A DNA stretch of 64,000 nt from Zootoca vivipara (taxonomy: Eukaryota): positions 30,194,001 to 30,258,000 of the forward strand of contig NC_083290.1 of the NCBI RefSeq assembly GCF_963506605.1, written 5' to 3'. Shown piece after piece: positions 1 through 64,000 of this stretch (positions within the stretch are counted from its first letter, which is position 1; every line of letters starts with the position of its first letter). The notes under the pieces were generated by a model. That model had not been told where the DNA came from. It saw only the letters and a list, made by a program, of their open reading frames with translations, and searched no databases. The translations under genes were made by a program, and so were the position numbers.

Positions 1-65
1 ACAAAGTTTGCATTACACCCCCACCCACCCACCCCCACAATATATATATGACTATATATCTATAT

Positions 66-67
<2 letters not shown>

Positions 68-116
<49 letters not shown>
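68..116. repeat. (CA)n microsatellite
   Basis: Uninterrupted CA dinucleotide run. Confidence 0.95.
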
Positions 117-118
<2 letters not shown>

Positions 119-144
119 ATTTGCTAATCCGTAACCAATTATCA

Positions 145-496
145 GGGGGCGCGGGTGGCGCTGTGGTCTACAGAACCTAAGGCTTGCCGATCAGAAGGTC
201 GGCGGTTCAACGGGGTGAGCTCCCATTGTTCGGTCCCAGCTCCTGCCCACCTAGCAGTTCGAAAGCACATCAGAGTGCAAGTAGATAAATAAGTACTGCT
301 CCGGCAGGAAGGTAAACGGCGTTTCCGTGAGCTGCTCTGGTTTTGCCAGAAGTGGCTTAGTCTTGCTGGCCACATGACCCGGAAGCAATCTGTGGACAAA
401 TGCTGGCTCCTTTGGCCTATAGAGCGAGATGAGCGTGCAACCCCAGAGTCGTCCGCAACTGGATCTAACGGTCAGGGGTACCTTTACCTTTACCTT
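145..496 (+). mobile_element. Sauria SINE, full length
   Basis: tRNA-like head (GGGGCGCGGGTGGCGCTGTGG...GGTTCAA), typical body and (ACCTTT)n tail; 13-bp TSD TAACCAATTATCA at 132-144 and 497-509. Confidence 0.9.
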
Positions 497-1677
497 TAAC
501 CAATTATCAACATCAAACAGTTCTTAATGGAAGTTAAAATCCAATGTCAGCTAGTGGTTCCCCCTTAGATTTGAATTGGAATGAGTCCTAGGACTCAGCT
601 ACATTAGTAAAAATAAAATGTTATAAATGCATGTGCCTACTTCATGGGAGTTCCAGAGGGTGGCAACATGAGAACAGGTCTTTGCAGTGGTGGCTCCTTC
701 TTTGTGAAATGCTCTCTTCAAGGAAAGTCACCTGGTATAATCTGTATCTATTTTTAGGCACCAAGCAAAAACCTTCATTTTTACCCAGGCTTTTGGCTTT
801 GAAGGGGTTTTAAATATTTGTGGCCGCTTTTGGCGGGGCAGGATCTGCTAGATATGTGTTTTGTTTATATAGATGTGATTTTTTAGTTCTGTATTTTTTT
901 TAAAAAAAGATTTTTAATTGTGTTCATTGTAGTTGGTTTTAGTATTTCTATTGTGCTTGTAAAATTGCTTTGAGTCATTTCCATGAGTAAAGTGGCAAAT
1001 AACTCATCACCAACACAATATGTCCTTTCTTCAACCCTCCTGATAGAAACCAGATCTCTGCATGCTTAGGGTATGACATGATACACACCTTAAGATTTTA
1101 TAGTCGGTTTGAATTACGAGCAGCAGTTTCCTGTCTCAAAAACAGAATTCCTTGTGAAATAGTTGTAATTACATAATGCCCAATTCAAGTTGCATCATGT
1201 TTGATGGAAAGTTTTTATAACTATGGGGAAGTTACAACTTTTGACCCATGGTCCTGGAAGGAGGAAGTCAGTTAATTAAGTTCTTTTATTGTAACAGTTT
1301 ATTAGTCCTGTGCATGTTTACTTGGGAGTAAGCCCTATTGAACTTGATGGAACTTGCCTCTGAGTGGATAGGCATGGGATTGCAGTGTTAGATTTCCGTC
1401 CCATTTACACATTTGTATTATGTTACTTTTCCCACTTCACATTTATTTTTAAACTTCTGTTCTAGACAAGGAATGTCATTTTTGTTATGCACTGCCACGT
1501 AAATGTTGTTTATTCCTAGATTAAATGTGATTTTAGCCTCATAGCATTTGGTTGCTGGTGTTGTAGTATGTCTTTGTATATGTACTGAGAGGATTATTGA
1601 GATCTGTAACTGCGGAGAGTTTGGACTCAGCTACATTAGTAAAGAAACAGGGATTTGAATGCCCTATAAATGTGCAA

Positions 1678-1692
1678 CAGCAGATGGCGGCA
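1678..1692 (+). promoter_or_regulatory. Candidate CTCF core motif (CAGCAGATGGCGGCA) inside a ~110-bp repeated element
   Basis: Matches the CTCF consensus CCASYAGRKGGCRS; a homologous copy lies at 53330-53344. Binding is not shown. Confidence 0.5.
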
Positions 1693-2008
1693 GAGAGCAG
1701 GAAATTTTAAAATGTGGTTTTCCATAGGGATTTCTTTCTTTTGTTATGATTGAGTGGAATTCTATGTTAGGAGTTTGCTGTTTTCTATATTTTATTTATG
1801 GATGTTGAGGTTTTCTATACTGCATTTAATTTTAATTTTTGGTAAATTGCTTGGTAATCCTTTCTGATGAAAAGTGGTATAGTCATACCTGAAATAATAA
1901 ATAAGTATATAAAATATGCAGAGTTTAGGCCCAAACAATGAGAATTCATAGAAAACAAAAAGGACACCCCCCACAAAAACTAACAAAATCAAAACTAGCA
2001 GAATATTA

Positions 2009-2172
2009 CCATACTTTTCTGTGTGTAAGACTAGGGTTGTTTTGTTTTGTTTTTACCTAAAAATAATGTTAAAAAGGGGGGTAGTCTTATACATGGTGAC
2101 AATCTCCCCCCCATTTCCTTAATTTTGAGTCCCCCAAATACACGAGGGCATGTTATACACGGAAAAATATGG
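2009..2172. mobile_element. Tc1/mariner-pogo-type MITE, degraded
   Basis: Imperfect TIRs CCATACTTTTCTGTGTGTAAGAC ... GTTATACACGGAAAAATATGG; TA on the left flank. Confidence 0.6.
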
Positions 2173-2410
2173 CATTTTTACCTTTTACAAGACTGTGTGA
2201 TTGTTGTTTTGGAGGGGAGAAAAGGGTGAAATACCAGGAGAATCTAGTCTGCCTTAAAGCACCCTGGATTACTTAAACTAAAAGATTAAAACTAACCTAT
2301 CTAAGCTTCCCTTTTAAGCTGCAAAGAGATGCACTCTGCCAAATTCACAAATGTGAGGAAGGATAAAATCTAATAACTATACCCTCTCCTAGCATCCATT
2401 CACATCCCTA
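2173..2410 (+). mobile_element. Relic 3' half of a copia-type LTR
   Basis: Shares the GAGGGGAGAAAAGGGTGAAATACCAGG block, the ACTCTGC block, a terminal hairpin and a ...CATCCCTACA end with the LTRs at 4780 and 61041. Confidence 0.55.
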
Positions 2411-3579
2411 CAGAAATGGCCTTAAGAGGCCAAAGTTTGCTAGTCCACCAAAGGTAATCTCAGCAGGTAATATTACAACTGGATCAGGCCAATGGGGGCC
2501 CATTTGGTCCAAGCATCTGTTCTCCCTGTGGCCAACCAGGTGCCCCAATGGGAAATACACAAGCGGGACATGGGAGAAATAGCACTCTCACCTCTTGTCA
2601 TCGCGGCAGTTGTTATCATGCAGAATGATACTGCGTCTCTCAGGGAAGGACTACGCTGGACCTAGCAAACCTATTAAGCCACATTTCCCTGTCCTTTGGA
2701 AGACAGTGCCAAACTTCTGGGAGTGGGGCTGGTCTTGCCCCTTGGGACTCCCGGCCTCTGCTAACTGCGAACATAAGGGACTGACTCAGCTAGAAGTCTG
2801 CTCTGACTTTGCAGAACTGGGCTGCACAGGTTGTCCCGGTAAAGGAGAGTGCCTTGAAATATTAATGAAGTGCTCCTTAAATTTGAGGAGGAGGAAGTGC
2901 AGTGGGGTCTTCTTCAGAGGGGATCAGCTGGAACCTGCCCAGGATGGTAGTGATGGGCAGCCTCTGTGAGCACAAAACAATCTAGAAGTCAGAGAGCTGT
3001 ACTGTCACTGTTGCCAAATTAATGGAGGATAAGGCTATCAGTGACTACTAGATATGCCTATTATATACTAGGCCTGTGCATCAGATTTGGCTGAGCCCAA
3101 TAGGGTAAATTTGAAGGGCCTCAGACAAGTCAGGAACACACAGCCAACACAGTTGGGCCGTTCTCCAGCTCCCTCAGCTCTGCTTGCCTAGCCCAGCCCA
3201 TAAGGAGCATGAGTGATAGACCCAAAATACTCCTCTTTCTAGTAGGTATATGAACCACCTGGGGTTTATAGCTGCTGAAACCATCTGGACTCAGAAGCCA
3301 CTGGGGTGTGATGCCCATTAGGACTGGCAGGGTGGAAGACTGGAAGGATAACAGTTTGCAGAACCAGAACTGAAGACAGGCTGAGCCAACTAATTCTGTG
3401 TTTGTCTCCATTCCCCCTGCAAAGACAAAACTGGATGGATGTCAAGAAAGGCAGGCAGGTGCAGACTGAGGTTGGTGGGCCGGTGCCCTCTCCTCCCTAT
3501 GGACCACGCACTGCGCAGGATGAGCCCAGCCCACCATTACTTTCTATCAGGAAGGCGAGAGTGACGGGAGGCCGCTTGC

Positions 3580-3600
3580 ATCAGGACTATGGATAGCGCC
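3580..3600 (+). promoter_or_regulatory. RE1/NRSE-like (REST) site upstream of SCN2B
   Basis: TCAGGACTATGGATAGCGCC versus consensus TCAGCACCAYGGACAGCGCC: 17/20 match with canonical half-site spacing. Confidence 0.55.
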
Positions 3601-4779
3601 CCAGTAGAAAGATGTGGATCTGGGATAGGCCGGAGGGGCGCTGCGCTGGGGCTTGGAGCGGCTCAACAGTCCCTTTCCTCGCTCCCCTTCCCCACAGCAG
3701 CCAAGGCTCTTCCTTCACCCCTAAGCAGCCAAGCAGCCCCAGCAGATGCGAGACAAGTCCAAAGCGTACCTACAACACTGCCAGAGCCCTCTCTGCGCGG
3801 GCTCTGTCTGAGCGGACCCGGGAGACGCCACCCAGAGCCTGTGCAGAAGCGTAGCCGGCTGTATTCTTTGGTTTCGCGTTGCCGCCCTCCGACGTTTATT
3901 GGAGCGTCCAGAAAGCGGGGAAGTTAAGGGAGCTCTTTCTCCGCACCCGACACTTCAGCTAGTGCCCAAGGAAGGGAGCAGGATAGCCAAGGCATTCACT
4001 TGTGGGTGGGGAGGCCTTCGGAGCCTGCAGTGTGTTTGTATGGGATGGGGGGGGCGTTTGATTCGCCGCTGGCTCCCTGTCCCGACTGGTCCCCAGCAGC
4101 TCCCACTGGCAACGCAGACTGAGCAGCTCAGGGCCAACTGGGAGGAGGAGGAAGCAGCCGTGGCACACAGCGCTTGGTGGAGGGGAGAAGAGAGGGTGGC
4201 GTGGCTGGGGTCTGTCTTGTTTGCTTGCCGTGGAAGAGGCGGGAGCGCATCCATCCATTCCTTGCCACCTATCCGCCTGGAGCATGCTGCCGCGCCACTT
4301 TCTGTCCTCTTGGACGATTGCGCGCGGTAGGGGGTGGGGAAGGGCTGCTGCCTGCTGGATTACCACATTGGGATGCCTAAATTGATACTCTTGACCCTTC
4401 TCGCCCTCCCTGCCCAATCGCTGGGGCAGTTGCTGCGAAAGAGGAAGGGGTGCGCGCGCAAGGGTCCAATAGCCAGTCGGGGGAGCTACTCTACTATCTC
4501 TCTTGCGCGGGGTAGTGTTGCTTTAACTGGGAATATGAAATGCACTTGGCTCCTCCGGGACCAAATTGAGGGGGCAGGCAATAAATCATTTGAAGAGCAG
4601 GGAATTCTCCCCCCACCCCCGCGCGAAGGTCCCCTACCAGCCTTCTCCTGCTCAGCAGGTTTTGGGGAGGGAGCCCTTGAAATGGGCATTTGCTCCAGGA
4701 GGCACCCCGTGCATAGATTGGGCTGGAGGACAAGAAGACGTCCCTCTGGAGCGGGTGGCTGAGAAGTTGACTTCGGCCG

Positions 4780-5372
4780 TGTGGGATGCAAAGGGTTAAG
4801 TGCAGTCAAGTCACAACAATCCCTAGATAGTCCACTTGGAGGACTGAGGAGGAGGATATGACTAAGCGTAGTTTCCTCTTCCTTCACATGCAAATGAGTT
4901 GAGGAAGTGGCAGATAAATCCTGAAGGAAACAGCCATTTTCCCTCTCTTGGACCAGACCTCTTGGACTACACACATCTTAGTGAGTCTCTCCCTCAAGGC
5001 CTCCAGCCTAGAGAGAGAGATGAGATGGAGTCTCACTTCTTATAAGTGAACTTCACAATGTATATATTACCTTTTAACTAAGCAAGTCTACCTCTTGAGT
5101 GTGCTGTACCTCGAGATGCTTGTAAGTAAACATCTTTTATACTTTTAAGAGCATTGTGTTGTGTCTTTTCTTTTAAGAGGGAAAAAGGGGAAATACCAGG
5201 AAAATACACTTTATTTTAGTGGCTTAAATCAAGCCTGCGCAAACGTTCTTCTGCTGTGTATTTTGCAAAAGGGGAATGTTTTACTCTGCTAAAGTTTTGT
5301 GCTTGCTAGCGCAAGCGGGGATAGGATATATTAAACAATATCTCCTCATCCACATTCCTGAACATTCCCACA
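4780..5372 (+). repeat. 5' LTR of the copia element
   Basis: TGTGGGATG...CATTCCCACA; no difference from 9727-10319 found by eye. Confidence 0.97.
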
Positions 5373-5374
5373 TA

Positions 5375-5391
5375 GGGTTATTGCGGCCCAG
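5375..5391 (+). promoter_or_regulatory. Primer-binding site, internal tRNA-iMet type, interrupted
   Basis: GGGTTAT-TGC-GGCCCAG 2 nt after the LTR; the complement of the tRNA-iMet anticodon-arm region is GGGTTAT-G-GGCCCAG. Confidence 0.7.
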
Positions 5392-5645
5392 AGTTGCGTA
5401 TTTTGTGTATTTTTGAAGGATTGATTTGGATTGTGATTTTGAACTCTGTAGGATTTTTCCAGTTAGGATTTCCTGGTTGAGCACATGGTCTCTTTGTTCT
5501 GCAGTGTGCTTGGGGGATTAACTACCCCTCCCCTCCCTCAGAGTTTACAGCACTGAGAAAGCTCAGAGGTAGTGAAGATATTTTTGAGATTTTGAATTTG
5601 ATTTTTGAAAGATTTTTGAATTTTGGAAATTTTTGAAGTTTTAAG

Positions 5646-8600
5646 ATGGCAAGCTCCAGTTTTGATAGTGAGGCAAGACCAAGTTTTATGCTGCTGGATG
5701 ACAATAATTTTGTGCAGTGGAAGCAGCGCGTTTTAGTTTATCTTGCTGCTAGGCGTGTTCTGCAGGCCATTAAGGAAGAAAAGCCTACAGGAACCGATGC
5801 AGAAGCTTTAGCTAAGATAGAAGCTTGGAGTATTAAAAATGATGAAGCCAAGCACATAATTTTGAGCAGTTTGAGGAATGAGCATCTATCAATGATAAAT
5901 TTTGAAGATGATGCATCTAAGATCCTAGAGGACATTGAACGCATTTATGCACAATCTACAGAGAGTTCCTATAGATACTTGTTGGATAAGTTACTCAAGT
6001 TGAAGATGAATTCTAGAGAAGAGTTTACAGAGCATTTTAAGAATTTTTCTGAGATTGTTCAAAGAATTGCCCTTACTCCCAGAGCCTTTGATGATGTGAC
6101 TAAAGTAACGTTTATGCTTGCATCATTGGGACCTACGTTTGCTCCATTTAAAAGTATAATGGATCACACAAAGGATTTAACTTTTAATGAGCTTATCAAC
6201 CATTTAAGAGAGGAATGCAGAGATAGCCTTGATTCTCAAGAAAGGAATCCAAGGAGGAAGGATAGCAGCTATGCATCCAAGCATTTTGGAAAGTCCAGAC
6301 AGACATCTAGAGAAATAATTTGTTTTAAATGCAATGGGAAAAACCACATAGCAAGGAACTGCAAGAGTCAAAATGGGGATAAAGTTGAATCCCACCCCTC
6401 AAAACCACAAGGTGTTAAGAAGGGGAGTCATGAGCAAACCATGTTGATGCAGGAGAGGAGTTTAGCTGTCCAGGATTGTGAAAATAAGCGCAATAAGTGG
6501 ATTCTTGACAGTGGAGCGAGTTCTCATTTCTGTTATGAAAAGGAGTATTTTAATGAGATTAATGGGGATGAAACCTCTGAAATTGAGATTGCTGATGGCA
6601 ACATTGTAAAGGCAATTGGTTCAGGAACTGTGAATTTGAAATTCAACGTAGATCATGAAACAATTAATACTAAGATAACTGAAGTTAAGTTTGCACCAAA
6701 GCTTAATTGCAACTTACTCAGCGTGTCCAGTTTGGACAGGAAAGGTTTTAAAATTACATTTGAAAAAGGACAATGTATTGTGACTAAGCATGATGAAGTT
6801 TATGTTCAAGGCACACTAAAGGATGGTGTATATGAGCTTAATGTTTCAGAGAACCAGCAGAACCAGTCTGCAAAGGTGGCGCAACCAAGTCAAAAGGACG
6901 AAGGAAGTCTGGAACTCTGGCACAAGAGACTTGGACACAGAGACACCAACGTTATTCTGGAACTACAGAAAGGTGATCTTGTGAGAGGTCTGCAGGTAAA
7001 GCAAAGCAACACAAATACACCAACATCAAAATGTATAACTTGTGTTAGTGAGAAAGCAACTAAACCTTCTTTCCCACGTTGTGCAGAGAAGAGAAGCACT
7101 AAAGTATTGGACATTGTCCATACAGATCTATGTGGACCAATGAATGTGTCTTCTCTAGGAGGTAATAAATATATTTTGATATTTTTGGACGATTTCTCGA
7201 GATTCTGCGTAGCCTACTTTATCAAGGAGAAGAGTGAGACAGTGGAATTGTTCAGGGACTATCTTAACATGGTCAAGAACAAGTTCCAGCGAGCCCCTTC
7301 CATTTTAATGTCCGATAATGGTGGGGAATTTTGTTCACATGAGATGCAGGCCGTCATGGCTAGAGAAGGCATATCACACGTGACCACAGTTGCCTACACA
7401 CCCCAACAAAACTCAATTGCAGAGAGGAAATTTAGATCCATTTTGGAAATGACAAGGTGCATGCTAAAGGAAGCTAACTTGTCACACAGGCTGTGGGGTG
7501 AAGCGGCTCGTTGCTCAGTCTATCTTCAGAACAGACTGCCCACAAAAGGCGCAGAGCGCACACCATTTGAACTTTGGCATGGAAAAGCCCCAAATTTGTC
7601 ACATATACGTGTATTTGGAAGTTTGTGCTACTATCATGTGCCCAAGGAGCACAGACACAAACTTGATTCCAGAGCGAAGGCAGGGATCCTAGTTGGGTAC
7701 GCTTCTGGAGGAAAAGGATATAGAGTCTTGGATCCGCAAACTGGCAAGACAAGTTCGCAGCATGTAATTTACTTCGATGAGCAAGGCAAAGTTGATACAA
7801 AGGACACTGCCATTGATTGTTCCAAGGAGCCACAGGATGAGGAATTTGTGATTTTTCCTTTTGAACCAATACAAAGTACTAATCCAACTTCTAGTGTCGT
7901 AGCACCCCCTATAGGTGACACCCGAGAAGACGTGGAGGTCCAGGCCCCTGGCAGCACCAGAGACGAAGATGATGACGAGCAGCTGTATGGGGATATGCCA
8001 CTGCTGGAGGAGGATGAGGAAGCTGATGCGGTCGAAAGACCAGAGGTCAGACGCTCATCCAGAACCAACAGAGGTGTTCCACCATTACGGCTGTCCTACC
8101 TTACAAGGTCGGCGTCTCCACAGGAACCTTCCAAATGGGAAGAGATAGAGAGGATGCCACCAGATGAAGCCAGTCTCTGGAGGAAAGCTGCTCAGGAGGA
8201 GATAGATGCACTTCATCGGAACAGGACCTGGACACTCACAGAACTACCTCCTGGTAAGGAAGCAATTGGAAGTAAATGGGTGTTCAAGGTTAAAAAGGGT
8301 TCAGAAGGGGAGGTGCAACGCTACAAAGCTAGGCTTGTGGCACAAGGTTTTTCCCAGAAGTATGGAGAGGATTACGATCAAGTGTTTGCACCGACAGTTC
8401 GATACAGCAGTGTCAGACTACTTTTAAGTATTGCAGCATCTAAGCAAATGTCAGTTTACCATATTGACATTGCGACAGCCTTTCTTCACGGCGAAATTTC
8501 TGAGCAGATTTATATGAAGCAGCCCAAAGGTTTCATTAAACCAAATGAGGCACATCTAGTGTGCAAGCTGCAGAAAGGACTTTATGGTTTGAAGCAAGCA

Positions 8601-9671
8601 GCGAGGGCTTGGAACCAGAAACTCCATGAGATGCTGGTGCAGCTTGGGTACAAGCAAGGGACTGCTGATAAGTGCTTGTACACCAAACAAAGGAATGGAC
8701 AGTTTTCGTACATTTTAGCCTTTGTTGACGACCTTTTAATTTCTACGTCAAATGAGAAAGACTATAAAGACATAGTCAAACACCTCAACAGGGAAGTAGA
8801 GGTCAAGGAACTTGGAAAAGTGAAATACTACTTGGGAATTCAAGTTGAGAGAGAAGAGGATGGATCGTTCTTACTCAGCCAAAGGCAAAAGATAACTGAA
8901 CTGATTGAAAGCATGCAGATGCAGGACGCACACCCAGTTGCGACACCGATGGCCACAGACTTCTTGAAGAATCAACAAGGTTCGAAGTTGCTGCCAAACA
9001 ACACGCAATACAGGTCAGCGGTCGGCAAACTTTTGTATTTGGTTACCACATGCAGACCTGACCTGGCAAGTGCAGTGGGGATCCTAAGTAGGAAAGTAAG
9101 TTGTCCCACTGAGCATGATTGGGCTGGAGTTAAGAGGGTTGTTCGTTATCTAAAGGGAACCATGGACTGTAAATTAAAACTGCCAGCTGTCAGAGACCCT
9201 AAACTGCTTGGGTACACTGATGCGGATTGGGCTGGGGACAATAAGGATTATAAATCCACAAGTGGCTATGTTTTTATGTATGGGGACGGAGCTATTGCAT
9301 GGGGCAGCTATAAACAGAAATGTGTAGCTTTATCGTCCACAGAATCTGAGTACATTGCGGCTTCGGAAGCTTGCAGAGAGATCCCCTGGCTGGATCAGCT
9401 CCTGAAGGACTTTGGCGTGCCAAGAACGGGACCTGTCAGCTTGATGGAGGACAATCAGAGCAGTATGAAGCTGACACAAAGTGAAAAGTTCCTTGCACGC
9501 ACCAAACACATTGGGGTCAGGTACCACTACATACGCCAGGTGATCGAGGATAGACTTGTTGAAATGTGTTACTGCAACACTGACCAGATGACTGCAGATG
9601 TCCTAACAAAGCCCCTGCCAAGAGAGAAGTTCCAGGATCTTCGTGGCAAGCTGGGACTCTTGGGTGGTTGA
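5646..9671 (+). CDS. Copia Gag-Pol polyprotein, 1341 aa, uninterrupted
   Basis: Zn knuckle CFKCNGKNHIARNC; protease WILDSGASSH; integrase HHCC (LWHKRLGH...CITC), DDE (HTDLCGP, SDNGGEF, IAER) and GKGY; RT (KWVFKVK, YKARLVAQG, LYGLKQ, FVDD); RNase H (YTDADWAG, STESEY, EDNQS, ADVLTKPL). Confidence 0.98.
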   Translation: MASSSFDSEARPSFMLLDDNNFVQWKQRVLVYLAARRVLQAIKEEKPTGTDAEALAKIEAWSIKNDEAKHIILSSLRNEHLSMINFEDDASKILEDIERIYAQSTESSYRYLLDKLLKLKMNSREEFTEHFKNFSEIVQRIALTPRAFDDVTKVTFMLASLGPTFAPFKSIMDHTKDLTFNELINHLREECRDSLDSQERNPRRKDSSYASKHFGKSRQTSREIICFKCNGKNHIARNCKSQNGDKVESHPSKPQGVKKGSHEQTMLMQERSLAVQDCENKRNKWILDSGASSHFCYEKEYFNEINGDETSEIEIADGNIVKAIGSGTVNLKFNVDHETINTKITEVKFAPKLNCNLLSVSSLDRKGFKITFEKGQCIVTKHDEVYVQGTLKDGVYELNVSENQQNQSAKVAQPSQKDEGSLELWHKRLGHRDTNVILELQKGDLVRGLQVKQSNTNTPTSKCITCVSEKATKPSFPRCAEKRSTKVLDIVHTDLCGPMNVSSLGGNKYILIFLDDFSRFCVAYFIKEKSETVELFRDYLNMVKNKFQRAPSILMSDNGGEFCSHEMQAVMAREGISHVTTVAYTPQQNSIAERKFRSILEMTRCMLKEANLSHRLWGEAARCSVYLQNRLPTKGAERTPFELWHGKAPNLSHIRVFGSLCYYHVPKEHRHKLDSRAKAGILVGYASGGKGYRVLDPQTGKTSSQHVIYFDEQGKVDTKDTAIDCSKEPQDEEFVIFPFEPIQSTNPTSSVVAPPIGDTREDVEVQAPGSTRDEDDDEQLYGDMPLLEEDEEADAVERPEVRRSSRTNRGVPPLRLSYLTRSASPQEPSKWEEIERMPPDEASLWRKAAQEEIDALHRNRTWTLTELPPGKEAIGSKWVFKVKKGSEGEVQRYKARLVAQGFSQKYGEDYDQVFAPTVRYSSVRLLLSIAASKQMSVYHIDIATAFLHGEISEQIYMKQPKGFIKPNEAHLVCKLQKGLYGLKQAARAWNQKLHEMLVQLGYKQGTADKCLYTKQRNGQFSYILAFVDDLLISTSNEKDYKDIVKHLNREVEVKELGKVKYYLGIQVEREEDGSFLLSQRQKITELIESMQMQDAHPVATPMATDFLKNQQGSKLLPNNTQYRSAVGKLLYLVTTCRPDLASAVGILSRKVSCPTEHDWAGVKRVVRYLKGTMDCKLKLPAVRDPKLLGYTDADWAGDNKDYKSTSGYVFMYGDGAIAWGSYKQKCVALSSTESEYIAASEACREIPWLDQLLKDFGVPRTGPVSLMEDNQSSMKLTQSEKFLARTKHIGVRYHYIRQVIEDRLVEMCYCNTDQMTADVLTKPLPREKFQDLRGKLGLLGG

Positions 9672-9715
9672 TTAAAGTTATTTATGTATGTTTTTGTGTA
9701 TGTTGTGAATTGCCT

Positions 9716-9724
9716 GAGAAGGGG
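9716..9724 (+). promoter_or_regulatory. Polypurine tract of the copia element
   Basis: GAGAAGGGG 2 nt before the 3' LTR. Confidence 0.8.
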
Positions 9725-9726
9725 TT

Positions 9727-10319
9727 TGTGGGATGCAAAGGGTTAAGTGCAGTCAAGTCACAACAATCCCTAGATAGTCCACTTGGAGGACTGAGGAGGA
9801 GGATATGACTAAGCGTAGTTTCCTCTTCCTTCACATGCAAATGAGTTGAGGAAGTGGCAGATAAATCCTGAAGGAAACAGCCATTTTCCCTCTCTTGGAC
9901 CAGACCTCTTGGACTACACACATCTTAGTGAGTCTCTCCCTCAAGGCCTCCAGCCTAGAGAGAGAGATGAGATGGAGTCTCACTTCTTATAAGTGAACTT
10001 CACAATGTATATATTACCTTTTAACTAAGCAAGTCTACCTCTTGAGTGTGCTGTACCTCGAGATGCTTGTAAGTAAACATCTTTTATACTTTTAAGAGCA
10101 TTGTGTTGTGTCTTTTCTTTTAAGAGGGAAAAAGGGGAAATACCAGGAAAATACACTTTATTTTAGTGGCTTAAATCAAGCCTGCGCAAACGTTCTTCTG
10201 CTGTGTATTTTGCAAAAGGGGAATGTTTTACTCTGCTAAAGTTTTGTGCTTGCTAGCGCAAGCGGGGATAGGATATATTAAACAATATCTCCTCATCCAC
10301 ATTCCTGAACATTCCCACA
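9727..10319 (+). repeat. 3' LTR of the copia element
   Basis: 593-bp direct repeat of 4780-5372, followed by TSD GGCCG. Confidence 0.97.
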
Positions 10320-10559
10320 GGCCGCCAGGCTCTGCTCTTTGGGAAATGGCAGCAGCCCAAGAACGTAGCAACAGTGGCAACTGCTTTCTCCGGGTCCAGG
10401 TCCAGCCAGCTCTGATGGGAAGATGCTCTCCAGGTCTTTAGACAGGTGCCTTTCCTCAGCCCTACCTGGAGGTGCTGCTGTGGGTTGAATCTGGGACCTT
10501 CTGCGTCCAAATGCGGTGCTTTGCCCCTCAGCTATGACCCTTCCCTGACCAGAACACGG

Positions 10560-12300
10560 GGAGGGCAGGCAGGGGGTGTCGAGATTAATTCTCCGCTCTC
10601 CCCCAGCCCGCCGCCCCCGCGGAAGCTGGGAGCATCTCTCATTCCCGGCACATAAGGGTTTCCTGCCCTCCCACTTCCTTTGCTGAGATTCGCCAACCAC
10701 AGAAATGATGTGTCCCCCCGTTTTTTAACCGCGGCTGCAGGGGAAGCACCAAACCCTTCAGCCGGCCATCTTTGAGCCCTCGCCATAAAGCTTCCAGAAC
10801 ATGATGTATGCCTCCGAGTCCAAACCCCGCATTTGACCCTCCCCTCCCCTCCACCCAAGCCAAGCCAAGCCGAGCCAAGCAGCGCACCGCCCGGCCCCCT
10901 CCCCCTCTCCCCACTAGGCCCGGAGGATGAGCCGAGAAACCCCCCGGCCCCCGAAGACGCCCGCCCTGGCGCTCCTCATCCTCTGCCTCGCGCTGGGTAA
11001 GTGGTTTCTGGGGTCCCGGCATGGGGAGCTGAGGCAGGAGGGGAGCAGCGGGGAGGGGTCTGCAGCGTCTGCTGCTGCAATCTGGCGAGGGCCGCTGCGG
11101 ACCTGCCCGGCTCCACAGCCCCACTGACAGCTGCGCCCCAGGGAGGAGGAGCGGGAGGCGCCGCTTTGCCTAGGCTCCAGGGCGAGCGGGGAGCGTCTTT
11201 GGGGGGCGCCTTCGGGGTGGGCCCTTTCCTGGCCAGCGCCCCTCAGTGCATTTGCTGGTAGAACCGGCCAGAGCCGGTGCCCCGCCAGAGCTACACAATT
11301 TTTGGCCGGATCAGTCGCCAGAAACGGAGAATATCAATGCCGAGGAAAACGCTCCGGGCCTGGATCTTTGGAAAGTGGCTGCGGGGGGCGGCGGCTGAGG
11401 GCAGTGTGCGTGTGGTCACTCTCTCACACACACAGCTGTGCCGGGGTTGCCAGATGCTGCTCCGCCTCCTATCCTAGGGACCAGAGTTGCTCCCTCCCGC
11501 GCCTGCTTAAGTCCTCCCAAAATGAGGCACAGATTCTTTCCTCGCTTGGACTGTGGGGTGTGGCGAGGGGGGGGACTCCGGGCGACTGCGCAGGAAGAGA
11601 GCCCCCTCTTGATTCAGCAGGGACCAACCACTGCCTCCCACCCCCTAGGATACTGCGCCGGCGCCCACTCCCCAGCATTCATAGATAGGGGCTTCTCTCA
11701 GAAACCTTGTGGGAGCCTTCGAGGGTTTCCTGGCCATCGCTGGCGATTCCCTGCAGTAGCTCCTCCTGCTCACACCTTCCAAAGGGACTCTCTAAAGGCC
11801 GACTTAGCCGCCAGTGGTTCCCTGCTGCCAGGCGCGACCTTTCTACAGCAGTCCGTGATCACCAGTTCCATGTGGGAGAGGAGAGACGAGGAGGCTGCGC
11901 CAAACCTGGACATGGGCCTTCGCTACTCCCAGCCCCGTCTTACTCGGCCCCCTCCGTTACAAGGCTTGTGTCCCGTTGGCCGAGCACACAGCCCTCTCTG
12001 CCTCTCCAAACAGGAGCGCAAAGGGCCTGCAAAAAGCGCGCAGGCGACCGTTTTGGAAAGGATGAGGGGGCGAAAGACCAGGCTTTCTGCGGCTGGGCTT
12101 GTGGGGAAAAGGGGGCGCAGCCAAGGCGCTGCTCTAGGTAGCCAGCTCGGCGAGGAACCCCCTGATCTCTTCTGCAAATCCCAGCTGAACTAAGGGCGCA
12201 CCGGCTTCCCCTCAGGGCTCCCGGGGTACGGCGAGGGGGAGGTGCGTGTTGAATGTGTTCCAGTTTGCAGTAGCATCTGACGAGCCAGGAACTGCCTCAG
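10560..12300. promoter_or_regulatory. SCN2B: CpG-rich promoter / first-exon region of SCN2B
   Basis: High GC and CpG density around exon 1, with GC-box-like runs near 10605-10620; limits approximate. Confidence 0.7.
10927..10996 (+). CDS. SCN2B: Sodium channel beta-2 subunit, coding exon 1 (signal peptide)
   Basis: ATG in good context (AGGATGA), MSRETPRPPKTPALALLILCLAL, G|gtaagt donor; 70 nt, phase fits exon 2. Confidence 0.88.
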
Positions 12301-14188
12301 CAATTGCTGCATTCAAGGCACTGCAGAGGCTGCAGCTTCTGCAGCACTCAGGGCTCCTCGGAACAGCTAGGAGACCGGTTTGCCAGGCGTCAGCAAAAGG
12401 GACTGACAGAAACAAGCTGACCTTGGACTGCCTGCTGCCTCAGGCGTCTCCTTAAAGCCCCAGGGCTGCCACCCAGCTTCAGCAGCGACCGGGAAGAATG
12501 ACACCCATACCCGTGTGGGGCAGCAGGAACCCCTCTGCTCCTGAGCATGCGCCCAGTGTGGAGGGTCCGGCACGCACGCTACCATGATTATCCCCTCGGG
12601 GGTGACTCAGGTGGGGTCTTAGGGCCACGCGGAAGGAGCTTCGGTTCGGAGCAGTGGTGCAGCCTGGGAATGTCAGACCCCAGACATGGTGGCAGGTATT
12701 GCTAGTTCAGTCCTGAAACAGGTAATCCATACATCTCCCCGTCCGTCCCCCCCAGCCGCCCTTTCGTCCTCTGCAGTTCCTTCTACGTTCCTGATCTGTT
12801 AAAGCCAAAACAAAAAGAATATAGTGTGCTAGGCTAGCCCTGATCAGAAACTAAACAATTCTAATTGTTTAAACTCGCCTTGAGCCCCCGCGTGGCTGAT
12901 CCATAAAGAAGGTGAGGGTGAGGGGAGACCCTTTTGGGACTCTGCTCTGCCTTCAAAGCCAGGGGGACCTGGGAGGAATTGCTGAGATGAGCGCGAAGAA
13001 ACAGAGAGGGAGAAAGGAAGCGGCGGAGTTGTTGGCAGGCTTCCTGCCATCCGTAGCCGGACGGAACAGCGACAGACGCAGGAGCTCAGCGCCCGTCCTT
13101 CCGTAGCCAAAGCCTCGCCAGCAACGCGCGCAAGAGAGGGAGCGCTCTGCCATCAGGCTGGCGGGCAAGTTTTCAGATGCCCCCTCCCCCCAAAAAACTC
13201 GTTTAGAAAAAAAGAATAATCCCAAACAACTGGGCCAGAATACTGGCGGGAGGGGGACGAAAAACAAGGGGGCAGAGGAGGTCTGAAAAAGGCATGTGCG
13301 CTGCATGCAGAAGGCCCCAGGAGCAACCCCGGTGGGCATCTCCAGGTAGGGCCAGGAGGAGACACCCCTGCCTCAAATCCTCTAGAGCTGCTGTTGCCAG
13401 TCAGTGTTGACAATACTGGCCTATATGGACCAATGGTCTGACTTGGTATAAATGCAGCTTCTTATGTTCCTAATGGAGTGCTCAGGAAAGGGACAGGACT
13501 GCCTGGCGCCTTGAGTAGGAGCTGTCCACACTGCAACCAGAAGTCACCCGTCCCACTTCTCTGGCCATCATAGAATTGTCGAGTTGGAAGGGACCCTAAG
13601 GGTAATCTAGTCCAACCCCCTGCAATGCAGGAATCTTTTGCCCAAAGTGGGGCTCTAACCCACATCCCTGAGGTGCAGAGTTTTATGTTCTACTGACTGG
13701 GCTATCCCATTAGGCTTGTTCTATAAAATTCTCCAGCTACGTTTTTCTGGTACAGTTGGGATCCTGTTCTAACTTGATCACTTAATATTGAACTATCTTG
13801 AGCACTTTCCCCTTTGGAAAGAAAGAAACAAACCAACTCCCAGAGGGTCCTTTTTCAGCAGCCCGCCTTCCTCCCCTCCCCCAAAAGGGGGGGGGGTTGC
13901 CGACCCAACGTTGCTGCCCTTCATGTGTAATGGGTGGGTGGGGTGCTAGAGCAAGCGAGGCTGGATCTGCACTGATCTGTATAAATGCTATTAAATAAAG
14001 GCTATTAGAAAAAAAGGCTATTAGAAAAAAAACAGTACTGTATAACTCTCAATGCAATTTCCCATGGCCAACTGATTGCTGCTCTGCAGCACCCTCTGGT
14101 GTCACATTTTTATAACACATTTTAAAGGTTATAACTGACCAGGGTAGATTCGCCTCTCCTGCCTTACCCTGTTCCCTTCTTCCGGCAG

Positions 14189-14355
14189 TGCCAAGCAGCC
14201 TGGGCATGGAGGTCATGGCGCCTTTGACCCTCAGTGCCCTGAATGGCTCCTCCATCCGCCTCACCTGCACCTTCAACTCCTGCTACCGGGTGGAGAAGAA
14301 GCAGTTCTCCCTCAACTGGACCTACCAGGAATGCGACAATTGCACCGAAGAGATG
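14189..14355 (+). CDS. SCN2B: SCN2B coding exon 2 (Ig-V domain, N-half)
   Basis: cag| acceptor, MEVMAP...CTFNSCYRVEKKQFSLNWTYQECDNCTEEM, |gtgagt donor; 167 nt; the alpha-subunit-linking Cys in FNSCY is retained. Confidence 0.97.
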
Positions 14356-14821
14356 GTGAGTCTGCAGCCCGCAGCTGAGCTGGGCCGGTCGCTTCCTTGA
14401 AGCATGCTGCGGTGCAGAGACAGATTTAGGGGAGTGCAAAACTGGGTCACCTGCACTGGGTGCCCAGCTGAGAGGGCGCTGCAACAACAACCTAGCAGCA
14501 GAGCCTGTACTTTGGAAGCGCTTTCAACCCGTCCCCCAAATGTTGTTCCTGTGAATGTATGTGTGTGGTGGAGGGAGCGGGTTGTAGCACTTATTCCACG
14601 TGAAGCTGCCAAGCATCTACTGTGGCCTAAGTTTCTCGTGCCACAATAAATGTGCAAGTCTATAAGGTTCCAGAACTCTGCTCGTTGTGTTTGCTGTAAC
14701 AGATGAGCTCTGCTGCCCCTTTTAAGCCACAATCAAGCAGAATGTACTTGTGCATGTGCTCAGAGGCACCCGTTTTATTGCAACCACATGTTCCAGGGAT
14801 AGTCTTTGCTACTGAAACCTG

Positions 14822-16733
14822 TTTTATTTTAATTTTTTTTATTTTTTATTTTTTATTTTTTTAATGGTTTAAAAATTTTTATTTCAGAATTTTTAAAATT
14901 ACATATTAAAGGAACAAGAAAAAAAAATAAATACAGAGAAAAAAAAAACCAACAAAAAATCACAAAATGAAAAAGGAAAAAAAAAAAAAAGGGGGGGATT
15001 CAATGCTCCCTCCTTCACGAGTTTACATAAATCATAACTTGTTATAATCATGCATACAGAGCCAATACTTCCACACATATAAAATAATCAAATCATAATC
15101 AAATCAAATCATAATAACCAAGGATATATATATGTATGTATATATATATACTAAATCAAAATTCCAAACATTCACCACCTAATTCATACAGCAATTATTA
15201 AACATAATTTATAAGGCATAAACACAAAACGAAAAAAGTAATAACAAAAAATACCTGCAAAAATAATAATACAAAAGATAAAAATGCAAAAAAAAGAAAA
15301 AAAAAATAAAAATAATGAAAAAAAGAAAAGAAAGAAGAAAAATGTAGAAGTACTTCCGATTGTCTGTCCACTGTTATCTTACAGTATACTCTTCCTCTTA
15401 CTTGTTACATTCCCACTTTCCTTTCCGGCTAATTCCGGATGGTTTTCCCTTACTTTAACCTAACATATATTATCTCTTTGTACGGATCTTAATTTAAACA
15501 TATCACCAATTCGGAATTTAATCCCTCTTTTATTAAATAATCATCTAATAATTTCCACTCGCTTTGGATTTTTTGTTTCGGGGTATTTCTTATATACGCT
15601 GTCATCTTTGCTAAATTCATATACTCTATTACTTTGTTTTGCCACTCACAAACCGTCGGTGTCTCCTCTCTTTTCCATTTCTGTGCTATAAGGGTCCTTG
15701 CTGCTACCACCGCATATAATAAAATATTCCTTCTATCCTTGGGTATGTCTTTGGGAACCATACTCAGTAAGAACAGCTCTGGGGATTTCCCAAATGTACA
15801 CTTTAACATCCTCTTTAACTTCTCATAGATTATGTTCCAGAACCCTTGTATTTTTTTACACTGCCACCAACAATGCATGTACGTTCCAATTTGTTCGTGG
15901 CATTTCCAACACTTATTTGAGCCTTCTTTATATATCTTCCTTAATTTCTCTGGTGTCAGGTGCCACCTATATACCATCTTCATTGTGTTTTCCTTAATTG
16001 CTGTGCAAGCTGTAAATCTCATACTTTCTAGCCACAAATTCTCCCATTTTATACACTCAATAGTCCTACCGAAATCTTGTGCCCATTTTACCATAACATC
16101 TTTAACTAATTCGTCCTTTAGATTCCACTCCAACAAAAATTTATATATTGCTGCCAATTGTTTCCCCTCATTTTCAATTAACAATTCTTGTAATTTTGAT
16201 TTATTTTTCTGAAAACCGACTTCCCTATGCTTCTTAAATAAGCTTTGTATTTGAGTATATTGTAACCAGCTTGCACAGCAATTTTTCACCTCTTCATATG
16301 GTGTCAATGTGTACTGCTTGTCTACCTCCTTTATCAGGTCCTGGTACGTTAGCCACTTTTCCTTATTTCTTCCTCCCCCCCCCAGGGCCGTTATTTCAAA
16401 GGGTGATGCCCACCACGGTGTCTTTGGTTCTAATAATTTCCTAAATTCCAACCATATCCTGAATATCGAATTTTTGATTACGTGGTCGGTAAATTCCTTA
16501 TATATCTTTTCATTTTCTTGCAGAAGGTATGCGTGCCACCCAAGAGAATTTCTAAATCCCTCCAGATCTAAAATTTCCCTATTGTCTAACACAATCCATT
16601 CTTTTAAGCAGCACAAATTTGCCGCTGCATAATATAATTTTAAATATAATTATAATTTTAAATCCGGTACACCCCAACCTCCCCTCTCCTTGCTATCCGT
16701 TAATAATTTAAACTGTATTCTAGGTTTTTTTTT
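14822..16733 (-). mobile_element. 5'-truncated L1-clade LINE, antisense in SCN2B intron 2
   Basis: Open ORF2 C-terminal 375 codons (15489-16616) with CWKC...HCWWQC zinc finger, T-rich 3' UTR, AATAAA and A-rich tail on the minus strand; homologous to the ORF2 at 47718. Confidence 0.93.
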
Positions 16734-16749
16734 TAAAGGGTGTGTGATA

Positions 16750-16936
16750 CATAGGAGCCTAACTCCTAGGGGCCAAGGGGTCTTCGCCCCCCCAATAAAA
16801 TACTTGAGGGCTCCCCCCAATCAAAGTTAATGGGTATTGCTATTCAAATGGTGTGTGTGTGGATCCCTTCATGTGATTGATTATGTGGGACGGGGCTTTC
16901 CTGGGTGGGTACCCCCAATACAAGATGGCTCCCCTG
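16750..16936. mobile_element. hAT-type MITE
   Basis: Imperfect TIRs CATAGGAGCC...GGCTCCCCTG and perfect 8-bp TSD GTGTGATA. Confidence 0.7.
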
Positions 16937-17057
16937 GTGTGATATATCACCCAGACATACCGGTAGTTCATAAACGGTCTGTCGCAGCTCTCCAGAGCCT
17001 CCTGCATGGACTGCGGCAATCTCTGCTCCTTAACCCCCCACCCCACCCTGTCTCCAG

Positions 17058-17268
17058 TTTCTACAGTTTAGGTTGAAGATTGTTCCTATGGAGCAGACCC
17101 GCTTTGGGGATCGCGTGGAGTTCACCGGGAACCCCATCAAGAATGATGTCTCCTTCACCCTCCACAACGTGCAGCTGGATGACAAAGGGACCTACCACTG
17201 CTATGTCATGAACCCCCCTGACCGGCAGAAGGGACACGGCAAGATCAGCCTGATAGTGATCACCGAAG
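17058..17268 (+). CDS. SCN2B: SCN2B coding exon 3 (Ig-V domain, C-half)
   Basis: FLQFRLKIV...DRVEFTGNP...DKGTYHCYVMNPPDR; 211 nt; ag/gt ends in phase. Confidence 0.97.
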
Positions 17269-17533
17269 GTCAGTCAGCCTTTGGGAGGCCTGCCGTCTAG
17301 GGTCTCCCCCTCACCTTAGGACCCACCCCACAACAACACGCTTTTCTTACCTGCTATGCTGCAGCACCCTAGAAAGGCCTTTCCCACCCTAGAAGCCCAC
17401 TTTCCTGCAGAGTCTGGGCGGGGACTCCCCTGTTCCCGTGCTCCCCTAGCCCCTCTCTCCAAGCCCCCTGGGGTGGGATCAGGCCCTTCCTCAGCCCTGT
17501 CCCCCGCTAGTCCCAGCTGTGTCTCCTCCGCAG

Positions 17534-17733
17534 AACCTCCCGAGCGGGACTCGACGGTGGCCGTGATCGTGGGAGCCACGGTGGGAGGGTTCCTGGCCGT
17601 GGTCATCCTGGTGCTGGTGGCTGTCAAGTGCGTGCGGCGCAAGAAGCAGCAGAGGTTGAACACGGATGACCAGAAGACGGAGGAGGAGGGCAAGACGGAT
17701 GGCGAGGGCAACCCCGACGAAGGCACCAAGTAG
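17534..17733 (+). CDS. SCN2B: SCN2B coding exon 4 (TM and cytoplasmic tail, stop)
   Basis: PPERDSTVAVIVGATVGGFLAVVILVLVAVKCVRRKKQQRLNTDDQKTEEEGKTDGEGNPDEGTK*; total CDS 648 nt = 215 aa. Confidence 0.98.
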
Positions 17734-19176
17734 ACCGGCACCCGGCGGCCCGGGATGGTCCCCTGCTGCACTCTGCCCCTCCGCCCTCCCGCATCCATGA
17801 GCTTCCTCTAAAGACTCTCCACTGGTGTCAGAAGTGTCCCCACTTAAGCCTCTCCATTGAGACCTTGCACGCATAGCTGGGCAGGGTGCTGCAGAGCAGA
17901 TCTTCCTCATGCCCTTCCGGGGCTAAAAAGTTGGGGGTTGCAAAGGGGCGAGTGCGATTTGGGGGATTTGGGGGTGAGCGTGAGGACTTGCCTCCCAACT
18001 TGCCACAGGGAAGGTCTTGACCCATTCCTCCTGCCCCTGCTGTTGGTCTTCTCTGCTCAGCGCCTCCAAGGATGGTGGAAAGGCTTCTTCCTGGCCCGCC
18101 CCCACCCACCAGGTCACCAGGGGTGCCCCCGCAGGAAACTCCGCCTGTTGGAGGGGATCTTTTCCCTTCCTGAGGGGGTGTGTGTTTGTGTGTGTTGCTG
18201 CTGAAGGGGAGCATTGGCCTCAGGAAGAGAAGGGGGGTGGGGGAAGAGAGGTTCCCCCTTCCGATGCAGAAACTGCCACTTATCGTCTTCCTTCTACAGA
18301 AGCCACAAGCACAACCCACTACTGCCAAACGCAACTCACTGCCAGTGGGGCGGGAGGGGGAGGTCGAAAGGACGGCACACTCTGCATTCCCTCCCAGTAT
18401 CAGCATTTCCAAGCTCATGAGCCAGCTATTCCCTGATCCCCATCCAAACTCACACAACCCCCAGCATAATTGGGGGGAGGGTCTTTCTGGAAATAGGTTT
18501 TTTTGGGGTGGTGGTGGCGGGAGACTCCTTGTTTATTTCCTGAGAGCATGCTGCCTGTGCCCCACGCCCCGTGCCATGCTTTTTCTTCTTGGGTGGGCGG
18601 CTATGCTTTCCGCTGGGAGGAGCGTTCCTGAAGGGCCCTGGCAGAGGAGAGGTGTAGATCCTAATGGAGGGGCAAGATCCTGGGCTTGTCTGCCTTGTTT
18701 TCCCCACTCCATGCTCTGGCTTTCCTTTCGGTAGAGTGCACTTACCTGGCCGTGCCCGTCAGCCTCTTACTGTAAACTTCGCCAGGGCTCTAGGGGAGGC
18801 AGAGCTGGATCAGGTCCTTCGGTGCTTGCTGCGTCCTTGGGTCAGAAGCAGGCAATTCCTGGGCGTCTCTTCCTCTGTCACAGCTGGGCCCCGTGCATGA
18901 CCCTGCCGTCCTTCAAGGGGTTCTTGCTTTTCTTTCGCTGTCGCACCTGGGGACAAAAAGGCAGGGCAGTGAATGCGGGGAGGAGGCGCCCCCTAAGTCC
19001 TCTTGCTTCTCCCATCCTTCTCGCATCTGGTCGGGCCAAGAAGGCTCTGCTCCATTCCTTGCTGCCTTGCTGCGATTGGCTCGTTCTCTGCTAAGCAGGC
19101 CACAAGGTGGTGCTCTCACCTCCCCTGACAATGGAGTCAGTTTTTTGATTGATTTTTTTTTGGGGGGGTCACCACT

Positions 19177-19820
19177 TGTGGGAATGTTTAGAAAGGTAGG
19201 AGAGGATATATTGTTTTGATATTATTTCTCCTGGCTCACGCTATTGAGCAAACAGCAGAGCGCATTCCCTTGCAGCTTATAGTGAAGCAGTTGATCTCGC
19301 TGGAGTTTTTAAATTAAGCTATCCAGTCTGGCTTGTCCCTGGTAAATTTCCCCTTTATTTCCCCTCTTAAAATAAGAATAACGCAACATAGTCTTCTTGA
19401 AAAATAACAGGTTTTTCTCATGTTCAGTTCACAGCAGTAATCTGAAGGCAGGCTTTATCTTGTGGCCACAGTTACTGTACATTTGTGGAGAAAATAAGTC
19501 TGAGTTGGGTGGTCTCAGACTTTCTACTTGTGGCCTCCATCCTCTGTAAGGATGGGCCATGTGCTGCTGGCTAAGAGCCAGGAGCAGTAGGAATACAGAA
19601 GTGAAGATCCAAAAAAAGGGAAAAGGGAAGATGGTTGCATGGCTAGCCCTTTTACATGGTCAGCTAGGGTCACACCCATGTACCTGGTCACCCACAGGGG
19701 GAGGAGGCTCCAAAGCAGGTATGACAGGAAGCCCTCCCTGTCTGGAGCCACTTCCCCCCGTGTGTCCCTTCTAGGCAACAGGAAAATGTTGTACTTGCTG
19801 CTCTATCAATACATCCCACA
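19177..19820 (-). mobile_element. Copia-type solo LTR (family B), antisense, probably within the SCN2B 3' UTR
   Basis: Minus strand reads TGTGGGATG...CATTCCCACA; TSD CCACT/CTACT; homologous to 61041-61910. Confidence 0.85.
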
Positions 19821-20368
19821 CTACTAACATCTCCTCTGGAGAAGGGAGTCGTTTTTTCCCGTAACAGGGTGATGGTTATTCTCCCCGGAGTCCCACGACT
19901 GAAACGCGGGTGGAGGAGAGTGCAGGGCAAGCCGGCCAAGGGCACCTCGTCGGCTGGTTCCAGGGTCTGGAGCTGCCTTTGGTTCTTGCTTGACTTTCCC
20001 CGGACCCGTCGCTCGATATTTGCCCCCCCCCCCAGGGGAGACGCAGATGTCTCTTGTTCTCGCCACCCGGCAGCTCGACGGCGCCCCCTGCCGCCACTTT
20101 CCTGTTCTTTAGTGTTTTGCCAAATGTTGCCGTTTAGTTCTCAACCAAAGCCACAGTATGGAATGTTTTATTGCTCTTTTCGTGCGTATGCAGGAAAACA
20201 AATATACAGATATGCATACCTATACACATGTACATATTCAGGAAACGATTTCGTTGACCATACTTTGCACATTGGCTGTTTGTATTTTCGCTGTGCTGCT
20301 GCTGCTATGTTTGGGAGTAAGCATTTTTTTTCTGCCTGGGTCTGTCTCGGGGAATCAAAGTCCAGGGA

Positions 20369-20374
20369 AATAAA
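20369..20374 (+). terminator. SCN2B: Candidate SCN2B polyadenylation signal
   Basis: AATAAA ending a U-rich, 3'-UTR-like segment (20100-20370); inference only. Confidence 0.5.
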
Positions 20375-20980
20375 ACAGGGAGCGCCGCTCAGAACAGGCG
20401 TAGCTCCGCCTCTTTCCCGGGACAGCGGGGCAGCGGGGAGACCTCAGCTTCACGAGCATAGACCGGGCAACTCTGCGGGGTCCTGTTGTAGGATCCGAGG
20501 ATCCTGAAGCCCGCCTAGTCCGCCTCACCCCAACACAAAGCCTAGTGCAGGGCTTACATCCAGAGCATATTAAATAATAAAGATTACCGTGCCTCTAGAC
20601 ATGTGCAGAGTACCTTTCCTTTGCAACTGAATAATCATCGGCTGCCCTAAATGGTTTTCTTACTGTGGTGCCTGAAGGTTCATTCCGCAGCCCATCCTTG
20701 TCGGGACTAGCCGGACTGCCTTTCTATTGTCCGTCTCCTCCTCTTGAGCCAAAGCGGAGGATGGTCTGCGTCTTGGCGTCGGATCAAGCGGAACACCTGG
20801 CGAAGAGCAAGCTTCTTCTCTGTGGACTCAGGGAAGTGGGCGAAAAGAGAGCGCGCTGGGGGCGTGGCAAGCACCGGGTGGCAGACATCTGCTCTCAGCC
20901 GGGGAAGCGGTTTTGCGTCTTGAGCGGCCGCTTGCAAAGTTCTTAAGGACAGGCAGTGGCTACCTGGGATGGGGATGGGG

Positions 20981-21070
20981 CATAGCTGCCAAGTTATCCC
21001 TTTTTTTAAGGGATTTCCCCTTATGCTGAATAGGCTTCCTCGCGAGAAAAGGGAAAACTTGGCAGCTATG
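20981..21070 (+). mobile_element. 90-bp hAT MITE, copy 1
   Basis: 15-bp TIR CATAGCTGCCAAGTT; 8-bp TSD GGATGGGG. Confidence 0.92.
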
Positions 21071-21130
21071 GGATGGGGAGGGCGAGGCGGGGCGGCGGGA
21101 ACATTATTCCCTCAAATCCCTTCAGTCAAA

Positions 21131-21132
<2 letters not shown>

Positions 21133-21170
<38 letters not shown>
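21133..21170. repeat. (AC)n microsatellite
   Basis: Dinucleotide run. Confidence 0.95.
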
Positions 21171-21172
<2 letters not shown>

Positions 21173-21992
21173 CCAATGCCTGACTTCAGCTGAGGTAGTT
21201 TGTAGTTTAGTACTTCTGAAATTATTAGACAACACCGGTGGATACTGTGCATAGGGGAGGGAACACAATTTTAACTTTTTAAGCACCAAAGGTGGAGGAG
21301 TAAATGAGAAAGGAATCATGCTAACCTGACCGCTGGCTCCCTTCTATCTATGACAACCGCGTGTGTTCCATTGAGCGCCGCACAAGCTAACCACTGGGCA
21401 ACGCAGCCCGTGGGTGGAGTGGCCAAGCCATCCCTATCCGTGCCAGGGAGCTGCCGCCAGCTTCCAATCCCCTCAGCGAGCTCGCTTTCCCAGCCACTTT
21501 CCCGAACGTGGGGATGAAGGCGACGCGAGCCAGAGAGTTGCTCGCGAGTCTGCTGTTCTCGAGAGGGCGCCCAGCAGCGAAAAGCGCCAGGTTCTACAGT
21601 CCTGCTCCTGCTGGCGGCTTATCTCGCAGTTCCCGAGTCCTGGACCTGGCCTGGCCAACAATTCCCGAGTGAGGGCGAGACCCCCGCGGAAGACGGGGCG
21701 TCAGCGCGCTGTTCCGCGATCTCGCTGGCCTCCGACGGGGTGGTCCTGGACGGACGCCGCACTTTCCGCCCCGGGACGCAGAGTGGGGCCAAAGCCGGCT
21801 GGCTGGACAGCACCCTCTATCGCCCGCCGCCGCCCAGGTTTGGCTCGGCTGTGGCATAGTCGGCTTCTTCCCTTCCGCCCGCTCCGTCGGTGAGCGTTTC
21901 CCGCTTCTTTGCCCGGAGTTTGCAGAGTCACCATCTGTCTTTGGCCAGTTTCTCTGGGAAAAGACAACTCGGGGCCGCTGCAGGGCCCTAGC

Positions 21993-22047
21993 GCAGCAAC
22001 TCTGAAGGTGCAGCAACTCTGAAGGTGCAGCAACTCTGAAGGTGCAG
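21993..22047. repeat. 17-bp tandem repeat, about 3.2 copies (GCAGCAACTCTGAAGGT)
   Basis: Three exact units. Confidence 0.9.
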
Positions 22048-22485
22048 GCGCAGGTTGGCCTACACTACAGCTTCCTTGTCCGGGACCTTTTCTGCCATAT
22101 CAGCACTTGGGCGGGCGGCGGGGGGGGGGGGGGAGAGAGAAGAGGCGACAACCCATCCAGCCTACCGAGGGATGGCAACTGCCACGGCTCTCAACGCGCA
22201 GAACAAAAACTGCTAACTGGCCTTGAATTCACCCTCAGCTGTTCAGTGGAGAGAGTGACCCAGCCTTTACCATCAGATAAGTGCCTTCCTCCGCCCCGCC
22301 TGCACTTGAAAGGGCCCGAAGTGCTGCCTCCTGCACCCCCCCCCCCGCACCAGTACGACCACCTACCGGTAGGTGGGAGGTGGGCAGGTCTTTCCCTAGA
22401 GCGTGGTGCTGGTAACACCAAGGTCGCAAGTTCGATTCCCATATGCGACAGCTGCATATTCCTGCATTGCAAGGACCTTCAGGGT

Positions 22486-22575
22486 CATAGCTGCCAAGTT
22501 ATCCCTTTTTTAAAGGGATTTCCCCTTATGCTGAATAGGCTTCCTCGCAAGAAAAGGGAAAACTTGGCAGCTATG
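22486..22575 (+). mobile_element. 90-bp hAT MITE, copy 2, inserted in a tRNA-derived SINE fragment
   Basis: Same TIRs; TSD TTCAGGGT. Confidence 0.92.
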
Positions 22576-22644
22576 TTCAGGGTTACTTCCAACTTTCCAA
22601 TTCTATGAAGGCCTGTCTTCTTGCTGAGGTAACTTTCGGCCCTT

Positions 22645-22729
22645 GCTTTCCTAATTCATAAGCATAGGTGTGTGAAAGGAGAAGGGGCCCTTCTCCTTTC
22701 ACACACCTATGCTTATGAATTAGGAAAGC
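22645..22729. repeat. Perfect inverted repeat, 42-bp arms with a 1-nt spacer
   Basis: GCTTTCCTAATTCATAAGCATAGGTGTGTGAAAGGAGAAGGG-G-reverse complement. Confidence 0.97.
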
Positions 22730-23274
22730 TGTTTCCCATTATACCTACCGGTAGGTGGTGAAAGGTACTCTGCACATGGTCAGAGGCATTTCATTACCTG
22801 GGTCTTAGCCATGGCACTCAAAGAAGTCTGCTGTGGTGGGGCCTTGAATCAAATTTAAGCCCATCTCTTTGTGGCAGAAACAATTCATATCCCCCCCTAT
22901 TATGGGGTAGGAAGCGATTCTGTTTTTAAGAGGTCAATGAAGGGCTTTTATTGGGGTGTGTGTGAAAAAAGAACTTTGGACATTTAAAGCATCTTGAAGC
23001 TATTGTTTTGGAGCTTGGCAATGCAGTGTGTGCCTGAACCCCACCCCCCACTCCAAGCTCTATATTGCTGATAGGGTGGGGAATTGGGGGGAGCTGTTTC
23101 TTCTGTATGGCTAGGGCATTCCATCTTCTGATTCAAAGCATCTGTTTGCAGAGAAAGGCCTCCCTGCCGAGGAGATCTGAGCCCCAGCAGTTTACCCCAG
23201 TGAGCCCAGGGTGGAGCTGGGACTTGAACCCCCCCCCCCAGTGGGGGCATTTCTGGCTAGCCCATGACCATCAT

Positions 23275-23574
23275 TGGTCTGCAGTGGCTCCCTGTCTGTG
23301 GAATGCTCTCCCCAGGGAAGTTCACCTGGCACCTTCATTATACATCTTTAGGCACCAGGCAAAAATGTTCCTTTTTAACCAGGCCTTTGGGTGACCCCAT
23401 TTACATACTATGCCCTTTTAAAATGTTTATTTTGTGGGGGGCGGGATATTGGGTTGTTTTTATTTTTATTAGGTATTTTATGTTTTTATATCTTGATTTT
23501 ATTCTGTGAACTGCCCTGAGAACCCTGGGTATAGAGCGGTATATAAATTCTAATTCTAATTCTAATTCTAATTC

Positions 23575-23605
<31 letters not shown>
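23275..23605 (+). mobile_element. L2/CR1-group LINE 3' end with (TTCTAA)n(TAA)n tail
   Basis: GTGGCTCCC..TGTGGAATGCTCTCCC block, TGTGAACTGCCCTGAG...GCGGTATATAAAT terminus and microsatellite tail. Confidence 0.7.
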
Positions 23606-23606
<1 letters not shown>

Positions 23607-24174
23607 GTTTCTTTGAGGCAAGGTAAGATCATGCAACCCATTTTCAATTACACCTGCAGGATAATTTGTGCTGGTCATACACGACCCTGCTTTCAGTATT
23701 GCCCTAATATAAGAATTTAGCTAATACTGGGAATGTTAAGCACTGTTGCAATAAAGTTTAGGATCACAAGCTCAGTCTGCCCATGGCATGTAGCTCGCTG
23801 GGGATAAGCCTTTAACATGACAACAGGTGTGGATGTCCTATATATCAAAGAAGGTGCTCAGGTCTGTGATTGCCACAGGTGGCAGGGAGGGGTATGAGGT
23901 GGCAGGAAATGTTTTTTTTTTGTAGGAGTTTGGGTTTTTCTGCAAGGTGTTCTGGGAAGTACAGGAACCAAGGGCAGACCTCCACAAGTTGCTGGCAGAC
24001 CAGAAGTCCATCTTGGTGCTGGTTGGAGGAGGCTGCGCTGAAAGACCAGAGCCATGCCTGACTGCTGCTTTAAGTCCCAAGCTTGCTGAAGCTATGAGAG
24101 GCGCAATGAGAGACACTTGGGATATACCCGGTAATGTTCTGCAGCCCCTCCATGGAAGACTTTAGGTATACATA

Positions 24175-24426
24175 AAGGTAAAGGGTAAAGGTAAAGGGAC
24201 CCCTGACCATTAGGTCCAGTTGTGACCGACTCTGGGGTTGCGCGCTCATCTCGCATTATTGGCCGAGGGAGCCGGCGTACAGCTTCCAGGTCATGTGGCC
24301 AGCATGACAAAGCCGCTTCTGGCAAACCAGAGCAGCACATGGAAACGCCGTTTACCTTCCCGCTGTAGCGGTTTCTATTTATCTACGGTACTTTCATTTT
24401 GACGTGCTTTCAAACTGCTAGGTTGG
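24175..24426 (-). mobile_element. 5'-truncated Sauria SINE
   Basis: Reverse complement of the body and ACCTTT tail seen at 145-496; flanked by a 43-bp direct repeat. Confidence 0.9.
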
Positions 24427-24818
24427 GATATAATGTTCTGCAGCCCCTCCATGGAAGATTTTAGGTATACATACGTAGGTGTAAAATAAACCAAATATCT
24501 GAAAACATTGCAGTCTCTGCCATGCTCTGAATTCACAATGGAAATATGAGCTTGGAACCTCTGGAATTTTGGTACTGCTTGGCAGAGATTGTGGTGGTGT
24601 GCAACAATATTATTTGTGTGTGTGCAAAAGTTCTGAGGTTTCATATCGAGTCAGTGCATATCCTGTCACAATCCTACAACTTTTCATACCACAAATGCTT
24701 GGGTTTGTTCTTGTTCTGCTTCTGGTATCCTGTAGCCCCTCCAGATAGCAATAATGTGGTAATTTCAGGGAAACATCACCAGACACCTAATAAAGCAGAC
24801 CAAATCCACCACTAATTG

Positions 24819-25189
24819 CACCACTGAGCCCCTTGGGCTTGCTGATCAGAAGGTCGGCAGTTCAAATCTCTGCGACGGGGTGAGCTTCCATTGCTCTGTC
24901 CCAGCTCCTGCCAACCTAGCACTTCGAAAGCACCCCAGTGCAAGTAGATAAATAGGTACCTCTGCGGCGGGAAGATAAACAGTGTTTCCGTGTGCTGCTC
25001 TGGTTTCCATCACGGTGTTCCGTCACACCAGAAGCGGGTTAGTACTGCTGGCCACATGACCCGAAAAGCTCTCTGTGGACAAATGCCAGCTCCCTTGACC
25101 TGAAAGCAAGATGAGTGCCGCAACCCCAAAGTCACCTTTGACTGGGCTTAACTGTCCAGGGTTCCTTCCTTCACCTTTACCTTTTTACC
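24819..25189 (+). mobile_element. Sauria SINE
   Basis: Homologous to 145-496, with ACCTTT tail. Confidence 0.88.
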
Positions 25190-27469
25190 CACAATAAAAT
25201 GCCTGCCTGAGGGGCCCCAAAGCTCTGCTTGTGGGGGGAGGGGAGAGCACAGCTGGAGGCTTTCGGGAGTCCACAGCCCTTTCCATTCTGTCCACAAAGG
25301 AGAGGCTCAGGTGAGATGATGGGGAGCCACTCCAGTCTCTGCAGAAGGGGGCCATTTCTTGGCAAGAGAAAACCCTAAGTGAAAGGGGGAGGAGGCAGTG
25401 GTCAAGGTGTCTCAAAGCCACCAAGGGCAGGCAGAGGGTAAGGAGCAGCCTGGTTTGACTCTGCTGCCTGTCTGCCTACCCCATGCTCTCAGAATAGCCC
25501 TGGAAACATGAGTCTCCCACCACCCTCCGGCCTACCTACTCCAGCCGGAAGAAGCCCGGATCTCTGGTTTCCTGCTACTCTGGGAAGGTGACACCTGTCT
25601 GCAGAAGCTGACAGCTCCAGATCTAGGGATGCTTGGATTTTCCTGAAACCAAACCCTGCACCTTATGTGCAACTCAGCAGAAAGGAGACACTCCCAAGCC
25701 TTCTGTATTTCAACATCACCTCGGAAGGGGTTGGGTGCCAAACTTGGTGGAGGTGGGGGAGTGCTATGGGAGGGCAGGGGAGGAGGGGAAGACCTGTGAT
25801 GCAATTCTGTGCATGTTGGGCAGTTGGTGGGGGGGGGGGGGAGACTGCAGTGGGAAGAAGCTCACATCATGGTTGGCCCACCTACAGAATGTCCTCTGAG
25901 TTAGGCATAGCTGAGTTAGGCATAGCTGGAACCCAGAGTACTGTACTAAAGACAACAGTTTTGTTGATCATGTATAGAGGAGCTTTCCAATTCCTTTGAA
26001 ATAACCACAGCATCTGGAATTAATGTCTTTTAGAGGTTAGAGATTCATCCCTATCCAAGGAAAACTTTCTCTGCACCAACGTGGGAAAATTCCCAGCCCC
26101 CACTCCCGGACCAAAACATCCTCTGGGATGTCCTGATTTCCACTCTCCTGGAGGACGTAGCTAAGTCAGCACTTTTCTGAACACCTGCTGGGCTTACTCC
26201 TTGGCCCACTTCTATTTTTGCACCTTGTGATCAATCAGAGAGAGCACACAGAGAGGGCACCATGGTGGCTCATGTCAGGCAAAGTCAGCCTTCGCACCTG
26301 GCATGGATGAGGCATAAACAGCCCCCACCTTCCCATCAAGGTGCAAATTGTTTTCTAAAAAGGGAGATAGAAGAGAAGGGCAGTCTGCCTAGGCAAGGGG
26401 CTCCTTTTCCCAAAGAGAGGGGCGGACTTCTGCTCAAGCGAAGGGCACTATCACAGAGATCAGTCATGATGACTACTACGTAGTGGCAAAAAGCAGTTGG
26501 CTTTTTAAGGACTTCGTGGAGGCTTGATTCAGCTGTGGCTATCAACCATGTTAGCAAAATGGAAGCTGAATGTCCAGAGGGAGCATACTTCTGATGACAA
26601 AGTCTTCCTGGGGACAAGGAAGAGAGGGAAGGGCTGTCTCCAACCTATGAGCTTCCCAGGTTGTGCTCCAAGTGCTGAGCAAGGCTAGAGTGCTAGAGTG
26701 TGCCAAAGGCAAGAGCAGGTGAGAGAAAAGAACAAATACTTGCAGGTCCAATGCCTCATCCATCAGTGCTGAACATGCCCCCCCCCCATCTTCTCTACAT
26801 GAAATAATGCTTGAGCCAAGCAGGCCAGTACCTATTAGGGAGGCCTTGTTGGTAACTGGTCTGTGCTGTATTGTGTTCCCTTGACAGCAATGCAGCTATG
26901 CATGTTCCTGGACGGAGTGGCCTTCCCTAATCTGGTGCCTTCCGGATGGTTTGGACTACAACTCCTGTCAGCCCTAGCCAGGGATTGTTAGGCATTTCAT
27001 CCAAAACCATCAGGAGGGCACCAGGTTAGGAAAGGCTGCTGTGGGGATTCACCTTTTCAGATCTCCCTGCTTAACCATTGCATCTGAAGCACACACCATG
27101 CCCCTTAGTGCATCTCAAGGAGGACTCTTGCTGGCAACAAACACCAACACAGAAATAGCCTTGAATGTGATATGCTGGGGCATTTTGATGCAAACTGTCC
27201 AGCCCTCTAGTTAGGCAGAGGGACTGAAAAACGCTAGTCCTTTTGCTGGCTCTGGGGTCATTGTCCTGGCTGCTCTTCAGAGGAGTCCCACCTGAGCTGG
27301 CTCTCTGCAGTGGAAATCCTGCACCACCTCCAGGATGGATTCAGCTCCCTCCCCTCCCCATGCAGAGCTGGTGCCCAAAGTGCTTGCAGTGAGTTTCTGG
27401 CAGCTTTACAGCTCTTTATTTCACAGCACAATCCCTGAGTCACGGTTCCTTGCAGGTTTGGGAGCCACT

Positions 27470-27553
<84 letters not shown>
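27470..27553. repeat. (GCA/CAG)28 trinucleotide repeat, intergenic
   Basis: 28 uninterrupted GCA units. Confidence 0.97.
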
Positions 27554-28095
27554 CTCCAACCTCCCTCAGACCTACCATGTCTATCACTTCCCTTAAGCCA
27601 GCAGAAGACTCACCAGTTAAGGGTTCTGCCTGCTGACTCTCTGCCCAGAAATTACCCCCTTTTCACTAGCCATTGCAACTCTGCCTTCAACTGCTGCCTC
27701 TCTTTAGGGGTCTTCCTCCTTCCCTTTCTGAACTGTCCTCTTCTTTTGAGGTCATTTACTGAAAGGAATGCCCACTGCAGATGTGAGATTGCTGCCTAAA
27801 ATTGCTAGACCAGCATTTGCACATTTAAATGCGCTCTCTCTCATAATTTACTTTCATTTCTGCCCCACCCCCTTCCTGAATTCTAGCCTCTGTTAGTGGG
27901 GGGGGGAGATGGCTCAGAGGAGGCACCTTACTGGAATGGCTAGAGGTGTCCTGCCGTCACTAGAAGCTGCAACAACTCAGGGTTGCATGCCTTGTGCCAC
28001 ATTTGTCATCCCTAAAAAGGAATCCAAATTTGGCTGCCTCCCGTGCATGCTGAACTGTTAAATTTGTTACAAGCTGGCTTTATTAATATGCAAAA

Positions 28096-28210
28096 GGCTA
28101 TAGCTCAGTGGTAGCACACCTGCTTTGCATGCAGAAGTTTCAAGGTTCAATTCCCCAGTGGCATCACCAGGCAGGGCTGGGAGATAACCCCAACTGAAAC
28201 CCTGGAGAGC
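28096..28210 (+). mobile_element. Squamate tRNA-derived SINE head (similar copies near 10440-10540-, 35700-35860-, 37471-37580+, 55850-56030-)
   Basis: GGCTATAGCTCAGTGGTAG (box A)...GGTTCAATTCC (box B) followed by a shared non-tRNA body. Confidence 0.75.
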
Positions 28211-29668
28211 CTCTGTCTGTGGACAGTAGTAGGTAGGCCAGTGACAGTTTTCTATGTTCCTATGCATTGTGAGTAGCTCACAGCCTTGGCGCTCCTTCCT
28301 TGCATGCCACTGCGGCAGGGATCCTAAGATGCAGGTATTTGGGCTAAGCCAGCCATGTGCCCCTGTCAGGTTGCTGTTGAGCCAGGTGATGCCTCTGCTT
28401 CTGGTCCTCATGATCAAGTGGTGAACTGGTCCAGCCTCACATCAAAGAGCCACAAAAAAATCCGAGAAAACCAAAATTGGCTTAAGGTTTTTTTTTTGTA
28501 TCACGTATCACTCATGACCTGCTGTTGTTTGTAAAGTATTGTATTAAAACTGCAGCACATGCACAGGCATGAATGGCCTCTGCTGCTCTCCTGGTGATTC
28601 AGGGAGATGCAGCAGTGAATTCCTTTGTGGTGCGATGTGGCATATAATAGTTTTTAAGGCGTCGCAAGACTTTGTGTTGTTTTTGCCGCAATGGATCAAT
28701 GCTCAAGAAATTGTCATCTCTTGCAGCATCATATGTTTAGGTGCTTCTGTTTAACTGACTCCTGTGCTTTAATGCTTGTCCTGCTCCCCACGTTAGATGG
28801 GCTCTCCTTGGCCAGTCATCTCCCCCGTTTCAGCTCAGGATATGGGTTACTGCATCAGGGAGGCAGAGAAGCAAGCCAGCCTGGCCTAGGATCTGTGCTT
28901 TAAGGGATCTAGGAGCCTAGGTGGGTGGGGAAATAGAATCTTCTCAGCTAAAATATAGATGGCAAATCAGAAAAAGCACAACCAAGGCTAAAAGAATGTC
29001 AGTGTGGTTAACAAGTAGAATCAAGAGAGCTGTCAAATGTGGAGAGACCTTTTGGAATAATATGATTAAACTTTATTGTAAAGCATGATACAAGTCTGTA
29101 TGTTTGCCGGGGCACTTTTTGTTGTTTGAAGTTGTAAAATTCTGCTTGATTTCTATTGTTTTGTAGCAAACTGAAAAATGGAAAAGAGAAACGAAAAAGA
29201 AAAAGAAAGTTATGCCCAAATACATTAGAAGCGGGAGACAGGCTAGGGAGATGGTTGGACCTCTGGGTAATAAGGGAGTCACAGGTGTGCTGAAGGTGGA
29301 AAATGATTACAGAGAAGCTGAGTGAATTGATTGCCTCTGTTTTAACATAAGAAGGTAAGGAAATATGCTGTTTGATCAGACCAAAGGGGACCCAACTAGT
29401 CCGGCAACCTGTTCTCACAATAGCCAATCAGATGTCCCTTTTGGACAGTCTGCAAAGCAGAGCCTGAGTGCAACAGTAGCACTCTTCCTGCTTGTCATTC
29501 CCAACAGCCAGTATTCAGAAACATACTTCCTCTGGCAGTGGAGGTAGTATACAGCCATTGTGGTTAGTAGTCACTAATGGTATTTTTGTCCTTGTGACAC
29601 AACAGCCCCTCACCAACCACTCTCAACTAAGTTTATCAGTCTTGGGATGATAGGAGAGCTTCCTACTT

Positions 29669-30350
29669 GATGGATTGAGGATTACATGTGTAAATTCAAT
29701 TTTAAACCACCTATCCCATGTGTGTGGGAGAAATATGACAGTAAATAGCCCTTTTAGAAGAGTAAAAACACTTCTGCACTTTTGCTGCTTACTGGAAGGT
29801 ACGAATTAGGCAATCACATCTTTTATTCCCTGTTTATTTGTGGTCTGCTGATCGTCCCTTCTTTGTCTCCTTTGTGAAGAATGAACTACATGTTTTAGTA
29901 GGATGAACAAAAAGGTTTCCTTACATTTCAGTGCAGACAGCAAATACCTAAGAGTAGTATGCGGGGAAAAAATATTTCTTAGCTACAAAAATAGTTTCCA
30001 AAATGGAGTCTGGGCTCTAAGCAGAGCCCAGGCATGTATGTCTGCTCAAATCACTGGTTTAAAAGAAGAGAGAGATCTCAGACAGGGAGGAAGTACATAT
30101 GATTATCTCCTTTGTTAGAAATTCCCACCAAAGCATTAAGGAAGTGACCTCATACAGTCCCTTCTATAATGATTCAGGAACTCTATGTGTGGCATAGCTG
30201 CCAAGTTCTCCCTTTTTTAAAGGGAAATTCCCTTATGCTGAATAGGCTTCCTTGTGAGAAAAGGGAAAACTTGACAGCTATGATGTGTGTAAGCCCCTCA
30301 GGTGCCTCTCTGGCAATCATGCATTTGTGATTTTGACTGGAAATCCCACA
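29669..30350 (+). repeat. Duplicated non-coding block, copy 1 (upstream of SCN4B exon 1)
   Basis: Colinear with 39503-40047; shared exact cores GATGAACAAAAAGGTTTCCTTACATTTCAGTGCAG and TCTCCTTTGTTAGAAATTCCCACCAAAGCATTAA. Confidence 0.9.
30193..30282 (+). mobile_element. 90-bp hAT MITE, copy 3
   Basis: Same TIRs with one mismatch; TSD ATGTGTGG/ATGTGTGT; absent from the paralogous block near 39980. Confidence 0.9.
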
Positions 30351-31399
30351 CGCCTCTCATGGGTCAGTAACTGGTTAAAGAACCAGAAGCAGAGAGCAAG
30401 AATAGGAGGACAGTTCTCAGGGGAGCAGAATCTGGGAGAGTGCTGCTGCACTCATGTCCTGCTTATGAGAACAGGACGTGGTCTGATCCAGCTGTGGGGC
30501 GCTCCTCCTGTTCTTAATGTGCTTGCTGAGGCGGCACAATTGCAAACTCCTTGAGGGCCTCCATCCATTAATGGATGCCTATCCCCATTACTCTTCTGCT
30601 GATGGCACCTGCAACTGGATGCCACACCCTGGAGACAAGCTGGAGTCTCTCTTTAGCCTTAACACCCTATTATGCCTCTGAAAATCAGTTGCTAGAAAAC
30701 GCAGGAGGAGAGAGTGCTCTTGCACAGGTCCTGCTGGCAGGCTGCCCATGGGCAGTTGGATTGCCACTGTGAGAACAGGATGCTGGACCAGAAGACCCAC
30801 TTTGGCCTGATCCTGCAGGGCTCTTATTGTGTCCTTTATGTCATGTTCTTAAAAGCTATTTGGCCAATGCTCCAGAGAAGCATGTAGGGGCAAGACAGGC
30901 TTGGCCAGCTGCACCACAAAGGCCTGTGGCAGCTGCTCCACCATGATCTCATGATGATTGTCCCTGTTCTTTGGTAGCTGCTTCACCCTGCCTAATGGCA
31001 GGGCTGGTCCTGAAGTGGACAGCACCACCCACCCGGTTGGTCACAGGACCGACTGCCTATATTGTGCAGCTTTTTCTCACCCAGGCCAGGTGATAAGGAA
31101 GAGAGAGCTCCGGGATGAGGCCAGGTGGGCTTCACGTGTGGACGGTTCCAGTCAGAAAGAAGGGCTAGAGTACTCGTGTCATGATCAATGCTGAGTGGGT
31201 GGGACCCACTAACTGGGATGCCCAAGGGCATTTGGGATGGGGGGGGGTCGAGTAAGGACATCGCCCTGATAAAGGAGGACTTCCACTCACTCTGATGCTC
31301 CCGGCAGGCATGGCTGCAGAGGCTGGCTTCGGAGCCCATGGCATCAAGGGCGAGGAAGGGAACTTCTCGTTCTTTTTACTGGTCCCGACCCAGATTCTA

Positions 31400-32430
31400 G
31401 GGTTCTCACTCCGGCGGAGGCTCTCTGCCTTTCCAAAAAACCCTGAAGTGACCCACGCGAACAGCCTTCCCTGTCTGCTTGCTGACAGGGCTCCAATCGA
31501 CGCACCCTGTCGGCGCTACCAAGCTGCCAGTCCCGCAACTTTCGCTTGCCTCGCGGGCCGGGCAAAGAGGCTTTCTGCTTTCTCGGTCCCGTCCAGGGCT
31601 CGCTGCGGAGGAGGCGGTCCCGCGAAGCGGCTTGGAGCCGGCTGCCTCCGCCCCTCGGAGCCTCCAAGGCGCGGCTGCTCGAGGGGGCGGGTCGCGCGCG
31701 CGGCAACTTTTGGAGCCTGAGAGAGCCGCGGAGGCTGGCAGCGAGCGCAGGCAGCGGCGGAGCGAGAGCCACACTTGGGACGCCGCTTGCTCGCTCGGGC
31801 CGGCGGAAGAGGCCACTGCGGCGCTGCAGCTGGCGAGGAGATGGCCGGGGGCGCGGGCGGCGGGGCCAGGGGCTGGCTGGGGGTCGCCCTGGTGGGTAAG
31901 TAGCGGTGCCGGCAGGCGGGGAAGGGAACGGCGGATGCGAGTGAAGAGGGGGGACCCGGCGCAGGTCCTGCCGCAGGCGGCGCGCCCGGGCTGGGCTGGG
32001 AGAGGCGAAGCTGCTGCCGGCTCAGCTGCGCAGAGTGGGATGGAGGGAGCGGGGCGGTCGGTCGGTCGGTCGATCTGCCACACCGCAAAGCAGGGGCGCC
32101 TTTCACCCCGAAGAGGACCGCGCCGGCATCTGGGCTGCTGGAGCAAAGTGGGCGCCTGCCAGCAACTTGGCTGCGGGAGCCTGGCTACGAAACACCGCCC
32201 CCCTCCCCACGCCAACACACCGGCTTTCTCCAGGCCCGGAGGACTCGGCGGATAGCCCCCTCCCCGGGAGCAACTGCAGCAGCTCGGGGCCCCAGCAGGA
32301 CATCCTGCAGACCCGCACCCGCAGTGCCGCTGGGGCTCCCTTGCAAGGAAGAAACTGCTGCTGTGCTGTCCAAACTGCAGCTCCGGATCCTCCGATTCCT
32401 GAGTGCGGCGGCGGCGGCGGGGGGGGGGGG
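31400..32430. promoter_or_regulatory. SCN4B: CpG island, SCN4B promoter / first exon
   Basis: Very high CpG density; GGGGGCGGG GC box at ~31683. Confidence 0.85.
31841..31895 (+). CDS. SCN4B: Sodium channel beta-4 subunit, coding exon 1
   Basis: Strong Kozak GAGATGG, MAGGAGGGARGWLGVALV, G|gtaagt donor; phase 1 fits exon 2; resembles the mammalian MPGAGDGGKAPARWLG start. Confidence 0.85.
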
Positions 32431-33049
32431 GGGAAGGCAACATTTGCTTCTGCTCTGCTCTGTTGGGACAGGCTCCTGTCTCCTCCCCGTTGGGGCTCCA
32501 GTCTGCCTAGAAGCCCATCTTGCCATCTTTTAAAAAATTATTATTTCTTCTCTTTTTATTTAAAATCGTTCTGGAATAGGTATATTAAATAGTGTATATT
32601 TTCAACACAACACACACCAGTGCCTAAGGAAAAAGAACTTTGATAATGGGTGCCTTTAGTTCAAAGCAAAGAAAAGCTTGCTCTACCGCCCTCCCATCTT
32701 GTGGTTGTGGGGAAAAACCTGCCCCTGCTCCTGCTCTGAGCTCCCTGCTCTTTGGCCCATCGGGACCTGGGAACAGCGAAGTCCCCAGACCCAAGACCAG
32801 GCCACTGGTCATTAATTTAGGCACGATGGCCCTACTCGGCTCCCCCTTTCAGAGTCAGTGTCAGAACATTAAAAATGCTCCCTGCTACTGGATCAGGCCA
32901 AGGGGGACCCATCTAGTTCAGACCACATTGGCCAACCAGATGTCTCTTCTGGGAAGCCCACAAGCAGGACTGGTGTTTTACTGGTATTCAGAGGTGGAGG
33001 TGGAACATAGCCACCACCAAGCCTACTGATGGCTCTCTAAGGCGAGGTC

Positions 33050-33560
33050 AACAGGCAATGCCTGCTTCCCTGTGCATTCTGCTCCAAGGCAGCACAAGTC
33101 TGTGGGTGGGCAAGTCAATGGAAATGCAATCCAGAGATGGCAAAGGTCTTCCATGCTCCTGGTCAAGTTGAATGGGCAGTCCAGGGACCAGAGTGTGACC
33201 TGTCTTGAATGGGGTGCTCTCACATGTTAGCCATGCTCCTAGACTCAGTTTTAAACCTAGATGCTGAGGTGGTTACTGGAGCTAGGAGTGCTTCTGAGCA
33301 ATTTAGGCTGGTGTGCCCATTGCATCTGCTACTTGAAATGGCGGGTCTGACATCTGCCTTAGTGATGCCATGTTTGGATGACTGTAGCGTGCTCAACACG
33401 GGTTTGAAACTGCTAAGTGTTTGGCATGATGCAGCCAGACTATTGATGGGAGCTGGGACTGTGAGCGTTGGCTTCCAGTCATAGGGAACAGCTGCACTGC
33501 CTTCCTGTTCATTTCTGAGCCCAGTTCAAAATTAAGTTGTAAAGCCCTGGATGGCTTAGA
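33050..33560 (+). mobile_element. Degraded L2-type LINE ORF2 fragment
   Basis: Remnant peptide LLDSVLNLDAEVVTGARSA..FRLVCPL..AARLLMG resembles the L2 RT C-terminus. Confidence 0.55.
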
Positions 33561-33581
33561 CCCAGGTAACTTGAATGACCT

Positions 33582-33922
33582 CAGACCCTCCAAGTGTCCC
33601 TGTTTTCCAGGGACATCCCTGATTTAGAGAAGCTGTCCCAGTTTCTGATTTGATCCTGGAATGTCCCACTTTTCCCTATTTTCATTGGAGAAATGTTGGA
33701 GCATATGGAGATATCCGACCCCTGAGTTGCCTGAATAGGGGGTATAGGGAATGTTTTTTTTTTTAAAAAAAAAAGTTAAACGTTTTATTATGTTTTCATA
33801 TATGTTGGAAGCTGCCCAGAGTGGCTGGGGCAACCCAGTAAGATATGTGGGGTATAAATAGTAAAATTATAATTATGGAATGGGACGTCCCTATTTTTAT
33901 TAGAGAAATGTTGGAGGGTATG
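33582..33922. mobile_element. Non-autonomous DNA transposon with TIR CAKACCCTCCAA
   Basis: CAGACCCTCCAA...TTGGAGGGTATG with internal TGTCCC repeats; no clean TSD. Confidence 0.6.
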
Positions 33923-36900
33923 TAACTTGACTCAGCTCTGCTGTCCAGGCATTTTGTGCAGCACCAACCCAGGCTGGAGGGTTTTTTGGAGAGAGGGGGC
34001 AGGGCAAGTTTGTCATGGTCCTCTGTGCAGCCATCTCTTGCGCCACAAAACTGCTCTGTCTTGGATCTGTCTTAGAGGGCCTGCTTCTGGTATTGGGCCA
34101 TAGAGACAGCTGGTGCATAATGCTGGTGTGTAACTCACTCAGTTGCCCAGAGATGGCCGAGGCAGTCTCAAAAGTCCAGAATGGTGGTCCTGCTGGGTGG
34201 CTTCAGCAGTCACATCAAGGATACATCTTGCCCTACATGGCCTCTTGAGCAACCATGGGGCTGGCCCAATATATCATTGGTCCAATCCATAATGCAAGGC
34301 ATATCCTCAATTGGGTCCTTGTGAAGGTAGGGGATCCTATTGTCATGGTCAGACCACTCCCTGGTGAAGTTTGGGCTTATGGCATCTGTCTCTCCCTGCA
34401 GGGGTGGGGGACCTCTTAGAATGGTCCTTCTACACAGGCTAATGGATTCCTGAATGCTCTGGGGAATTTCCCAGTGGATAGAGCTGGTTATTCTATCAAG
34501 ACCCTGCTTTCCCTATGGAATAGTGGAATGTTATGGGGCATTGCTTGGATTGCTTCCAAATATCTCCTGTGATCCTGTAGAGCCTTTTGGGCTCCCTGCT
34601 ACTCCAGGGGGCTGTGGGCAATAAAACAAGCTGGCCAGTTTGGCAACAGTGGGTGCGTCTTAGAGGGTGCCCACCCCGTGATCAGGGGGAGCAGGGCATT
34701 TACAGCAGTGCTGCATCTCCTGCCTTGTGGAAGGAATTCCATCCCTGCTATTATCAGGCAAGCGTCAGCTGCATCAGTCCTGTGATGCTGGCCCCAAAAC
34801 TATTTTCCACACATGCTTTTTCCGAAATGCCACCTAGCTATGCTTACCATTGATCAATATGATTTGAGTTTTTTTAAATGGAATTAGATAGATATACGGT
34901 ACATTGTTCATTGTGGTTTTACACAACTTCAGTATTTTCCTATGGAAAGTGCTATATCATTTGTCTAATAAAATAAATAGCATTTAATCCTTGCCTATGC
35001 TGTGCAGAGTAGATGTTGACTGACTTGACCACCCCAGAGCTTCACTGTAGGCAAGTGGGGAGTCGCTCCAGGCTTTAGTCTCCCTTGGTCTGCCTTGGTC
35101 ACTGTTTGATTAATTGCATCACCATTGTCTGTGGTGTTTTACAGAGTGAGATTGGCTACCTCCCTGTTTAAACATTAACACCAAGTTGCTGAAAAAAAGA
35201 AATGGAGGGAGAGGGGCCAAGGAAGGGTCACAATGGAATGATCTGATTTCTGTTTGCTTTACAAATATCAGCACTGGGTTTCTTGGGGATCCACAGAGCA
35301 GACCTTGTATCAATGAGCTGCAAGGACTACGCATGTGTCCTGTGATTGTGCCTCTGCTATTTGGGGGCTGGCCCTGGCTCTGAGGCTCCCTAGCTCTTCT
35401 GGGGTGGCTCATAGCCCCAGGATGACTCTTTGAGAGTCTTTCTGGCAGGAGCTGCAGCGAGATGATGAGGCCCCCAGAGGCCCCCATCCATTCCGTTTGC
35501 AGGAGGAGGCCTGGGCAGGTTGTTGCTCCTAATGGAACTGGTTGCTCAGCAGCCCTTTCCTGGAAGAAAGGAGGCCTCCTGTGACCCTCTTGGAAACTCT
35601 GGAAGCTGCTGGCTTCAGAAAGGCAGCTCACACCATGTAGGTGTGCAGCTGCAGGTTCCTAACCCTGTCTGGAGAACATAGGAAGCTGCCTTTATACAGA
35701 CTCGGGCTCTTGGTCCATCTAGCTCAGCATTCTGTCTCTCTGCATTGACTGGCAGTGGCTCTCCGGGATTTCAGGCAAAGGAGCCTCTTGGCCCTACCTG
35801 GAGAAGCTAGAGATTAAACCTCAGACCTTCAGTTTGAAGTGCAGTTGCTCTGCCACTGAGATCTTCCTGATGCTCCTGAAGGTACCACTTAATCCTTGAC
35901 CCAAGGAGCCCCAAAATCTGCTCTCTATTAGCTCCCTTTTACCTTTTAATCCTTTTGTTTATTTAAGAGATTTTCATACCACCTTTCATCATTGACTCCA
36001 TTGGTAGGCTGCAGAATGGCTGACTGGCTGCTGCTGCCGGTTAGAGATGCAGAAAGGAGCTGTCACAAAGTGCTGGTCATGGCAGGATTGAAGCCCAAAG
36101 TAGTGGAGCAGGCCGGGGAATTGGCAGGGGTCATCGGACTGGGTTTCCAGCTCCTGGGCATGGCCTGGGATCCTTCTGCAGTCTTCCAGAAGCACCAAGC
36201 CAGATTCATCTGGATGCATTCTCTTCCGCAACAGGCAAGCTCCCAATTCTTTGAGCCTTGGCTTGTTCTGCAGCTGCCTTGCTCTCCTGTCAGTTCCCTC
36301 AAAGCCATAGCAAGTGGGCAAAAGCATTGAGGCCCACTGTGCTGCCAAGGGGTTTCCTGCAGCTAGGGTTATGATGCAGTAGGTGGCACCCTTCCTTTGG
36401 GCTCCTTGCACTGAGCTCTGAGGGTGGAAGAGCCTTTGTAGGTGCCGACTTGCTGGCTGGAGCGTGGTGAGATACTTTAGAGGGTAGTTGCTCTGCTGGC
36501 CCCCAAAGAGCACACAGTTGTACAACCAGAGGGTTTGCAGGACAATTATTTGGCTCTGGCCACAGGACCTCTCCAAATCTATAGTCTTGCTGGGCTGGCC
36601 TTTGGTCTGGGAGTCCACTTTTCCAGGCTCTGTGAGGAGGCAAGCTGGATAGAGAGCACTCCAGCACGGTGGCTGAGGCACGTGCAGTAGAGGATGTGAT
36701 GGTGCACAGCTTAGCAACTGCATCAATCCCAGTTCCTGATACTTGTTTCGCACTGAAGATGTGGGGACTCTGGAATCTCTTCATCAGCTGGGCCCCTCTT
36801 GAGTGGGTGCCCAGGACCAAAGCTGTGGGGGAACCAGCAAGAGAGGACCTTATGCGTTCCCGGTACTTCCTTTCTCTCTCTGCTTTGTTAATATATATGA

Positions 36901-37922
36901 GAAGATGCAGGGGGGAGAGAGATGCAAGTGCGTGATGCAGCAGCTCTGAAGCTGGCAGCCTGAAGGTCATCTGTCAGCTGCAGCACCAAAGGCAAAGCTA
37001 TCTTCCAAAGAGACTAGGCTGCCCAGATATGTTTGGTGGGGACAAACAGCACATAAGAGATGGAGCCTGTCTGGCTGGGCTAATTAGCAAATACTGAGGG
37101 TAGGTAGCATGCAGGTGTGCAAAACACTCTGAGAGAGGGTTTTTTTTTGGGGGGGGGTGTCTTCAGGAGCACCTTGCACTTTCATGCTCCCATTTCCACA
37201 TCTCTTGCAGAGGTGGACCTCATTTCTGGGTATCTACAAGGCAGGATGCTCAGATCTTGGGAGATTCCCCATTCCTTTACCTTGTCCAATCTTAAGCAAC
37301 ATTCACTGATTTCCCCATATGTGACAACTGCAGATCCCCCTTGCAGGCCTTTCAAGAGGTGGACAGAGCTGCGCTCATTTTACAGAGCTTAGAAGAAGCT
37401 CCTGATGTATGAGGACAGGCTAAGGATGAGCCATGTCCGCTCCTCTGCAGAGGACCCCTGGTGAAGGGAAGGGCTGTAGCTCAGGAGCAGAGCCCCTGCT
37501 TTGCATGCAGAAGGTTCAAGGCTCAATCTCCAATGGCCTCTCCAGGTAGGGAAGGCCCCTGCCTGAAACCCTGGAGAACCTTGGGCATATGGTTGGCCAC
37601 TGTGAGGACAGGATGCTGGCCTAGATGAGCCATTGGGATGATGATTCATAGAATTGCAGAGTTGGAAGGGGCCCCTGGGGGTCATCTAATCCAGCCCCCT
37701 GCAATGCAGGAGTCATCAGGCTCTTCTTGCATTCTCATGCTGTGTGGTGTGACCCCTCTTTTGCAGGTTCTAGATTAGGGCCCCAAAGAAGGATTGCAAC
37801 CTTTTTGATGAGAATGGTGTTCTGCTCTGGACCCTGAACTGACACTGTATGTTTGGAACTCTTAAGCACTGGAGGGAAGAAGGGAAATAAATAGCACTAA
37901 GAGGCAGCTTGAAACTTTAAAG

Positions 37923-38051
37923 CAGGCACCCCCAAACTGCGGACCTCCAGATGTTTTGGCCTACAACTCCCATGATCCCTAGCTAACAGGACCAGTGGTC
38001 GGGGAAGATGTAGTCCAAAACATCTGGAGGGCCGAAGTTTGGGGATGCCTG
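37923..38051. mobile_element. hAT-type palindromic MITE (relatives near 26920-27040 and 63680-63817)
   Basis: TIR CAGGCAYCCCCAAACT, TSD CTTTAAAG/CTTTAAAC, CTACAACTCCC core. Confidence 0.8.
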
Positions 38052-38773
38052 CTTTAAACAGTCAGCTTTTTATTTATCCTAATAGCGCATATGACAGCTT
38101 ATAGAGTTATAGACTTTGTGGTTTACAATGCTTTCACTTTGAACACAGCCTATAGACTGATTTAACAATTATGAGATTAACAGTTTCCTGAATGTTCCTA
38201 AGCATACCACCTCTGTTCTTCAACTCTTAAGTCTCTTAAGTATTTTAGTGGCACCTTTTCCCAGAAGAATTTGGGTACTTGAGCTGTGAGGGGCAGTCAG
38301 GCAGGACTCAGAGGGCAGGTAGCTAAAGGGTCCTTGGCCGAGGTGGAGCTTCTGCCCATTGGCCTCCATTCCGGTATTCTTCATTAATGCCATTTGTTGA
38401 ACAAGCGTTCACTCTTCTGATTGTTTTAGATAACATTCCAGTGAACAAGTTTCTAATGGACATATGGCCTTTTTTTTTGCCTTGCTGGTCAGCTGTCAAC
38501 AGGCTATTTCTATGTTCTTAGCATTCATACCCTGCCTCTCTTCCATTATGGAACCTATGAACTGCCCAGGAGGTCACCCATCTATGGCCCTGACCAGACC
38601 CAAACATCCTTACCTTCAGCAAGGTGGTGGCCTCATATCCCTTCAGAACATACCCTGGTATGTCCACATTTGATGCTGTGATCAAGTCTTAGGCTTGCAT
38701 CTGCCTAGCTTAGGGTGATCAGCACATACTTGGCACAAGGGTGTGTTATTGGCCAAAGAAAAAAATATGTTCT

Positions 38774-38810
<37 letters not shown>

Positions 38811-39502
38811 CATGTTCATTTTCTTTGTGAAGCAAACATTACATCATTTCAATGACAATCCAGTTATTCTGGTCAACATGTTCTTTGTCTAGAAAACATC
38901 TTCTGAGACTGTCTGTCATGTGGCCTCTCTGACTATTTCGGGTGACTTTATGCTAGTGTTAAACACCCTCTGTGGTGGCTGTAAACCTCTGCATTTAAGG
39001 CATGCCAGTTTGTTGTAAGAGACCTGGGGCAGGTTGAACTTTGTGGTAGCCAGTGCCCCTTGGACAGGGTGGCCACTTCCTGCCACTAACCCTACCAGTG
39101 CTGGCTGCAGAGTCCCAATTTCATCCATTTCACCCACTAATACTGTTTCACCCACTAATACTGGTGCATTGACAATTGTCAAATACTGGGTGAAAACTGT
39201 TTGGGTGCCTGCACATCACCATGGATGTACTCTGGGTTAGTAGCCTGCAGAACTCAATGATAGACCTCATGCTTTACATGCAGAAGGCCCCAGGAGGAAA
39301 CCCTGGACATCTCTAGCTAAAAGGATGGCAATTTGCAAGTGATGAAAGAAATCGTTTTCTGCCTGAGGTCGTAAGAACATTGGAAGCTGCTTTGTGCTGA
39401 GTCAGACACTTTGGTCTATCTAGCTCAGTAATGTCAACACAACTAGATGGACAAATAGCCGCTTCCCTGATGGAAGGCAGCTCCTTTTGCTCACCTGATG
39501 GA

Positions 39503-40047
39503 GATGGATTGAGGACTAAATTAGGAAGTTAAAATTTAAACTTTCTGTCCCAAATGTGTGAGAGAAATATGAGAGTAAGCAGGCTGCAAATGAAAAAACA
39601 CTTATTCACATTTGCAGCTTACTAGAAGCTAGGAATTAGGCAATTACACCCCCCCCCATTTATTTGTGATCTGCTGACCTTCCTTTTTTTGTCCCCATTG
39701 CTAAGAATGAACCACATGTTTTAGCAAGATGAACAAAAAGGTTTCCTTACATTTCAGTGCAGGCAGCAAATACATCAATACTGTATGCAGTTAAAAATCA
39801 GTTACAAAATACAAAATTAATTTCTATAATGGCATCTGGGCTCACATCACCGGCTTGAAAGAAGAGAGAAAGGTCAGACACAGAAGAAATACATCAGATT
39901 CTCTCCTTTGTTAGAAATTCCCACCAAAGCATTAAAAAAATGACCTCATACAGCACCTTCTATATTAATTCTAGAACTCTATGCGTGAAGTTGCTCATGT
40001 GCCTGTCTGGCAATCATGCATTTGTGTTCTTGACTAGAAATCCCACA
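39503..40047 (+). repeat. Duplicated non-coding block, copy 2 (SCN4B intron 1)
   Basis: Colinear with 29669-30350, without the MITE. Confidence 0.9.
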
Positions 40048-40508
40048 TCACCTATGTCCATCACTGGGGAGGGCTTCCTGCTTGGTGGTGATGTCAGCTG
40101 CTCTGCTTTCCTCTCTGGAGGTGTGTGGAGGAAAAGAGGGCACTTCCAGACAGCCTGTTTACTGAGCATTCATTCTGATTGATTTGCAGGAAGATAACAT
40201 TGGCAAATTAATGAGTGCCCACTCTGATTTGTTCCTGGGGAGGTTAGATGACATTTATTTCATCAAAGCAAGTGTTAGCCCATACTGTCCAATGCATCTT
40301 CCAATCAATTTCTTTATGGCAAAAAGTCTGTTCTTTGGGGCAAGTGGGTTTCTTGCACAAGAACTCCCAAGCAACTATAGCAGCGCAGCCTGTACTTGCC
40401 GCTATGCTGTCGAATTTCACCCCAAAACAGCTACAGTCTGGAAGTGCCCAGAGTCTTCCCCAGCAGAACCACATCGCAGTCAACGTGCCTCTGCTTTCTC
40501 CTCCTTAG

Positions 40509-40669
40509 GCCTTCAGCTCTGCTCTGTGACACTTGCCTTGGAGGTTTCGGTGGGCAAGACGGCCGTTATCTTTGTAAAGAATGGCACGGATGTCCTCTTG
40601 CCCTGCACATTCAGCTCTTGCATCGGAATCGAGAGAGCCAACTTCTCGTGGATCAGCAATAGCACTGAA
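40509..40669 (+). CDS. SCN4B: SCN4B coding exon 2
   Basis: LEVSVGK...NGTDVLLPCTFSSCIG...WISNSTE; tag| acceptor; GAA|gtgtgt donor gives the phase 0 that exon 3 requires. Confidence 0.92.
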
Positions 40670-41317
40670 GTGTGTGGCTTACTACACTTTGCAGGCGAGG
40701 GGTTGGATAGCAAAGTGGAAAGGCATCATGAGTCTCATTAACAGCCAATGGTGTAACTTTACTGCTTTTATTATTTGCTGGTTTGAAGGTCCTAAGTCTA
40801 GGGCACAAAGGCAAAATACACGTGTCTTAATAAGTAATGAGTGACGGCCCAATTCCTTCCATGTATAACAGCTCACATACAGAACTGTGACCATCTGCTG
40901 CCCACCCCTTCCTGTCTCAGCTGTGGTCACAGGGGAGGTAAAGAAAGGCCCCCCCCCCCCCGTAGGTCTCTTATCCCCAGAGTATCCTTCAGGAGCTTCC
41001 AAACGGAGGCAGTCTCTCCTTGGCAGTTTTGGCTGTCCAGAGAAACCGGCCCTTTTCAGCTGTGCACTTTGAGCTGATGTATAACATGGAGCAGGGCTTT
41101 TGAGTGTGGCTGCTCCTGCTCTGCGGAACAGCTTCCCTTTCGAGATAGGACAGGTGTCGATCCTCTGCACCTTCTGGAAACCCTGCAAGATATTTTTGTT
41201 CCAGCAGGCTTTCCCAGCTGGGTAAATGGGTCTTTGTTCTAACTCTTATTGCTATTTTTAAGTGTTTCTGCTGTTTTTTTGTATATCACCTTGAGACACA
41301 TGTATAGAGGGTGATTA

Positions 41318-41360
<43 letters not shown>
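41318..41360. repeat. (GAT)n microsatellite
   Basis: Trinucleotide run in SCN4B intron 2. Confidence 0.95.
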
Positions 41361-41362
<2 letters not shown>

Positions 41363-41469
41363 TGCATCAAGCAGCTCTTTTCCCACCCCATCCCTGACTG
41401 TGTGACCCATCAGGGGAAGCTTCTTCTGGACCACCAGACCCTTTGCTCTTTGGTTTTTCCTTGCTGCAG

Positions 41470-41716
41470 ATATTCAAAGGAATCGTCAAGAACAAAGACT
41501 CCAAGCCAGAGCCCTACCCGGAGTACAGGTCTCTCATCAAGTACGAGTTGCCGACTGATATTGCCCTCAGCAAGGATAACCGGGAGTTCAACGTCTCCCT
41601 CCTGCTCCTCTTTGCAGAGTTCAGTGACTCTGGGAAATACACTTGCTTTGTTAAGAACCCAAGGGAGAAGAATGCCAACCATAGTGCCACCATCACGCTC
41701 AAAGTGGTCGTGGAAA
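41470..41716 (+). CDS. SCN4B: SCN4B coding exon 3
   Basis: IFKGIVKNK...EFSDSGKYTCFVKNPREKNANHSATITLKVV; 247 nt; |gtaagt donor. Confidence 0.95.
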
Positions 41717-42035
41717 GTAAGTACCAGTTGCCACCAGGGCAGCCATTGGGGGCCACAGTGGACCAGCTGCTCCTTTTGCCCAGGGGTTGTGTCGGGGCTA
41801 CTTTCCCAGCCCTGGCATTGGGTGGTGAGACAAGCTGGGTCCTCCTCACATGTATAAGGTGTGGAGGCTGCATCTCACCCAAAAGCTGCCATATTGGGGA
41901 GGAAGGGAGAGAAGGGGGTGCTTGAAGCCCCTTCCTTGGCTCATGGCACAGCCTGGCATGGATGTGCAGGCAGGGGGCACCCTACCACCCTGGGGCCCTC
42001 TTGCCTCACCCTTCCTTATCCGCTCCCTTCCCCAG

Positions 42036-42162
42036 TGGAGAAGAAGGACAACACGCTAACGGTGATCATCGTGTCAGTCGTCGGGGGTGTCATTGGACTC
42101 CTGGTCCTCATCATGTTGATCAAGAAAGTCACCCTCTTCATTCTCAAGAAGACACGGGAGAA
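42036..42162 (+). CDS. SCN4B: SCN4B coding exon 4 (TM and blocker peptide)
   Basis: DNTLTVIIVSVVGGVIGLLVLIMLIKKVTLFILKKTREK; |gtgagt donor. Confidence 0.97.
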
Positions 42163-42597
42163 GTGAGTGTGGTTGGATTCCCATTCCCTGCCACCTTCCC
42201 CTTGGGAGTAGAGACTGAGAGGCTCCCTTTCACCAGAGGGGCTGGGAGGCCCTGAGCAAAGTGGGGCCCAGTATGGCACACAGCATGTGGGCTCCAGCAT
42301 GCTGTAGGCAACTTGCGTGGCTTCTTTCTTTGGAGTATCACTGGGGTGAAGGGATTCCTTGCCTTCCTGGAGGCCATCTCATCCCTGTCCCACCCTGGGC
42401 TGCTGTTGCAAGCCCTGCTGAGCCCCAAACCTCCTGAGTGTGGCTTATGTCTCTGGGAGGCCTGGTTGCTGAATGGGAAGATTTCCCCACCTCGGGGCTG
42501 CCATTGCATAGAAGAAGGGTGAAGCAGGCTGTGGTGGTTGAGGAGAGGACACGCTGCCGGGAACAGTGATAGTTGGCCTCTTTCTTGTTCTCCGCAG

Positions 42598-42688
42598 AGA
42601 GTGTCTTGTGACTTCTTCAGGAAATGACAACACAGAGAATGGGCTGGCCGGCTCCAAAGCAGAACAGAAATCCGCCCCAAAGGCCTGA
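42598..42688 (+). CDS. SCN4B: SCN4B coding exon 5 (stop)
   Basis: ECLVTSSGNDNTENGLAGSKAEQKSAPKA*; total CDS 681 nt = 226 aa. Confidence 0.96.
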
Positions 42689-44257
42689 GGCTGCTGTGGA
42701 ACCGGTGACCTGTGTGGCCCTGAAATCCAGGCCCAGGAGGAAGAGGAGGAGAGTCGACCATTTCCAAATGATTGATGCTTGAGACACATGACTATATTAT
42801 ACAGTTGGCTGCAACCAGCACTGCTTCTCAGATAAGACTGCAGGCATTGGGCAGGCAGGCTGGGGGGAGGAGGGGCTGTGTGCTCAGGTAGTTCTTAAGC
42901 CATGAAGAGGATGCTGCCAGGTGGGATTTGGTAGGTGTGAGCTTGGGCATCTTCAATGCAATGCAGAAGCCTGGGCTGGCAGGTGGGCGTGGTGCCAGGG
43001 ACTTGGTTCTCCTCCTGGGCAGAGGGCAACCAGCTGATACAGATGGGCTGGGATCCATCAGGGGAAATGCTTGGCACCCTCTTCCCTGCCAGCCTCTCAC
43101 AGGAGCCGAGGCTCATTTCTAAAGGATGGGAGGGCCAACACTGCTGGGATAGAACTTGCACAGGCAATAGGAGTTTGAAGCACCCCTGGGAGCCAGGCGC
43201 CATTTTGCCTGTACCACTGCTGGATTTTGTCATCTTTCCTGCCTCCTGGAGTGGGTGGGAGAGTAGATAAGCTGCAAACTGCATCTGGAGCCTGCTGCTC
43301 TGTCACCACTACTGCCTGCCCACGCCCTACCTCCCACAATAGCTATACAATATTTTTTGTTTGTTTTGTTTAATGCTTGTGTGATTGTGAGGCTGAGGGG
43401 ATAAGAGAAGCAGCCTGGCTCTCATTGCTCATGCTGCACCCCTTCGGGGTTGGAGTTCCTAAAGCGGTGCTTGCTCTGCCCTCAGCCGCCACACTGTAGT
43501 GAGGAATGGCACCTAGGCAAGGTGAGCCGTTAAGCCTGGCAGCCTCTTTTCAACCCAACTGGTGAGTCTGGGGCTCCTGAACTCACGGTCCTGGGCCCAA
43601 CTTACTTGCATTGGCTCCTCCTCCTGGTCTCCTGGTGAGAGAGGAGATGGAGAGAGCCAGGAACCTGGCTTCTTGTTTCAGGCCTTTGGACTGCCTTGGA
43701 TCTGCCAAGGCCTTAAGTGTGAAGCAAGCCAATTCCCTGGCGCTCCCCTCCCCTCCTAGCTGGCCTGCCGCTTGGCTCTATATCGCTCCTCCTCTCCTGG
43801 GCTTCCCGCTGGGAGAAGAGGAAGGGAGTCTCTTCTGTCTGGCCATGGTCAGGAGCAACTCTGATGGGAACCTTGCAAGGCTTGCATGTGTCTGCAGGTT
43901 ACATTGTCTTGCCAGGATCATGACCAAAACACTTGGTCCAAAAGGCTTTGTCTTCTCTGCTACCCAGCAGACCTAAACCCCCCATTGCAGGAAGCTCCCC
44001 TTTCCTATGGCAAGTTGGTCCCTCTTTGCTGGCAAAGGGTGGAGGGAGGCCTGGAACCCCTAACCCTCTGACACCACCCATTCTGTATTTTACATCCCAC
44101 CTTTTTCTCCAAGGAGCTCAACATGGTATGCATGGTTTTCCTGCTCCTGATTTAATCCCCATAACTACCCTGTGAAGGTAGGCTGAGAGGAATTCATTGA
44201 CGCAAGGATTTCAACCCTGGTATCCCAGGTCCTCATCAGACACCCTAACCACCACCA

Positions 44258-44258
44258 C

Positions 44259-44303
<45 letters not shown>
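44258..44303. repeat. (TTA)n microsatellite
   Basis: Trinucleotide run in the presumed SCN4B 3' UTR. Confidence 0.95.
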
Positions 44304-44304
<1 letters not shown>

Positions 44305-46435
44305 TATATACCACCCTAAATCCAGAGGTCTCACTCTACCACACTGGCTTGCTAGAGCCACTAATATCTCCTCTGTGATAATAATATATATATAAAAACC
44401 TATGTCCCTGTAGCCAGGCCAAATGGGGATCCTGCAAAATGACACAGACAGAGAAGCATGACAACCTCACAGCTGCATCCCCATCGTTGTGTGTTTGGTT
44501 CAGTTGGGCATTTTCAGAATTTGGAATGTTATCTTCCCCTGTTTAAACTGGGGGAAGAAATAAAAGTTCGGCACTCTGTAGGATAGTGGACCCAGATCCA
44601 TGCTGATTTTGAGCTTACCGCAGAAATTTTCAGGCTTTTTCTTTTGTTTACCATGAGGACTAGCATCAACAACACTAATACTAATGATAATGAAAGCTAT
44701 GCGTTTGCAAATCCTGCACAAGGTTGTCCTGCAACCCACAAGAGGCCACCTCTTCCGCTTTGTCTGGTCTGGGTGAATTTGGGCAGGACAGCGTGCTAAG
44801 CTCCTGACCTCCCAGAGGTTGGGGAGGAGGGAGGGCAGGAGGGAGACAGTTCTGGGTGGTGCTCCCCACTCCCCTTTCTCATCGAAGAGATACATTTTCT
44901 GCGTTTGACAGAAAAGTGGCTGAGAAGATGCCATTTGTTCTGGGGAGTAGGAGAAATGGTCAGCTCCCACCGCAGTAGAGTTCTTTCTCTCGCTTTTTGC
45001 GTGCCTTTGAAATAGTCACATCCTTCATCTGTGCCTCAGCTTCCCATACGATGGGTAATAATATCAACCTACCCGGGGTGGGGGTGGGGGTGTAAAGAGG
45101 CTTGATTCATGGTCATTGTCAGATGTCGTAAGTGTGTGCTGGCCTTCCTCCCACCCTAATACACAAAGTGAGCACAAGAAGTTTAGCAGCTGTGGCAGCA
45201 AACATGGAGGGCCTCAGCTCTCTCAAGTGACTTCCTGGCTGTGACTTGCACTCCCCCCCCCAAGCTTTGGAAAGACACCATCCCCCTATTTCTGGATCCT
45301 GCTTTGATTTCTGCTCCTATGTCTGCTTTCTTTCCTCCTTCCTCTTGACCCCCCCCCCCACGCAAGGAGGTGTGAACAGCAATAACAGTGCAACCCAGCC
45401 TGAGCCAGCAGCAGCAGCAGCAGCAGCCGACAGGACGGGCTGGTGTTGGACAAATTAACCAGATTCCTCAGGTTAATGAATCCTCTTCACTGGGTGTAGC
45501 AGCAAATCCAAAGAAAAAGAAACTACCACCCCACCCTCCACTTGCACTCCTCTGAACCGTCTGCCTAAGCAGGCTGGTGGACGAGGGTGAAGTCACAGTC
45601 TGCGACGTTTGGCAATAATGTCAGAAGGTGGGAGCCTGGAAGGGCCAAGGAAGGGCTCCAATTCACAGCCAGGCTTGCAGGCAGAGCTCCCATGGGAGTC
45701 CCGGAGCAGCCCAGCAGGGGGCACTAGCTGCTTAAGGCGGAGGAAGAAGTTGAGGGGCAGCATTGGCCAGGGAACCTTCTGCCCAGGAGGACTTCCTGGC
45801 TGGGCTAACACTGATGCCCCCCCCAATGTTCCTCCCACCTCTGTTTTTATTTCAAGCTGAGCCTTTGCCCCAGGGCGGGGGCAAGTTGCCACCAGGAGCA
45901 GTGGCCAGCTAGACTCTGGTGTGAAACCTGAGCCTGCCCGTGAGAGTGGCTGGTGGGCCATTGGTCCTGTGCTGGCTTTTGGGAGGCCTGTTCATCTCCC
46001 CTGGTGGCTCTTCCCCTGGCAGTAGGACCCTGAGGATGACGACCCTGCCTGCAGCTTGCCTCAAGGCCCTGCCTTCCTCACCAAGGGCTTTCCATCACCA
46101 AGCTGTCTTGCGCTTATGCGTGCCCCCCCCACCCGCCCTGCTCCCTCTGTGAATACAAGAGACTATCCGAGCAGAGCTCTTTCTCCCTCCTGATCCAGCT
46201 GCTTCTGCCACAAGGCCTCCCCACTCTGCCCTCCTTCCTTTTCCAAAGAGGCTGGCAGCCTCTGCTGGAGCAAGCCTGGCGCTGCCTGCATGCGCTCATG
46301 CCAGGAACGGAAGAGGAGGCGGCAGGCTAGCATAGAGGCTGGGCCAAGCACAGGTGCACCTTTGGTAACCGGTGTTGCCTTCGAGACTTCTCTTTTGCAC
46401 TCTTCAGCTGTAATTGGCTTCATTGCCCTGAATGA

Positions 46436-46441
46436 AATAAA
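46436..46441 (+). terminator. SCN4B: Candidate SCN4B polyadenylation signal
   Basis: AATAAA followed by a GT/T-rich downstream element; implies a ~3.7-kb 3' UTR. Another AATAAA lies near 44558. Confidence 0.55.
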
Positions 46442-47098
46442 TCGTTTATATTTACTACAGAGGCTGCTTTCGTTTTGTTCTTTGGAGTGTGTGCAAGTGT
46501 CTCAATGACACTGGGTTTTTATGGGTGTTAAAACACATGCAGAGACAGAGATCCACTCGAGCCTTTTTTCCCTGACCTGAGCCAAGACATGCATGCCGTC
46601 CTCCATGGCTGAAAGCCAAAGCCTCCTTGATCCCACACTGAAAAATAAATATTTAGCAAGGATTTCCAGAGGCACCAAACCCTTCCTCCCAGTGCTGGAT
46701 GCTCCGGGGCAGGATTTGTACTGGGAAATTTCCAAGAGCTGGTCCTCTCTCCTGTGCTTGGGGAAGGGATGCTGCATTTTCTTACCCTCTGTGTCTACTT
46801 CTCCTGCTCCGGGGCAGAAGAGAACAGTTGCTGGGGATAATGGCTATTTTATGGGACAAGCAAGCAGCCTGGGGCTGCTGAACTTTGGGGTCCAAAGCTC
46901 AACCTACGAGATCAACTATGTTCTCTTTGGGCTTTCTGCATTTTCAACTGGTAGCCAGGGCTGGCTGCCTGCTTTGCTCGTGCATTCTAAGTTTCACTTC
47001 TGCAAAAAGTTTCACTTCTGCCACCTCTCTGTGGTGGTGGAGGATGCAGCAGAAGGTGTACAGGGCAGATCCCTGTGCCTGAAGTTCTATCATTTGCA

Positions 47099-47424
47099 TG
47101 GTGATCCTGAATTCTAGACTTTTAAAGGACAAAATCCTCCAGAAAAAGAAACAAGAGGAATTGATAATTGAGGGCAGGACAGTGGCCATTTTTAAAGAAA
47201 CGCCCAAAAGATTTGTTCTTAAGAGGGAAAAATATAAAAATTTAACAGAGGTCTTAATTAAGAAAGGCATATGGTTCTTCTGGGAATACCCCGAGGGTCT
47301 GACCTTCTTCTACAAAGAGAGGAGAAAAACGATTAAGACGAAAGACGACGCTGAGAAATTTTTGAGAAGATTGAAAAATGAACTAGGAGAAGAAGAAGAG
47401 GGGGAAGGAAGCACTGAGAGCTGA
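47099..47424 (+). pseudogene. L1 ORF1 C-terminal fragment
   Basis: KDKIL...GRTVAIFKE.P...REKY..L...L.KKGI.F.WEYPEGL resembles the L1 ORF1p CTD and lies directly upstream of ORF2. Confidence 0.75.
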
Positions 47425-47717
47425 AGGGGGGCGGGTGGAGAGGAAATGAAAATCTGAGTTAAATTAAAAATGTTCTTTTATGTATTATAAGGAGGGGGGG
47501 GGGGGGAAATAAAAGGGGTTATAGGCCTGAATCTAATTGTGCTAGATAGGGGACCGGGGTTTTTTGCTTCTATTCTCACTTTCTGTTTCCTTGGGGGAAA
47601 ACCTGCATAAATATTTGTCTAGGAACTGCTCTTGATTTAAGAAAAATCTTCTGCTTTTAGAAGTAGCCAGTAGAAAGCCAATCTTAAAATTGAAGTGTAT
47701 TGAATAAAGAATAAAGA

Positions 47718-50700
47718 ATGAGATTCAACTTGATTTCGTGGAACGTAAATGGTTTAAACAAGAAATGCAAAAGAAATAAAGTAGAATATCTATTGAAAAA
47801 AGGGGCCTGGGATATAATCTGTATACAAGAAACCCATATTTCAAAAAAACACGAAAGAATTTTAAATAATGGAAGACTAGGAAATGAATTTATTTCAGCT
47901 GATAAAAAGAAAAAAAGAGGGGTAGTGACATATGTGAATCCAAAATCTAAAGCAGAAAAAATATTTCAAGACAATGAAGGAAGAATAGTAGGAGTAAGAA
48001 TCAGATTAACTATTGGAGAAATCATAATAGTAAATATCTACGCCCCAAATGGTTGTAAGGTGGATTTTTTTAAACAAGTAGAGAAATTGATAGGAGAAAA
48101 TGTGAGAGAGGAGGAGATTATATTGGCAGGCGACCTGAATGGTATTATAAAACCAGATTTGGACAGAACGAATGTGAGTAGAAAAAAAGGTGGAAAGCTG
48201 CCGGCTAGCTTCCAACAATTGACCATAAATTATGATATGAAAGACATCTGGAGGGAATGGAACCCAACTGGGAGGAAGTTTACACATTATTCGGAGTCAA
48301 AAAAATCAGCAGCTAGAATAGACGCAATTTGGTCAACTAAAAATCTAATAAGAGGAATAATTGATTGTGATATATTACCAAAATCAATCTCCGACCATAA
48401 CCCAGTTATGATTAAATTAGAGGATCAAAGAGAGAAATCAAAAAGATGGAGATTAGATGAAAACATTTTAAGAGATGAGGCCTTTGTTGGAAAAATGAAA
48501 AGCACATTGAAAGAATTTTTTGAAATAAATGTTAGAGAAGAGACAAAATTAACATCAATTTGGGATGCCAGTAAAGCATTCCTAAGAGGCCTATATATAC
48601 AACAAAAAGGTAAGAAACAAAAAGAAAGGAGAGAAAGAATAGAGGAGATCAAAAAGAAAATTGAAGAAAAAGAAAAAGAGCTTGGGAGAAACCCGAAAGA
48701 TGGGAAATTGGTAAGTCAGATAAAGATACTTCAAAAAGAATTAGAAAATGTGGTAGATCAAGAATTGGAGAAAAAAATTAGTTGGTATAGACAAAAACAA
48801 TTTGAACAGGGAAATAAAATGGGGAAATTCTTATCATGGCAATTAAGGAAAAAACAAAATGAGAAAATCATAACAAAAGTAAGAGAAGAAGGAAAATGTT
48901 GGGCAAAGATTGATGAGATACAAAGATGTTTAATTGGGTATTATAAAAAATTATACAAAGGGGAAGCCGGAAAGGAGATGGAAATTAAAAATTATTTGGG
49001 GAAGTACAGGGGAGAAGTATTGAAAGAGGAGGAAATAAAATTGTTAAATGACCCGATTTCGAAACAAGAAATTACCTGGGCGATAAAAAAATTAAAATTA
49101 GGGAAATCGCCGGGAACAGACGGCCTGGGGAGTCAACACTATAAAATTCTAAAAGAGGAGTTAATGGATATTTATCATAAATTAGTGAATGAGGCATTAG
49201 AGAAGGGAAACATACCTCAGTCATGGCAAGAGGCCTATATAATCCTACTGCCAAAAGAAAAAGGGGAGGAGATATTGGTCTCGAATTTTAGACCAATATC
49301 ACTCCTAAATGTGGACTATAAAATATATGCGAATATATTGGCAGAGAGGTTAAAAAGAGTATTAAATAGAATAATTAATCAAAATCAACAAGGTTTCTTA
49401 CCAAAAAGGAAAATTGCAAATAACATCAGAATGCTTTTAAATATATTTGAATTCCTAGATTGGAACCCAGGAAAAAAAGCTGCTTTTGTATTTTTAGATG
49501 CTGAGAAGGCTTTTGATAGCCTCTCATGGGATTTTATGAAAAACATAATGACCAAAATTGGAATTAAGGGGAATTTTGCGAAAGGCATTAATGCTATATA
49601 TAAAAATCAAACGGCCAAATTAATTGTAAATGGAAGAATTTTGGAGGAGTTTGGAATCGGAAAAGGAACGAGGCAGGGCTGTCCGCTTTCGCCCTTACTG
49701 TTCATAATGTCTATTGATTGTTTATTAAATGAAATCAAAGATGAGGAAGAAATTAAAGGGATAAAGGTGAGAAAACACATAGTTAAAGTGAGGGCGTTCG
49801 CGGACGACATTATAGTAATGTTAGAAAATCCAGAAGAAACAATATTGAAATTAAAGAAAAAATTAGAAGATTTTGGGATTGTTTCAGGTTTTAAAGTAAA
49901 TGTGAAAAAAACAAAAATTATGACAAAAAATATAAGAAAAGAAGAGATAGGAAATTTGGAAAAACTGACAGGCTGGCAAGTAGTTAAAAAAGTGAAATAT
50001 TTAGGCATAGAAATGACCACGAATAATATAAACCTATTTGAGAATAATTATTCAAAAGTGTGGAAAGAGATAAAATTGGATTTGGAAAGGTGGAAAAATT
50101 TATTTCTAACAATCTCAGGCAGAATAGCAGCTATAAAAATGGTGGTGTTACCTAAGATCATGTTTCTATTCCAAACTCTTCCGATAGTGGGGAAAAAGTC
50201 GATATTCGAAGAATGGCGAAAAATTTTAAGCAAATTTATCTGGGCAGGGGGGAAACCCAGGATTCAGTACAAATTATTAACAGAAACAAAAGAAAGAGGT
50301 GGCTGGGGAGTTCCAGATTTAAGGTTGTACTATGTGGCAGCGGGTTTCTGCTGGATCAAAGAATGGCTAACCTTAGAGAATAAAGAATTGTTGGAGGTGG
50401 AAGGTTTTCGTAATATCAAAGGTTGGCATAATTACTTATTAATGGAACAAAAAGGAAACAATAGGGAATTCACAGACCACACAGTTAAAAAATCATTATT
50501 TCAGATTTGGCAAGAGTTTAAAAATTTAGTGGAGCCACAGAGTCCCTGGTGGGCATCCCCCGTGGAAATGTCAGTGATGAGACCTAGTTGGGGAGATGGG
50601 AAATGGCCGACATACAAGGACCTGGTAGTGATGGAGGGAAATAACCTAAATTTAAAACCTTATGAAGAAATAAAGAAGTATTGTTCAAGTTGGTTACAAT

Positions 50701-51469
50701 ATAACCAAATACAAAGTATATTTAATTTACATAAAGCAATCGGCTTCTCAGGTAAAGAGTCAAAACTACAAGAAATAATAATAAATAATGATAAAAAACC
50801 ATTAGGCAAAATGTATAAATTTTTATTAGATTGGGAACTAAAAGATGAATTGACTAAAAAAGTAATGATAACCTGGGCAATTGATATTGGAAGACCAATC
50901 CAAATTAGTCAGTGGGAAAAATTATGGAGAACAGATGTTAAATTTACTGCATGTATAACAATTAGAGAAAACATCCTAAAGATGTTTTATAGATGGTATA
51001 TAACCCCGGAAAAGATTGGGAAATTTTATAGATCGGGAGATGGTAAATGTTGGAAATGCCGGGAAAAGACAGGCTCCTTCTATCACTGCTGGTGGACATG
51101 CCCAAAGGTGGCAAAATTTTGGAATGAGGTTTATGAAAAATTAAAAAAAAAATGAAATTTACTTTTGAAAAGCAGCCCGAGCTATTCCTCTTAAGTATGG
51201 TCCCATTGGATTTCCCAAAGGATAGAATAAACATCTTATTATATGCTTGCGCGGCTGCAAGAATTCTAATAGCAGCAAAGTGGAAAGAAGAAAAGATCCC
51301 GACAATTCAAGATTGGCAAGAGAAATTAGTAGAGTATCTAAAATTGGCAAAACTAACGGCGATAATAAGAGAGATTCCTAGATGTAAAATAGTAGAAGAA
51401 TGGAAATATGTGCAAGAGTTTCTGGAAAAAGAGAATTTAGAAAATAGATTAGTAACGTGCATAAATTGA
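47718..51469 (+). CDS. L1 ORF2 (APE endonuclease, RT, CCHC) with one frameshift at the A10 run 51143-51152
   Basis: WNVNG, QETH, NIYAPN, GDLN, SDHNPV; RPISLLNVDYK, LDAEKAFD, GTRQGCPLSPLLF, FADD, KYLGI; CWKC..HCWWTC; continues in ORF 51152-51469. Confidence 0.95.
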
Positions 51470-52728
51470 AGCTATAAAAGGTGAGAAAGAATATTTAGAT
51501 AAATAGAATATTATAAAAAAACAGGGGAAATGAGAAACGGCAGTTAATAGGTTCAGAAGAAGGAAAGCGGGTAGTAATTAGTAGGAAGGCTAGCCATTAT
51601 TATTATGTTCTTTTCTTTGTATTGTTTTTTCTTTTCTTTTCTTTTTTTCTTTTTTCATTCTCTTTCCTCTCTTTCTTTCTTTGTTTAATCCGCAATCTAC
51701 CAGATCTTCTTATTTTTCCCCTTATCTCCGGTCTTTTTTCTCTTTAATTTTTGTTGTTGTTGTCATTTTTTGTGAAGCGTTATATTAAGTTGCATGAATG
51801 GAATGGATTATATATGATTTATGATTTATATGATTTATAAGAGTTATATGATTTATATGTATATAATTTTTTTTCTTTTTCTTTTTCTTCTTTTCTTTTT
51901 CCTTTTTTTGAAGAGTGAGTGGATTTAAGAATTATGATTTATCTGTCTTTTAATGATATATGTTCATTTTAAAGTTTCAATAAAGTATTTTTAAACCTTA
52001 AAAAAAAAAAAGTTCTATCATTTGCAGGAAGGGAATTTCTAACATTTGCAGGAAGGGAACAAAGGCTGGTAGTGGTGACAAAGAGACAAAGTTCTAGGTC
52101 TTATTGACAAATTAATAAACTGAGAATTCACCAGGCCTGGAGGGCATCCACTGCAAAGTTCTTAAAAGAACTCAACTATGAAATTGCTTGTGTTCCAGCA
52201 AAGATTTGCTACTTGTCTCTGAGATCGGCTTCTCTACCCGAGGACAGGAATTGGCCAATGCAAGACTAATTTTTAAAGAGAGATCTAAGAAATCACAGGG
52301 ATGTGATTAGAGCGACATTTAGGAGTATGTGAGACATCCATCTGGTCCCTTCTAGTTGCTGGAAACAAGACAAGTCTCTGGATCCTAGTTCCTACTTCTT
52401 GTGCCCTCCTCTTCCCTTGTGCTATTGCCCTTGGACAGTTCCTTGAGCTTGTTTCTGAACCATGTTTGGACCTAGACTGATTCTCTGTGCTTGACCTGGG
52501 CTTGGGGAGACCATACCACTGCTTGAGCTCTGCTCTCTTAGGTACGTTTGTTGTTAAAATAATTTACCCTCCTTGGACTGAGAACCTCACCCCTGCTGGA
52601 GCATGCATAGCTTGCTGAATATGTTGATCCAGTGTACAGCAACTGTGAAAAAGGCAAATGCCATACTAGGGATCATTAAGAAGGGAACCAAAAATAAAGC
52701 TGTCAACATCCTATGCAAATCCATTATG

Positions 52729-53072
52729 CCGTGTTTCTCCAAAAATAAGACACCTTCTTATATTTATTTTTCCTCAAAAAAACACATGGTGGCTTATTTT
52801 CAGGGGATGTCTTATTTTTTAATTACATGTCCAGCCATAGCTGCCAAGTTTTCCCTTTTCTCGCGAGGAAGCCTATTCAGCATAAGGGAAAATCCCTTAA
52901 AATAAGGGATAACTTGGCAGCTATGTGTCCAGCCTAGCCTCTTCCTTGGTGCCCTCCAGAATTGCGCCTATCACTATGTCTTATTTTTGGGGTATGGCTT
53001 ATATTGCACAAATGCTTTGAAATCCTGCTACAGCTTATTTTATGGGTATGTCTTATTTTCGGAGAAACAGGG
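52729..53072. mobile_element. Tc1/mariner-pogo-type MITE
   Basis: 24-bp TIR CCSTGTTTCTCCRAAAATAAGACA; flanks TG/TA. Confidence 0.8.
52836..52925 (-). mobile_element. 90-bp hAT MITE, copy 4
   Basis: Same TIRs, inverted body; TSD TGTCCAGC. Confidence 0.92.
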
Positions 53073-54044
53073 TAGAAATCTGCAACATAATTGCACTTCG
53101 AACACTGTGTACAGTTCTAGTCATCTCATCTCAAAAGGGATATTACAGAGTTCGAGAAGGTCCAGAGAAGGGCAACCAAAACGATCAAGGAAAGCTTACA
53201 GCATTTGGGACCTTTTGGCTTAGAGGGAAGCCAGGTAAGGGGGTGGATATGACAGATGTGTATACAATTATGGACACAGCTATATTAGTAAAACAAACAA
53301 ACCAATTTGAATGTACTACAAACATGCAACACCAGATGGTGCCAGAGAGGAGGAGTTTTTTATACATGATTTTCCATTGGTATTTTTTAGTTTGTTATGT
53401 CTAATTTCTGACTTATTTATAGTGGGTTCCCCCCCCCCCCGGCGTGTAGATCCACCCTATGTCTCATAGTACTAGAATTCAGAGCTGTCCAATAAAGCTA
53501 AAAGATTCTGGAGAGGAAATAACTTCTTAACAAGGCACATGCTTAAACTAGTATTGAATTTGAAATTTCAAGATGTAGGGATGCTTGGGTAGCTTTAAAA
53601 GATTAAGCGAATTTGTGGGGGAGGATAAGGCTATCAATAGCTCCTAGTCACAATGGCTATTTTCTCCCGCCACTCTCATAGGCCATATGCCTCTAAAGAC
53701 CCTATCTAGGAATCTCAAGTAGGGAGAGCGCTGCTGTTGCACTCGTGGCCTGCTTGTGGGCTTCCCACTGGAGCAGGTGGTTGGTCACTCTGAGAACAGG
53801 ATGCTAGCCTTGATGGGTTCCCCTTGGCCTGATCCAGCACCCAGGCTCCTCTTATATTCAGAGGGAGGCAATGTTTTTGTGAAGGCAGGGAAAGTGGTAA
53901 GGCCCCCCTCCACAGTTCCCAGTTTTTCCTGATGCCAAAATGAATGTATGACTCCAACAGCTGTCGGTCCGGCAAACCTCATACTGGACTCAGTTTGGCC
54001 ACAAGCACAGGTTCAAAAGTCTTTTGGTATAAAACATTCCTTGA

Positions 54045-54050
54045 TTTATT
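54045..54050 (-). terminator. TMPRSS4: Candidate TMPRSS4 polyadenylation signal
   Basis: AATAAA on the minus strand ~107 nt after the putative stop. Confidence 0.55.
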
Positions 54051-54156
54051 CCAAGCGGGGGGGGGGGGGGAAGGGGAGGAAGAGGGATTCGTACAGGGTG
54101 CAATAAATAGGAGGAGGAAGAGCTGCTGGGGTCAGACTACACTTGCACAGGCCTGG

Positions 54157-54204
54157 TCAGAGGAGGAACAGCCTCAAGGCCACGGGATGCCCAGGTGAGG
54201 GCTC
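54157..54204 (-). CDS. TMPRSS4: TMPRSS4 putative last coding exon (EPSPGHPVALRLFLL*)
   Basis: Strong polypyrimidine tract plus CAG acceptor, phase 0, stop, then AATAAA; peptide not recognisably conserved. Confidence 0.55.
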   Translation of the reverse strand, partial: EPSPGHPVALRLFLL

Positions 54205-54806
54205 CTGCCAGACAGAGAAAAAGATGGAAAGCTAGACAACGGGCTGTCCTTATCCTAGGTCTGGACCCAGCCTTTCTCTGCAATTGCTCCCTTTGTCAGC
54301 GTCAGGTCATGGGAAACAAACTGCTGGGTTGCAAGAGCTTCCCCAAGCTCTGCCAAGAAAGATAGCAGGAAATGGAAAGGCACAGAGTAGCTGGCAAAAT
54401 GGATCTCAGGTGGATTCCATCATCACCATCATTATCAGCAGCAGCAGCCATAAATTAACATCTTCCCCAGGGAGCCTTGTCCAACACCTTCTTGAGGGCC
54501 CCATCCTGTGGCTGTCCTCTTGCCTTTCCCATGTCCTCAGTGGAAGCTGTGGCAGGACTGGAAGGACGCCCTACACGCACGTTGCTCCAAGGGTGTGCAT
54601 GTGTGCAGGACAGTTGCGGCCAGTCTGTTCTCAGGACTCTGTCTGGATGAAGAAAACCACAGAGGAATTGCCTGGTGACCATCTGAGGCAAAGGCTCAGA
54701 TGAAGGATCCCATTCCCCTGGTGGTGGGCAGCCTAACTCTGCCCACCCACTGCCATCCTGCCAGGACAGAAAATGGGTCCTATCCCAGAGGAAAAGCAAC
54801 ACTGAC

Positions 54807-54956
54807 CCTGAGGATGGTGTAGATCCAGTTGAGGTAGGATTGCACATTGGTGTAGACGCCGGGGGTGCTCGGGCTTCCACAGCCATGGCCCCAGCTGACA
54901 ATGCCCACAATGTGCCACTGGCCCTGGTTGTGTACCAGTGGGCCTCCGCTGTCTCC
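54807..54956 (-). CDS. TMPRSS4: TMPRSS4 exon with the catalytic Ser
   Basis: GDSGGPLV...[30 protein letters not shown]; 150 nt. Confidence 0.96.
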
Positions 54957-55270
54957 CTGTGTGAGAAGGAAGACACAGGCTGCATAAATGTGCACAGAAC
55001 TCAGCTGAATCCCAAACAGAAACATTAGGGATCAGGAGCTCTGCATGTCTCGCCCTGCTCCTACCGTAGTTTGTCTCTCATAAAGGGCAACCAGCCATGC
55101 CTTGTCCTCTCTAACCTGCACCAGTCCCCTCTCCAAATGAAGCTCAGCTTCAGCGTCATCATTCTTAGAAAAAGGGAACTGGTGATTCCGTGCTCTGCCC
55201 TCCCTCCTGCTGGGACTGCTGAGTGGTGGAGGAGGAGAGTTGCGACCTTTGATCCTTCTGTGCCACTTAC

Positions 55271-55413
55271 CTGGCAGGTGTCAGCTCTACCCCGATCATG
55301 GCCTGCACAGAGCATCTTTTCGGTCACCTCCCCATGGTAGGCATCAGGTGCGTTGCAGATGCGGCTGTCAATCAACTCCACCTGTGCCTCCTGCAGGTTC
55401 TTGGATAGTGTAC
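55271..55413 (-). CDS. TMPRSS4: TMPRSS4 protease-domain exon
   Basis: LQEAQVELIDSRICNAPDAYHGEVTEKMLCAG...DTCQ (trypsin-type S1 Asp); 143 nt. Confidence 0.96.
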
Positions 55414-56363
55414 CTAGCAAAAAGCGTAGTGGGGATGGCTTCAAATTATGGGAGAGGTTGCAGTGGCCCAAACGAATTCCCACCCCATCTATATGTAGGG
55501 CTGAGGGGTTTGTTCCAAGCCAATTTCACACTTGGAGTGCTCATTCCAGTTGTTTGCTTTGCAGGTCCTTTTCCACCTGGCCTGGGAGGGCAGGGCTCTG
55601 ACTCCAGCTACAAAAGCTGAGGCTGCTGAAGAGACTCTTGGCCAGGTTTTGTTGGGGTTGTTTGCTATTGGTTTTTTGTATATTATAGATTTTGCTGCGA
55701 TTTATGTGGAAATTGTTCAGATTGGTTGTGTGTTTTTTAAGGTTTTATTTATTGCTTATGACTATTGCTATGTTGCAGCTATGTGTTTTTTTTTCATGTT
55801 GTAAGCCGCCTTGAGCATGGTTTGAAAGGTGGGATACAAATAACATCAGAAAGCTGCTTGATATCGAGTCAGACCACTGGTCCATCTTGCTCAGTATTGT
55901 CAACACTGACTGGCAGCAGCTCTCCTGGATTTCAAGCAGGGGAACATTCCCTCCCTACCAGAGATGCCACCAGGGATTGAACTTGGCACCTTCTGTATGC
56001 AAAGCAGATACTTTACCACTGAGCTATGGCCTGTCCCTAAGGCTGGCAGGCACTCTTTGCTCTTTCAATAAGAGAAGTTCATGGCTGCTCAAGCCAGACT
56101 TTTGTTTGGGTGTAGCTACCTGTACCCACTTGCCTGCTCTTGGTTGGTCTCTGTAGGCCCCTGGGCTCTGTCTGCTGTCCTCAGGAGCTGCACCTTGTGG
56201 GAACAGCTTGGGAGTTCAAAGGCACAGCAGGTAATCACCCCATCTAGAGTCTGGCATCCTTGTTTAGTCCTAAGCAGGCTGCAGCAGAGACCAGAATGCA
56301 GCTGGCCCAGCGCTTGCAGAGCAATGGTGGGGAAGAAGATGAACATGCCAAGGGAAAACTCAC

Positions 56364-56459
56364 CATCTTGCTTGGTGTATCCCCAGCCTGTCACCCACAA
56401 GGGGGTTCCTGGGGCCATTTCGTCATCAAAGAAAGGCAGGCAGATTGGCTTCACTGATC
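56364..56459 (-). CDS. TMPRSS4: TMPRSS4 protease-domain exon
   Basis: VKPICLPFFDDEMAPGTPLWVTGWGYTKQ; 96 nt. Confidence 0.96.
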
Positions 56460-57171
56460 CTGCAGCAGAAAGAGGGAAGGAAGGCAGTTGGGAAATGTCT
56501 TGCCAAATGCAAGGTGGTTCTTTTTATGAGATTCAGAAGCAATACAAACACAAGTGAGTGAGAAGATTAGATTTTATTCTAAACAGCAAGCATTATATGC
56601 ATTACCAAGCAAACACTTCGATCTGCCACTGGGAAGCCCCCAAGAAGTGCTGAAGTGACCCCCAGGTAGCCTCGGGTTGCACAAGCTTCTGAGAGCTATG
56701 CCCCCAAACAATTCAATTTATAGATAGCTAAATTGTTAGCCTACGTACCTTGCCCAACTAGCTAGTGGAGATTATTAATTAGCTAGCCCCCTCTTCCAAT
56801 ACTGCACATTCCTCCAAACAATGTCTAACAGCAAAGAAGGTCAGAAGGCACCCTGCATTATCACTTCTTCCTTCCACCAGATTATAAATTAAAGGCTGCT
56901 TTCAGCCATCAAAGAACTTTAACAAGAGATAAAGAAGGGAAGTAAACAGAGGCAGGAAGAGATGACCATGTCAGATCACTAAACTCCTTGAAATTACAAA
57001 TATCTTCTGGAAAAGGTTGCCCATACAGCACAGGCAAGCAGCAAGTCCAGCATCTCGGCTGTGAACTCCAACCCATTTCTGCAATGGGCTTGGTGTGTCA
57101 TGAGCTATGAGTCCCTGGTCCAGCTAGAGGTCCCTAACTCGCCCCAGCTGGCAGTCTGAGAAGACTCTCAC

Positions 57172-57338
57172 CTGAGAGGTTCAAGGGGTTTTGCAGCTTG
57201 ACCAGTGCAATGTCCTCATCTTTGGGGAACATATACTTGACGTCAATGACGAAGACCTTCTCCACAGGGACAGCGGTGGCACTTGAGAGGATTTCTGAGC
57301 CACCTTTCACTTGCCAGTACTTCGTCACCAGGTTGGTC
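57172..57338 (-). CDS. TMPRSS4: TMPRSS4 exon with the catalytic Asp
   Basis: WQVKGGSEIL...PKDEDIALVKLQNPL; 167 nt. Confidence 0.95.
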
Positions 57339-57748
57339 CTGAGAAAAAGAAAGAGGCTCACCTGTTTGCTCTTCCCCTTCAGTGGCAAGACATATGCATG
57401 CCGCAAAGGGGCCCAACTGGCCAGAAAAGTAGCCCAAATTGGCTCAACCTGCTTATGAGCCTCTATGCTGACAATGATTAGCCTGACTGCTCTCCAGTGT
57501 CTGCAGTCAAAGCTCCTGTTAAAGGCACAGGAGCATGAGCTAATAATAAAAAAAGATGGCAACCCTAGTCTTGAACCAGGCCTAGTGAAAGTGGGCCTGG
57601 TGGTGTTTCTGGTTCAAGTCTGCATGTAGGTCCTGCTTTGATATAGCAGAGGACTTCTGCTCCTCCCTGGGGCTGCCTTGCAGCCTCTGTTGTGTCTGGA
57701 TGCATTTCCCTCCAGGGTTGATGGGAATCATATCAATTCTTTCTAGGC

Positions 57749-58400
57749 CAGTGATGGCGAACCTATGACACGCATGTCAGATGTGACACGCAGAGCCCTC
57801 ACTACTGGCACGCGCCCCACCGGCCCATTCACGCTGTTGTTGTCCCCCCCCCTCGCATTTGTTCTCCTGCTCCTCCTCACACTACAGCTTGTCTCCGCTG
57901 TTAAAACCCGGATCTTTTTGTTGTTGTTGTTGCTGGTAGCCAGAGTTTTTAACCCTTTCTATGCTGTTTTTTCTGGCGCTTTGGCAGACTATGTTGGTGC
58001 TGCGTGTTAGTTCCAGCGAAGGTATTATTTGTCCTTTTTTCTGTTCTCTTCCCCCCCCCCAAAAGCGCAGCAGCTTTTGGGCATCCCCCCAAAAAAGCAA
58101 AGCAACTTTTGCATCCCCCAAAAACTTTGGTCAGCAGTTCCCCCCTAAAAGCTCAACAACTCTGGGCACTTTGTGATAAATATGGGTTTTTTGGTTAGGT
58201 TAGGTTAAATAATTAGTTTTTGGTTTAATTGTTATTAGTTATTGGTTATTAGTTATTAGTTATTGGTTTTAATAATAAATTTTTTCATTTCATTTAATTA
58301 AATTGTGGTGTTTTTTTCCTCGAAGTGACACACCACCCGAGTTATGCTCGGTTTTTTGGCGAATTTTGACACACCAAGCTCAAAAGGTTGCCTATCACTG
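57749..58400. mobile_element. Non-autonomous hAT (Charlie-group) element
   Basis: TIR CAGTGATGGCGAACCT / CAGTGATAGGCAACCT; perfect 8-bp TSD TTCTAGGC. Confidence 0.9.
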
Positions 58401-58432
58401 TTCTAGGCCCTAATCTGGCGCTCACTGACTCA

Positions 58433-58729
<297 letters not shown>

Positions 58730-59011
58730 TCAACTGCTAAGGATCCCTGCAGGCTCACAGAAAGCCCAGCACTGTCAGTTGTCTTTTTGAGAGACAGGTT
58801 AAAAAGATCTAAGGGTTCTGGGCTGAGTGCTAGTCTGTCCCCCACCCAACTGCCCAGGCTACAGAAATTAATCTGCTTAGGTTCTTCCTTCATGCATGAT
58901 ACAACACTTGGCAAAACAATTGAACCTTCTTGCCAGAAGACAGGATTTGGGCTCCTGACTCACTCAAGGGGGGTGGGGGCGGGACCTGCACCCTGAAAGA
59001 GCAAAGGGTGC

Positions 59012-59565
59012 TTTTTATTATTATTTATGAATTTTCCAAAAATACAATACAGTCAATCAAACAGTTCCAAAATATAGTCTCTTCTTGATCGACTTCCCTT
59101 CCACCCTTCCATGGTTTCCTCAAGTTATCAATTGCTGTTGCATATTATAATTATTCTAATCCTTCTTTCATCCATCTTATTCTCAAAGTAGCTTTTAGTG
59201 CTGAGCTGACTGCAAGCCAGCTAGCGTTTTAACGCATTTACAATATTTTTAAAATAATAATCTACAAAAGGTTTCCAATCCTCTTTAAAGGCTGTCTCAT
59301 CTTGTTCTCCAATTTTACTAGCTAAGCTTGCTAATGTAGCATACTCCATCAATTTCATCTGCCACTCCTCATTTGTAGGTGCTCATCATCATAGCTGTCA
59401 GGTTTCCCCTTTTCTCGCAAGGAAGCCTATTCAGCATAAGGGAATTTCCTTTAAAAAAAAGGGAGAACTTGGAAGCTATGTGCATCATCCTGCCAGTTTT
59501 GGGCGTATAGTACACTCACCGCAATAGTTGCATACAAAAATAAGTTTCTTTGGTTCTTGAAAGGG
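59012..59565 (-). mobile_element. Old L1 3' fragment interrupted by a MITE
   Basis: Remnant LFLYATIA...AQNW...PTNEEWQMKLMEYA..A matches the ORF2 C-termini of the other L1s. Confidence 0.75.
59390..59480 (-). mobile_element. 90-bp hAT MITE, copy 5, more diverged
   Basis: Degenerate TIRs; TSD CTCATCAT/TGCATCAT. Confidence 0.85.
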
Positions 59566-59830
59566 TAACAGGTTAAGCCACAAGGCAGGTGCTTGCTTGG
59601 AGGTGGAAGTTCACCACCAACATTCACACCAATCAAGTCACCAACAAGCATGTGCCCTGCCCTGCTGGGGTGAAATTTGCTCCAGCCCCAACTTGAATAG
59701 TGTCCTTATGGACCCAACCCCTGGCTCCCGGGCCTTCAGATGGGTTTGCTCTGTTGGCACCAGCCCAAGTCCAGGCAGGTCCATGTCACTGCTGCTCTGT
59801 AGTCATCACTATGAGCATGCATATACTCAC

Positions 59831-59871
59831 TTGAGCAGGAGAGAGATATGATGGAGCCAGAGGGGCATTGC
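59831..59871 (-). CDS. TMPRSS4: TMPRSS4 41-nt exon (end of SRCR domain)
   Basis: cag|G CAA TGC CCC TCT GGC TCC ATC ATA TCT CTC TCC TGC TCA A|gtgagt = QCPSGSIISLSCS; phases fit both neighbours. Confidence 0.9.
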
Positions 59872-60332
59872 CTGTAACAGAGAGACCTGGTCAGAAACTG
59901 CTGCCAAGTGGTCACAGGTTAGGAGATCGGCATGAGAAAAACACGGCCTGCTTTACTCACCCTAGGAGTCAACAAGGGCATGGCTCAGGCTTCGCAGTGA
60001 AGCAGTGCTGAGCCTCTTTGGGTCTTGCATAGGATTCAGTGGGAACAGAGGTGTACCTAGGCTCCCTAGCACCCTTGGCAATGAGCTGCATCAGTGCCCT
60101 CCCTCCCTTGTGCAAAGAGCTGGGTGCTCCAGTCACACTTCACATAGTGGCTGGCTAGGGAGGGGGCCCCACATGGCTGCTGCAATGGCCCATGCCAACA
60201 ACCAGATTCCTCTGTTGAGGTGCCCAGAGCCTGTGCACCTTGGCTAGCCACAGAGAGCAGTGAAGGAGCAGCCCAGGAAGCATACAGGTGGGCGAAGCCA
60301 GAGTGGAGCAGCACAATTTTTGCACCTCCTTG

Positions 60333-60929
60333 TGTGGGATGGAACACTGGGGCAGACAAGTCACAACAGTTCCTAGAGTGTCCACTAACAGGAACTCACC
60401 TGGAGGGACACCTGACTACAGGTCAGTTCCTGTTCCCTCAGACATGCAAATGAGTTGGATTAGATAAGCCCCTAGCCTGCAATCACTCTCTCTCTTAGCT
60501 ACTTCCTCCCTCGATGAGGACACATCTCCAGAGAATCTCCAGTTAGCATGGTTCTCACTCTAGGCCTGCAGCCAAGAGTGAGACCAAATGGAGTCTTACT
60601 TTACTAAGTAGTCTCTAGATATATATGTACTTGTAACTTTTCTAAGCAAGCCTGCCTTTCTGAGATTATGCTGTAACTCAGGATGAAACTGTAAGTAAAC
60701 TCTATCTTATTTTATAAACACTGTGTTGTGTATTTCTTTTAAGAGGGACAAAGGGGACTTTTGCCAGGAAGTGTAATATTGTTATAGAGATTCTAGCGAA
60801 TCTAACGCACATGCTTTGCTGCGCACAAAAGGGGAATGTCACTCTGCTAATATTGGAAGCTTGCTAACACAAGCTTGGATAGGATCTATCTAATAATATA
60901 TCCTAATCCACATCCCTAACATTCCCATA
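60333..60929 (+). mobile_element. Copia-type solo LTR, diverged relative of the full-length element's LTR
   Basis: TGTGGGATG...CATTCCCATA, 597 bp, TSD CCTTG; shares ACATGCAAATGAGTTG, TGTAAGTAAAC and AAAAGGGGAATGT blocks with 4780-5372. Confidence 0.92.
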
Positions 60930-61040
60930 CCTTGGACCTGCATCCTTGGCGGAGACCAACCTGGCCAACCCTTGCGTAGGTACGCTCATCACTCCTCCTT
61001 CTGACTTTATCAGGCAAAATTGGCCAGTTTGGGTCTCTTC

Positions 61041-61910
61041 TGTGGGATGGACCACTGAAGCAGTAAAATACATTTCCTGTTTCCTAGAGCGGACACATAG
61101 GGGAATGTTGCTGCAGACAGGGAGGACTTCCTATCATACCTGCTCTGGAGGCTCCTCCCCCTGTGTGTGACTAGGTAGATGGACATGACCCTAGCAGACC
61201 CTACAAAAGGGCTAGCGCAGGGTCCCCAAACTAAGGCCCGGGGGCTGGATCCGGCCCAATCGCCTTCTAAATCCAGCCCGCGGACGGTCCGGGAACCAGC
61301 ATGTTTTTGCATGACTAGAATGTGTCCTTTTATTTAAAATGCATCTCTGGGTTATTTGTGGGGCATAGGAATTTGTTCATGATTTCCCCCCAAAATATAG
61401 CCCCCCCCCAGGTCTGAGCGACAGTGGACCGGCCCCTGCTGAAAAAGTTTGCTGACCCCTGGGCTAGCCACTTAGCCATCTTCCTCTCTCTTTTGGTCTT
61501 TTTTTTGGCATTTTCTTCTCTTCTGGCTCTTAGCCAGCAGCACATGGCTCATCCTTAAAGAGGATGGAATCCACAAGGTAGAAAGTCTGAGGCCTAGCTC
61601 AGACTTCTTTTCTCTACAAATGTAACTGTAACCACAAGATAAAGCTTGTCTTCACAAAACTATTGTGAACTGAATGTAAGTAAACTTTACTCTTACTTTA
61701 AAATGAGATTGTTGTGTTATTATTTTAAAGAGGGAAATAAAAGGGGAAATTTACAGTACCAGGAACACTCCAGACTGGACAAGCCAGACTGGATTGCTCA
61801 ACTTAAATGATTCTAATGAATCCATGCTCTGCTGCTAGCTCACTAGCGTGAGTGAGGAGGGATAATATTCAATCAGTATATCCTCTCCTACTTTCCTCAA
61901 CATTCCCACA
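61041..61910 (+). mobile_element. Copia-type solo LTR (family B) with a nested hAT MITE
   Basis: TGTGGGATG...CATTCCCACA, TSD TCTTC; homologous to 19177-19820. Confidence 0.9.
61218..61461. mobile_element. hAT MITE, OposCharlie1-like ends
   Basis: CAGGGTCCCCAAACT...AGTTTGCTGACCCCTG with GGCCC-rich subtermini; TSD GGCTAGCG/GGCTAGCC. Confidence 0.85.
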
Positions 61911-62686
61911 TCTTCAAGCCATGTGGATTCCGGAGGGCCCCCCCCAACCTCCCTTTCTCAACACATCTATGCTGGGTACCCTGCCAGCCCCTACCAGGGG
62001 CATCTCCTCCCACCAAATCAGCCTTCAAGAAATCACACCTCAGTTCCATTCGGTGCAAGGCAAATGCATTAAAGTCACTGAACTCACAACAGCAGCTTTG
62101 GGCTTATCCACACTTATCTTTCCTTCCACAGTCCTTACTTTAAAGCTCTGTGTTCGAGCATGGGAGGGGTTGGGGTTTTTTTTGCCCTGGAGCATTCCCT
62201 GTGAAAACCTGCTCTTTAAAGCTGAATTGGCACAAATCTATAGAAGACCCGAATCGACATTTGCTCCAAATGAGCTCCAGAAAGCAAGGTTTCACAAGGA
62301 AAGCTCTGGGGCAAAAAAGGAGAAAAAAGCCACTCAGACACAGAGCTTTAAAGCATGGATCTGTGTCTGGATAGAGCAGGGCAAAAGGTAAGTATGGATT
62401 AACCCTCTTGTCATATTAACAGCAAGGGAGAGAGTCCAATGCAGATGGATCCAGGGGTTTTGGGGAGGGCGCTGAGCAAACTTGTCATTTGTTGGGCCTT
62501 CTCTTCCATCTAGTGGCAGGCAGCTGTGCTCCAGTGAGTGTCAAGCAGCTGGATCTGGCCACCACAGTCATTTCGGACAGGGCCCTGGCATGACGCTGTG
62601 TTAGGGGTGTTGTAGGAAATCTAAACTGCCCCTTCCTCATAGCAGAAAAGCAGCAGTGCCCCCCCCACCTGCTGAGCCTCACTCAC

Positions 62687-62791
62687 CTTTCTGAATCTGT
62701 CCAGCGGAGTTCCCCACCCTGCAGAGTCACCTGTCTGAGGAGCTGCCCCTGCTGCATATCACCGGCTGCCACAGGACTAAAGGTGGGGACA
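62687..62791 (-). CDS. TMPRSS4: TMPRSS4 SRCR-domain exon (more 5' exons lie outside the window)
   Basis: ctttgcag|..VPTFSPVAAG...VTLQGGELRWTDSE..|gtgagt; 105 nt; resembles mammalian KPTFRAVE...QELRM. Confidence 0.8.
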
Positions 62792-64000
62792 CTGCAAAAG
62801 AGGGAAGGAGCTTGGCAACAGGGACATCTGAATGCAGGTATACAACTCCATGCCAAAGTGGAAGCATTTTTTTCATGGGCAAAACAGACGCCAAGGGCAC
62901 ATTGGAGTCTAATGTGCTGACCCACACTTTGGGGGGCTGCAGTCATGTGACTAAAGCATCGTGCATTTCTAGGAAGGAAGGGTCATAAGGTTCTGCTGCT
63001 CTGTCAGAAATCTTTTCCTCCCAAGATACCAAGGAGGATCCTGTGAGCCCAGTGGAGAGGAACCATCCTCATCTCTTGGTTGGCCTGGCCTGGGACATTG
63101 ACTTGAAAGAGGATCCTTGAGTCAGGATACTCCTACTGGTGTGAGAAATGCACTTTGCATGCGCTCAGAAGCACTTCATCTTCTCCAGGGCTGAAAGAAG
63201 TCCTTCAAAAGTGTCAGGTGCATGACCTGACGACACTCTGCTATTGCAAACAGCTCTAACCTGAGACCTCACTTGATCCCTGTCCATATTTCCCAGCTTA
63301 GCAAGGTCAATCCTTATTTAATTATTTCCCCAGTTCCTGTTGAATCATTGTCTCTATTTTGCCATTTTGGGGGAGCTGCTAGGGTGCCTCTTGACAGGCC
63401 TTTATTAACCCCCTAGGACCACTTAAGCAGAGAGCAGCAGCTGCCCCTTGATTCAAGCTGGACCAGGCCTGCGTAAAGGCACCTGATGGGCATCCAGTGC
63501 CTGCCAGATCCCCACCACCACCTGGCCAGCAGGTACCCTTGCACAGCACAGGCTGTCTGCACTGTCAGCTGGGTGCACTTGAGTTGTGCAATGATTCTCT
63601 AAGTTGTGGGTAGCCAAGCTGGTGAAGAACTGTCTGTCAACCATGCTGGCTGTGGCAGCCAGAAGCAGTTGGAGTGGCACTTGCTGTAATCCCAAACTTG
63701 GGTCTCCAGCTGTCTTGGACTGCAACTCCCACCATCCCTAGTTAGCTGGAACAGTGGTCAGGAATGATGGGAACTGTCAACCAAAAACAGCAGGAGAGCC
63801 AAGTCTGGCAAACCCTGTAATCCCTCCTGGGAGTCTCAGCAGGGGATCCTCTCAGCACTTGGAGCCCTTTGCGCAGGAAGGCTGCAGTGCGGAGAGGTGA
63901 TGCCACCGGGATATCCGTGCACGCTTATTTCAAGCCAAGTGGCCTTCCAGGCTGTGGCGGTGCAGGCTCCCTCTGCTTTGGCACGGGGGTCCCAGAAGCT

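Follow-up and report, generated by a model that had tools for sequence, protein, structure and literature searches.

The element at positions 4780-10319 of the window (the 64,000-nucleotide stretch of Zootoca vivipara contig NC_083290.1 analyzed here) is an intact, polymorphic copy out of a very recent lizard Ty1/copia burst. The primer-binding sites (PBS) of this family, along with a set of fossil loci, suggest that the 5' half of tRNA-iMet likely primes its reverse transcription and is likely copied into the plus strand, with a bulged site sometimes being overwritten by the exact complement of the tRNA; from the sequence data we put the probability of this reading at about 0.75. This anatomy of the primer site is the novel part of the finding and was absent from the original prediction for this DNA.

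As predicted, the element is an intact Ty1/copia retrotransposon of 5,540 bp, whose two 593-bp LTRs show 0 differences on pairwise comparison, permit no further extension at either side, and end in TGTGGGA...TCCCACA (Table 1). The claimed perfect GGCCG target-site duplication is present at both flanks, and the claimed uninterrupted gag-pol is a stop-free frame of 1341 aa that terminates 55 nt before the 3' LTR. The positions of its catalytic motifs were recovered by script. Its Pfam domains follow the copia order, namely gag, zinc knuckle, protease, integrase, SH3, and RVT_2, with the integrase (rve, residues 487-586) preceding the RT-RNase H region (RVT_2, residues 859-1103, a copia-type RT). 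The direct TG...CA LTRs with a 5-bp target duplication, a PBS 3' of the 5' LTR, a polypurine tract 5' of the 3' LTR, and the absence of env are likewise those of Ty1/copia elements. The nearest protein matches are 83-84% identical and the next 45-55%, with no named reference among them.

Table 1. Features of the element and of the adjoining SCN2B gene (positions of the window)
Feature	Position	Strand	Remarks
Left target-site duplication, GGCCG	4775..4779	+	single copy in empty allele
5' LTR, 593 bp, TG...CA	4780..5372	+	
Signals in 5' LTR	5061; 5121; 5125	+	TATA-like 5061; splice donor after 5121; AGTAAA 5125
U5 boxes	5253..5290	+	5253-5259 complements tRNA-iMet nt 10-16; 5283-5290 complements nt 1-8
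U5 boxes, second copy in 3' LTR	10200-10237	+	
Two-base spacer, LTR to primer site	5373..5374	+	
PBS core	5375..5391	+	complements tRNA-iMet nt 40 to 26; 2-nt excess at 5382-5384 opposite anticodon wobble base
Predicted extension boxes	5393..5406	+	pair with tRNA nt 16-10 and 8-2, G-U pairs included
Single gag-pol ORF, 1341 aa	5646..9671	+	gag-PR-IN-RT-RH, env absent
GT-AG intron, 232 nt	9096..9327	+	family RNA: 5 reads, 4 starts, run X21
Polypurine tract	9716..9724	+	2 nt 5' of 3' LTR
3' LTR, same sequence as 5' LTR	9727..10319	+	splice donor after 10068
Right target-site duplication, GGCCG	10320..10324	+	
SCN2B exon 1	10723..10996	+	RNA coverage from bin 10723-10888; ATG 10927; donor after 10996
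SCN2B exons 2-4	14189-14355, 17058-17268, 17534-17733	+	

The insertion had been predicted to be recent and polymorphic, and the data support both, each of the four samples examined having the empty site on one chromosome or more: in one contig of run X5, 2651-4779 is followed directly by 10320-12558 and the 5-bp site is present in single copy, and contigs of runs X1, X2, and X4 cross the insertion junction into non-LTR sequence. It is very improbable that the LTR identity or the entire insertion is an assembly artefact. The four DNA runs list no contig of the filled allele, which shows nothing by itself because contigs of this kind are often dropped, whereas the empty site and the target duplication agree exactly, the variant combination of the SCN2B-adjacent copy is unique among 96, and the depth-based copy number (120-160) fits the assembly. 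A collapse of copies during assembly was rejected, as all 112 sibling loci have different flanks, 108 of 111 siblings possess their own perfect 5-bp duplication, and the ratio of internal to flank word depth is about 120-160 in three independent DNA runs.

A genome-wide count of near-identical copies, as called for by the original prediction, places the family at no fewer than 113 members. The genome contains 103 bulged LTR-primer junctions, of which three lie outside the listed matches and at most one outside the fetched loci, and 301 exact LTR starts. The 112 other loci that were fetched include 111 with two LTRs, 101 with identical LTRs, 108 with perfect duplications, and 90 with a full-length frame; the 95 full-size siblings have accumulated 4 LTR substitutions in 56,335 nt, and their pairwise difference is 0.10%. 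The family also includes an integrase-less subfamily, in which the young LTR is attached to a 96-98% identical body, and one mosaic copy. The suggested potential for activity is supported for the family by the near-identical burst and by RNA reads on the element, the SCN2B-adjacent copy itself being no more than a candidate.

Initiator tRNA genes are present in the genome, and the PBS complements the 5' half of the initiator tRNA, pairing with the anticodon stem-loop and not the 3' end, as is typical of half-tRNA-primed elements. The bulged site consists of two 7-bp runs flanking the bulge (-23.5 kcal/mol), whereas an exact 15-bp version (-31.1 kcal/mol) is found at 9 of the 112 loci. A sister family that shares only 75% identity has the 2-nt excess as well (4 matches, 2 of them young), as do the 96-98% subfamilies and one further variant, and the tRNA tracts start at nt 40 in all variants. 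The first spacer base is hypervariable across 112 copies (T 81, A 29, G 1, C 1) and partly inherited (21 changes versus 26 when shuffled, p=0.002), and the second is invariably A (112/112). Pairing of the extension boxes is predicted at -16.5 kcal/mol, a strength equaled in 0.15% of 2000 shuffles and by 1.9% of the element's 20-mers, and eight of nine related LTRs have the U5 box for tRNA nt 1-7 at 86-89 nt before their end.

The exact PBS occurs on at least six backgrounds among the young copies. On a variant tree of the 96 full-size copies (16 non-full-size or incomplete loci being left out), the exact state of 7 copies requires 7 changes, an upper bound because sisters are counted separately in polytomies, against a shuffled mean of 6.96; by contrast, 1-2 changes on the same tree suffice for each of five linked markers, which are present in 6-15 copies. 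Of 31 shared sites, 14 are in conflict with the PBS state, the highest value of all sites, and copies sharing at least two private variants (L095/L142, and L092 versus L069/L121/L124) are unlike in this respect. Exact sites are also enriched on one background (4/12 versus 5/99, p=0.008), so that some were likely inherited from one exact parent. This clustering, the existence of recombinants within the family, and a uniformity that leaves few markers near the PBS would accord with exact sites arising solely by recombination or gene conversion from exact-site copies, with the primer tRNA never being inherited, as in Ty1. We consider this quite unlikely: LTR and internal markers are in phase in 43 of 44 copies, and with 8% donors and 2-10% crossover a rough model expects 0.2-0.9 converts among 111 copies, as opposed to the at least five exact sites outside the enriched background (P<=0.002). 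Such exchange also leaves unexplained three loci with an LTR-tRNA-U5 organization, whose tRNA tract exceeds any PBS seen in their own families.

Two of these loci, L182 and L183, comprise an LTR, 2 nt, the tRNA complement from nt 40 to 10, and then the last 111-120 nt of U5 again, with the complete structures enclosed by duplications matching at 5/5 and 4/5 positions, respectively. The third, L184, is built alike, with a U5 repeat of 56 nt and ends that are not resolved. All three are devoid of gag-pol 3' of the tRNA tract and belong to older sister families, with LTRs 67-70% identical to those of the young family, rather than to the young family itself. Eight loci of a distant copia family were inspected: in 6 the PBS corresponds to tRNA nt 40 to 10, and in 2 it departs from this by a single mismatch. 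A reading of L184 as read-through past m1G9 to tRNA nt 1 was dropped, because the continuation is the U5 box, whose letters are identical to the tRNA. The exact-site copies and the fossil loci point to the ordinary tRNA-iMet as the primer, and the occurrence of exact sites on six or more backgrounds and the three tRNA-tract loci, which are at odds with strict inheritance (the primer tRNA never entering the progeny), indicate that the plus strand likely copies the half-tRNA primer.

We propose that minus-strand synthesis would begin at tRNA nt 40, and that plus-strand strong-stop DNA would then enter the primer up to nt 10, where m1G9 might block it. The modification is recorded at position 9 of mouse and human tRNA-iMet (PMC11347157), and the proposal assumes the lizard tRNA to be alike; both primer and stop are read from genomic footprints, as opposed to cDNA or particle RNA. 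Strand transfer would leave a mismatch at the bulge between a tRNA-derived and an element-derived strand, with about 8% of insertions retaining the tRNA version, a value well short of the 50% given for retroviruses (PMC7472051, section 4.3). Conversion would be confined to the 15-nt core, since pairing is discontinuous farther out. Rarely, the tRNA-derived end might re-anneal to the U5 box and yield an LTR-tRNA-U5 mini-insertion, and the variable base after the LTR is likely an untemplated addition to the terminus of the template for the minus strand.

Since conversion appears to be one-way, yet the bulge survives in two young families only 75% alike, we suggest that bulged copies are better parents; the likeliest reason might be evasion of silencing, by tRNA halves or proteins, directed at the perfect site. 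We accordingly advance, tentatively and at rather less than even odds, the broader proposal that half-tRNA-primed squamate copia elements copy their primer up to m1G9 and repair the PBS one-way, with the bulge being selected for evading initiator-tRNA halves. Selection of this kind is not visible within the young family, because for its approximately 15 sub-lineages neutrality predicts only about one exact parent. It is possible, though doubtful, that the tRNA is indeed copied and the bulge is neutral, a few bulged parents having happened to found each burst: parent lineages are few, and the divergence between families might stem mostly from genomic residence with few replication cycles (0.92^10 = 0.43). 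The placement of the 2-nt excess at the same position in both young families, the 96-98% subfamilies, and the further variant argues against such chance, as does a comparable pattern in mouse ETn/MusD, which has been interpreted as priming being traded off against silencing (PMC7472051, section 4.3).

The original prediction had placed the element 607 bp upstream of the SCN2B start codon in the same orientation, and the ATG indeed lies at this distance from the LTR end on the shared strand. The frame that starts there is 215 aa long and spread over four exons separated by GT/AG introns; exon 3 matches the human Na-channel beta-2 subunit (E=1e-25), and the exon 1-2 splice is covered by 6 reads of run X23. 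The RNA data comprise three same-species runs (X21, X22, X23), none from a known carrier; in the only one with SCN2B reads, whose animal is likewise not a known carrier, coverage starts in exon 1 and is zero at 10391-10722. The 3' LTR may or may not act as an alternative SCN2B promoter or as a seed of silencing, the two roles suggested by the original prediction. The location next to SCN2B is most likely incidental, and an altered SCN2B output in carriers, via read-through interference, spreading methylation, or splicing of the LTR donor to exon 2, is unlikely. The strands agree, native RNA begins about 400-570 bp away, the insertion splits a CpG-rich 1-kb block (GC 61%, o/e 0.58) away from the promoter, reads exit the LTR at the donor position (3 in X21; 52 in X23, possibly from one molecule), and corn-snake color alleles are due to copia insertions, though these are intronic (PMC4657000, PMC11948899). 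On the other hand, the proximal promoter is intact, no LTR-SCN2B read occurs in about 6% of each of runs X22 and X23 (not known carriers), and the letter that marks the sub-lineage of this copy is found in 0 of 14 RNA reads of run X21. An LTR-started transcript is predicted to have 12 upstream ATGs or an out-of-frame splice, and splicing of the LTR to exon 2 would yield only 14 codons out of frame. Such a splice would omit the SCN2B start codon and signal peptide. No REST-type motif occurs near the insertion, with 1 match elsewhere versus 0.58 expected. Targeting of promoters or CpG islands is not supported: the median GC of sibling flanks (290 nt per side) is 44%, only 2 of 109 siblings match the 58% of the SCN2B site, and GC>=55% with CpG o/e>=0.6 is found at 2 loci, the SCN2B site having an o/e of 0.39.

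The literature searched says little about how half-tRNA-primed elements complete reverse transcription or about any restraint on them by 5' tRNA halves; in the same literature, taken without subscription papers and bioRxiv supplements, neither the inheritance of a primer by a copia element nor the PBS of a squamate copia was found to be reported. The family provides about a hundred near-isogenic insertions, natural bulged and exact sites, and fossils marking the stop of primer copying, which make both questions testable by sequencing alone. If the proposal is true, these elements would constitute a vertebrate system that is active in nature and supplies its own revertants, in which germline defense by 5' tRNA halves can be tested. 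The family also continues to generate structural variation in a vertebrate; one copy, itself polymorphic, adjoins a sodium-channel subunit promoter.

In copia/Ty5, the PBS complements the initiator tRNA's anticodon stem-loop, as in the Zootoca element. Relative to this Hemivirus-type system (discussed in PMC5371799), the Zootoca element adds a conserved 2-nt bulge, predicted U5 and downstream boxes, and primer-copying footprints to nt 10. The surprise implied by the original prediction at a young copia in this genome was overstated: copia elements are reported from 23 of 24 squamate genomes surveyed, those of lepidosaurs being Mtanga only (PMC11889832), and an active family of 85 copies is described from the corn snake (PMC11948899). 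The likeness to the Mtanga clade lies in being a copia in a lepidosaur, and the accessible text of PMC11889832 yields 0 matches for PBS, primer, or tRNA. The corn-snake elements at OCA2 and CLCN2 are comparably young, mobile, present in about 85 near-identical copies, and polymorphic at genes (PMC4657000; PMC11948899), but are 5,832 bp long, intronic, and of proven phenotype. PBS strings of the Zootoca type were not found in the corn-snake amel allele sequence, where line breaks might conceal one, and the two are therefore probably different families. The primer copying proposed here likely runs contrary to the strict inheritance of the PBS stated for Ty1 and Ty3 (PMC7472051, section 4.3). The same section describes imperfect primer sites with scattered revertants in mouse ETn, MusD, and IAP; however, these belong to the Retroviridae, use tRNA 3' ends as primers, and are the targets of 3' fragments, whereas the Zootoca copia would be primed by a 5' half. 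Retroviruses copy their primer up to m1A58, and the squamate copia elements would offer the 5'-half counterpart of this process, with copying up to m1G9.

The Ty1/copia insertion upstream of SCN2B is real but ordinary and its effect on the gene is unproven, while the family to which it belongs offers a testable priming mechanism. The coordinates and structure of the element held up as originally described: the two 593-bp LTRs are identical and have inverted termini, GGCCG flanks the element at either end, and the uninterrupted 1341-aa frame displays by Pfam a gag, zinc knuckle, protease, integrase, SH3, and copia-type reverse transcriptase, in copia order. The usual catalytic residues, recognised by their motifs, are present in it. 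A missense difference near the RNase H end, outside those residues, is common to the window copy and 3/95 siblings. SCN2B indeed follows 607 bp downstream as a spliced 215-aa frame, whose exon 3 best matches the human sodium-channel beta-2. The host is presumed, in part because of its copia content, to be a lizard.

Features in and around the insertion, by window position
Feature	Position	Remarks
Ty1/copia insertion	4780-10319	+ strand
LTR splice donor (likely)	5121 and 10068	LTR position 342; overlaps AGTAAA signal; read continuations differ between two RNA runs
Variation hot spot	5264-5280	LTR position ~487-499; A/G run between two U5 boxes, near the U5 resumption point of two mini-insertions
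GT-AG intron	9096-9327	within RT/RNase H; removed from 5 RNA reads in run X21
Inverted fragment	15489-16700	SCN2B intron 2; presumably related to the LINE-type element (by motifs)
LINE-type element (presumed)	47718-51469	1145-aa frame; assigned by motifs
Solo LTR, sister family	60352-60927	92% to loci L178/L179, 71% to the window copy LTR
Two LTR fragments	61675-61910; 19177-19216	one inverted, just 3' of SCN2B

The proposed polymorphism of the insertion is borne out: a 4,363-nt contig from DNA sample X5 aligns with both 2651-4779 and 10320-12558, the two alignments sharing 5 nt, precisely the empty site, those from X2 and X4 run 25 nt beyond 4779 into sequence unlike the LTR, and that from X1 extends ~2.5 kb beyond 10320. 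Hence, 4/4 samples, which come from two studies and include one (X1) that could be the assembly source, carry at least one empty allele, and a filled allele may also be present in each. Depth ratios of 120-160 in DNA runs indicate similar copy numbers in other animals.

The genome-wide count of near-identical copies recovered 111 two-LTR siblings among 112 other loci, all with different flanks; identical LTRs were found in 101, perfect 5-bp duplications in 108, and a full-length frame in 90. Exact patterns gave 301 LTR starts and 103 junctions between the LTR and a bulged primer site, and all 40 scored matches of an LTR search were 100% identical. The LTRs of the 95 full-size siblings contain 4 substitutions over 56,335 nt, the mean pairwise distance is 0.10%, and 54/96 copies lack private variants. 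At an assumed rate of 1-3e-9 substitutions/site/year, the mean age comes to 12-36 thousand years; taken by itself, the window copy gives only an upper bound of 0.8-2.5 million years. Young active squamate copia elements are already described in PMC11948899, PMC4657000, and PMC11889832. The copies appear to cluster (7 at G000:C12 32-40 Mb and 8 at C17 18-31 Mb, among 100 junctions listed), and the flanks of 108 copies display a weak symmetric target preference (G/C at -3/+3, T at -2, A at +2). The 11 copies of a 4.3-4.6-kb subfamily (L064-L066, L068, L102, L127, L144, L145, L149, L162, L165) lack ~910 nt (codons ~424-727), including the integrase, and retain a long open frame. Nine of them combine a 96-98% body with identical LTRs that match the young LTR at 99.5%; this non-autonomous lineage has likely captured the young LTR.

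In RNA run X21 (~6% read), nearly all of 238 mapped reads fall on the element, with first mates mostly on the minus strand, as expected of sense RNA if a standard stranded protocol was used. Variants of older subfamilies are present in many of them, and the letter marking the window copy's sub-lineage occurs in 0/14 X21 reads. SCN2B reads appear only in X23, with six exon 1-2 splices; coverage begins in bin 10723-10888, and 10391-10722 is empty. This animal, in which several exon positions depart from the window sequence, may or may not carry the insertion. In two runs, reads exit the LTR at position 342, immediately 5' of GTAAGT, and the LTR therefore likely has a working splice donor, whose overlap with AGTAAA might determine whether a transcript is spliced or ends there. 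Joining the LTR donor to exon 2 at this locus would remove the signal peptide and shift the reading frame, whereas a transcript that starts in the LTR and stays unspliced would contain 12 upstream ATGs. An effect on SCN2B is possible but finds no support in these data.

The primer site pairs with nt 40-26 of the tRNA-iMet, whose genes were found in the genome, in two 7-bp runs separated by three bases opposite one, a bulge of 2-nt excess. Extra tRNA pairing is predicted directly downstream (0.15% of shuffles equally strong) and in U5 (p<=0.022 in 4/4 LTRs tested), and the U5 box complementary to the start of the tRNA lies at the same distance from the LTR end in 8/9 related LTRs. The exact 15-nt complement occurs at 9/112 loci. 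All eight of these with two LTRs have identical LTRs and perfect duplications; therefore, the same two-base difference turns up repeatedly among new insertions. On a tree built from the remaining variants, the seven full-size exact copies need seven changes (shuffled 6.96) and ordinary markers one or two, giving at least six origins with one enriched background allowed for. Recombination occurs within the family; LTR and internal markers are in phase in 43/44 copies, and a rough recombination model expects <1 convert. A half-converted form, seen four times, is confined to a separate sub-lineage and is therefore weak evidence.

Three older mini-insertions probably record primer copying. L182 and L183 each begin with a complete LTR and two further bases; the complement of tRNA nt 40 to 10 comes next, and the final 111-120 nt of U5 are then repeated, the entire unit being enclosed by a target duplication (5/5 and 4/5, respectively); L184 is built likewise, with unclear ends, and gag-pol is absent after all three. 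Most simply, these are integrated plus-strand strong-stop DNAs with a copied primer: such DNA would copy the tRNA primer, re-anneal on the U5 box, and then integrate. A distant second copia family (L185-L193; 10 matches, gag and protease by Pfam), mostly ~99% identical over the compared stretch, has 350-bp LTRs whose U5 also includes a box matching the tRNA 5' end, directly followed by a 31-nt site matching tRNA-iMet nt 40-10. The tRNA tracts of both groups all stop short of G9, a position occupied by m1G in the mouse and human tRNA (PMC11347157); we infer the same methylation in the lizard tRNA.

The bulge is also present in the 96-98% subfamilies and in the ~75% identical sister family, which has two copies with 99-100% identical LTRs. 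If replication cycles were many, one-way conversion at ~8% in each should have worn away a neutral bulge; they may also have been few, and drift is therefore a serious rival explanation. The literature searched, with the primary Ty5/Ty1 papers outside its scope, contained no account of a copia that inherits its primer, and prior publication is possible. The nearest precedent comes from mouse ETn/MusD, treated in section 4.3 of PMC7472051, which also states that the primer site is strictly inherited in Ty1 and Ty3.
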